From positions 1 through 56,600 of the forward strand of contig JAHBMJ010000114.1 in assembly GCA_018398765.1 (NCBI GenBank): a stretch of DNA of 56,600 nt. The letters are read 5' to 3'. The position numbers and the translations under genes are program-made. Numbering within the stretch: the first letter of the stretch is position 1; each line of letters opens with the position of its first letter. The notes under the pieces are model-generated. The model was not told where the DNA came from. It worked only from the letters and a program-made list of their open reading frames with translations, and searched no databases. This document shows, piece by piece, positions 1 to 56,600 of this stretch. The DNA comes from Chromera velia. Lineage: Eukaryota.

Positions 1-1296
1 ACACAGCGGGCAACCCCCATGAAAGGTAAGAATGAATGTCCGCAAACAGATCTGCCGATTTGACACCCACAGAAAGCAGTTCAACCAAACAAATGTTGAG
101 CACTATGACCGTACAAGAGGTAAATGCTTAGCTTTTGAAAGCCTGATCGATCCATGGCCTCTAGCTAGAGGGCCTTGCCCACGACCAGCCATCATAGCGT
201 TCTTGTTTTTTCTGGGTGAGGCCCGGCACTGGCCACTGGGTCTTAGTCCACCCAGGAGCCCTACCTCCAAATTCTTATACAAACAAGAGCTGCGCCTCAC
301 TCCCACAACTTCAGATCACCCGAGATTACCAGCCGTAATGCTTCTTCACGAAACCCAAGCACCGATAAACGGTCCTCCGAGAAAGGCTCAGTTTTAGGAG
401 ACTATCTCAGTCTGAACTGCAGCACAGATATACAAAAATTCATAAAGTGGCTCAGCTTCTGGCCACCCAGAGCTGGCCCCCTCATCCAGAAAGCCTTTCC
501 AGCTCCTTATCTAGAGCTTGTTAGAGTGTACGCACGGAAGAGATTCAATGGAAGCTTTACTGGGGCAACTTTGTAGGCCCCTTTACGTGGAGACGGGCCG
601 TGCCCTTCATGATGGAAGATCGAAATTGCCCTCTCAGGGCAACCAGTAGAGTGAATGTCATAAACCCAAGAAAAAGCAAAGAAGCCAATCCTCTGAGCTT
701 TCAGTAAAGCCTACTTTCATTGCTGGAGAGCAAGTCTGTGTGATAGGAGAGAGGCGGTTACCGTACTAGGTCGTGCTCTGATCGACTTGAAACATTCGAT
801 GGAAAGCCGATTTTGGGAGCCGATTTTAGATCGGCCAACCATGTGACGGCCCCAGAAGGCAAGCTACGCATTGTGGGCCAGGGCCTGGCGGGGCCCGGCC
901 GGCCACCAAGGCCAAAAAGCACTTCCCGGCTGTGCGCTGACCCATCAAAATGCCGATCTGAAAAATTCTCAGTCAGGTCTTCAGAAAGTTCTCCTCCAGT
1001 CAGAAAGTCGGGTCAACAGAATGGGCCTCTATCCACAAAATCTTATTGTTAAGCATTCCATTGGATTGTATTAGAAGGCTTGACAACGACAAAATCGTGT
1101 TCAGCTTATTATTCCAGAACCTTATTTTTAGAGGGGTTACAGATTTGGGAGTTTCATCCCCCTCCGGCACCTCTGGTAGCTCATGGGAGTGGTTGCTTCA
1201 GTGCAAAGGAGTTGTACGACAAGTAGAAGGGTTGCTAGACTGGTTTGGATCGCTCAATCAGGTCAGTTCGTTTTGTGTCGTTCCACCAGCAACAAA

Positions 1297-1656
1297 GGGG
1301 GGTGGACCTTCTCACAAGGGTACGAAACGACCAAATTTGGTACCCCTGGTAGAGGGGGGAGGTCCGACCTGCTCTGCAGGTTTGCGTCCAAAATGTATCT
1401 AGGAAACACTCCTAGACACATTTTGAATACAAACCTGCAGAGCAGGTCAGACCCCCCCCCCTTTACCAGGGATTTGGTATTCCTGGTAGAGAGGGAAGGT
1501 CCGACCTGCTCTGCAGGTTTGCATCCAAAATGTGTCTAGGAAATACTCCTAGACACATTTTGAACGCAAACCTGCAGAGCAGGTCGGACCCCCCCCCTCC
1601 ACCAGGGGTACCAAATTCGGTCGTTTTGTACCCCTATGAGAGGGTCCAACTCCCCC
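1297..1656. repeat. Nested imperfect palindrome: two tandem ~137-bp-period hairpin units inside a ~360-bp inverted repeat
   Basis: ggtccgacctgctctgcaggtttgc...gcaaacctgcagagcaggtc(a/g)gacc occurs at ~1361-1453 and ~1498-1590. The outer arms gtacgaaacgaccaaatttggtacccctggt and accaggggtaccaaattcggtcgttttgtac are near reverse complements. Confidence 0.85.
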
Positions 1657-2029
1657 TCCCAATGAGGGAATTGAAAAAATCTTGTTTGCAGAGATGAGCC
1701 TTCTTGGTGCATGTAGAAGGCTTTGTACGATGTCTGTAAGTGTTCTTGTATGGCTGCAACCTGGCCATTATGGTTTTTGAATGACTGACCGGTCTGCTCT
1801 CGGCAAGGCACAAAACTGTGGTTTCCCTTTGCATGTGTTATTCACCCTTGCCCCCTTCCTCTGCTCTTTGTAGGTCGTGGATATCCTCCAAGAGATGCTT
1901 ATTTTGTGTCCCAGTCCTTCCTCAACTCCTCCAGAGTTAGGTCTTTGCATTTTTGTTAAGGCCGCAGTCTTTAGACTGTGAAAGGGAGTAGCGCCCCTAT
2001 GTGCCGAGCCTGTGTTTTTTTCTACCTGC

Positions 2030-2742
2030 TTGACTGCTTCCGAAATTTCGTCCTTCTTGCCTGCTTGACTGCCCTCTAGCTTTCGGCCTTTCTGTCTGGC
2101 TAAATGCTTTCCCAATTTCGGCCTTTCCGCCCGCCCTATTGCCTTCCTAATTTCGGCCTTCGCCATGCTCCCAATTTCGGTCTTCCTGCCTGCCCGATTG
2201 CCTTCCCAATTTCGGCCTTCTTGCCTGTTTGACTGCCTTCCAGAGTTTTGCATTCCTGCCATGCTAATTGCTTTTCTATTTCGGCCTTCTTTCCTGTCTG
2301 ACTGCCCTCTAAATTTTGGTCTTTCTGTCTGCCTCAATGCTTTCCAAATTTTGGCCTTTCTGTCTGTCTGACTGACTTCGCAATTTTGGCATTCCTGCCT
2401 GTCCAGTTGCTTTCCTAATTTCAGCTTTCCTGCCTGCCTGATTGCTTTCCTTATTTTGGCCTTCCTTCTTGCCCAAGTTTCCTCCTAACGCTTCCTAATT
2501 TCGGTCATCCTGCTTGCCCAATGGCCTTCCCAATGGCCCAACTGTCTTCCCAAATTCGGCCTTCTTATATGTCTAACTGCCTCCCAGAGTTCGTTCTTTT
2601 TGCCTATATGCCTGCCTTCCAATTTCGGTCTTCTTGCTGGCCTGACTGCTTTCCAATTTTGGCCTTCCTGCCCGTCTGATTGCCTTCCCAATTTCTGTCT
2701 TCCTGCCCGTCCGATTGTTTTCCCAATTTCGGTCTTCCTGCT
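2030..2742. repeat. Degenerate ~35-bp minisatellite
   Basis: Recurring unit similar to ttgccttcccaatttcggccttcctgcccgtctga. Confidence 0.8.
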
Positions 2743-3948
2743 TTCATGTATCATTCTGATGCAAATTAAAGATACAGGTTGTGTTTGCATGCATGCTTTT
2801 ATATGTATTCTGGCAACTAGACTGATTTTCTGTTTGTGTGCACGTATTTCTGCAGGTGGTGTTCTCGGGTGTGCATGTTTGATATATACTGAGATGCCCC
2901 CCCCCCCCCCCCCCCNNNNNNNNNACCCTTGACACGCCCGCCGCTGAGCAGTGTCTCATATGAATAGAAAACAAAACAGTTATGATCATGAGAAGAAATG
3001 TTTCAATCAGATCGATTCAGAGCCATTCAGATGCATTTTTTATTGTGTTTTCGTCTTAGTGTTAATTTACGATGATAGGTACCAGACAATTTAGGGTTTT
3101 AAAAAAATATATACTCTATATATACATTTTTTTATTTCATTTTTTAAACATCTTACTAAGCTTAAATAGTCTTAAATAAATTATGAAAATCAATTAGTTT
3201 AAAGGTTAAACTATCTATTTTAATGTTTTAAAAACTAAATTTTTTAAAGTCACTTTCCAGTACAAAAGTTTCAATTGTTAGTACAGTTAGTTCTGAAAGA
3301 ACTGTACGAAATTGCGAAGCAGAAAGCGCCATTGACATAAGAATATAGATCGTACAATGCATTGCAAGTGCAACCAGGAGGGGCACTTCTGATAATGAGA
3401 AGAAAATGAAGGATATGGTGTTGCTGTTGTGTACAATCCTGCCTAAAAGCGGTTCTAAAGCTATAGCTGACTATCTTAAGAAGGTCCATTCTGTCGATAA
3501 GGCAAGTTGAGGTGAATCGATCCGATTAGTATGCAGGCTTTCTTATCCCCCCCCCATGAATGTATACTCTGGGTTGTCCTCAAAGCCTTGCTAGTGGCTT
3601 AGGATTTGGTGTCACTAAATCTAGGATTTAACCCTCAATCATCATCACTAACTTACAAGCATGGTTGCCAAATGGATAGTACATTATACTATCGGATAGT
3701 ACAATAGGATAGTACCTGATATATCTAAGGGGGGGAGGGGCCAGGTATACCTCATACTAATAATATACCTATATACTCACTATAAAACTATGAAAAATTT
3801 AAATAACTGAAAATCAATTAGATCAATTATAGTCAATCAATCATTGAGACTAGGAGAAATGCTAGGAGAAATCAATAATGCAGTTACTCTATGAAGGATA
3901 TACGATGTTCAGACAGAGTCAGTCCAAATTAGTCGGTCATGTAGTCAA

Positions 3949-4641
3949 TCAGGCAGACTCCTCCATTTCGTCCATCCATCCCTTCATAATCCCACACGGA
4001 GTGGCCTCGTAGCAGGACCGAGCCTCATTGATGGTGTCATAATGCACTCTTGCACACGCTCTTTGGCATTTTTTCGAACAGAAGCACACAAACCCACAAT
4101 GAGTGCACTTGTTAGAAGAAGCATATCCACAGTGTGTGCAATGCTTTTCACCATCCCCTGCCAGAAGTAAATTAAAGTTCCCCCAACGGACATCTACGAT
4201 GCAGGGCCAGTCCTTCTTACACTGCTTCATCTTAAGCAGACAGTATCCCCACCCCTCGTCCGAGACGTCCTCCTGGCGAACCTTCTGCAGGTCCCAGATC
4301 ACCTTACCTGGTCTAACCTTACCAAGAAGGAAACGGACTCTCAAGCCTTGGTGCACGTTGATGTTCAAGACTCGAAGGAATCCCAGGGGGGTCTCCTCAA
4401 GCCTGATCGAGTTCGGGAGTTCTAGACTGGTCAGTTCGAGCAAACGATCCCGGGCCTTTTCTGAATCCTCTTCAATTATGCACTCCTGCACAAAAAACCC
4501 GAACTTGTAAGCCGTAACGAACGGCGGAGGAAACGAAATGAATCTGGACCTGAGTGTAGTATGCATAATCCTCTGATGCATGTACTCTCTACCGAACGGA
4601 ATCATGTCCATCTTTCTCAGAGTATGTATGTGTAAGCTCAT
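3949..4641 (-). CDS. Intronless protein with a C-terminal MYND-type zinc finger
   Basis: 230-aa ORF. CTHCGYASSNKCTHCGFVCFCSKKCQRACARVH...C fits the zf-MYND CxxC...CxxC...CSxxCQ...H...C pattern. AT-rich flanks. Confidence 0.6.
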   Translation of the reverse strand: MSLHIHTLRKMDMIPFGREYMHQRIMHTTLRSRFISFPPPFVTAYKFGFFVQECIIEEDSEKARDRLLELTSLELPNSIRLEETPLGFLRVLNINVHQGLRVRFLLGKVRPGKVIWDLQKVRQEDVSDEGWGYCLLKMKQCKKDWPCIVDVRWGNFNLLLAGDGEKHCTHCGYASSNKCTHCGFVCFCSKKCQRACARVHYDTINEARSCYEATPCGIMKGWMDEMEESA

Positions 4642-5268
4642 AAGAGGCTATGGACAGCGCCCTCCAATTAACAAATTTTATGGTATTTCAGACTGAGATG
4701 AGCTTGACCTACAGATGTTCTAACTAGTCCTAACTCTCAAAAAATCTTCTAAATATGTTATCAAACATTAAATTCTGCCTAGATACTGCGTAATAGTTGA
4801 TAGATAGCCTATAAAGCTTAGAAAATATTAATATTAATTAATATTTATTGATAGTACTGTTAGGATAGTACATTGTACTATCATATTGAGTACAAAGGGT
4901 CTTAGTATATTAGAATTCGAGTATAGTATCGTGTACTATAGCAACTATGCTTACAAGCAACATCATCATTAAGCTTCAAAATTTGATCTGATTTTACTCA
5001 ATACCAGTCTGAGACCTTAACAAAAGAAGGTTTGCTATACATGTGCTGGGCGTTTTTCTAAATAAAAGAGACCAATTGATAACAAACTAATAAAATTAAA
5101 TGAAAAGGCAAGTGCCTAACACGGCCTATAATGGAACCAAACTTTGACTGTTTTGTCTTCTGCAAGACAGGATTATGACTTAAATTAAGTTTAAAGTGTA
5201 TAGTGAAAGTGGGATTCCTCATATTCTCTCCATTTATCATTCTTTGTTTTTCTTTCTTGTATGACTTT

Positions 5269-6148
5269 CGCATCCTGGCAGTGACCTATACGATAATGGA
5301 CCCTATTTGGGGCTTTCAGATGGTAAAAAAATTAAAAACACTTTATATAGTAAAATTAAGCCTATATATAGCATGGTTATGACTTTTTTACACTTTTAAA
5401 GGTTTTTTACACATTCTAGCTTGTTTAAAAGTTTATATATTTGCCTTAAAAAAGTTTTAAAAAGGCTTCTTAACTATAGGTACAATATAGATGGGGGTAG
5501 CCTAAGGTCCCCTGGAGCGTAGGGGGAGTTCCTTGGATTGCCAGTGCCTGAAACTGGCAATGCACAGGATCAACAAATAGAAAACAATAATACAGACGAC
5601 GAAAACAATGCACAGCTTGTGTCTCTTGGCATTGCGGGATTACTAGTAACAGATAATATGCTTAAGGGGGCACTGCATGGTAGACAGAGAGATCTGAGTG
5701 GGTGAGTGGGGGTGCCGAGTGGGGCGGTGGGCGGCGGCGGGGCCTCAGCGTCAGTGTGGGGGCTGAGCGTGCAATTCCAAAGGCTCACTAGATCTAAACA
5801 TACAATTCTATGCGTTAAATGTTTGATAGATGTTGGCGTTTTCATGGAAACACCCCTAGCTAGCCTATATTTTTATCTCATGATGATTTCCATCTCCATG
5901 ATGCGTACGGATGTATATGTTGCCCCCATACTTGGAAGATCTTTTTAAAGCTTTTTTAAGGCAAATATATAATCTTCTAAACAAGCTAGAACATGTAAAA
6001 AACATTTAAAAGTGTTAAAAAAGTCATAACTATGCTATATATAGGCTTAATTTTGCTATACAAAGTATTTTTAATTTTTTTACCATCTGAAAGCCCCTTA
6101 CATAGGCGAAATAGGGTCCATTCTCACATAGGTCACTGCCGGGATGCG
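5269..6148. mobile_element. Non-autonomous DNA transposon/MITE with ~195-bp terminal inverted repeats
   Basis: 5269-~5464 (cgcatcctggcagtgacctat...) is the reverse complement of ~5941-6148 (...ataggtcactgccgggatgcg). TTT lies on both sides (possible 3-bp TSD). Confidence 0.8.
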
Positions 6149-6437
6149 TTTGCTAAATTTGTTTCCTTTTACACTTAGTTATGTAGTTTTTAAGGCTTTT
6201 AACAGTATCCGAAGTGAACTCTGTGTGACTATTAACTCATGGTTTGCATGGCTTCGTTCGAGAGCATCGGTCTGAGGAAGTATTCTACTGTAACAATTAA
6301 AAGATCGAAGTGTACACGTCTGTTTATGTCTGTGTGGTTTTTTTGTTTTTACAAATGCATATATGGAGTCGTATACATGGTTGAATATGGTTGATAGACT
6401 TGGTTGGGCAAAAATTAATTTTTTTCAATTGATTTAA

Positions 6438-6746
6438 TGTAGTGTAGTGGCTAGCCATACATTAACAGACGAGGGCTCATTGAGACAGAGACAGCTAGTC
6501 AGATGGAAGGTCTGTCATGCTAGGCATTTGTTATTATTCCCTCGTTCATTCTGTTTTTGTCAGTCTGACTCTAATGCGACAGAAACACGACTGTTGATTC
6601 ATGTAGCTAAATCATATGCAATGATATACACGCTTACTTTGATCGCGGCCCTGGAACGACACACACACGGGCCGGTTCCATCACAATCGACACACAAAGG
6701 TGGGGCGCTCAGTGATGCTCGCACCACGACGGGCATACATGTTATA
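6438..6746 (-). repeat. 3' LTR
   Basis: Direct repeat of 8837-9161. Confidence 0.85.
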
Positions 6747-7362
6747 CATGCCCCTCCTCAGAATGATTGTCCTCGATCATTTCCTTTCTTTCATGCAAGT
6801 ATCGTTCATCCTCGATTATGCTTTGTTCATTCCTGCCTATACTTGAATGAACTCACACAATGGAATCAGGAGCGAACAGATGCACATCGATCCTCACAAG
6901 GCTGACATCATGGAATCAAAAAATCAATTGCATCTGCATGAGGATAAAAAATTTTGTTTCACATCCACACACACGCTTTGATCGATCGTCTAGCTTATGA
7001 ACACATGACATGAAAGGTGTGGTTGCAACTGGACCTGCATAAGCTTGCTCGCTTTGTGTATGCACGCATAACTTATGGTGGCAACCATACCAGTCTCTAT
7101 AGGGTCAGACTCACCAACCCTGTAGCCTCCCTCTCTCTTCTTCCTGGTGGTAATGCATCTGTGCACACTCGTCGCACTGTCAACATGAACGGCTGATGCT
7201 ACTCAATCAATTATCCACACTTTGAGTACTACTGCACAAACAGACTGCAAGCTGGTCTTTCTGCGTTTCTTTATAGCTGTTGGTTAGAAGAATTGTCAGC
7301 CTTCTCCTTTCTTCTGTCAGACGCAATTTGACATACTCTTGCTTTCTCCCCTTCCTTTTGCT

Positions 7363-8606
7363 TCACTCAGTGTACAAACTCCAATGAGATCGACCTAGGG
7401 TGGGGTCTGCCTCCACTTCCCACAGCTTATGCAAGAGGGCACCACAGGTTGTTTCCTCTATCTCCTCTTTCTTACTCTTCTTCTCCTCCTCTTTCTCTGC
7501 CTGTCTGGCAGCGAATGCGCTTTCAATTTCTGCGATCTGCTGCTTTATCAACTCCTCCTCCCTCTCCACTCTTCTGGGGCCTGGTATGCGACTTTTAACT
7601 CCTGTCTGGATCGGTCTTTCTGTTTGACGGCGATTGGGGGAATTGGCGAACTCATCTTCTTCTTCACCATCTCTATCCCGTCCCTCACTGCACTCACACC
7701 CTTCGATGTGATACATGCCTGAGGGGCGGTGCACCCACTCGTCATCAGACCTCTCTTCTGTAGCATGGACCATCTTTGGCCGCCCCTCTGGCCCCCAGAT
7801 ATCGCTGGTCTCATCGGAGTCATAACCAAACGATAGGTGTTTTGACCTTCTGCCATCTGCTCTCTCTCTCGGCTTCTGAATGATGATAATATCGTGGTCA
7901 AGACAGTCTTTTACACCATGATTTGCGTACAATGTCCTGCAGAGGAAACATCCGTGGAACTCTCTAAGGATCTCTTTCTCTTTATCGGTCAGGCGTAGCA
8001 GCTTTCGGATGTTGTGCTCTCTGCTTCTATTCATCTGCCCCAGTGCACCAATGTCCATAGGTGCTGGACCAGTGGGATCATGTGACATATGACCTCCACC
8101 AATGGTCACAGGGGTGCTTCTGTTGAGAGAAGTGTTCTAGGGTGGGTCGCTGCTGCAGCAAACGAAACGGATGGGTGGGGAACGATCGAAAGTACTTCAA
8201 ATGCTGCTCCTACTGCTGCCTCAAGGTTTGTGGGTTTCTTTTTCTTCACTTCCTTCTGAACGTCTTCGGGAAGACCCTTCTCATACTGATATACTTTATC
8301 GCCCATGTTCATATCAGAGATGAAGAGCATCTTGGAAATGAAGTTGCTCGTGTACGTCTTGAGATCTATGCCCGACACTCCCGCATACTTCATCCTGTCC
8401 AGTTCATCTCGCTGATCATCACGAGTCTGTCTGTCCTGAAAATATGTTAGCAGGACAGTCTGGAGCTCCAACCACATCGCAGGCGTATGCCCATTCTTTT
8501 TTGCGAGCTTCACAGCCATGACCGCATCGCTTTTAAGGTGGCTGTCGGCTGCACTGAGCAGCTGCGCATCAGTCATACCATGGAAGTCGCGGTACTTCTT
8601 GCACAC
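7363..8606 (-). pseudogene. gag: Frameshifted retrotransposon gag (capsid plus zinc knuckle)
   Basis: ORF 8106-8606 resembles Retrotrans_gag (LKTYTSNF...DKVYQYEKGLPEDVQKEV...PTNLEAAV). ORF 7363-8109 has PAPMDIGA and the knuckle CFLCRTLYANHGVKDC. The frame breaks at ~8108. Confidence 0.8.
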
Positions 8607-8836
8607 CCAGACTTAATCTTTGAATTCCTCAACTGTTTCAACATAATCGTAGATCGGTTTGATCGCCTTCGTAAAAGCACTGGAAGAAGTGGAATGCAAG
8701 TGGCCGAGGATCGCTCTCAGCTCAGCAATTTCTGCAGCCTGAGCTTGATACAAGGCTTTCAACTCTTCGAATTCTCTGGTGAAACCTTCCATCCTGACAG
8801 AGCAAATTTGGTCGCAACGAGGCTCCTGCTATCACG

Positions 8837-9161
8837 TGTAGTGTAGTGGTTAGCTATACGTTAGCAGATGAGGGCTCATCGAGATAAAGACAGCTAGTCA
8901 GATAGAAGGTCTGTCATGCTAAGCGTTTGTTGTTATTCCCTCGTTCATTCTGTTTCTGTTAGCCTGACTCTCATGCAATAGAAACACGACTGTTGATTCA
9001 TGTGGCTAAATCACATGTAATGACGGAAGCGCTTATTTTGATCACGGCCCCGGAACAACACACACACGGGCCGGTTCTATCATAATCGATACGCAATTAA
9101 AAGCGGGGCGCTCGCTGATGCTCACACCATGACTCGCACCACAACGGGCATACACGTCACA
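8837..9161 (-). repeat. 5' LTR
   Basis: Direct repeat of 6438-6746, followed on the minus strand by a PBS-like tgatagcaggagcctcgttg. Confidence 0.85.
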
Positions 9162-9359
9162 TTTAATTTATAAGTCGAGTTACAAGCAATGATGGATGAA
9201 CCTCCTTTAAGTTACCAAACTTGGTTTATTAACTTACTAGACTAACTGACAAGTAGCTTTATCATATGATAACATGATGAAAGACATCTTGTGAAGCAAA
9301 AGCTGCTAATTGGTTTATCATGTTTGACTGCAGTGATCGGGGTGATCCAAGATGTGCAA

Positions 9360-9985
9360 AGGAGAACGGTAAAGCCCTCTCTCTTCTTATGGACTGCTTT
9401 TTGTCGTTCTGTCTGACTCAGAAAGAGGAAGTGACAGGAAGAGTGACAAGAAAGGAAACTTCAACCAGAGCAAAAAACAAAAAGAATGAAGAATTCAGAC
9501 TAAGTGAGAAAAGGAGAGACGTACTCTTCTGTTTAAATTTCTTTCACACTTTTCTAAGTAATTAAGAACGTTCTTTTCCCGAGACGTACAGTCTGAGAGG
9601 GAAATAGAAAACCCTCTCTCTTCTTATGGGTTGCTTCTTGTTGTTCTGTCCGACTCAAAAAGGGTGAAGCAACAGAAGGAGTTGCAGAAAAGAAACTTTC
9701 AAACAGAGAAGAAAAAGGAAAGAGAAATTAAGAGTTCACTTCTTTTTTCTTTCACACTTTTCAGAGTCACCAAGAACGTTCTTTTCCCAAGATACACAGA
9801 GGGGAATGAAAAACCCTCTCTCTTCTTATAGGTTGCTTCTAATCGTTCTCTAAGATCGTTCTATCTGACTAAGAGAGGTGAAGTGATAGAAAGAGTGACA
9901 AGAAAGACAGGTTTCACACTCTAAGTCTGAGAAAGAGAAAAGAAAAGAAAGAAAGATTGAGACTGAATGAGAAGAGAAAGAAATT
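9360..9985. repeat. Degenerate ~200-240-bp tandem repeat (about 3 copies)
   Basis: aaa(a/g)ccctctctcttcttat(g/a)g...gttct...gact recurs near 9371, 9608 and 9810. Confidence 0.6.
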
Positions 9986-10969
9986 CACCATCGATTAATG
10001 AATAAACTGTCTGAAAAGCAAACAGAGTAACTCTGATATAAAAACTTTGACTCGCTAAGCCTTCAACCACACGCAACTACACGCAACCACACCCTTCCTT
10101 CACACTGCATACCTCCAGTAAAGGCGCATTGCTATGTTTCCACCCCTTCCGGTATGAGGTCTTGTTCAAAAATGTGGTAGAGCAGACAAAGCAAATCATT
10201 TCGGAGGCTTTCTTCAGGGTCTTTATCCAATGCATTCTCCACCATCTGGTTGGGGAGCGCTGGCTGTGCTGCGAGTGCGTCTGATGCCCTTTTGATCAGC
10301 TGAGCAAGTCAAACGTCTCTCTGTATATCCGTTTGATCGCTGTCTTGGCTAGTCGTCTTGATGGGCCCATCGATGCAGAGACAGCCAACCACAAAGTTCA
10401 CCACTTGCTTGTTAATAAGCTTCTGTTTTCTTGCTTTAGTTGCTATCTCAACTTTTTTTCAGAAGTCCAGCGCTTCTGTACTATCCATCTCCTTCCTTGT
10501 GCCCCTCATATCATCATCATGATCATAAATAATATTAAGATTAAGATTAATCTTCCGTGAAAAAACAAAATGGGAGGGCAGGGCGCCGCAGGGGGGGAAC
10601 GAAATCGCTAATAGTATCTAATAGTTAGTAATTTCATCTATTTTTTACAAACCAAATTTAAGGGTGGAGAAACCCTAGCAGAGACCGTCTATAATAAGTG
10701 ATAAGCTAGCTAGTAATTAGTAAATGATTTAGTTGTTCCTCTAAAACACTCAGCATGACTCAACACTGTCAATGTTTTCAACGTTCGGCAGTTTTTTTTT
10801 GGGAAGTACATCGTTAACCCCCTTCACTAACACTTTACACAACAATGTTACATGCAGTGTGCGACAGTAAAAATTAAAGCAAAACAACATAAAAGCCAGG
10901 AGCTGGACTCTGACGGCTATAGTCATTCATTCATTCATTCATTCAAATAGCTAGCAGTTTTTAAACGTA

Positions 10970-11406
10970 GGCGTATCACAGTAAAAAAAAAAAAAAAAAA
11001 GTCAATCCTCGTGTGTTTTTTTTTTTAAACATGTGTTGGGATTTCTCCTTAGGCCGCTTTCCGGGGCTTTGTCTAATGGGCCGCGTGCATATAGAGAGGC
11101 GTAATGCACAGAGATGTAGTATTGTAATGTAGCAACTGATCAATGCATGCAGAAACTGATCAATCCATCGTAGCGTATATCTCTGGCTAAAGCCAAGACA
11201 GACGGCCTCTCCTATGAACCTGAAAGTATGACGGAATCTTTATCACTATGTTAGATAACAAACAACTGTTGTTCAAGTATGGTTGAACTGTTGTTTTAGT
11301 GTTGCACAACTGTTGCTTAGGTGTTACACAAAAAAAAAATAATTAAAGCCAATTCTGCATGGTTTGCTTTTTTTTTTTCTTGCTGTGATACGTTAGGTGA
11401 TACGCC
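10970..11406. mobile_element. Putative MITE
   Basis: Ends ggcgtatcac and gtgatacgcc with inner A/T tracts, and TA on both flanks. Confidence 0.45.
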
Positions 11407-11919
11407 TAGTTTTAAACATGCACCGTAACCATATATATCAAACCAAATGATTGAAATAAATCAAATGATACATGTAACAATTTAATTGATAAATTGATAA
11501 TAGTTGTTTATTAATGTTATACAATCTCTACAACATGTTGCACATAAGGATAAAAAAGCCACTATAACAACCAGTGTTAACCATATGCATGCACTGGCAG
11601 TCTTAGTCGGAGTTGGCCGCCGGGACTGGTACATAATAGACTCAGACACTGCATCATATTGGTGCAGTGGGGAGTGTATAGACGCCGTATACTTGAATGT
11701 ATAGTTGTATACAGCACGTAGCGCAGCATGTAAACAGGAACATCTTAAGCTCGACCTCCACAGCTTAGGCGGATGCAACCGAAAGCAGTATCTTCTGCAT
11801 TGAAAGTAAAATTATTCAATCTACAACACCTCGACTCCCTGTAGCTTTCTGGGTTTTCTGTGGTAGAAGAGTTTCTCGAAGGAGAGGGAGATAAATACCA
11901 AAGCTGCTTGATCATCATC

Positions 11920-11984
11920 TTAATACTCCCGAACCTTCTCTCCCCCCTCTGGAATATCATCTGGGTCTCCTGCCCATGCAACCG

Positions 11985-12071
<87 letters not shown>

Positions 12072-12098
12072 CACGCACACACGCACACACGCACGCAC

Positions 12099-12167
<69 letters not shown>

Positions 12168-13023
12168 AGTTCACACTGAAATTGAGGACAAACGAACGCA
12201 CATCTGAGGACGTGTTTTTTAACACGGGAAAGGGAGACGCTTGAGCAGAACTCAGAGAAGTTGAAAGATCTCAAAGGATCTCTATCTGTCTCGGCAGCAA
12301 CGCGGACCTCTCATGCAAATTGGGCGATACAGCCAGCCAGCTAGATAGACAGACAGGCAGACAGACATTCAGACAGACAGATAGACCGACAGACAGATAG
12401 ATTATATGTTTCTTCTTCTCCCTCCTCTTCTTCATGTGTACGACAGACAAAAAGCTATAGCCAGCCGGCCAGCGAGACAGACAGACTGACATGCACAGGC
12501 AGAGACACTGGCAGACATGGAGACAGACAGAATAGACAGGTATGGACGCAGATACGTAGCAGAGCAGGCAGGAAAGAAAACAGGCTCCCGCTGCCTCTCT
12601 TGGTCTATGATTCAAAACGACGACGCATACCCATGCACCCACACATGAATTCACGGATCCTTATGTACAGGTTTCTCCCCCCTTCTTTGTTTTTTCCCCC
12701 TTCCCCCATTCTGGTTGCGTCCATTGTTGCTTCCTCCCTCCCACCCTCTCTCCCTTCCTCACTCCCTTCCTTCCTTCTTCAGCTTCTCTTTAATCTTTTT
12801 CGCATTTCCTTTCGACCGATTTCCCGTCTTTCCCTTCTTCTTGCTTGCTTGCTTACTCCATTTTCTCCAGTCCACCTACCTGGTCCAGAAGTGAGCAAGA
12901 GTTTCTGCTCTGCTCCAAGATGCTCGTCTGTTCCCACACTTGATTACCTTAGATTCTTTTCACCGCTCATCTCACTCATTCCTGAGGGCCCTTCTTTCCG
13001 TTTCCGGTTCCTTAAAAACCTCT

Positions 13024-13068
<45 letters not shown>

Positions 13069-13159
13069 TGTCTTTGTTTGTTTCTTTCGCTCTCTTTCTC
13101 TTTCCATCTCGCTTTCTCTTTGCTTTTTTTCTTCGTTTCTTTTCTTCCTTCCTTCCTTC

Positions 13160-13198
<39 letters not shown>

Positions 13199-13242
13199 TT
13201 TCTTTCTTTCTTTTTCTTTCTTTCTTTTTCTTTCTTTCTTTT

Positions 13243-13317
<75 letters not shown>

Positions 13318-13351
13318 CTCACTCGCTCTCTCGCTCTCTAGCTCTCTCTCG

Positions 13352-13419
<68 letters not shown>

Positions 13420-13673
13420 GCCTATCTTCAATAAATTGTTCACCTGGTCTGCTCTTCTCCCTTTTGCCTGACATACGGTGTCCCTCTGTCGGTTTTGTCC
13501 TCTCCCCCCAGCTGAGTGACTTAGTATTTGAATGACTGAGAGACTGAGTGACTGACCAACTGATTGACTGATTGATTGATTGACTGACTGTCTGACTGTC
13601 TGACTATAACTGAATGAATGACTAACTGTTCAACAGTCAATCAACCAACCAACCAACCAACCAATCAATCAAC

Positions 13674-13706
<33 letters not shown>

Positions 13707-13708
13707 GG

Positions 13709-13778
<70 letters not shown>

Positions 13779-14191
13779 CACATATCTGAAAAAAGTGACA
13801 GGAAAGCCCCAGATGTCAAACAGGGTAAACAATGGACAAACCCACCTGGTTCCTGAGGTCCTTCTGGGAGCATTGCTTCGTCGGCTTCCCCCTCTGCATC
13901 TTCTGCATCTCGTTCCCCCTTCTCCTCCTCTTCATCCTTCTCCTTCTTCTTGCAACAGCACGCTTTCACAATGGCGAAAATGATTGCTGCAAGTACAGTA
14001 AACGAACATGCATGGTTGAATATTTCTTTTGTTCGGCCAAACAAGCTCTGATCGACATGCAAAAAGGAACCCGAGAGCACCTGCAAGAATTGAAAGGAAT
14101 CCTACTCACCTCCACCAATGAACAGAATAGCAAGGATAGCGACAACGCAGAGTCCAGCTTTCGGTCCCGAGAAATCGGTGCAGAGATCCAT
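11920..14191 (-). CDS. Small multi-exon single-pass membrane protein with a juxtamembrane Cys cluster and acidic tail
   Basis: Exons 14191-14110 and 13986-13846 splice in phase (GT-AG) to give MDLCTDFSGPKAGLCVVAILAILFIGGAIIFAIVKACCCKKKEKDEEEEK.... The likely last exon 11984-11920 reads AVAWAGDPDDIPEGGEKVREY*. Middle exons are uncertain. Confidence 0.5.
11988..12166. repeat. (CA)n/(GA)n microsatellite
   Basis: Direct reading. Confidence 0.95.
13020..13780. repeat. Compound microsatellites (CT)n, (CTTT)n, (GT)n, (TCAA)n
   Basis: Direct reading. Intronic in the 11920-14191 model. Confidence 0.9.
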
Positions 14192-14799
14192 GTCCTTCCT
14201 TCCGCCCTTCTCGCTTTCCTGATCCGGAGAGGCTCTTAATGGCTCATCATTGCTGTCGACTGTAGACGTTCACTGGCCGCAGTCGGCCAGATGTTGCGTC
14301 GATCACTTGGGCTCTTGGGGTTTCCTGAAAATCTGTTCACTCGAAGGCAGGGTTGCAGATAGTAAACTTCTTAAGTCTGTTCATAGGAGAGAGAGCCCCT
14401 TCGGACTGATTCAATTTATCGGTCCGTTGGTACTCAAGACAGTCAGCCCGGAGGATTGTGCACGTCGGACGTTTGCCAGCACTTAATTGCGGTGGCTGCA
14501 TCATTAGTTGTACTACGATCAGACGCAGAAAATATATACAGATCCGGCCCGATAAAATATGATATAACCATCGATCCTTATATATATCGACGGACAAATC
14601 TTTTTTTTTCATATATATATAAGTACAAATTAAGAAAAAATGAATATGCATGCACACATTGAAGCCATTTGAAGCCTTGTATCGGTATGCATGCATGCAT
14701 GCACGCGCGCTTGTGATGCATCCGGACCCCGCGGCCATGCATCCCGGCCCGGGGCCGGGGGCCGGCCCTATATAGCCTCCGACGGCTATATATAGGCCT

Positions 14800-15355
14800 A
14801 GCCCTCAGGAGAAAGAGAAAGAAAGAGGAGGCGACAGGTCAGCGCCGGCCCCTCATGAAGAACGAAAGAAAGGAGGAGACGACAGGCCAGCGCCGGTCCC
14901 TCAGGAGAAAGAGAAAGAGAGAGGAGGTGACAGGCCAGTGCCGGCCCCTCATGAAGAACGAAGGAAAGGAGCAGACGACAGGCCAGCGAGAGGGTGATCG
15001 GAAGCGTCCGACCCCTTAGAAGAAACGAAAAGGAAGGAAAGGCAGGAAAGGCGATCGGAAGCGTCCGACCCCTTGGAAGAAACGAAAAGGAAGGAAAGGC
15101 AGGATGGGTGATCGGAAGTACCCGGCCCCTTGGAAAACACGAAAAGGAAGGAAAGGCAGGAAGGGTGAGGGAGAGGATGCTGCTCACCTCTGTCTGCTGT
15201 GACAGAACGTAAAGGAGGAAGAGGAATGTTGCTCTCCTCTGTCTGCTAAGACAGAACGGGATGGAGGGAGAGGATGTTGCTCTCCTCTGTCTCTTGCGAC
15301 AGAACTGGAAGGAGGGAGAGACTGCCGCTCTTCTCTGCCTGCTGTGACAGAACGA
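14800..15355. repeat. Tandem repeat arrays (~45-55-bp units) overlapping the 3' end of the HNH ORF
   Basis: Three unit types: gacaggccagcgccggcccctc; gatcggaagcgtccgacccctt...gaaaaggaaggaaaggcagg; and tgctctcctctgtctgct...gacagaac. Confidence 0.8.
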
Positions 15356-16814
15356 TCTGGTCGTGCGAGTCCATCAACGTCCTGGTCCCTCCATTCCCTT
15401 GGATCACGCTTCTCTTCAGTAAGTTTGCAAACTTGGTGGGATGGGAAATGATATACAGGTTTTGGAGGAGCTGTCGGATCTCTGCATTCTTTTTGAGAAA
15501 AGGGAGGAGGTCGCGTAAACTGGATGTATGCCTCAGGTCGTCCGAGTCGACTTTCAGCGGGTGCAGTAAGAAACCGAGTGTCTTCTCTATCCTTCCGCGC
15601 AATTCATCTTCAAGGTCCTTCCCAATGATCTCGAGACGGTTGTCCTGGATCCATATCCTTTTCCCTCCAGCAGTACATCGTGTGATCCGCCAGAATTCCC
15701 AGGGATCAACGTGTGTGTCTTTGTTGTGGATGGATTTCCACGTGTGGGATTGCATGGGGGTTGGAATGTACACAATGTTCGGGTGTCCGTGCGCATTGGA
15801 AAAAATACCTCCATTCAGGGTCAAGAGGTCTGTGAGTGGAAGAAATGCTAAAGGCAGCCCGTTATCTTGGTCCAAAGCATCCAGTAAGTGGTCTACTTCG
15901 AAGTTAACTGTCTCGGCGGCAGTGTAGCTCGGCATTTTGCTCCGCAGCGCGTTTATGACTGCCTCTTTCTCCGTCAGGTCGAGCTTGAACATAGAAGTAT
16001 GCCAGTCTGGCTGCTCATCTTCAGATGCCCGACGCAGCAGACGATATACGCCTCCCCTGTTGGTGAGGTAGGATAACTTCCGCTGTAGCAATGAGTCGCT
16101 TTCTTGCGACACGTACTCACGCAGCATCTCTTCTTTGGTCTGCTGCAGGTGCTCAACCGGAGACGGCGTCACCGTGGCGTCGTCCGTGATAACCGGTAAG
16201 CTGAGCTCTTCTGTCCAGCTTCCGATTGGGCCTTTCGCACTCTTGCGGGGCCGTGTTGGAATGAATTCGATTTTTTTTTCGCGGTCGGCCTGCAGCATGG
16301 CCGATTCGGAAGTTGAGTCAGACCTGGCAGTGCAGCTCTCTGCTCTCTCGTCAGTCTGTTCTTGGAATGCCGATGACACTAGGCTTCTTGGTGTCGTGTC
16401 TCCTGTTTGTTCGGTAAGGGAAGACTGTCCGAGATGAAGTGCCGCCGTCGGATCATCTAGACCTCTGTTTGCAGTGTCGTCGCTAAGAAAGGGCAATTCA
16501 TTCAGGCCCTCAACCACGTCGGCTGCTGCCGTCATGTCTTTTTCGCAAACCTCATGGCCCCTTACTTCTCGACTCAAGATTGAAGCGCCTTCAGTCTGAT
16601 GAACAGGCCGATCCGCTTCAAAAGAACAGACTGCTTGTTCCATCGTATCGTGGTGATGTCTTTCGGATCCCTTCTCTGTTTGTCCTTCAGGTAGCACTTC
16701 AGGCTGCTCCGTTGCCGCCACCGCCAAGGAAGGCCCACATCTTGGAAGACTCGAGTTGTCGTCGGCCGGCATGTCGTGATCGTCTTCCCTGCTGGACGGC
16801 AACAGGTCTGGCAT
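15246..16814 (-). CDS. HNH-like endonuclease domain protein (C-terminal part of a disrupted longer gene)
   Basis: 522-aa ORF with a disordered N-half, then NFEVDHLLDALD...HPNIVYIPTPMQSHTWKS (DH...N...H..K pattern). The same frame continues upstream to ~17290 through two stops. Confidence 0.55.
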   Translation of the reverse strand: MPDLLPSSREDDHDMPADDNSSLPRCGPSLAVAATEQPEVLPEGQTEKGSERHHHDTMEQAVCSFEADRPVHQTEGASILSREVRGHEVCEKDMTAAADVVEGLNELPFLSDDTANRGLDDPTAALHLGQSSLTEQTGDTTPRSLVSSAFQEQTDERAESCTARSDSTSESAMLQADREKKIEFIPTRPRKSAKGPIGSWTEELSLPVITDDATVTPSPVEHLQQTKEEMLREYVSQESDSLLQRKLSYLTNRGGVYRLLRRASEDEQPDWHTSMFKLDLTEKEAVINALRSKMPSYTAAETVNFEVDHLLDALDQDNGLPLAFLPLTDLLTLNGGIFSNAHGHPNIVYIPTPMQSHTWKSIHNKDTHVDPWEFWRITRCTAGGKRIWIQDNRLEIIGKDLEDELRGRIEKTLGFLLHPLKVDSDDLRHTSSLRDLLPFLKKNAEIRQLLQNLYIISHPTKFANLLKRSVIQGNGGTRTLMDSHDQIVLSQQAEKSGSLSLLPVLSQETEESNILSLHPVLS

Positions 16815-17294
16815 CGCTTCGTTCTCCTCTCTTTCTGTGCTGAAAGAAATTCCTCGCGAAACGTCAGCGGCTCGAGACGACGTCTACAGAAAGACATTCG
16901 AGTCGTGATCGGTGTCCGTCTGAATTTCTGCGTCTTTTGTGGATGGTTTTTCGGTTTACGTTCCTGCCTCCCTGGTAAGAGAGACAGTCGGTGGCAGAGT
17001 GAGATTAAAAAGGTCGTTGGTATCCGTTCCTCTATCGGCTGTTGTCGGTCTCCTATCCCCATTTTGAGGCGGCGTCGTCGTCTGGCAGCTTTCTGTTTTC
17101 TTCCCACCATGAACTGCATTACTAAAGGTGACTACCGAAATGGCTTCAGTGTCGTTCTCTGGTGGCACTGCATCTACGTGGAAAAGGCTCCAAGGGTCGC
17201 CTATCGTTCCTGGAGAAAACGACCGTAACTGTCTCGCACGTGGGCTCGGGAGGAGAAATCCTGGGCGCCACAGGAGCTGGAGCTTGTTCTCTAG

Positions 17295-18392
17295 AGGGCC
17301 GCACTGTGGGTATACCTAAGTTTCACTCCTAATTTTTCCTACATCTTTTTACACTATATATTATATCCCAAGTTATAAAGTTAAAACTAGTAGATGAAGC
17401 ACATTCTAGAGTGTTATGTTGGGCTATTCTTAAGCTCTAGTTCAACTTCAGTCTTGAGAAATGTCAGTCCAAAGTCGTGTCGCCAGGTTCTGTTGGGCTT
17501 GTTGCCTGTTGGGCTCTGTTGGGCCTTTCATCAGCTACATGACAGGTCATAGAGCCCAACAAAGTCCCTTCCCTTCCCTACAAGCTTGTCTCACACGCCA
17601 GGTCCACGTATCAAAGCATATGAATACAACAGACACCATTCAAAACATTTAGCGCTGCATATTGGTGCAGTATGAGCCTGAAACTCTTCGTAAAACGTTC
17701 ACAATACACCAAAGAAAATAGAGACAGACCTGCACACACAATGTAGACAAATGTATACTCCTTGTGCTTGACTTTTCCAACTCATTCATCAAGTCATCCC
17801 CCTTCATTGGCAATCATTTCGGAGTGATCAATTTCATTCCACAGACGAATCAAACGTTTTATTTCTTCAGTGCTTACAGTCAGTTTCCGTTTGTCTTACA
17901 AGAATTCATGAACCCAACCAAACATAGAACCAACAGGAATTAAAGATGTCTGGACTGCAAGAGAAGACGGCTTGCAAAGAACAGAGAAAGAAACATATTC
18001 AGATGATTCAAATTCTTCACTGTCAATATCCTTACAAGCTTGTCATCATCATGATTGTGCGTGTTATGCATGTTGGGAGTGTTTGTTGGGCTGTTAGGCT
18101 ATGTTGGGCGTATTGTGTGTTGGACATGTTGGGCGCCCAACAGCTTCCTAGCAAGGTGAAGCCCAACAGTGCAACAAACCCAACAGCCCAACAAAACCTG
18201 GCGACACGAAGTTTTTCATAAAAATGAATATATGTTTCTAGCCCAACATAAAAACTAATGTTACTATCATATTTTCTATAATTTATAGATTTTGGTTTTT
18301 TATGAAACTTCTTGCATAACATTCCTAGGTTTTTGTCTGTTTTTCTTTAAAGTCAGGGGTCATGATCTACCTATATGTAGAGTGCGGCCCCT
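17295..18392. mobile_element. Putative non-autonomous DNA transposon with short TIRs, hosting a nested MITE
   Basis: agggccgcact ... agtgcggcccct with TAG on both sides. AT-rich interior. Appears to split a minus-strand reading frame. Confidence 0.4.
17476..18208. mobile_element. MITE with TIRs and subterminal tgttggg repeats
   Basis: cgtgtcgccaggtt(c)tgttgggc... and ...gcccaacaaaacctggcgacacg, with a 4-bp TSD AAGT (17472-17475 and 18209-18212). Confidence 0.8.
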
Positions 18393-18694
18393 TAGGCTTG
18401 TTCTGACCGCTGCTGTAGCTGCAGAAATTGGGAAAACATTTCTTGCACTCGTTGCAGAAGCTCGTCTTTGAGGTCAGCTATCTGCTTTTGCGTGTTATTT
18501 TGGTTTTCAAGCAGCTCGACCATTCTTTGGTCTTTCTCGCAAAGCTTTCTCTCAAGGTTTTTATGCCTCCGCGGGCACGATCGAAGGTGTTGGTTGAGAT
18601 ACCTGGAGTCTTTACACTGTTTGCTATAGTGTTCGCATACGCTGGACTGGGCCAACGGAGTTGTCACAATCGCCACTGCTGCTGCTGCACTCAT
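18392..18694 (-). CDS. Degenerate zinc-finger-like plus coiled-coil ORF, probably the N-terminus of the HNH gene
   Basis: CEHYSKQCKDSRYLNQHLRSC followed by heptad-rich LERKLCEKDQRMVELLENQNNTQKQIADLKDELLQRV. The stop falls at the insertion boundary. Confidence 0.4.
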   Translation of the reverse strand: MSAAAAVAIVTTPLAQSSVCEHYSKQCKDSRYLNQHLRSCPRRHKNLERKLCEKDQRMVELLENQNNTQKQIADLKDELLQRVQEMFSQFLQLQQRSEQA

Positions 18695-18759
18695 TGTTTT
18701 GTTCCTTTTTTCTCACTCCGTCATGTTTTTAGATCAGAAATGCACGTACAGGGCCTCAG

Positions 18760-19520
18760 CGTGTCGGAAGACCCCTGCTAGATCCCAACCATCCTGTCGT
18801 TCTGACTCAGTCGGCCGCACAGATCTTCCGAAGACCCCCACCAGACCCGCCCCCCGTGCCTCACGGCTTCCGAAGACCCACCTCAGACCCGCCCCTCCTG
18901 CAGATCTTCCAAAGACCCCTGCCAGACCCCTTTGAGACCCACCTCCCCTGCCGTACGGCTTCCGAAGACCCGTTCTAGACCTATCCACCCTGCCATACAG
19001 ATCTTCCAAAGACCCCCACCAGACCCGCCTCCCGTGCCTCACGGTTTCCGAAGACCCACCTCAGACCCACCCCTCCTGCAGATCTTCCAAAGACCCCTGC
19101 CAGACCCCTTTGAGACCTGCCCCCCCTGCCGTACGGCTTCCGAAGACCCGTTCTAGACCCATCTACCCTGCCATACAGATCTTCCAAAAAACCCCACCAG
19201 ACCCGCCCCCCGTGCCTCACGGCTTTCGAAGACCCACCTCAGACCCGTCCCTCCTGCAGATCTTCCAAAGACCCCTGCCAAACCCCTTTGAGACCTGCCC
19301 TCCCTACCGTACAGCTTCCGAAGACCCCTGCCTAACCCGTTCTAGACCCATCCACCCTGCCGCACAGATCTTCCGAAGACCCCTGCCAGACCCCTTCGAG
19401 ACCCGCCCCCCCTGCCGCATAGATTTTCCAAAGACCCTTGCTAGACGCCCCCTCCGGCCTGCCGCACAGATCTTCCGGAGACCCTGGCACCTGCCCAGAC
19501 GCACCGTAGATCTCTACAGG
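18760..19520. repeat. Higher-order tandem repeat (~178-bp period built from ~35-bp cagatcttccgaagacccc subunits)
   Basis: Near-identical blocks start at ~18817, ~18995 and ~19173. Confidence 0.85.
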
Positions 19521-22303
19521 ACACCGCACACTCCCCCCCGCACCGTTCCTTTCCAGCTCTTCTCCGTAGGCCACCCAAGCTTGCCCGTCATGCAGGTTTT
19601 CCATTGACTCCCCAACGTTGCCCACCAGACCTTCCCCCAATACTGCCTGCCATGCAGATCTTGTGGATGCAGTTGCTCGCCAGACCTTTGGTAGGCCCCG
19701 CCAACGTTGTCTACCAGATCTTCCGCAAACCCCTTAGGTTACCCGCTCGTACGTTCGCGTACGTTCATGTTTTCAGACTCCCGGCTTTTCCCATCAAGAT
19801 CAGAGGGGCAGCTGTCTTTTACCACACTGTTCATCAATTGAAAGGCCAAATGCAAGAAAGGAGTCTCTTACGTTTTTGGTTTGCAGGTGTGAAGGTCCTG
19901 GTTGAGGCGCAAGTGGGATGCAGAGCTGGGGACTGGAGTGCAGAGCGGGAGTGAGATGTAAGGAAGCAGCGGATATGTAAAGCGGAAGTGGGGCACGTCG
20001 ACGGGATTTCACTAGGTCTGTCTTCTTCGTAAACTAAGTTTAAAGTAGTCCAGAAAATGGTAAGGTTGTTGCGCATCTATTCTGATCGAAGGTCGTGCAT
20101 GGACAGTTTTAGCGTCTCTGCATGCATGCATCCCGCCCCTCTGCTTGTTTGCAGGTCTGCCGCAGCACAATTAAGGAAAGCCGTGCCAAGGTCCCACAGC
20201 TGCGTGTCACGAACGCCTCTACCGCAACGACTGCGTCAAATCTCCGAGGTATGTCTGATATTCAGTGCTTGCCTTCGTACTATGCACGCTTTCCAGGTAC
20301 GCACCTGGGTATACATTTGGATGCGCACCTGGGTAGCTAGACAGACACTCTTTGATGGGCCCGTTTGGTTTTGCTCTCTTGAGTCGTCGGGTGCCATCCG
20401 CTTCCACTTGTCTTTTTGGATGTGGTGCGAAGCCTTCAGTCTCTTTCACTCGGCATGCTCCATACCGAGACCCTGCAGGCATGCATGCTGACCGATCGAG
20501 ACCTTGCGCTTTCTATCTCCTGATCTTGTTTGCAGGAGTCCAGCAGAAGAGGGATGTGTGGGGTCTCTCTCTTCTGCGCTTTTTCCCCTCTCCAAGCCTT
20601 GGCTCGTTTTTATCCTGCCCCTCTCCAAACGTCTGTATTCGTTCTTTCTGGCCCGTCATGGAGCTGATGCGTTCGATTCTGCCCTTTCGATCCTCCAGGA
20701 ATTCCATGCGATCGGGGTCTTATGGAGGTCCCCTGCGAGATGCTTACAGCCAAAAACATTTCGGAGGTGCCGGGGGGTGTTTGAGAGGAGTCAAGGGGGG
20801 TGTCTACAAGCCATACACAGGGTACGTCGACCAGCAGCCGGGAAACCTTTGCGTCTTCCGTACCCCCATTTCTTTCGGCGCGTGTCGAGACTCGATCTTG
20901 GACTGCATTCCGTCTCTCGTTTACCTGCTTGCAGGTCTCAAGCACCGTCTGGCTGGGCATGATGGCTCAGCTGCACAACACGGTAAGTTGGCGGTTGTCT
21001 CCGCTAGGTTGTGCGCTCTTGCGGTGCGCCGGTTTTCTGATTTGCTGGTTTGAGTCGAGGCTGCAGTCATCTGCAGTTCCCAGTGTGCCCTTCCTCTTGG
21101 CACCTAGAGGTGTACTCCCTCTCGGTAGCAGGTGGGCACTTCTTCTTGGCAGATGTACAGTTCTTCTTGGTACTGTGTACTAGCTTGTGCTCGGCAGTTG
21201 CGCACTTCTTCGTGTGAGGTGCGCACTTCCTCTCGACAGCAGGTGTACACTTCCGCTCGGCAGCTACATACACATTTTTTTTCTGCTCTTGCAGTGCCGG
21301 GCGCAACTGCATGCTGGTGCGGAGGATCGTCTCCACGCGGATTGCAGGAGAAGGGGGGCTTTGGGTCGCTCTGCAGGAGCGACTCGCCTTAGATCGGCGA
21401 GATTTCCCCCCAGGAAGACCTGCACAGGGTACGTCAGCGTGCGTGTACTCTTCCCGTTGTGCCGCTTCTGGGCGCGCGTTCTCCCTACGTTTGTTCGGGC
21501 TCTTTGCATGCAGCTCTAGATCTAGAATCCACATGATTCCATCTTTTCTTCACTTTCAGGTCTCGGGGGATAATTCTCTGTCGGGGCTGATAGCTGTAAG
21601 CTGGACCTCAGATCGGAGCTGCAGAACGCGGTGAGTCAGTGTTCGCTGGCTCCCGCTTCCTCTAGCTGTTGACCTGCGCCATTGGATTGTACGCTGTATG
21701 TGTTTTTCTCTCATTTGTGCAGCACTTCCCCAATGGTATGCGAGGAGGCGAGCCATTCGACAAAGGAGCGCCCCGTGCAGAGTGAGCACTGTCAGAAGAA
21801 AGAAGCAGCTCGCCCACGCATCCTGCGGGAATGCGACCAATCTCGCAACCCATTTGGAACAGAAAGTTCTTGAAGCTATCTGAACTACATGCACCATGGC
21901 CTTCTTAGCAGCTTAAACCTCGAGGCCGGGAGCACCACGAAGGTGTAGCCGAACTGTCAGCGGTCAAGAGCTCCGGGGCTTCCGCCAGTTCTGGTCAGTG
22001 AACGCAGGCTCTATGTATGCATCATCTCACCCCAAAATTTCTTCAGCATACATTAGCGGTAGTCATCTCTCTAGATTGACTGTTTTCGGGTGCATGCGTG
22101 GGTGGGTGGCCGGCACTGCATGGCCGGCAGCCTGGCACTGGCTGGCAGAAGTATGTACATAACTGTGCGGCTGAGGCGCAAGCCTGCATGTACTTTTTTG
22201 GGGGTCACATGCATGCGCGTGCCTGGTCTGGCTGGGAGTGGAACGCTCCATTCCAGAATAGAGTGTGCATGCCATGAATTATCGGAGCAAGCCCCTTTGT
22301 CCG

Positions 22304-23458
22304 CTAAGTGTTCTGTTCCATAAATTCATGAAGTTCTTTCCAAATGCTCCTGTGCATTTCAGGTGAAGCAGCGCCAGCTGCTGCTAAGCTTGGTCGGCGT
22401 CGTCGGACTGTGATCCACTCCGGAGAAAGCGGTCGTGGGGCAGCAAGGCCTTTCCCCTGTTCAGCCGGGGGAGACCTTCTCTTCACTGTTCTTACAGAAG
22501 CTGTCGTCAGCGTTGGTGCCGTGACGTGGGGAGAGCGGTGGCTTGGATCATGCGTGTCAGACCGCATGAAGCGTTTGGGAGAACGTTGGGCCACTGTTGT
22601 TATGCTTTCATCGTCACTGCGTAAAGCGACGCGGGACGTTAAAGCAGGATGTAGCTCAGCCAGCTCTACTTGAAGATGTGGTGGAATAGACATCTGAAAG
22701 AATGTTGTGAGCTCAGAGCTAGGCATCCAGTCAGCTAGTGACTCAGGTTCGTCGCTAGGTTTTTCTAGAGGTCTTCGTCTTGATGGGAAAGATTCTGCCT
22801 CTGCCTGAGGCTCTACCTTAACTGTCGACAAGCTCAGTCATGAGCTTTCCTCTTCTTCCCATTGATCGAAGTCTAGGAGTCGAAGCTGTTCATCAAGCAG
22901 TTAAACATCTTTTCGAACCTTGTGGTGGTATTTGACCAACAGTCGGTCGCCTGTCCCTTGAAAGTTAGCCGCAGGGATCCATTGAGGGTTTTCGTTACCA
23001 AGTAGATAGTCTTTCCACCGGACTTTGTACCTATTGCGCCTTTCGTCAAAATCTAAGATTTCTTCAATCTCCCAGTCCGAGTCCGCTTCAAGATCCATTT
23101 CTGCATTAGCTTCAAACTGCCGTAGGGTAACCCTAGGCTCTAGGTTGACCGATACTCCTTTGGCTCATAAGTATTGGCGAAACAGATCGGCGTCCCCCGA
23201 AGCCGGTGCTTGGAAGTCAAAGCCGGTCATCCACCGGATTTCCTGAACATTCATCATTTTGACTTGATCGATCGCCCGCTTCTGCTCTAGCTCACGGGCT
23301 GCTTGGTTAGTCTCTTTTTCATGTGGCCGGAGACTCATGGAGGATGGGATTCTATGTTCGTCTCGAAACCATGATGATGATTCGGATGGAAGGACTACGG
23401 TAACCTCCAGCTTAGAGTGTAGGACATAATCCGGCGAAAAATGGATATCAGACCACAA
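22304..23458 (-). pseudogene. Decayed long ORF containing a chromodomain
   Basis: ORFs 23165-23458, 22901-23098 and 22304-22831 share one frame separated by stops. WEIEEILDFDERRNRYKVRWKDY...PQWIPAANF is a chromodomain. Degenerate coding-like sequence continues toward ~19850. Confidence 0.7.
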
Positions 23459-23489
23459 AAGATAGTTATCGATTCGGTAGACTTGTTTC

Positions 23490-24245
23490 CAGTGTTAGGG
23501 AAGCAATTATTGCTATTGCAATTATTGCAATTAATTGTAAGCAATTATTGTTTGGCTCGAGCCGGCCGAAAGCAATGATTAGCAATTAATTGATAAATAA
23601 AGTGAAGTAATGCACTTTCAGTTTTAATTTGTTGTTTAGGAGGCGCTGGCCGCGCTGCGCCGCCCCGCGCTGTAGCTGCGCGAGCATGGGCCACATAGTC
23701 TGCTGACTGCTGTGACTGATTTGGTAAAGAATTCTTCTCTCTTTACTAGGGAGGCCAAGGAGAAGTTTGAGAGCTACGTGGCTGATGATCACGGGAAGAA
23801 CAACTACGAGGATCCGCACTTCGAAACGGCCATCGTAAAGCTCTTGAAGGAGCACGCAGGGGCATCCATTCACCTCTCTTGCGAAGTTGGTTTATGCACA
23901 ACCATGTATCTCTCCCCAGGCAGGCATTGTGTATTTATAATTTGCTCACTGATTTAATATGTAAACTGCTTATGTGCAGGATCGAGAAGGCAGCGCTCGT
24001 GCGAGGCAAGTGGGTGGTCGAAGAAGATGAGTGGCCCGTACCACCTTCTGGTCTGACTCACGCGAGAACATCTACTGAAAGCACCATTACAACTTCGCTG
24101 CCAGCGTGTTGAAGAAGGTGAGAAGGGAGCGTGAGGAGGCAGCGGCGACTGACTACAAGTACAAGGACCCCAAGTTCTTACCCGGTACGACCTGTCTCAT
24201 CGAGCGTCTGTTCTCTCAAGCAAAACTCATTCAGTCGGACAAGAG
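23490..24245 (+). mobile_element. Truncated hAT-like DNA transposon remnant
   Basis: Starts with the TIR-like CAGTGTTAGGG and gcaattatt subterminal repeats. It encodes DPHFETAIVKL... and, after a frame change, YKDPKFLPGTTCLIERLFSQAKLIQSDKR (hAT C-terminal dimerisation ERLFS motif). Confidence 0.65.
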
Positions 24246-27200
24246 ATATATATAGCGAATAATAACAAACATGGTTATCACGATTGAAAATCAGTTTTAC
24301 TATCTGAGAATTGATAATATCATTCATTGTAAAGGTTCGATCAAACAGATCTTTTCATGCAACGATGATACACAGTCAGTTGTGCATAAACACGCACACT
24401 GTTCTAACGAGTGCATACGAATGCAAGCATCTTAAATCAAGCAGTCACAAAGCCAGTCACAAGGACTTGCACGAATGGTGAAAATGCTTGCGTGCGGAAC
24501 GGCTTACCCCGCAGCAAGTAGTTGCTTAAACCGGAATCATCGATATTCATCACCAGTGATCAAGCCCGCCTCAGTGCATGGCTGGCTGCGTGCTTCAGCA
24601 GACCAAAACAATTTTTTGAACATTAAACATGCCACTTAAAACCATTCTTTCCTTCAATACTCTGTTCACCCGCCTCTCTCTTTTCTTTCTCGCGCATACA
24701 CGTACGAACACGCACAGATGCATTCAGAGACTATTCGAATCGATCGAGCTCGATTCATGTGAAGGAAGGCATAGGACAGGCAGGAAGGAATTGATGCATC
24801 CATGCATGCAAACACAGATCCAGGCACGCAAACACAGATCGATCGACTGGATCAGTCATGGGGAGGGGGGAAAGAAGGAACTCCAACGCAAAACCAATGC
24901 AACGCCACATGCAAGTGCGTGTGTGTGCGTGCTACCAGGGAGGGCCCCAGAGGCCCAAAATTGAGGGAGTAGAGGCTTCTAAAAACAGTCGGTGCATGCG
25001 TGTGTGGTAGTCGAGTCGGCATGTTTGTTATCCTTCGTCTAAGTTAGTCGAAAAAGCAGGCAGGCGAGCGTTGCATGCATGGAGTGTTTGTTCTCCTGGT
25101 GGAATCAACGGAGCTAGGGGGAAAAAATTAAAGGGTGGAGGGACGGTTCATGAAAAAGAAGCCGACAGGGTGAGCGAACAAGCAGCACTGCACGATTGCA
25201 CAATTCGTTTCGATCGCTTTGCAGTAAAACTCTGTCTGTTCTTAAACGCGTTGCATGGCGGATGGCGGGCCTGATTCGACTTGCACTGAGGGAAGAAGTT
25301 GATTGATTGAGTTCCTCTGGAAGGAAACCCAAACAAGTGAGGAGGAGGATGAACGGATTCGAATTAAACGCGGCCGGTAGTTTGAACGAGTCAGTGGGTA
25401 CATTCAAGGCTGTGAGTCTGTGTGTGTTGTGTGAGAGTGACAGCAAGTTACGCATGCATGAGTGCACAGAGCCCTCCTCAGCGTCCCCTGCTGCCTTCTT
25501 TTTTTGTTCCGCTTTTGCAGTACCCCGAGACGGAGAAGGAATGACGAAAGAAAGAAGGAACAAAACAAAACTGGGCGACAGATGTACAGCAGAACGTGTC
25601 CTCATCCTTCGCCCGACATAAGCAGAAGCCGTCGAACAGACAAACCTACTGGTAGAGACAGACTGACAGACAGAAGACGGAGACAAACGCAACATCACCA
25701 GACGAAGTAAAAGAAAGAAAAACAGATAAGAAGATAGGAAAACTACACACGCCCGCCCGGTCACAACTCTCGATTTTTGAGTTGGCCATGAGAAGGTAGA
25801 CTGGTGTGTCTCGACTCAGAACAAGACCGCCCTCTCTCTCTCTCTTTCTACAATCGTATTTCGCCCCCTCAATTTCTTTTCGTAAATGTCTTTCCCGATC
25901 CGACGACATAACAGGAGCGTCTCTTCCTTTTCTTTTAAATCTGTGGCGCTCACTTTTTTTTTAGTCTTATCTGCGGATGCCTCTCTTTCTCTCTCCCTCT
26001 CTCTCTGTATTCACTATCGACCTCATTTTTCCTCCTCCTCTGCAGGCCCCCCCGGCAGACAGAAAGCTGACAGTCGTTCTTTTACTCTCTTGCATTCCAA
26101 CACAGAAATTTGACAGAACGAAAGGATTTCAGCCTGCCATCTGCTTAAAAACGTTGATGAGGGGGAAACTGCGAGGAGAAGATGAAGGCATCGATCGACG
26201 GAGAGAAGCCACAAGGCAGGCAGGCAGAGAGAGAGAGAGAGACAAAGAGAGAGAGAGAAACGCGCAAAAGAAGAGTCTGAATGATACTCTCTCTGACCAA
26301 TGCAGCGAGAAAAAGAAGATCATGGCAACCCTCTGGTGAAAAGAATCTTCCACCCACCCCATCCAGCCAGACCACTATTTCTCTCTCTCCCTCTCCCTTC
26401 GTCCCTCCATCTCGCTGTCTGCACATACATCGACCACCGTTATGCCTCGCTTGCAGCGCTATCTCTTGAATTCTGCAGTCTGACGGGACAGAAATTCTCT
26501 CTCTCTCCCCTTTTCGTTACTGCAGACACGCGCTCTCTCTTCCAAAATCTTTCTGAAGACCTCCAGGAGTCTGCCATCAGTCTCCTACAACTACAGTAAG
26601 GCTGTCGAGAGGAGAGAAACCTCGAAGGTCAAGTCGGACGCCGGGGCACATCATGAGGAACGATCGAGTGAAAGAAATATCAACAACGGCCTTGGGCACA
26701 GGCACAGGCAAGGGCAGAAGGGGGACCAGAAAGAAAACCAAACGCACATGAAAGACAGCACAGCACAACACAAGTTCACAAAAGCAATGCAACCGACACA
26801 TGGGAGAAAGAGAGAGAATGCGAACCAGGCACGAAAGAAAAAGAGCAGGGGTCAAACACACTGAGACAGAAGGAATGGAAGTAGGAAGCAGACAAAGGGA
26901 GAGGAGGTGCTTAAACCAGGTAAAGAAGAGTGAAGAGCCATTTCAAGTTATGGTTTCATTCACACATTCCTTTGCGCCCGAATCGACAATTCAGACACGC
27001 AGACATCGAGGTCATGAAACAGTGTGTGTGCACCATTACCAGGCAGTCAATCACTCACGGTTCAACCCTTGCTTTGTCACTTCGCGCAGGTAGCGGTGCT
27101 GTCTTGCTTCAACAGGGTGGAATGAGTTGACGAAGCTTTCCGAACCAGACAATGAAACAAACCAACCACTCAAATCAGGCCTGTCTGTTCATACTGACAC

Positions 27201-30200
27201 ACGGAGAGGACAGTCAGACAAATGCACTGATCGATCGATCGATCGATCGACATTCCTCTTTGTTCAGGCCTGAAAGACAAAAACCGACAGACAGACAGAC
27301 AGACATGTAGACACGACGCCCTTCCCTCTCTCCTTGCCCTTTTGGGTCTCGGAGGTTCGTGCCGTGTCTGTCGCTTTCTTTCTTTTTGCCCCTAGCTCTC
27401 GTTCACGTACGTACGTGCCTCTCCTCTCCTCTCTTTCCTATTCCGTCTAGCTGCGTTTGATCGCGATCATTCAATGTTTTCCCTGTCCTTCTTTCCAAAC
27501 CCTGGATTCTCTTTTGAAAAGCTTAAACGATCCATCGCTCTGTCAGTCATGCTTTAAATCAGATAACTAGACCGGGGCGGGGCGGGAAAAGACGACTTCC
27601 AAAAAACCAACAGACAGAAAGGTGCCAGCAAGGCTGGAAAAACCAAAGAGAAAGATCACCGACAGGCAGACGGATAACAACAACGAAAAGAAAATTTGAG
27701 GTTCAAGTGAATGCTTGAAGACAGAGACGGATCACCCCAGACAGACACGTCTGGAACAACTGCTAAGTGATCCGATCAACTAATGAAGCTCTTTCCTACA
27801 GGGAGGCCTACGCCAACAACGACTTCCGTCCGGGCCATCCCGCCTCTTGCTGGAATGGAATGAGCTCTCTTGAGAGATCAGAATGAGGAATAGATCCTTT
27901 CCTGATCGACAAAAGAATTTCTGAACTTGCAGAATTCGACTAACGTCGGAGGATTATGGAAGACGCATCACCCCCCTTTTTTAAAGTCATCCCCCTCCTT
28001 TTCCATGTTTTTCGGCACGAAAACAAATCCAGAAATTTTTGCAAATTCCATCCATCCATCCATCCACAACAGTAAAACAAGACGATGCCCCCTCCGTGAG
28101 CCGAACTCAACAAGAAAGAAGACAGACAGACCTGTTGACGGATAGACAGAGCTCTCCTGCAAAATCAACCAACAGTTTTCATGAAAACACCCTCCCCTGC
28201 CCTCCCTGCTGGAGATACTGGTCTCGTTTTTCACTTTCGCTTTCTTGCAGCTGACTAACGTCCTTTTCTTGCAAGCGCCTCCCTCGATCGCTCCGCTCCA
28301 CTACCCCCAGGTGCGTGCACGCCCTCCAGGTTCTCTCTCATGGCCTGAAAGAAAGGAAGGAAGAAAACATTGCCTTCTCGAAAGGAAGGAAGAAAACATC
28401 GCTTCTCTTTGCACACACGCCCCCTTTGTTCCTCACGTGAACCGTCTTGCCTCTCTGCCATGCTCACCAGAAGTTAATCTGGCTGCCTGACGTCAAAGCG
28501 AGGAAGGAAGGAACGTGGAAGGACTCGTCTCAAAGATCCCCTTTCTCCTGCGGGTCGCTGCCTACTCCTTCATTTGAGACTTCTTCTCGCTCCCAAGTGT
28601 GATCGACCCCCGCGACAGTAACACGGGGAATGTGGAGCGGTACTGCGCTGGATGGGTGGACTGAGAGGCGGTGAAAGAAAATCAACGCATACCGCCGGCA
28701 AATTTCTCAGACGAGAAGGAAAGGATGAAAAAGCGGCGACTGTTTTTTGTCGTCTTCTTCTCTTATGGCGAGAACGACTAGGACCCGATCTTGTCCTCGG
28801 CTGCGTGTGGGTGGACGGGTGGGAACCTCGACACACGCAACGTCGATCAACTGACTTACTTCAAGTCGGGATGACCCAACAAAGGCTGAAGTAAGTTTCC
28901 TTTTTTTCTCTTCCTTCCTCTCGTATTGTTCATCACTATCACCGTATGGTGCTCTTTTCTCTTGAATTTCACTTCTCCTCACCGAGGCGCCAACGACAAA
29001 AGGACACACACACACACACAAAGACAACTGTACAGATAGACAGTCGAGCAAGCAGACAGCAAGAAAAGCAGGAAAGACGGCTGGCAAGGGTAACGCAACT
29101 GACGGTTCCTTGTCTGTTACGCTATGTGCCGGCCTCCCTTTTTTTCCGTCTTACAGCCAGAAAGGGCGGACCGATTCGCTTGCTGGTTTGCTTCGCACGG
29201 CGGCGTTATTTCTTCAACTTGGCTTTTCTCTCTCTCTCTCTCTCTCGTCCCGGAATTCCTCTTTTTTTGTCAACAATGGGGCCTCCCACTTCCTTTTTCA
29301 AAAAGAAACACTGGGGCTGCCCACTTCCTTTTTCAAAAAGAAACTTCGTTTTCTGTGCACCCCTTCACCGACTCGCGTTGCAATTGAGCAGGAACCCTGT
29401 TTCCGGTGTCCTTTTCTTCTTCTGTCTTCGTGTCTTCCCGTACAGCGACGGAGAGAACACCGGGAAGGGCAGCTCTTCTTTCTTTTCTTCATTCGAACTA
29501 GCAGCCTGGCAGGCAAAGAAATAGCCTGAGCCCAGACAGTGGTCACCAGTGAGAAACACACCATGATCGATCCATCCAACTCCTCGCCTCATCACGTACA
29601 GGAAAAGCCATACAGAAAAGAAAAAACATCGGATACCTGTCTGCTCTTCGCCCTCTGGGGCACTTGAACTTCCGTTCATGGAGGGGTAGTGGGGCTGCTC
29701 CTTCATTGATTCTTTTTACTTTACTGTCCCACACATTCCTTCCTGCCGTTCTCTTTGCAAGCACATCGATAGAAGGCTGAACGGAGACACACCCGCTACG
29801 AAGATAAAAAGATGCCTCCTCCCTTTATCAGCTTCGCGCGCGCAGACATTGTTCACCAAAATTCTTTCCTTCCCTCCTTTCCTTCCAACAACCCAACAAG
29901 GGGCATGCGCAAGGACATTTATTTGCAGCAACATGAGAAAGCAAAAATGTAATTAAATTTGTGGAAGGAAGGAAGGAAGGAAGGAAGGACTGAGGATCCC
30001 GAAAAGGTGAAGTGAAGTGAAAGAAGGGTGGGTGCATGGATGGAAGGAAGAAAAAAAAAAAAGAGGAAGAATCGATCAAACTCGTTTTGCGATGATGCGG
30101 GAAGGAGACAACAGGGAGAGAGAGAAAGGCCAGGTGAAAGGGAAGGGACGGCCAAGCGAGAGAGGAGGGAAGTCATCGATCCACCGCTGCTCCTCGTGCT

Positions 30201-33200
30201 CTTCTAGCTCTTTCTTGACGCACGCGGGCATAGAGCCTAATTGGCTCAGACCTCGGGCGAAGAGACGGAGGGCGCGCCACTCAAACCATACAGACAGGAC
30301 ACACACACATGCATTGTCTTCACTTACTTACACAACCGGGGACTAAACGGAAAAAGAGAGGGTGAGAGAGACACGTGCACTGCACTTACGAAGAGGGACG
30401 AGAGAAGGGAGGGAAGAGTGAATGAATGAGGTGGAGGGATAATTAAAACAGGCATGATGGATGAATGGAAGGAAGGAAGAAGATTCTTCGCTCATCGAGT
30501 CAGCAGGACAGGTCTGCGAAGTTAAATGTCGGAAGGACCCTTCTACTCATTTTCTCCCTCTTTTCTCCTAGTTCCTCCCTCCTCTCTCGACCGTCTCGAT
30601 TATTTTGCTGGCTTTTCAAGTTCAAACTCATCTGCTCTACTTCCTGGGGCTGCAAATGTGGAAGCAGACAATACAAAACTGTCGCCGCAAAAAAAAAGCG
30701 GGAAGCCAAAAAGGTACGCTCACTCTGGCTCGCGTTTTCTCGAAAATGGTGCGGCATGAAAAAGAGGGAAACGTGGAAAGAAAAATGATGAGGCAGACAG
30801 AAGATGAAAAGAAGGAAACCGGAAGGAAGACAAACAGCGACAAGAGAAGAAGGGAAGGACAGCTGGACAGATCTACGAACATATTATTGTTCTTAAATTA
30901 ATTTTTTCCTCTATCGGCCCGCGCCTCCTTCTATTATCTTTCCACTCTTTCCTTTCCTCCTCTTTACTTGATCTTTCCTCTCTCCAATGCTTCTGTGGAA
31001 TTAAACCTGCTCCAGCTTAAAATCGTTTAAACCAGGGAGGGGACTTCTGCCATTTCTTTCGAGCGAAAGCGCAAAAGGGAGAAAGAGAAAGAGAACGAAC
31101 GGATGGACCGCATACACACATCTTCCAGAAACTGCTTTGAAATGAAACCAGTCGGTGTGAGTGAAGACGGGTAGGCGAAAGAGAAGGGAAACGGAAAGAG
31201 CATTTCATTTCAAGAAAAGGTGAGCCTGTTGCCTGCATGTGGCTATGTTCTCTTCTTCACCAGCGTAAAACTCCAATGAGACGGTTCAACTGTGGGGGGG
31301 GCCTCTTCATTCCATTCCATTCCCAAAACTGACCGACGAGACAGACAGACAGAGAGACTGACGCGTGCTCAGAGAGGGGGAGAGAGAAGAACAGAGACAG
31401 CTCACGAACAAGCCACGGACACATGCATGCGGGCACATGAAGGTAGGAGGATGAGAAGAGGCCACTGCACTGCAAGAAGAAGCACATGCACGGACAAATT
31501 TGACAGATAGATAGACAGTAGGCGCAAAAACACTGGCAGAAGGAGAGGAACATGAACACACACGTTCTCGCAAGACGAACAGGCGAAAGAGTTTGCATTG
31601 CATGAAGCGAAATCGAATGAAGGACACACCATGCACCAAGCCCGCAAAACCGCATGCAGCATGTAGAGGAGACGAAGAAATAAAGAGAAGAAGAAAGGAC
31701 GGAAGAAGAGGAAGCTTCGTTTCCATTCACGCTAGTAGCAGAAGGACGTCACTACAATTGTGACCCATCCTTTTAGGAAGGGGCGGTGAATACTGCAGTA
31801 CAGGCACTGTAAGTAGATAAGTGAAGACGAGCGTGCGCACACTTTTCACTGAGGTGCGCATTACGTAAGAGAGAAGAGAGACGAGGGAGGGAAGACTGCA
31901 TGCGCAGAGGAAAGAAAGAAACAGAAGATCCCACTCGATCGTCCCATTTATTCAGCACGTGCGCGTGAGCGGCGGCTGAAGACGACAAAGGGAATGGACA
32001 GGAAAAAGGCAGAAAGAAAGTAAGGAAGACAAGGAAGGAGTGCATGCGTGCTTGCTATCCATGCTGGACATGAAGTGAGGGGCAAGAAAGAGACAGAAAG
32101 GAGGAAGAGAAAAAACAGATTGCTGTCATTCGCTTCCTCCTGCACTTCCTCTCGTTTCCCCCCCTCCCCCGTCCCTATTTGATTTAAAGATCGCAATGTT
32201 AGTTTTCTCTTCTTTTTGTCTTTCCCATTGCTTGGCCAAAACAGAACCCGTCCATTAACCAGACGGGTGCAGCCAAGTCACTTCCAAAACGCGCGAATAG
32301 AGAGAAGGAAGGCGAGAAGGTAAAAGAAGAGAACAAGGGTTCTAAAATGGGAGAAATAAGCAAGTAGAGAGAGAACATGAAAAGCAGTTTGTAAGCAAGA
32401 GAGGCTTGCATTAAAAAAGAGGGAGAGACATAGTGAGGTGCTTCCTTCATTTTCCTTTACCTGTGGGTGGCTTCAGTGTTTGTCCGGATGAAGGAACCGC
32501 CACCTAAAAAAGGGCAGCCAATCGCCTGAGAGAACCGAAAGACAAGAGGGAAAATGACGGAATGGACGTCCGTCAGTCGATCCAGTCGCAGTCTGAAAGA
32601 CGATAAGACACCGTGCTCGATAGAAAAGACAACTAGGACCAAGCAAACAGATAAGCAGTACCGATCCGCTCTGCTTCCCTCCTTCCCTCCCTTCAATTCT
32701 TTCCTTCTTTTTCCTTGGCTATCTGTCAAAACGAAATGCAGTGAAAGGCCGAAACAGTTGATCGATTCATCGAGCGTCGACCCGTTCACGGCAACTGCTC
32801 GATGGCCAAGTGAACTTCACCTCCCTCCTTGTTTTTGTTTGCTCCGGATCTTTTCACCTCCATTCCAGTCTCTCTCTCTCTCTCCCCCCCTCTCCGTTCC
32901 CGCTTCTCTGTCTCACACTGACACACCGTCGTTTCCGATGACGAGCGAGGTCGAAAGAATAAACGAAGTTCAAATATAGGGGTGGGGAAACATTCGACAA
33001 AGATACACTCATTCATTCATTCACAATCAAGGAAAGAAAAAGAGAAAAAGACAGACAAAACCAGAATGAAGGCATGCAGCTTGAATTCCTTTCAATGTTC
33101 TTCGGCTCCTTCGTGCCGTGGTCTGTCTCTGTCTTGATCTTCGCTGCTCAGCATCCATCCAGAGCAACTTCGATCAGATAGATCACTTCATTGATTGATG

Positions 33201-33870
33201 GATTGAATTAAACTTTCATTGCCGAGCGACAAGCAAGACTACCACTGCGACTCAGTGAGTAGTGAGGGAGATATTCACTCTCTCTCCCTCTCTCTCTCTC
33301 GCTCTTCTCACAGAGACATACACACAAAAGTTGCACAATTTCACATACACAGATACACAGATACGCAGGCACGCAGAGAGACAGGCAGACAGAAGGAACT
33401 TTGGCAACTACTCTCCCGTCCACCCCCACTCCAACGGAAGCGACTCGACTCAATTCGTTGCAGCAAGGTTTTTTTTCTTGCTTGCTTGCTTGCTCGCTCT
33501 CTTTCTTTGAGTCTTTCTTTTCTTTTCTTTTCTTTTCTTTTCTTCTTTCTTTCTTTCTCGCCAGACCAAAAAAGGCTGATTGATTTACTGCGCTCCTCTG
33601 TTCCGCACTTTCACGCTGCAGGAAAGAGGAGACTATCTTTAAAACGACGGCCAGAAGCCCATTGCCCACCCCCCAAATTTCAATTCCCAGGAAACGAAAT
33701 GATGCTTCCATTTTAAACCAACGACTTCGTTGCCTGTGTGTGTTGCTTCTTTTCCCCTGACACAGAGTCACTGACTCACTCATTCGAGAGACAGGTTATG
33801 CAGGCAGGCAGGCAGGCAGGCATGCATGAAGATAGATGTCAGTGAGTGGGTGCTCAAGGGAAGCAAGCGA

Positions 33871-36800
33871 TCAGTGACCCCAGCCATCCAGGCACTCACG
33901 GAGGGACTCCCGCATAGCTTCCGCCTTGTGAGACGCGCTCTCACCCTCCCCCACGGGACCCGTTCCCTCCATTCCAATTCCTCCGACAACGCCGTCCCCC
34001 CCCCCCACAATGTCATCAGCAGCAGTGCCACCAGCAGCAAAACGATCAACTGCTGCGGTGACACTTGAGCGGTTCTCACCGCCCATCACAGGCTCCATCT
34101 GCCTCCCCCCGAGGCCTGATAGAACCCCCGGGCCCCCACTCACGTCGTTTAACAAGCTGGTCCCAAACGGTCCCCCCTTCCCGCCAACGCTAACGGGGAG
34201 GAACCGGGACCTCGACTGTCGCCCGGTGGGGGGGGATGCGAGGGGATCTGCCTCGTCATCCTCATCAAAGAACGAGAACGAACGCTGGCGGAGACCCAAC
34301 AGTCGAGATGACCCCCCATACTCCCTATCCTCGTCCTCGTCTGCCTCTGTCGTTGCCCCTCTGAGGAGCTTTTGGTTGTGGGATGACAGAACCTGGTCAT
34401 CCACCCACCAACCCCGGGGGGGACCCCCTCCCGCCCCTGTGGCGTCGTCATTTGACGTGTCGCCAAGGGCGTAGTCAGAGCAACTGCCGCAGTTCTGTGA
34501 GACGGATGACACTTCTTTTTCGTTGTCATTTCCCAACGTATCATTATCACCGTCCCCATCTCCAGCATTCACCCTCCCCCCCCCACTATGAGCACAGAGA
34601 AACGTGGGGGCAGATCGTCCTGCTGAATCTCCAGACAAGGAGAGCCGACGATCTACCCCCCCAGAAGACGACGCATGGAGATCAATCGACGCTGTTCTTT
34701 TGTCACTAACGCCGTCACGATCACAATCCATGTACCCCTCGGACTCGCGATCGAGGAGGAACTCTGCGGAGGAAGAACCAGCTTGCTGGCCTGCTGCTTG
34801 TTGGTCTAATTTCACACCACCCGTCTGCATCTGCATCAACGCAGCGCGAGGACTCTGAGGGCGTCTGTGACGCGAATCTTCCCCAGAGCCCCCACCCGAA
34901 CCCCCACCCGCTCTGCCTTCGGATGAAGAAATGCAGCGAGTGCCGGTGCCACGGCTGCTGTTGTGGTGTTTGTGATGGTGGTGGGTGGATCTCTGATGGA
35001 AGTTCGCAGAAGAGCCTGAGAGCGTATCTCGGTCTCCTGAACCACCCGAACCCTCTTGGGATCCCCCACCCCCCGAACCACCTCCCACTGTGACCCGGTC
35101 TCCCCCACTCTGTCTCTCTGCATCTCTATCGCCCCCGTCCTGCTCCACCCCACCTCTTCCTCTTGCATTATGAGAGGACGCTATGTCCCCCACATACACA
35201 GTGTCGCTGTCACCCCCCAACTGTGCCGTCGCCTGCGCGGCAGACTGCGCTTCACTGCCACTCGCAGCGACTTGCTGCATGTGTTGGCTGTAGCTGAATG
35301 ATCTGGAGGACATTGGGGGACCGACAAGACAGGCTGCTGAGTCGCTCCCGCCGTGGGGACGGGGAAGAGTTTGTTGATGCATTAAGCTGCTGCTGCTGTC
35401 CGCTTGGCCTCTCACCCGTTCCCCTCTCCCTCTCCACCTTTCCATTCCTTCAAATGGTTCGAGACCCGAAGGGCGACTCGGCAGACTGCTGTGCTCATGC
35501 TGAAGACCTCCGGAAGAAGGACAGCGGGCAACAGACGAAGAGTGCGCTTGCCCTCCGTGAAAGTGGGGGGACGGGAAACTAGAAGTCGGGGGACCGGGAG
35601 GCCCAAGTTGTGAGGAAGAAACTCTTCCTCCTCCTCCTCCTCCTCCTCCTGCATGCTCCCGATCATCACCCCCATGAGGATGATGATGCATCTGCTGCTG
35701 CTGCTGGAGAGGCAGGTAGTGCTGTTGGGGATAGTGCTGCTGAGACGACTGCTGCTGCTGCTGCTGCTGCTGCAGATGGTCAGTTGCTGCCCTCTGGGAC
35801 TGAGGGTGATCGCGGTGACTGGAAGAATGGAGACCGGCACCACCATGGCCACCCGTCTGAGCCCACGAGGCCCCCCCAGAGGATGACCCTACACCCGCCC
35901 CACCGTCTGCAGAGAACTTCCCGGGCGCATTTGCAGCATTTCCCTGACTCGACCTCTGGCCGTGTCCTCCTGCCATTGCCATGACGTGAGGAGCCCCGCC
36001 AGGAGGCGGCGGCTGCTGCTGTCTGGGTTGGTGAGACTGCGCGTAGACTGCACCCGTTCCCCCCTGCCTTTCCGTGTCCATCTGCTGCAACTGCTGCGGC
36101 TGGGGCTTCGGGGGCGGCGGCGGCGGCGGCGGCTGAGAGTGGTGGTGCCCTCGAGACTTTTCCGCTCCCCCGTCCTCCTGCTGCATTTGCTGCTGCTGCC
36201 ATGTCTGCTGTTCCCTGCCTGCCTGCTGCTGCTGAGCTGACTGGCCATACTGAACAGAAGACGTCCCCCCGGGCTGCTGATGCTGAGAGGGGGGCACATA
36301 CGGGGACGCGGCTACCGGGGGACCCGGTGGAGGGCCCGCAGGAGGAGGAGGAATGTGAGTGAAATGCTGATTGGGGTCGTGTGGAAATCCCGAGGCAGCG
36401 AGGTGGACTCTGACCGGAAAATTCGAGGAGTAGCTCTGGTGGGTTGGGGGGGGGAGGGAGTGGAGCCGGGGGGATGAAGAAGACACGTCGGGCGAGGTCA
36501 CGTGCTGGTGCTGGTTTTGAAGATGCGGCGGGGCGTGCAATGATGAATGGGGAACCGACGAATGTGCAGCTTGGAGGGAGGGGTGGGTGTGGTGGCGAGG
36601 CTCTTGACGCTGCTCAGACTGTTGGTGCTCCTGCCGCGAATGCGGTGGAAGGCACACCTGCTGCTGCTGCTGCTGCTGCACGGGGAAGCGCTGTGGTCCC
36701 CCGGAGGTCTGCGGAAGCGTTTGCGGAGACTCCAGAGAGGAGTGGGGCGCCGAACGGTCTGCCTGCCAGTGCTGCACTCCACTCACGTGAGAGTGACTGT

Positions 36801-39800
36801 GGGAATGCACATGAACATGCACTGGGCACCCGTGCTGGACGGCCTGGCCCGCGGCCGCTTGTTGCAGCTGGTGATGCTGGTCGGGTCCTTGGAGGGGAAG
36901 GGGAAGGGAAGGTCCAGGGGCAGCACCGGAAGGGGGGGACAGGGGGGGAAGAAACGAGGATGGCTCTGACTGCTGCTGCGCGGATTGGTGAGGAGGGGGG
37001 CAGTGATGCGGAGCAGGTGGCGGCTGTGAAACCTGCCCTGGCTGGCTGTGCGCTGCCACTGACGAAGACCATCCACCACCTTGAGCGTGATGCTGCTGAT
37101 GCATCTGTTGCTGCTGGTGTCTGACAAGAAGCTCTCCTCCTGTGTGCGGACGCTGGTGGCTCGGCACCGACTGCTTCGCTGCAACTTCGTCTCCCACAAG
37201 CGACCCCTCTGTGGTTCTCTGATATGCACCCATATGGGTCTCGACTCCCTCTGGCGGCAGTGGCACATGCTGCGCTTGGGAAGGGTGGGGGTGCATTGGA
37301 TGAGAAGATGGCAATAGGGGCGGAGGGGGGTGTACAAGCTGCGGCTGTTGCTGCTGACGGGGGGCTGGTTGGGTGCCATCGTGGTGCATCGGCGGCCCTC
37401 GCGACACTGCCTGCAGTCCCGTCGCGTGGGACGTCGTGGGAGAAACCCCGCTGCCTCCACGACTGACGGGAGGAATGGCATGATGATCGCCTCCTCCTCT
37501 ATGACCCTGCCCCCCCCCCTCGGAGTGCTCATTCGAGTGATGAGAAGCCCCGAGGCTCTCTGGGGTGGGAGATGGAGAGGAGTGGTGTTGAATCTGGAGA
37601 TCCCGCAATTCTGGAGGAAGGGATTCTGCAGCCACAGCAATCAGGCCAGAAGCAGTGCAGGCAGCGCACTGACAAGCCCTGCGAAAGAGAATCGTGCCCC
37701 CAGCGGCGGAACCCGAGAAGACAAGGGAAGCAGAAGCAGGCCGTGGATGCTGCCCACCTCCACTCTCCCTTTCTCTCTCCTTTTCCATGTCTCGAGCCTG
37801 CCTCTCCCTCTCCAATCTGTCCCGATGCTCCATAGCAGCCAGTCGGGCTTGTCCGGCCTCGACGGTGACCGTCTCCGTTGCCTCGGCGGCAGAGATGATG
37901 GGTGTCTGTCCGGCTACGTTGACCACAGAGACCGACACAACGCTTCCCACCTTGCAAGCGCGTTCTCTCTCCTTCTCAGCCGCAGCCAAGGCGGCCGAAT
38001 CGGGATCAAACTGAACAACAGCTGACGCGGCCGCGCTGCCACCCGGCGAGCCTGTTGCGGAGTACGCAATGGAAGCCGCTGAGCTCTGGCGGTCTTTCCA
38101 AGCGTCCCCCCCTCCTCCAGGATGACAGCGACCGCAGTCGCACGAGCAGATGGTTGCAGTGGCAGGCTTGGCTGCCTGCTGGACGGGCGCGTGCGAGTGC
38201 ACCCGCCTTCCCCTCGCCCCATGAGAGATGGACGCTGACGCTGGGTGTGGCTGTAAGTGAGGAGAATGGTGGGTGTGTGAAGGGCAGATTGACGACGGCC
38301 GGTGCACCTCGGTTGCGTTTGACTGTTGACCCTCGAGCGGGAGCGGTTGAGGGACCGCCGGCACCTGCACCCATGAATGCAGATGGAAGACATAAATAAA
38401 GTGAATACTCGAGCTCTTCGTTGGAGAATCATATCTTCAGACACGCAGACAGGCAAACCAACATGCCTTTAAGAGAGAGATTTCATTTTTCTTTCTTTTC
38501 CCTACTCAGACAAACAGACAAACAGCACTCACGCCGCACTCAGATTCGTGCCGATGCAGGAGGAAAGAGGAAAGTCAAGAAGACAGAGGGACACATGCTT
38601 TTAAAGACGCGCCGCTTTGTTCCAAATGCACCAAAATGCACTCCATTATTCGCAGAGTTTGAACCACGAAAGCAGCAAAGGCGCTCAGAAAAAAAAAATG
38701 CACACAGGACCGAGACAGAAACGATGTTGTAGACAACCTCTCTTTCTCACTTCTGGCAAGAAACCACCGACACACGCATCCACACGCAGATACATGCAGA
38801 AAGAAACGTGCAGAAGCGATCAGAAGGCACACGTCATGCACCCATGCATCACAACTTACCTGCTGCTGAGGTTGCGCCAACGGAATCCCTGAGAGAGAGC
38901 CAGAGGAATCCTGATGAGAGCGCCAGAGAGTTGCCACACGCCCCTCTGCCCCGACGCCCCCGCTGACAGGATTTCCTTCGTGAGCAAGAGGGGGGCTCAC
39001 ATGGGTGTTGGGATCAATCAGCTGCAAATGGTGGACATGGTGAGTGACACTGAGACCCCGACTTTTCGAGGATGGAGTGCCACTGCCGAGGGGGGCGGGA
39101 CGCTCCTCAGTGCAGATACCGTGATGGCCTGGGTACGAAGGCCCCGCAGGTTCATTACCAACGAACACGCGAAGGGGGAGGAGCTGGCGACCGGGGGGGT
39201 GCGGAGGGGGTGGAGGGGCTTGGTCGAGAACGACAGCATGTTGCGGCGCCACCGTGAGCATTTGCGACTGCTTCACTGCGGGGCCGTGATGGATGTGCCC
39301 CTGCTGTCCCATGTCGCTTGAGTGGAACGGACAGGTACAAGATCCGTGGTGCTGTTGCTGCTGCATCTGACGGTCAACGGCCTCTCCATGGTAGTGGGCT
39401 GTCGGTGGATTTCTTTCAAGAAGCAACGGTTGAGCGCTCGGCTGATCCGGTAAAGGACCCCCAGGCTCGTTGCCTGCAAGAGAAGAAACCTTCGGATGCT
39501 GGTGCAGGGGGTGCACAACAGCAGTTGTTTGGGGAGGGGTTGGAACTGAGCGCGAAACCAGTCCCTGAACTTCCCCCCCGTGCTGCGCCACCTCAATCCC
39601 ACTAGGAATGGCAGCTGTGCCTCCAGTCTGGGCTCTGCACGCCTTGCAAGTACACACACCTGCTTGTCCTTCAGGCTGCTTCTGCTGCTGCGGCTGTGGT
39701 GGCGGCGGCTGCGTCTGAGGCGGCATCGCTGACATGGCTGTCGTAGGGTCTGAGGGCAATGCTGTGGAGACTTGCGGGGTCTGATGAAGCAACGGAGGGG

Positions 39801-40994
39801 GGTGCCCTCGTTGGACCTGATACTGGTGGCTTGAGAGGGTGACAAGGTCCACCGGCACGTGCACGGCACCCTGCATGGTGAGCTGGCTGTGCCCATGCCC
39901 TGGAAGCTCCCCGGCAGCCATCAGCTGCATCCGCGTTCGGTCCGTCCCGATTCCGGGATCGTCCGACGCTTCTGACGCCGACATTACAGCCATGGGAAGG
40001 GGAAGCCGGCCCCCAGGGAGAGAAAGCGGGGAGCCTTTCGGGGGCTGTCTGTGCCCTGCTGCTGTGTCTGACAGTCCTTCAAGGCTGCAATTCCCATTTC
40101 CACTCCCACTGCCGCTCTGCGCAGACGACAACAAGAAGTCTCCTCCGAGTCTACCCCTCCCGGAAGAGTCAGCTGTCGTGTTCGTGCCGTGCCCATTTCC
40201 ACTCCCACTTCCACCACTCCCAGTTCCACTACCGGCTGCTACAGACACCCCTCTGTCAAGCCCTTTGTTCTTCCTTCGGTTCCCCGCTCTGCTGCCCCTC
40301 GGCTTCTGCGTGGCTGCCCGGATCTCATCTTCGCCTGCAAGGAAGGTAGGCGGCGTTTGTACAGAGTTGGAAATGAATCAAGAGAAGGCAGATGGAGCGA
40401 GCTCCAGAGAAAGGGCCAAAGAAACAGGAAAGGAGAGAGCTCACGAGCAAGAAGAAGAAGGGAAATTGGACTCACTGTGTGCATCTCGACATTGCGTTCC
40501 CTTGATGCAGGTCCCTCGGAGGTACTTGATGCACATGACTGCAGGCCAGGAAGGAAGAAAACGATCAAACGCAAATGAGCACAAACACGAACACAGGAAA
40601 TAGACAAGGAGTTCTTCGATAAAGCATGAAAAGAGAACGAAGGAAAAGCAAAGAGAAAAAGGAGGCGATACCCAACCCTCTTCACTCACCTGCCTTGTAG
40701 CGCCCCGGCGACTCACGCAGGTCCTGCATAGCATGAAGCAGAGCACAAGGGCCGCGCGAATCTCATCAACGATAGAAGGCAGAGGGGCAATCGCTTTGCG
40801 CTGACAGAAAAGAAACAGAAACCGACCTCATTTCCATGAGCAAAGGAGCACTTCTCTCCGAGGAGACATCGATTTTCCATCCAGTGCCGGCATACTTTTG
40901 TTTTGTGCCGTGCATTGACACCTGGATCTGCAGAGCCTGTGGGGATGCGAAACTTCAAGGCAAGCTCGTCTTGAAGGGGTATGGTGGATGACAT
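33871..40994 (-). CDS. Tandem CCCH zinc-finger (RNA-binding) protein with a very long Q/H/P/G/S-rich disordered region, ~2,077 aa
   Basis: Five in-phase GT-AG exons: 40994-40827, 40723-40690, 40538-40476, 40334-38860, 38364-33871. Fingers KTKVCRHWMENRCLLGEKCSFAH and YKAVMCIKYLRGTCIKGTQCRDAH are both C-x7-C-x5-C-x3-H. Confidence 0.85.
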
Positions 40995-41777
40995 TGGTCT
41001 CTTCTTCGTAGTCTTTTTGGAACTTTGACTTCACGACATTGGTCTCCATGTACAAGCAGTGCTTAAAACGCACGCTTGCATCACGCATGGGTCATAAAGA
41101 AAAGATGCAGCTCTTAAAACCTTTGAAATCGTAAAATTATTGTAGACTGCTGTCTGACAGACAAGAGGAGGAGCAGGAACACTCTCTGAGTCTCTCTCTC
41201 CAAGGTGCTGGACCAGGGGCACTGAGGCAGAAATTGTTGAGACGAAATTAAACGGAGTTTGGCCGGGGCCTCTGAACAAATGGGCCCGCCGTGTATTTTG
41301 CCTTTCAGTTTGCAAAATGCCGCGGACCGCGACTTCGTGCGAACACACAGTTTCGCAGTGAAAATTCGGGTCCAGCAAAAAAAAAAGTGCCCCACAAACC
41401 TTATTTTTTGCTCCGCCGCGCCCACCACAGAATTTAATTGTTGTGCTGCCGGGTCCCCATCCGAGCCTTATAATTGACGCACGCAAAGGTATTGCCTTAG
41501 ACATCCTTAGACATTCCTTACAGACATCATGACGGATCCTCCACAAAATTTAACTTGGGGCAGGATCCGTGACATTCCGTGACTGCACCCTCGCTCTCCT
41601 GCAAGAGTTTGCTGTTTCCACAGTGTGTCGTAAATAGAATAGATTCTGCAAGGAGAGTTGGAACCGTTAGTCGACATTCTGCAAATTGTTGTCCTTGCTG
41701 TTGGCAGGAAGGCTTTTTGAGTGTTCTTGTGAGTCCGTCTCTATTCGTCTCCGTGTAGCTTCCCAGGCTGGGCCACA
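40995..41777. promoter_or_regulatory. Probable bidirectional promoter region
   Basis: About 780 bp between divergent start codons (CCCH gene on minus, UBA/PUB gene on plus). Inferred from geometry only. Confidence 0.4.
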
Positions 41778-43008
41778 ATGACAAGCGCAGACCTTCCGAT
41801 CGATCCAGCTCTCCTGTCAGAGCTAGAGGAAGAGCACAAAGTCTCCAATGTCCGCGCTCTTCGGGCCCTCTTCGCAACTCAGAATGCGGGGGTAGAAGAG
41901 GCGTTGGCATGGATCGAGGAGCACAAGAATGACCCTGATATTGATGTGCCAGTGAAAATCACAAAGAGCGGAGAAATGAAGGAAGTTCCACAAGGAAAGT
42001 ACGTGACCGATTCGGAAAGAACAGAAAACCCCGAGCTTCTCAAAAGTCAGATTGACCAGGAGCTCCTGGGTCAGTTGAAGGAAATGGGGTTTGCTGAAAT
42101 CAGGGCTGAGAAGGCTCTGTACATGACCTTAGGATCCAACCTGGAGGCTGCCATGGAGTGGATCCAGCAGCACCAGGACGACATGGATCTCGACACGCCC
42201 TTGCACGAAGACTGTGTGCTTCCTCCAAAGCCGAAAATTTCCAAGGAAGAAGCCCAGGCCCGGGCGTATGAGTTGCAGGAAAAACTTCGGAAACAGCGGG
42301 TGGAGCGAGAGAAGAAAGAGGCGCTTGAGAAGGAGAAGAACAGAATTGCGATGACGAAGGCGATGCAGGAGCAGCAGAGACAGTTGGAAGAGGCAGAGAG
42401 AGGGAGGGCTATAGAACAGAGGAAAAGAGAGAAGGAGGAACACGAGAAAGAAAAGCTCCGACAGAGAGAACTGATGAAACGAGAGTGGGAGGAGAGGTTT
42501 AGCCGTCCGTATCCCGAAAATGAAGAAGAGCTCGCCTCGGCAGAGGCCAAGCCGAAATCTGGAAAAGAGATGATCATTCAGGCCATCAACAAATTGAAAA
42601 AGCTCTACAAGACGGACAACCCAGCAGGCTTGAAAACCTGCGTATCGACTCTGAAGGTCTGTCTGTCGTTTCCGCTTGTGACTCCCTTTGCCCCCCCCCT
42701 CCCCGGAAACGAATTTCGATGCAAAGAATGGCAGAGACCGGGCCCCTCTCTCCATGTCCCCCCTCTGTCTGAGTCATGTGTGTGTTCTATTTTCTACTTT
42801 TCCAGATGCTGTATTGTCAAAGAGTCCACCCAAATTGGCTGTGTCTGTCTCCCTGCCTCTTCTTCCCGCTTTCCTGTCCTTTTCCTTCTTCCCCCCCTCT
42901 GCGTACCTCTCTGTGGGGCTACGGGTCAGGGGGTGCCCGTGGTTCTAGCGTCTCTTTGTCTGTGTGTCTTCTCGGGTTGCTTTCTCTCTTTTTTTGTCTC
43001 TGTCTGTC

Positions 43009-43039
<31 letters not shown>

Positions 43040-43094
43040 TTCTCTTTCTCTCTCTCTTTCTCTCTCTTTCTTTCTCTCTCTGTCTCTGTCTCTG

Positions 43095-43146
<52 letters not shown>

Positions 43147-43187
43147 CTCTCTGTCTCCCTCTTTCTTTCTCTCTCTGTCTCTCTCTG

Positions 43188-43229
<42 letters not shown>

Positions 43230-43344
43230 TCTCTCTCTCTCTTTTTTCTCTCTGTCTCTCTCTTTTTCTCTCTCTTTCTCTCTCTCTCTCTCTCGCTCGC
43301 TCTTGCGCTCTCATTGCGCTCTCGCTCTTGCTCTCTCGCTCTTG

Positions 43345-43395
<51 letters not shown>

Positions 43396-43442
43396 CTCTC
43401 TGTCTCCCTCTTTCTTTCTCTCTCTGTCTCTGTCTCTCTCTG

Positions 43443-43539
<97 letters not shown>

Positions 43540-43585
43540 CGCTCGTGTGAGTGTCTGTGTGTCCGTGTTGTCCGTTTCCTTGTCC

Positions 43586-43618
<33 letters not shown>

Positions 43619-43636
43619 NNNNNNNNNNNNNNNNNN

Positions 43637-43674
<38 letters not shown>

Positions 43675-43837
43675 CTCTCTGTCTCTCTCTTTTTCTCTCT
43701 CTTTCTCTCTCTCTCTCTCGCTCGCTCTCGCTCTTGCGCTCTCATTGCGCTCTCGCTCTTGCTCTCTCGCTCTTGTTCTCTCTCTCTTTCTCTCTGTCTC
43801 TCTCTCTCTCTTTCTTCCTTCCTTCCTTCCTTCCTTT

Positions 43838-43876
<39 letters not shown>

Positions 43877-43922
43877 CGCTCGTGTGAGTGTCTGTGTGTC
43901 CGTGTTGTCCGTTTCCTTGTCC

Positions 43923-43960
<38 letters not shown>

Positions 43961-44065
43961 CAGTATGTGTGTGAGAGAGAGAGAGTGAGTGTGTGTCTGC
44001 CTCTTTATGCTCCTGCCTCTCTGTGTCTCTCTAGCTGTCTATCGGATGTGAGCATGTCTGAATGA

Positions 44066-44101
<36 letters not shown>

Positions 44102-44582
44102 ACAACACAGGTTGTGCGAAAAGGAAGCGGTTTGTCACGAATGGGTCTGTCTTTCAGTCGGTTGGTCGGTCGGTCTGCCTGGACAGGAGGGCAGAGAAAA
44201 GAAGAGTGCTTGTGTGTTAGTTGAGGTGTCAATGTAAGTTTCTTCTTTCGCCCCTGGTCACTTTTTGCGCATGTCTATCTGTATTTCGGTTTCATTTATG
44301 TCGTTCCTTCCTGCCTGCCTGCCTGTTTGTGTGAGTGTTCGGTTGCAGATCTACTGCGACAACGCGTGGAAGAACCCGACTGAGGCGAAGTTCCACAAGA
44401 TCAAGAAGGAAAACAACGCCTTCAAGACCCGGGTGCTGCCCTTCGACGGGTCACTTGAGCTCCTCTCTGCTGTGGGCTTCAAGGACGACGGTGCGGAATT
44501 CCTCTCCATACAGGGAGTGCCGGATGGATTCCTGTTGGGACAGGCCGTCAAATTCCTGGATATTTTGGCTGGCCAGCTTTGA
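41778..44582 (+). CDS. UBA-UBA-coiled-coil-PUB domain protein (putative p97/Cdc48 cofactor), ~370 aa
   Basis: Exon 41778-42656 has two UBA-like repeats (ALRALFATQNAGVEEALAWI; LKEMGFAEIRAEKALYMTLGSNLEAAMEWI) and an E/K/R coiled coil. Exon 44349-44582 completes the PUB domain (LK|IYCDNAWKNPTEAKFHKIKKENNAFKTRV...LELLSAVGF). Confidence 0.9.
42990..43960. repeat. Intronic (CT)n/(GT)n compound microsatellite with an assembly gap
   Basis: Direct reading. N run at ~43619-43636. Confidence 0.9.
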
Positions 44583-46160
44583 TAGAGGGATGCGGGGAGG
44601 ATGGGGGGGAGGGGGGCGGGACTAAGGGCAAGCACATACGGTGCAAAAATGTAGCATGCAGTCCCAATGGGCCAATGCACTGAATGCAGGAGCAGCTTCC
44701 GCAAAGCAGTAACACATGCAGTTAAGATAAGTTCTAGGATAAGTTACTACTGAATCAATCTCCAAGAATCTCTCCAAGGTTAAAAGATCGTAAAGCTTTG
44801 TCCTAGGTAGTCCTAGGCCATGTATTTTAAACGTGATGATTGAGGCACTGACATGTCAAAACTAGTTTCAGAATTTATTGGTTCTAACTGGTCTGGCTCT
44901 GATTGACACGTAGAAAGCGCTTTAATTGTAGAACGAAGAACTCGAACAAAGTTTTTGTTTAAGACCTTAAGCAGTGTCTAGAGATGAGTATCATTTTAAA
45001 ACGGATTTTGCTCACAAATGCAAAAACTTTAAGTGTTTTATATAAGAAGCCTGGAACATACACAGGGCTCATCATATACACAGTTAACGTCAGAACAAAA
45101 GGTTTCTCGATCTAGACATATGTCACTGCCACTCACTGACATCATTCCATCGTTCAATCAATTGGTAACTGCGCTGTCAGTAGCTGTCAGACTGATTTCA
45201 CTGCAGTTCAGATGCGACACCTGATTTCAGTTGCTACATCGCTATGGCTAGTGTTAGTGAGACGTGCACTTATTTCTAACGTAGTCCCAGAAAGCATGCA
45301 AAGTGGCAAACCTAATGGCAATTTAAAACTTTAATCCAAACTTTCGTATACAATCTGCACTTATCTGTACTTACGTCATAAAACCAAGTTTTTATCTAAA
45401 CTAGTCTAAACACTGCTCAAAAATAGTAAAAAATAGAAATAATATTTGTAAAATGTGTCTTTCTGAATTGAAATGGATTTTTTGTTCCAACAGTGCCCAG
45501 AACTAGGCCCAGAAATGTAGAAAACGCTTTGTGAAATGAAGTTTTTGTCTATGCCAGTCTATGCACTGCCCAGATATGCAGAAAACGCTTTGTGGAACAA
45601 AGTTTTTGTCTATGCACTGCCCAGATATAATTCGTATTTTCGTCAATCTTTTTTTCGTTTTTGAGTGGGAATCCTAGTTGCTCTACATATAGGCACCACG
45701 CGTGGGCTCCTATAGAACTGCCATAAAAATCCCTTATATAATTCCTGCGAGATGCATGAGGCATGCATGCAATTGCATGCATGCTCTCTCCATGCATGCA
45801 CATACATAGCTATATATATTAATATATATAGCTAGGTCGATCGGCTTCAAACTCTCTCCAACACACTTGATCTGCGCACCTCGGTCGGTCTTTTCATTTC
45901 AAGGTCTTCGGCGCACTTGGAACACGGACTTGAGAAAGGGTTTTTGGAGTCGATCGACTGGCAGTGGCAACTTTCGCGGTCTACCCAGCTGCTGAACTTA
46001 CCCACACTTCTAAAAGGCATTTGAATCGCGGGCAGGGCCATTAAATCAAAAGCGACGTGAACGCCTGACACGTGTATTTTGTTGCACCCTTATCAGTCGC
46101 TCTTTGTCCTTGAGTGACAGTCTTCCAATCTATAACTGCTTGAAGACAGACAGCTAGACA

Positions 46161-47404
46161 ATGGCGGGGATTCCGGATGGCACTTTGGCGATCGTGTTTC
46201 TTTGCATCTCCATCTTTCAGTTTTTTTCGGGCATCTATACCTGTTCCATGTGTCTGCCCACTTTATTGGCACACAAAGGATCCTGAGACTCCGGTGAGGT
46301 GGCAGGCAAAGTCGCAGTCGACCCACTGCCTTATATATGTATATATAATTGTCCTCAACCTTGCTCCAGTCAGTGGTATGCACGTATTCGTGGACGTATG
46401 TATATATACACATACATAAATACATGCAGTTGGGAAAAAGGATACAACAACCGTTTTGTCGGTGGAGCACGCACTCTTCCTCTCAACCGTTTTGTCGGTG
46501 GGTCGGTTGTCGCATGTTCGTGTTTTTCTGCCAACATGTTTACGTGTTCTTTCTTTGTCTCAATGAATTCAATTCGCAAAGAGCCGCGTGTAGAAAGAAC
46601 AATAGGCTCTGCATAGCTAGATGTTCTTGTTCAGCTTTTGATCTTTCTTTTGAGACTCTCGCTGGCATTTGCTTTCGTTTGCTTTTCTTTTTTTCCTCTT
46701 TCTGCATGCAGGCGCGATCGTGTCGATAGTCTCGTGCGTGGAGTATTCGATCAGATCTTGTCAGAAGTTCGACAAAGCCGCTGGAAGGGACCCGGGACTG
46801 GATGTCGCAGAGTCAGTTTGTTTGTCTGTCTGTCTGTCTGTTTGTTTGTTTGTTTGTTTGTTTGTTTGTTTGATTGATTGTTTGTTTGTTTTTGTGCAAT
46901 CGTCAAAGTGCATGGCGGAACAGTATGTGTGGGAATCAGTGACCCCAAGTAGGCCTGCAGCTGGAAGAAGAAAGGCGTGCATGCATGTATAGTCTCGATC
47001 ATGCAGACAGTCAGCCAGTCAATCAGTGAGTCAGACCGTAAAAGAATCGTATGGCGAATTGAATGCAGTGCCATCACCCGTATAGCTGCATGCATGGGTC
47101 CTGGTGTCCTGCGGGTGTTGGACCAGTCTATTCCTTCTTTTTGCTGGTAGAAACTTGAGTTCTGTTTAGATACCTCCATGATCGTCGGATAATTTGGTCC
47201 CCCCCCCACCCCCTCTCTCTCTCGTGTTGCTTTTCGTCCAGTTTTGGAGGGACGTTTTCTTTCATTCATTCATTCATTCTTTCTTTCTTTCTTTCTTTCT
47301 GTCTTTCTGTCTTTCTTTCTTTCTGTCTGTCTTTCTTTCTTTCTTTCTTTCTTTCTGTCTTTCTGTCTTTCTGTCTTTCTTTCTTTCTTTCTTTCTTTTT
47401 TTTT

Positions 47405-47436
<32 letters not shown>

Positions 47437-49755
47437 TTTTGTGTGTGTGTATGAACAGGGTGCTCAGTGCCTGCTTACCTGACTGCCTGCCTGCCTGCCT
47501 GCCTGTCTGATGGATGCTATGCATGCAGGTACATGTACTGGGGGTATCTAATTGGATGCCCTCTGATCATTTGGGATTTTGCCGAAACGCTAGGGATGGA
47601 GGGGATTCCGTTCTATTCTGCAGCCACCTTCTTCTGCCTCCTCGTGGGATTCTGGTGGGTCAGCATTGTTGTTCTTTCTGCATGCTTTTGATAGCCGCCT
47701 TTCAGTTCACGTATACATTTATGCACGTGTGCAGGAGCGTGCTCTGTGCATCCAGAATCAATTAAACTACTTGTAGTATCCTCATAAACGACTGTAGAGA
47801 AGAGGGATGCTCAACCTGTGATCGCAGGAGAGCAGGAGAGAGGCGGTCGGGGTGCGGAGGGAGGAGGAGGCAGGGAGGAAAGAATATGAGAGAACGGGAG
47901 GGAGGGAGGGAGGAAATGCGTGATTGAATGAGCCCATGACGATGACAGGAATGAGGGAAAGTGCAAGAGCCAGAAGGCGTAGACAGATAGGATGGATGGA
48001 TGGATGGACGAATGTGTGAACCAATCAATTCATGAAGCCACTGATTGACGCACGCAAATCTAATTTGATTTGCAGGACAGAGCACATCCGAAACTCCGCA
48101 CAGTGGTTCCTCTTTAGCGTTGGCTGCGTGCTGGTGAGTTCCCTTCCCTTTGTCGTGTGGTATTTCGTGCGTGGTTTATTGTGCGTCATGAGCTGCATCT
48201 TTTTGACAAAACGACTGCCCAAGTCGGCCCTGCACCTTAATTTCTGTTGAGAGCTGGTTGTTTGGAGATGAGAGATTTTTGGAAAGAAGCGACGGTAGTT
48301 GTACTTCTGAAAAGTGCAGCAACACTGATGGTGATTTCAACATAAAACGACATTCATTTTTTCGAACTTCAACATCAACAGCTGCAAAGACCTAGAACGG
48401 TTGCATGACCTTTGGTTCTCTCGTTCGTTTCTCCTCGTTTTTCCTTTTCTTTTTTTCGTGAGGGAGGGACGCGTGAGGGACCAGAGGGAGAGAGAAATTC
48501 GCAGACTATGATCATCCACAGCAAAGGATATAGCCTCAGGTAGAAAGCGGCAGGCAGCAGTTTTAAATCTGAAGGTCTTGTGAAGGAAGGGGAATTTGCA
48601 TCAATCACTGTGGATCGTCATCCATCCAGTCGTCTTTCTTTTTGGTATTCAAATTTTACTGCGCATCCCAGCTGCATCCCATCATTGTGACCTGATGCTA
48701 ATCGTGCGCATGTCTTTATGGATGGATGGATGGATGGAGGGATGGATGGATGGATGGATGGATAGATGGATGGATGGATGGATGGATGGATGCAGGTAGC
48801 GGTGATGGCGATGAACGTCACGAAGAGGGCACTGCACATTCTGCAGACACTCCAGGACCTGACCTACAAAGTATCGAAGCCTGCTGCCAAGTAGGCATGA
48901 TGCAGTTAGCTGTTTTGTTTGACAGACCTCCCCAGCAACCACTTGGTCTGTCTTTTCTTTGTTGATTCGATCCGCATCTGCTCTCCTTGTTTGCTCTCCT
49001 CTTGTCAGGCTTCTTAGAGTCTCTTCCCTCTCCTCACAATTTTGTCGCTTTTTCCCAAATGCGTTTAATTCTCCCGTCCTCCTGTTCTTTTCTGGAGTTT
49101 CTTCTCGATCTGTGTCCTCTGTTCCTCCTCCCAGAGCCTTCATGCAGACCGCGCTCAAGAATTAATCGGTCACTCTGTACTCCTCCAGGAAAATACATGC
49201 TGCACTCTGAGCAAACGTTTCTTTCAGCTTCGTGCCGTTGGCATTCGATCGATCGTGCACGTCTCCTCTCTCTCTCTCTCCCTGCTCCCCTGTCTTTCTG
49301 CCTGCAGATGGCTGATCATTTCCCTTGCCACTTTTGGACTCGGGTGGACAGTGTTTCCCATCGCCTGGCTTCTCCGAGACGACATCCATTCTGTAGGAAC
49401 TGTGGATATGTCCTACATCTCCGTGCTGCACGGAGTCGGTGACGTGGTCTCGAAACCTCTGTTTGCGATGTTCCTCACCAGATACAGGTGGGTCACTCGG
49501 TAGCACTTCATTCAGTTTTGTTCAAAGACCTTTTTGCCTTCTATTTTCTCTTTATGAGTCAGTGAAATGAGCAGGCAAGGTCGCACACAGACTAGCGCTG
49601 CTGCTTGCGTTTTCATGATTGGCTGTCTGCCTCTCCTCCTCCTCTGTCTATTTGTCAGTCTGTCTCTTTGTCTGCCTGTCTACCTGTCTGCCTGCCTATC
49701 TTAATGTATGTCTTCGTGTGCGCATTCGTGTGTCTATTCGTATGCGCATTCATCG

Positions 49756-49794
<39 letters not shown>

Positions 49795-50451
49795 TGTGCG
49801 TGTGTGCGTCTGTGTCTGTGTCTGTGTCCGTCTGTCTGTGCGTGTGCGTGTGTGCGTGCGTGTGAGCCTGTGTCTATGTGTGTGCAGGCAATCCACTGAA
49901 GACCTCCACTTGATGTCGATCTTACGTGCCCTCAACTGGTTGAGCGACTTCCGAGGGAAACAGGACGGGTTTGAGTTCAAACGCGTGCCTGAGGAGGTGG
50001 TCAGTTCTTTGCCTCCTCGGTGCTTCCTTCCTGTTTTTTTTGTTCTGGCGTTGGATCTTTTTTGTATTTCCGTCCGCCTTTCGATGTTTCTTTTTTCGAA
50101 CGCGAAGAAGAGGTGGACAGAGACAAGAAGTGGGGAAGAGGAATTGACGAGTTGAGAGAACGGTAGAAAGGATTGAAGAACAAGAGCGCACACTATGTAA
50201 TAATTTCGAATTCGGAGAAGAAAGATGGATTGATGGACTGGCGCGTCGTGGCTCTCTTGGCACTTCAAATGGGTGGAGCTGGACCACTTATCAAAAGTTC
50301 CTTGCTTTTGATTTGCTTTGTGTTTGCTTTGCAGGTCATAGTGACCGTCCCAGCCCTTCTTGAGTCGTGCATGAACACCAAGAAGCCCGCAGAGGTCAAG
50401 AAAGCACTTGACGTCGTGCGACGGCGTTCGATGTCGGGGGCTCCCCGGTGA
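46161..50451 (+). CDS. Microbial (type-1) rhodopsin, channelrhodopsin-like, with a C-terminal cytoplasmic extension (9 exons)
   Basis: In-phase GT-AG exons: 46161-46251 (or -46293, which contains a TGA), 46430-46501, 46712-46811, 47529-47654, 48076-48133, 48796-48890, 49308-49487, 49888-49999, 50335-50451. These give seven hydrophobic helices, including helix [17 protein letters not shown], helix F WTVFPIAW and helix [14 protein letters not shown] (retinal Lys codon at 49453-49455). Confidence 0.85.
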
Positions 50452-51026
50452 TTGGCGTCAAATGCGGCCATTGCGGTGAATCAGCTAGCTGCAGAGGCCC
50501 ACGGACAAGGAATGATGGCAAGCGACATCGAGGGTCAAGCAACCAAGGGCAGGGTCCAAAAGACATCAGAACACCTCACGCCACCACCTCAACACATGGC
50601 CCCTCAAGCAGGACACTTCTGGCCACCCCACGCAAATCACTATTTAGCCCCCTTTCCGATGTACGCTGCTCTCCGTATTCGTATCCACCTCCACCTCCTA
50701 TGTATCCCTACCCCTATCCCTATCCTGCCCCCGCAGTAGCAGCAGACCAACTAGTGGGTTTCGCTTCCCCCCTTGGACCGAGCGTCGTTCCCTCATGTGT
50801 TCCCTCCGCATGCAAATCGCCCAAGCCCTCCCCCAAAGCCTCCCCTGGTGGCTACAGCTAGAGCATCTTTTGATAAACGCATCGTTGTGCCCCCAGGCCT
50901 GCTGCCAGCTCCGAGTCTCCACTGCCAGAAAAGAGGAGGCTGGATGAGGGGGAGCTTGAAAAAGTTCTCAACGTCATCGAAGGACTTGAGAACACCCAGG
51001 GACAGGAGGGAAATTTGGAAGCATAA

Positions 51027-51057
<31 letters not shown>

Positions 51058-52769
51058 GATCAGGCAGACAGCCATCAAGGGATTCCGGAGAAAGGGGAAG
51101 GAAAATCAGAGACATCGACAGGCGGGGTGGGAGTTAATTTCTTAGGCCGTCTCCATCCGTTTTGATAAAACGACTGACTTTGACGAAACTACAGTGCTCG
51201 ATCCATATCGTCCTGCTGGCTCATCTGCCTCCTGCCTGCCTGCCTGCCTACCTGCTTGCCTGCCTGCCTGCCTGCCTGTCTGCCTGTCTGTCTGTCTGCC
51301 TGTCTGCCTGCCTGCCTGCCTGTCTGCCTCCCTGACTTTCATGAAGACAAGCAGAGGGTCCCCTTGGAGAGAGGGAGGTAGCGGGTGGGACGAGAGACGT
51401 GCGTTCGGATTTCATTCAGACAGCTCCTCTGCGTGGTTGAAGAGGTGGGATAATTAAGTGATGACTGACAATACGAGAGAGATCGCAGGATATTGTAGGG
51501 AGGGCCTGGAGGCACCTTGTGACCATTCCAGAAACAGAAAGCTACCATCAGAGCAGAGCAGAGTAGGGAGGCAGGGAGGCAGAGAGAAAAAGGGGGGGAG
51601 AGCATATTTGTTCCGCATGCAGCACTGCACTGGCATTCAGGCGTCTGCCAGAAATTGAAGCACGACCAGTCTTTGGACCAAAATTGAAGCAGGCAGTCAT
51701 GTAGGGAAGCAGACGGTCAACTGACAGTCAGTGAGAAGGGTAAGTGAACCTTCTTCCCTCCTTCCCTCGGAGTCCTTCCCTCCTTCCCTCCTTCCTTCCT
51801 TCCTTCCTTCCTTCCTTCCCCTCGAGGAGAAGACGAGACACATAGCGAATCGCATGAAAGAGTTGGATGGAAGACAGGCAGACAGAAAGAGGAGAAACAT
51901 TTTGAAACACTTTAAAGTCCTTATCCACAGGGTGAGAAAGAGTGGGGGGGGGTGTAAATGGGGACACTTGTCTGTATGTCGATGGAGGGAGTGAATTAAA
52001 TAGGTGATGCGTGGAGGGAGAAAAAGGTGAAGAGAGAAAAGGAGGGAGCAAAACTGGAAATTGTGTGGCAGTTCATGCGTACCATTTGGGGGGGAAAAAG
52101 AGGGGGGGTTTTTTGGCCATCAACAGATTGCTCTAGCAGATTGCTGGGCCATTTTGGGGACTTGATTAAATGACGACAAAAGAAAGAAAAAAAATCAAGT
52201 TGCAGGAAGATAAGGGGAAAAACATGCAGGCATCAATTAACCGAGTCTGAGACAACAGAGTGGCTTCATGGCCAGCGCCAACCCGGCTCTAGACGCGTGG
52301 TACTTATAAAAAACAATATTCACTGCATGGATCACATGTGGGTCGCAGCATGCCTGAAACGCAAGTGCAATCAATCACAGAGAAACTTCACGCTTCATAA
52401 ATCCGTAGTCATGGCTCATGTCACGTTTCGTCGCAGTATTTTCCGTGTGTTCTTCTTGCTTGTTCGCTTGGTGGAACTTCTGTCCGGGGTGAGTAGCTGC
52501 AGGAATTATAGTCATTGATCATTGAAAATGGAAGAAAATCTGTTTTTGTACCCGGCCATCAGGGGATTTCATTCTATCGTTTTTGTGCCACCAACTCAGT
52601 GCCTTGCTTCACACTGCATTGAAATTAAAATTGCATGCATGGACTCGATCGCTTCCACGCAACACGCGGTGGAGGAACTGACAATGTTTCGAATCAATAG
52701 AAAGGCCGCGGCGGGAGGAGGATCGAAAGAAACCTGCAGGCCGGCCTCCTGGAGGATCGATCGACCTCG

Positions 52770-52868
52770 CACTGACTGACTGACTGACTGACTGACTGAC
52801 TGATTGACTGACTGACTGACTGACTGACTGACTGACTGACTGACTGACTGACTGACTGACTGACTGAC
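52770..52868. repeat. (ACTG)n microsatellite
   Basis: Direct reading. Confidence 0.95.
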
Positions 52869-54211
52869 GACGCTGCGTGTACGTGTGCATGAACCGGCAG
52901 CGTGGCTTCAATGAGCGAGTGAGCTAGGCAGATGGATGGACATACCAGACGTGAGGAGGGATGGAAAAAAACTCTCGAACTTTGAGAAGGGCTCAAACTC
53001 TTTTTCCGTTCGTGGTCCGAAAGAAAAAGGAGAAGATTGTATGACTCATATTTCAACTCTGACGTACGTACATAGAACTCTTTTATGTTCAGCTTTGTAC
53101 CGTAGAATTAGAGCATGTGCAATCGAGCCCTGGAGCGAGCCCCGCCTCACTATTATAAGAGAGCTACTGCAAGACCGCGACAGACACGATAAAAGAAGAA
53201 CTTGAACAAAACAGAAGAGGGGAGAAGCGAAGCTACAAGAGAAAAAGGAAACACCTGCATACGCAGGTCCAAATTGAAGCCTAAGAAATGAATCGCTGGA
53301 GCTTTTTGCATTATTTTCATCTTTTGACTGCCTTCCTGTAGTATTCCTAACACCTCCTTTTATTTATCTTTCCTTTTGTTGTACTATTTCTCCAAACTTT
53401 ATTTCTAGCAATTAAGTTAAGCTTTCTATGGATTGAGAAAAAAACCTAAATCACGGTTGATTTCTTTTTTTTCAGACACTGCAGGGCATGTACCATACAT
53501 GTACATCATATATTATAACAAGTAATATGTGAGTCATAATATGACATGAAACTAAGATTTCTCTACAAAATCATAGTAAAGATTTTGTAAATGAAGAAAA
53601 AACAAAATTTTAAAAACAGTATAAGAGCTAGTATACGAGCCAGGAAATCAGAATAAAAATCAAAAGTAATAAAAACTTTATTAAAAAGTAATGATCAAAA
53701 CTTTAACTTCAACTTGAAGCTATAGGCTTGAAAAGCTAGTTGAAAAGTCTAGTGAAAAGTGGTAGTTTGCTAAATTTTGGATATAGATTTGCACTTATAT
53801 AAAGTTACTCAAAAATTTTTAAATCGTAATCCTATCTAGGATCCTATAGTCGTGATCATGCATTAGCATGGGTTGCTAGATGGCTTACAAACAAGTTTTG
53901 AAACAATCTCTCATAAGCGTCAGTGGCAACGTCACTCATGAGCAAGCTCGCTCCATGCACTAGCACCTGAGGTTGAAGAGTTTGAAAGCACGCATCCTGC
54001 TAGCTAGCCTGCTAGGCATCCTGATTCCTGAGTGAAATAATCAAAAAGACTATAGCAAACAGATGTAGAACTTTGAATGCTCTTGTAAAACTGCTTATAA
54101 ATTTTGTGACCGTGACCTGAACGGTTAGCGAGGCGATTGGACAAAAAAAGGTTGAAAACCAGCTCATTTTAACTTTATTGGAGACGGACAAAGCTAGGAT
54201 GGGACAAAGAC

Positions 54212-55588
54212 TCATTTGTTTGAGGAGGACGCATGCTCAGCGTCATCAGAACCCCCGACTGCCTCACTCGCACTCTTCCCCTCAAACTTGACAATTTCCT
54301 TCCACACCTGCCTCGCAAGCTTACGTCCACCCTCCACTGAGGGCTCCACCCGTGCTTCATAGTCCCCCGTATTCTTTCCATCCAAAACTTCGAAGAACGG
54401 CACCGGAACGATCCTCGTCCCCTCCACCTCTACCTGCTCTACACCCAGACGGTAAACTGCACGGATTAGGCTCTGCACCTTTTCTGGATGGCTGTTGTAC
54501 GACAGTTGGTTCAGTGCGGTGTCTGCCCAGGAAACTTTTCCTGGAGGGGGACTCTCGTCAGGAAAATAGATCATACAGACGAAAATCGCCTTAGGTTTCT
54601 TTTTCTCAACCAGTTTCGTCAAATAAGCGGCAAGCTGGTATCGGAACATTTTGATCAGGTGCGCCAATCCTATCGGCCACCCCCACCCACCCCACCCAGA
54701 GTTGAATGGACTCCAGAAGCTGCTCTGATTCTCTATGATGTACGTGGTGGATGTGAGATACATCAGGAGCGCAATATTCCACATTGTGCCTACTGAGGGA
54801 CGGAGAGCAATGTCATTGCCTCCCACTGAGACAACAAGATAATCCCCCTCTGCAATACGATCCCGAACAAACTGATCGTGGTACAACAAACCCCCTTCTT
54901 TCAGCCCGCATCTTGCGGGACTTTTGGCGGGATTCTCGTCCCTGTCTGACAGGGTGCTCTCCTCGACTGCGGCATTGCAACACCAGAACGGTAACTTCAA
55001 GCGACCCGAATTGGAACTGCAGCGGAGGAAATCAAAGCCGGGAGATTCTTCCCCGGGGTCAAAAATGCTCTCTGGGTTCACGGCAAAGAAATTCATCCAA
55101 AAGGCGAAATCCTTCACCATTCGGGGCGGTCTCAAGATCGACTCGAACCCATTCAACGCAGGACCTGATCTGCTGTCACTCTTCAGCTGTTGATGATCAT
55201 CTGGCGCCCTTCTTGTGTCGAGCAACCAGTGTTTGTTGTCAAGGGAGGAGTCCCCCACGAGGAAGATACACCGTCGGGCGTCTTCCACTTTTTTCTCCGA
55301 CTGTTGTTGCATCGAGTCGTGCAACATTTCGAGGAACTCCACCTCATGTCCGTGGTAGTTCCCATAAAATTCAGAAGCAGGAATGAAGTCGGGATCAGAA
55401 GACTGTGCCATCACGTGAAGAAATTTGCTCAACCGAAAAAAACCAGAGCGCAAGGGCGGAGGAGAAGAGGCCCCTTTCCCAAAACAGACAGATGAGAGAA
55501 CACAACCGACTAGAAACAAGAGTCTCAAGATCGTACGAGCAATAGAGCGATCTTCAATGGCCGAGAACTCTGGGACTACATTCACCAT
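54212..55588 (-). CDS. SGNH/GDSL-like hydrolase family protein
   Basis: Intronless 458-aa ORF (the true start may be the internal MAQSSDP). Block I IFLVGDSSLDN, block III VSVGGND, block V-like DYEARVEPSVEGGRKLA. Confidence 0.8.
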   Translation of the reverse strand: MVNVVPEFSAIEDRSIARTILRLLFLVGCVLSSVCFGKGASSPPPLRSGFFRLSKFLHVMAQSSDPDFIPASEFYGNYHGHEVEFLEMLHDSMQQQSEKKVEDARRCIFLVGDSSLDNKHWLLDTRRAPDDHQQLKSDSRSGPALNGFESILRPPRMVKDFAFWMNFFAVNPESIFDPGEESPGFDFLRCSSNSGRLKLPFWCCNAAVEESTLSDRDENPAKSPARCGLKEGGLLYHDQFVRDRIAEGDYLVVSVGGNDIALRPSVGTMWNIALLMYLTSTTYIIENQSSFWSPFNSGWGGWGWPIGLAHLIKMFRYQLAAYLTKLVEKKKPKAIFVCMIYFPDESPPPGKVSWADTALNQLSYNSHPEKVQSLIRAVYRLGVEQVEVEGTRIVPVPFFEVLDGKNTGDYEARVEPSVEGGRKLARQVWKEIVKFEGKSASEAVGGSDDAEHASSSNK

Positions 55589-56036
55589 TCAGAACAAAAG
55601 CCGCATCGCTGCACAGTAAGATCAAGCGAAGCGACAACAGGGCCGGATATTGACTCGCTACAGCGAGAAGAGGAAAAGATCAGGAGTTGTCGCGCTTTGT
55701 CTGGCAAGCTGAACTGAGCAGATCCAATGAGTTCAATGTTCGTCGTCCCACCAGACCATGAACAAAGAAGAACAGAAGATCGAATATGCAGCTCCTATAT
55801 TCTTTACAGCTGGACGCGTCGAATGTTCTGCCTCTCTGGAGGCGTACGTCATTAACATCGATGTTAGAGTCGGAATGAGTCGGATTAGACCACATGATCG
55901 ATTCAACGCATCGAGAGACGGGATCGTGCATGATGTAGACAATTGTTACTCACTGAATTGTAGACATATGTAGACGGGATGTCTGTAATTCGGTGTATAC
56001 CGTATATTTCATCACACTTTGCCCACTTTGAATTTT

Positions 56037-56600
56037 CTATACAAAAACTAGCCTTGGGGGGGTACTTCCGGCTGACCATTCATAGGCTGTGCGGCCCGGG
56101 CGTTCATGGCAGAGCACGCATACTAGGCGGTACACTGCAGCTTCTTTGCACATAGCGTCAAATCGGCTCTGCCATTGTGGCTGGGGAATAGAGGCTAGGT
56201 CCAATTTGCATAGTCGGTGGGGGTGGTTGCTATCCAGTACATCGACCAAGTGATCAACCTCCAGGTTCGATCTCCAGTATCCACTTTTAAACTTTTTTAG
56301 GCCCTTTCGTTGCATCCGTTCCTCCCAAAAAAAAGCCCAAACACGTCCACACTGCTCGCAAAAGGGTAAGAGGGAAGCAGCAGGCTTTTTCCCCATGATG
56401 ATGTGCCCCCGCAGCTCACAACTAAGACTCCTCTTGTCTTGGTGCGTGGGAACTTCAGAAGGAGAAGGAAGAGAAAAGGAAGAGACGGGCTGCTGACAAA
56501 CAAGCTCTTCAAGCGACCAACTGACAAGCTGTTGAATTGGAACAGAAACTATTGCTTCAAGAACTTCTGTTCTACTTCTACGTTTCCCTTCTTTCAACAA
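56037..56600 (-). CDS. Zinc-binding HNH endonuclease domain protein (5' end outside the window)
   Basis: CEQC...NLEVDHLVDVLD...YRLVCVLCHER fits the CxxC...DH...CxxCH HNH pattern. Confidence 0.65.
   Translation of the reverse strand: MLKEGKRRSRTEVLEAIVSVPIQQLVSWSLEELVCQQPVSSFSLPSPSEVPTHQDKRSLSCELRGHIIMGKKPAASLLPFCEQCGRVWAFFWEERMQRKGLKKFKSGYWRSNLEVDHLVDVLDSNHPHRLCKLDLASIPQPQWQSRFDAMCKEAAVYRLVCVLCHERPGRTAYEWSAGSTPPRLVFV

What the first reader, a model, noticed from the sequence alone, without database searches (positions are those of the whole stretch)
46161..50451. Hidden 9-exon microbial rhodopsin with an unusual channel-like helix C (G-G-D motif, no R82/D85)
Seen: the exons splice in phase into a ~316-aa 7-TM protein with DVVSK in helix G and WxxFPxxW in helix F. 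Anchoring on BR Pro91, helix C reads M82-Y-W-G85-Y86-L-I-G89-C90-P91...D96. The canonical counterion D85 and R82 are lost, T89 is Gly, W86 is Tyr, and the xCP motif is present. Helix B has a Glu next to the Y57-equivalent (SCVEY), and helix G has His four residues before D212. Established: xCP with D96, Tyr at W86 and HxxxD are features of BR-like cation/kalium channelrhodopsins and related algal lineages, and proton pumps need D85. Inference: this is not a pump but may be a light-gated channel or sensor with altered counterion, colour and ion selectivity. It may be an uncharacterised family member relevant to optogenetics.
Basis: partly seen in the sequence, partly recalled or inferred. Interest (0 to 1): 0.9.

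Follow-up and report, generated by a model that had tools for sequence, protein, structure and literature searches.

The report
Broken copy of Chromera light channel
This is a real, spliced gene of an already published group of algal light-gated cation channels, but its reading frame breaks near the start in both genome and RNA, so this copy likely makes no working protein.

Summary
The gene is real: nine exons, all eight introns supported by RNA contigs, with the helix C, F and G motifs as described. Two claims fail. (1) The exons do not splice in phase. A 2-nt excess near 46237 shifts the frame to a stop at 46284 (41 aa), and both informative RNA runs carry it. A second stop at 50449 cuts a tail that has since decayed. 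(2) The family is not new. Read through the break, the protein is 81% and 76% identical to Chromera velia Cvel_21397 and Cvel_30056. These are two of three rhodopsins whose missing D85 and Gly89 were published in 2022; the third, ChvCCR1 (Cvel_28437), is a Na+-permeable light-gated cation channel (PMC9765531). Best reading: a recently disabled, still transcribed paralog of that group. Whether this locus is Cvel_28437 itself could not be tested. One lead remains: a helix-B Glu in 7 of 7 G-G-D proteins sits at the HcKCR1 Met80 position, beside the lost Asp, and may replace it.

The parts
45930..46293 (+). Exon 1: 5' UTR from about 45930, ATG at 46161, helix A
   Evidence: RNA contigs X1 record 1, X2 records 4 and 5; homology to paralogs
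46233..46240 (+). Site of the 2-nt excess (+2 frameshift) at the end of helix A, in a TATA run; position approximate
   Evidence: Frameshift-aware alignment to 3 of 3 paralogs tested; RNA contigs match the genome with 0 gaps
46284..46286 (+). Premature TGA, codon 42 of the ATG frame, 7 nt before the first splice junction
46430..46497 (+). Exon 2 (68 nt, A-B loop). Included in run X1, skipped in run X2. An 18-nt direct repeat starts at 46448 and again at 46484, the second copy running into the donor
46712..46811 (+). Exon 3: helix B with E77-Y78 (HcKCR M80-Y81 positions) and R81
47529..47654 (+). Exon 4: helix C (M102, G105, Y106, G109, C110, P111, D116) and helix D
48076..48133 (+). Exon 5: start of helix E
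48796..48890 (+). Exon 6: helix E and E-F loop, with a 2-aa in-frame insertion relative to paralogs
49308..49487 (+). Exon 7: helices F and G with H234, D238 (D212) and Schiff-base K242
   Evidence: Pfam PF01036 31.6 bits
49888..49999 (+). Exon 8: conserved cytoplasmic segment after helix G
50335..50951 (+). Exon 9: coding to TGA 50449-50451, then a transcribed, decayed remnant of the paralogs' C-terminal tail (homology reaches about 50996)
   Evidence: X1 record 3; tail alignment to Cvel_21397 shows the stop, one frameshift and three more stops

Best explanation
This is a transcribed, spliced paralog of the Chromera velia G-G-D cation channelrhodopsins whose frame is broken in exon 1, so it likely yields only a 41-aa peptide and is likely a recently formed pseudogene. 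SHOWN: the exon structure, transcription, the frameshift and both stops in DNA and RNA, and the sister relationship to Cvel_21397. INFERRED, order of events: duplication from the Cvel_21397 ancestor; then a stop at 50449 removed the low-complexity tail, which decayed, while the 7-helix part stayed under constraint; then the +2 event in exon 1 abolished the protein. INFERRED, how the intact family works: retinal on K242 with D238 as main counterion, held by Y78 and Y106 as in HcKCR1 (D229, Y81, Y106). Light would open a passive cation pore gated by the D96 homolog. The pore would not be K+-selective because the aromatic filter residues W102 and Y222 are Met and Ser or Ala, which matches the published behaviour of ChvCCR1. 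The helix-B Glu would supply the carboxylate lost at D85. The organism is inferred to be Chromera from the relatives alone.
For: Frameshift located by 3 of 3 paralogs tested. 989 nt is not in frame and gives a 41-aa product. RNA contigs of both informative runs carry the lesions without gaps. All 9 frame-restoring donors in exon 1 score 0.2 bits or less, against 5.8-11.7 for the used donors (leave-one-out 1.3-10.6). There is no canonical slippery heptamer, no structure 3' of the U run (z -0.7 to +0.3) and no SECIS match in Rfam. The tail past 50449 has a frameshift and three more stops against Cvel_21397. Branch length is 0.18 against 0.098 for the sister. Relative-rate counts are 30 vs 12 (p 0.0055) and 24 vs 11 in residues 1-255 (p 0.028). 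Channel function of the group: PMC9765531; ChvCCR1 reversal potential averages +8 mV in Na+ bath and -72 mV in NMDG, n=7 each. The fold of Cvel_21397 matches HcKCR1 at Z 26.6, rmsd 2.3 A over 235 residues.
Against: Conserved residues have not eroded: only 1 of 67 sites invariant in the six intact G-G-D proteins differs. All splice sites work, and the other two indels in the 7-helix part keep the frame. With the distant outgroup Cvel_9532 the rate test shows no difference (10 vs 9). The RNA evidence is assembled contigs of depth 3-8 from two runs of one study, which drop rare isoforms; only 4 of the 8 listed runs were laid. Skipping exon 2 (run X2) restores the downstream frame, so a single UGA is the only barrier in that isoform. 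No protein or ribosome data were available.
Confidence: 0.75

Rival explanations
1. Not exclusive of the best explanation: this locus is Cvel_28437, the source of the published channel ChvCCR1, through a gene model that bypasses the break (for example a short invented intron in exon 1).
For: Seven Cvel-numbered members of the group were returned by the protein searches, but neither Cvel_28437 nor any product of this locus (names). The paper calls Cvel_28437 closely related to Cvel_30056, and this gene sits in that three-member clade (100/100). A neighbouring protein of the window is held letter for letter in the Atlas, so genes were called on this sequence. Cvel_21397 residues 1-260 align to HcKCR1 19-256, so its loops are longer and a bypass removing 12 residues might still fold (inference).
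Against: In the tree the sister is Cvel_21397, not Cvel_30056. ChvCCR1 gave the best currents of the three, which is less expected of a bypass model. The searches are incomplete: one search missed 3 of the 9 members of its own query alignment. The paper's alignment figure is not held as text.
Confidence: 0.4
2. The gene is live through recoding or a minor splice form: UGA readthrough in the exon-2-skipped mRNA (about 306 aa), a -1 slip at the G_UUU_UUU run at 46220, or a mini-intron, giving a tail-less channel at low level.
For: Exon-2 skipping is seen in run X2 and puts exons 3-9 back in the ATG frame. The -1 frame is open from 46136. Invariant residues are intact.
Against: The stop context is UGA-GAC, not a known leaky one (recalled rule). 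No SECIS match, no stimulatory structure, the heptamer matches only 3 of 4 positions, and rescue donors score poorly. The indel maps exactly where homology switches frame, as a mutation would. The readthrough product would lose the start of helix B.
Confidence: 0.12
3. Translation restarts at the Met of helix C and gives a 227-aa fragment holding helices C-G only.
For: This is the longest ATG-started ORF in the nine-exon mRNA.
Against: It lacks helices A and B, which line the pore in these channels, and it lies behind upstream ATGs.
Confidence: 0.05
4. The frameshift is an assembly error and the gene is intact.
For: The site is a short TA repeat near a run of seven T.
Against: Contigs assembled from two RNA runs match the genome with 0 gaps across the site and across the second stop.
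Confidence: 0.03
5. One reading: an intact member of an undescribed rhodopsin family, perhaps a sensor.
For: The G-G-D motif is confined to the Chromera-type clade here: 7 of 10 rows in it, 0 of 17 outside. Cvel_21397, the closest relative, gave no current in HEK cells.
Against: The motif and the channel activity of the group were published in 2022, the lack of current from Cvel_21397 came with very poor expression, and this copy has no intact frame.
Confidence: 0.05

Closest known systems
Chromera velia Cvel_21397 (UniRef A0A0G4GDI8) and Cvel_30056 (A0A0G4HPS7)
   Same: 81% (261 of 322) and 76% (245 of 323) identical to the read-through; same M-G-Y-G-C-D helix C, helix-B Glu, H/D/K in helix G and post-helix-G segment. 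Cvel_30056 gave small photocurrents; Cvel_21397 expressed poorly and gave none.
   Different: They are intact at 478 and 499 aa with a Pro/Tyr-rich tail; this copy has a frameshift, an early stop and a decayed tail.
ChvCCR1 (Cvel_28437), Govorunova et al. 2022, PMC9765531
   Same: Described with a non-carboxylate at D85 and Gly at T89; passive, inward-rectifying, Na+-permeable photocurrent.
   Different: Its sequence could not be obtained, so it may be a paralog or a model of this very locus.
Kalium channelrhodopsins HcKCR1/2, HcCCR and B1ChR2 (PDB 8gi8, 8h87, 8gi9, 8jxo)
   Same: Top sequence and fold matches for Cvel_21397 (E 3e-12 to 8jxo; Z 25-27); Y81, Y106, C110, D116, H225, D229 and the Schiff-base Lys are kept.
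   Different: About 20% identity; D105 and T109 are Gly, W102 is Met, Y222 is Ser, M80 is Glu.
Cryptophyte BCCRs (ChRmine, GtCCR2, GtCCR4)
   Same: Pump-like fold, xCP, D96 homolog and Tyr at W86.
   Different: They keep the DTD motif; this group has G-G-D.

Membership tests
Type-1 microbial rhodopsin (PF01036) | Profile match above the curated cut-off | tested here: met
   Exon 7 alone scores 31.6 bits against a cut-off of 24.6; 6 of 9 family proteins pass
Type-1 microbial rhodopsin (PF01036) | Schiff-base Lys in helix G (DxxxK) | tested here: met
   D238, K242
Type-1 microbial rhodopsin (PF01036) | Seven-helix fold | tested here: met
   Tested on the intact paralog Cvel_21397, not on the window's own product: Z 26.6 to HcKCR1
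Type-1 microbial rhodopsin (PF01036) | Intact reading frame able to encode the seven helices | tested here: not met
   Stop at codon 42 in both observed isoforms
C. velia ChvCCR1 group | Non-carboxylate at D85 and Gly at T89 | tested here: met
   G105, G109; features named in PMC9765531
C. velia ChvCCR1 group | Clusters with Cvel_21397 and Cvel_30056 | tested here: met
   Three-row clade 100/100, sister to Cvel_21397 100/97
C. velia ChvCCR1 group | Light-gated passive cation current | not testable with these tools
   Published for ChvCCR1; small currents for Cvel_30056
BCCR/KCR in the strict sense | DTD motif in helix C | tested here: not met
   G-G-D; DTD named as shared by KCRs and BCCRs in PMC10865875
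BCCR/KCR in the strict sense | Tyr(TM2)-Asp(TM7)-Tyr(TM3) counterion network residues, xCP, D96 homolog | tested here: met
   Y78, D238, Y106, C110-P111, D116 at sequence level; network described in PMC10359266
K+-selective channelrhodopsins | Trp102 and Tyr222 homologs both present | tested here: not met
   Met102 and Ser231; criterion from PMC9765531
Outward proton pumps (BR/PR type) | Carboxylate proton acceptor at D85 | tested here: not met
   Gly; the requirement is recalled knowledge
Bestrhodopsin or enzyme rhodopsin | Fused bestrophin or enzyme domain | tested here: not met
   No such Pfam hit in 9 of 9 family proteins scanned; the gene ends in exon 9

The most novel reading that the evidence does not exclude
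The locus is translated through its lesion (UGA readthrough of the exon-2-skipped mRNA, or a -1 slip) into a tail-less light-gated cation channel, in a family where the D85 counterion has moved from helix C to a Glu on helix B. The probability given is for the whole claim; the counterion swap alone, in the intact paralogs, I put at about 0.45.
Probability: 0.07. Interest if true: 0.65.

Novelty: new member of a known kind. Interest (0 to 1): 0.2.

Why it matters
As it stands it matters little: a broken extra copy of a channel group described in 2022. Two side points have value. First, if this locus is Cvel_28437, the published ChvCCR1 construct would rest on a gene model that the RNA here does not support, and its helix A and loop should be checked. 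Second, the family keeps a helix-B Glu at the position that lies next to the D85-equivalent in the HcKCR1 structure. If it replaces that carboxylate, it would explain how these channels work although neutralising D105 abolishes HcKCR1 and HcCCR currents, and it would give a handle for colour and gating. Four further G-G-D proteins outside the 2022 study (Cvel_9532, Cvel_14508, Cvel_23720, P0005) are better candidates for expression than this gene.

Tried and rejected
TGA read as Trp in this organism: rejected, because every conserved Trp in the gene translates as W under the standard code, and the stop follows from the frameshift. Selenocysteine: no SECIS family among the 3 weak Rfam matches, all far below their gathering scores; a divergent SECIS is not excluded. 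Frameshift signal: no canonical heptamer and no structure. Alternative donors and mini-introns: 9 donor options and 10 mini-intron options restore a long frame, and none is seen in RNA; the donor matrix rests on only 8 sites and acceptors were not scored. My first 8-exon model omitted exon 2 and suggested a lone in-frame UGA; the paralogs showed it to be the skipped isoform. Environmental alleles: the metagenome scan with Cvel_21397 confirmed 0 of 104 pattern matches. No whole genome is held, so other copies, ploidy and synteny were not checked. Sequence of Cvel_28437: not found, nor in supplement searches (one search covered 12 of 18 files). The conserved post-helix-G segment gave no usable Atlas hit. 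Three look-ups of earlier scan findings returned nothing. Haploidy of C. velia is recalled; no title or abstract opening listed addressed it. The structure tool returned no coordinates, so the Glu-to-Schiff-base distance was not measured.
Full report
1. Observation. The region holds a spliced type-1 rhodopsin gene on the + strand. Exons are 46161-46293 (transcript from about 45930), 46430-46497, 46712-46811, 47529-47654, 48076-48133, 48796-48890, 49308-49487, 49888-49999 and 50335 onward. Of 8 runs listed, 4 were laid. X1 and X2, from one study, hold spliced contigs that support 8 of 8 introns; X5 and X6 matched only repeats. X1 includes exon 2 and X2 skips it. Exon 7 passes the Pfam Bac_rhodopsin cut-off by itself.

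2. The frame is broken. The nine exons give 989 nt from ATG to the last TGA and translate to 41 residues. Against Cvel_21397, Cvel_30056 and Cvel_9532, homology runs in the ATG frame up to the end of helix A and continues in the -1 frame, with one +2 event at about 46237 in 3 of 3 alignments. Two RNA contigs cross the site with no gap or mismatch, and two cross the second stop at 50449, so neither is a genome assembly error nor corrected in the majority RNA. Past 50449 the paralogs run on for about 150 residues or more. Here the remnant is still recognisable but, aligned to Cvel_21397, has one frameshift and three more stops; the alignment to Cvel_30056 is noisier there. Two splice guesses give exactly 316, a GC donor at 46256 and a 38-nt mini-intron. 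Both donors score far below the used ones (-9.0 and 0.2 bits), and both are read through by the contigs.

3. What it is related to. Searches returned seven C. velia CCMP2878 proteins (Cvel_21397, 30056, 9532, 14508, 23720, 27701, 5163) and two unnamed relatives. With X at the break, the 328-aa read-through is 81% identical to Cvel_21397 and 76% to Cvel_30056. In a 27-row tree (P0023, a 97-aa fragment, left out; rows cut to 360 residues; midpoint root) it is sister to Cvel_21397 (100/97) inside a 10-row clade (100/100), apart from 17 relatives that all keep D85. That tree has no named KCR. The link to KCRs and BCCRs comes from PDB sequence hits and from an AlphaFold model of Cvel_21397 (mean pLDDT 63.6, mostly 81-95 in the helices), whose best matches are HcKCR1, HcCCR and B1ChR2 at Z 25-27, ahead of other rhodopsins at 23.6 or less, with GtCCR2 at 24.9. 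The organism is inferred from these relatives; no genome was available.

4. What is already in print. Govorunova et al. 2022 (bioRxiv 10.1101/2022.09.26.509509, passages and section 8 read; PMC9765531, passages, Discussion and one data file read; its alignment and spectra figures are not held as text) tested Cvel_28437, Cvel_21397 and Cvel_30056. They note the non-carboxylate at D85 and call Gly at T89 'a very unusual feature'. Cvel_28437 (ChvCCR1) gave passive, Na+-permeable currents, Cvel_30056 smaller currents, and Cvel_21397 none, with very poor expression. So the motif and the channel reading are known. Searches for 'ChvCCR1', 'Cvel28437', Chromera+rhodopsin+KCR and Chromera velia+rhodopsin showed no further functional study of this group in the held library. 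Passages of PMC10147648, PMC8818676, PMC10865886 and PMC9601134 concern other chromerid rhodopsins or mention Chromera in passing. PMC12448745 and 10.1101/2025.09.16.675330 gave no matching passage. Cvel_28437 itself was not returned by any of the four protein searches, nor was any product of this locus, so I cannot exclude that they are the same gene (about 0.4).

5. How it most likely works. For this copy: translation from 46161 ends at codon 42, 7 nt before the first junction and upstream of all the others, a layout that usually triggers nonsense-mediated decay (recalled; not tested). The damage looks recent. Only 1 of 67 family-invariant sites differs, and identity to Cvel_21397 is 62-90% in every exon. 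The branch is faster at variable sites (30 vs 12 with Cvel_30056 as outgroup, p 0.0055; 10 vs 9 with Cvel_9532). The tail has several lesions and the 7-helix part one, which suggests the tail was lost first (inference). For the intact family: K242 binds retinal; Y78, Y106 and D238 match the Y81-D229-Y106 gate of HcKCR1, and D116 matches the D96 homolog needed for opening (PMC10359266 passages; PMC10865875 passages, which number the TM2 Tyr against BR differently). W102 and Y222 of the K+ filter are Met and Ser or Ala, predicting no K+ selectivity, as measured for ChvCCR1.

6. The lead worth keeping. In HcKCR1, Asp105 lies close to Met80 and Thr109 and salt-bridges to Lys84, and neutralising it abolishes current. 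In this family 105 and 109 are Gly, 80 is Glu and 84 is Arg or Lys. Glu stands there in 7 of 7 G-G-D proteins and in 0 of 17 relatives that keep D85; of the other three clade rows one has Asp, one Gly and one a gap. This is one clade, so one event, and the helix-B alignment rests on a weak sequence match. The main text of PMC9765531 has no 'Met80' and no passage on this Glu among those shown. A counterion swap is a prediction (about 0.45), testable on intact paralogs.

7. Rivals. Recoding or minor splicing (0.12): exon-2 skipping restores the downstream frame and leaves one UGA, but no readthrough, SECIS or frameshift signal was found. A five-helix fragment (0.05), assembly error (0.03) and an intact new family (0.05) are unlikely.

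8. Verdict. Real gene, correct class, known group, broken copy. Novelty: new member of a known kind, or already known if it is Cvel_28437. Interest 0.2.

Noticed in passing
P0007 (Cvel_27701), P0009 (Cvel_5163), P0008: Two C. velia members of the clade lack the Schiff-base Lys in the alignment, and P0008 keeps the Lys but lacks D85, D96 and D212; possible retinal-free or sensor offshoots.
   Followed up: partly
window 49888-50440 (exons 8-9); Cvel_21397 residues 250-310: A cytoplasmic segment after helix G is conserved in all 9 family proteins (invariant E252, H255, I259, W265, P282, V285, T289, P291, A292, L294, A309), including those without the Lys. No usable Atlas hit.
   Followed up: partly
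window 46448-46465 and 46484-46501: An 18-nt direct repeat in exon 2 copies the donor site into mid-exon (cryptic GT at 46462, 3.1 bits) and coincides with the changed loop residues; it may relate to the exon skipping seen in run X2.
   Followed up: partly
window 54212-55588 (-): Single 458-aa ORF with no Pfam hit; Atlas look-alikes are eukaryotic SGNH/GDSL-type hydrolases (score 0.96-0.97, TM 0.63-0.70).
   Followed up: partly
window 41775-42650 (+): Gene with UBA domains (Pfam UBA_7, E 7.5e-30), likely continuing into a PUB-type domain after an intron (recalled resemblance).
   Followed up: no
window 7363-8612 (-): Two overlapping ORFs resembling a Ty3/gypsy gag remnant (Ty3_capsid E 0.0085, below cut-off).
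   Followed up: no
window 33871-38436 and 38575-40377 (-): Very long low-complexity Q/P/H/G/S-rich open frames (1521 and 600 aa stop to stop) in a GC-rich block, probably exons of one large gene.
   Followed up: no
window 15246-16883 (-): 545-aa open frame with no Pfam hit at E 0.01.
   Followed up: no
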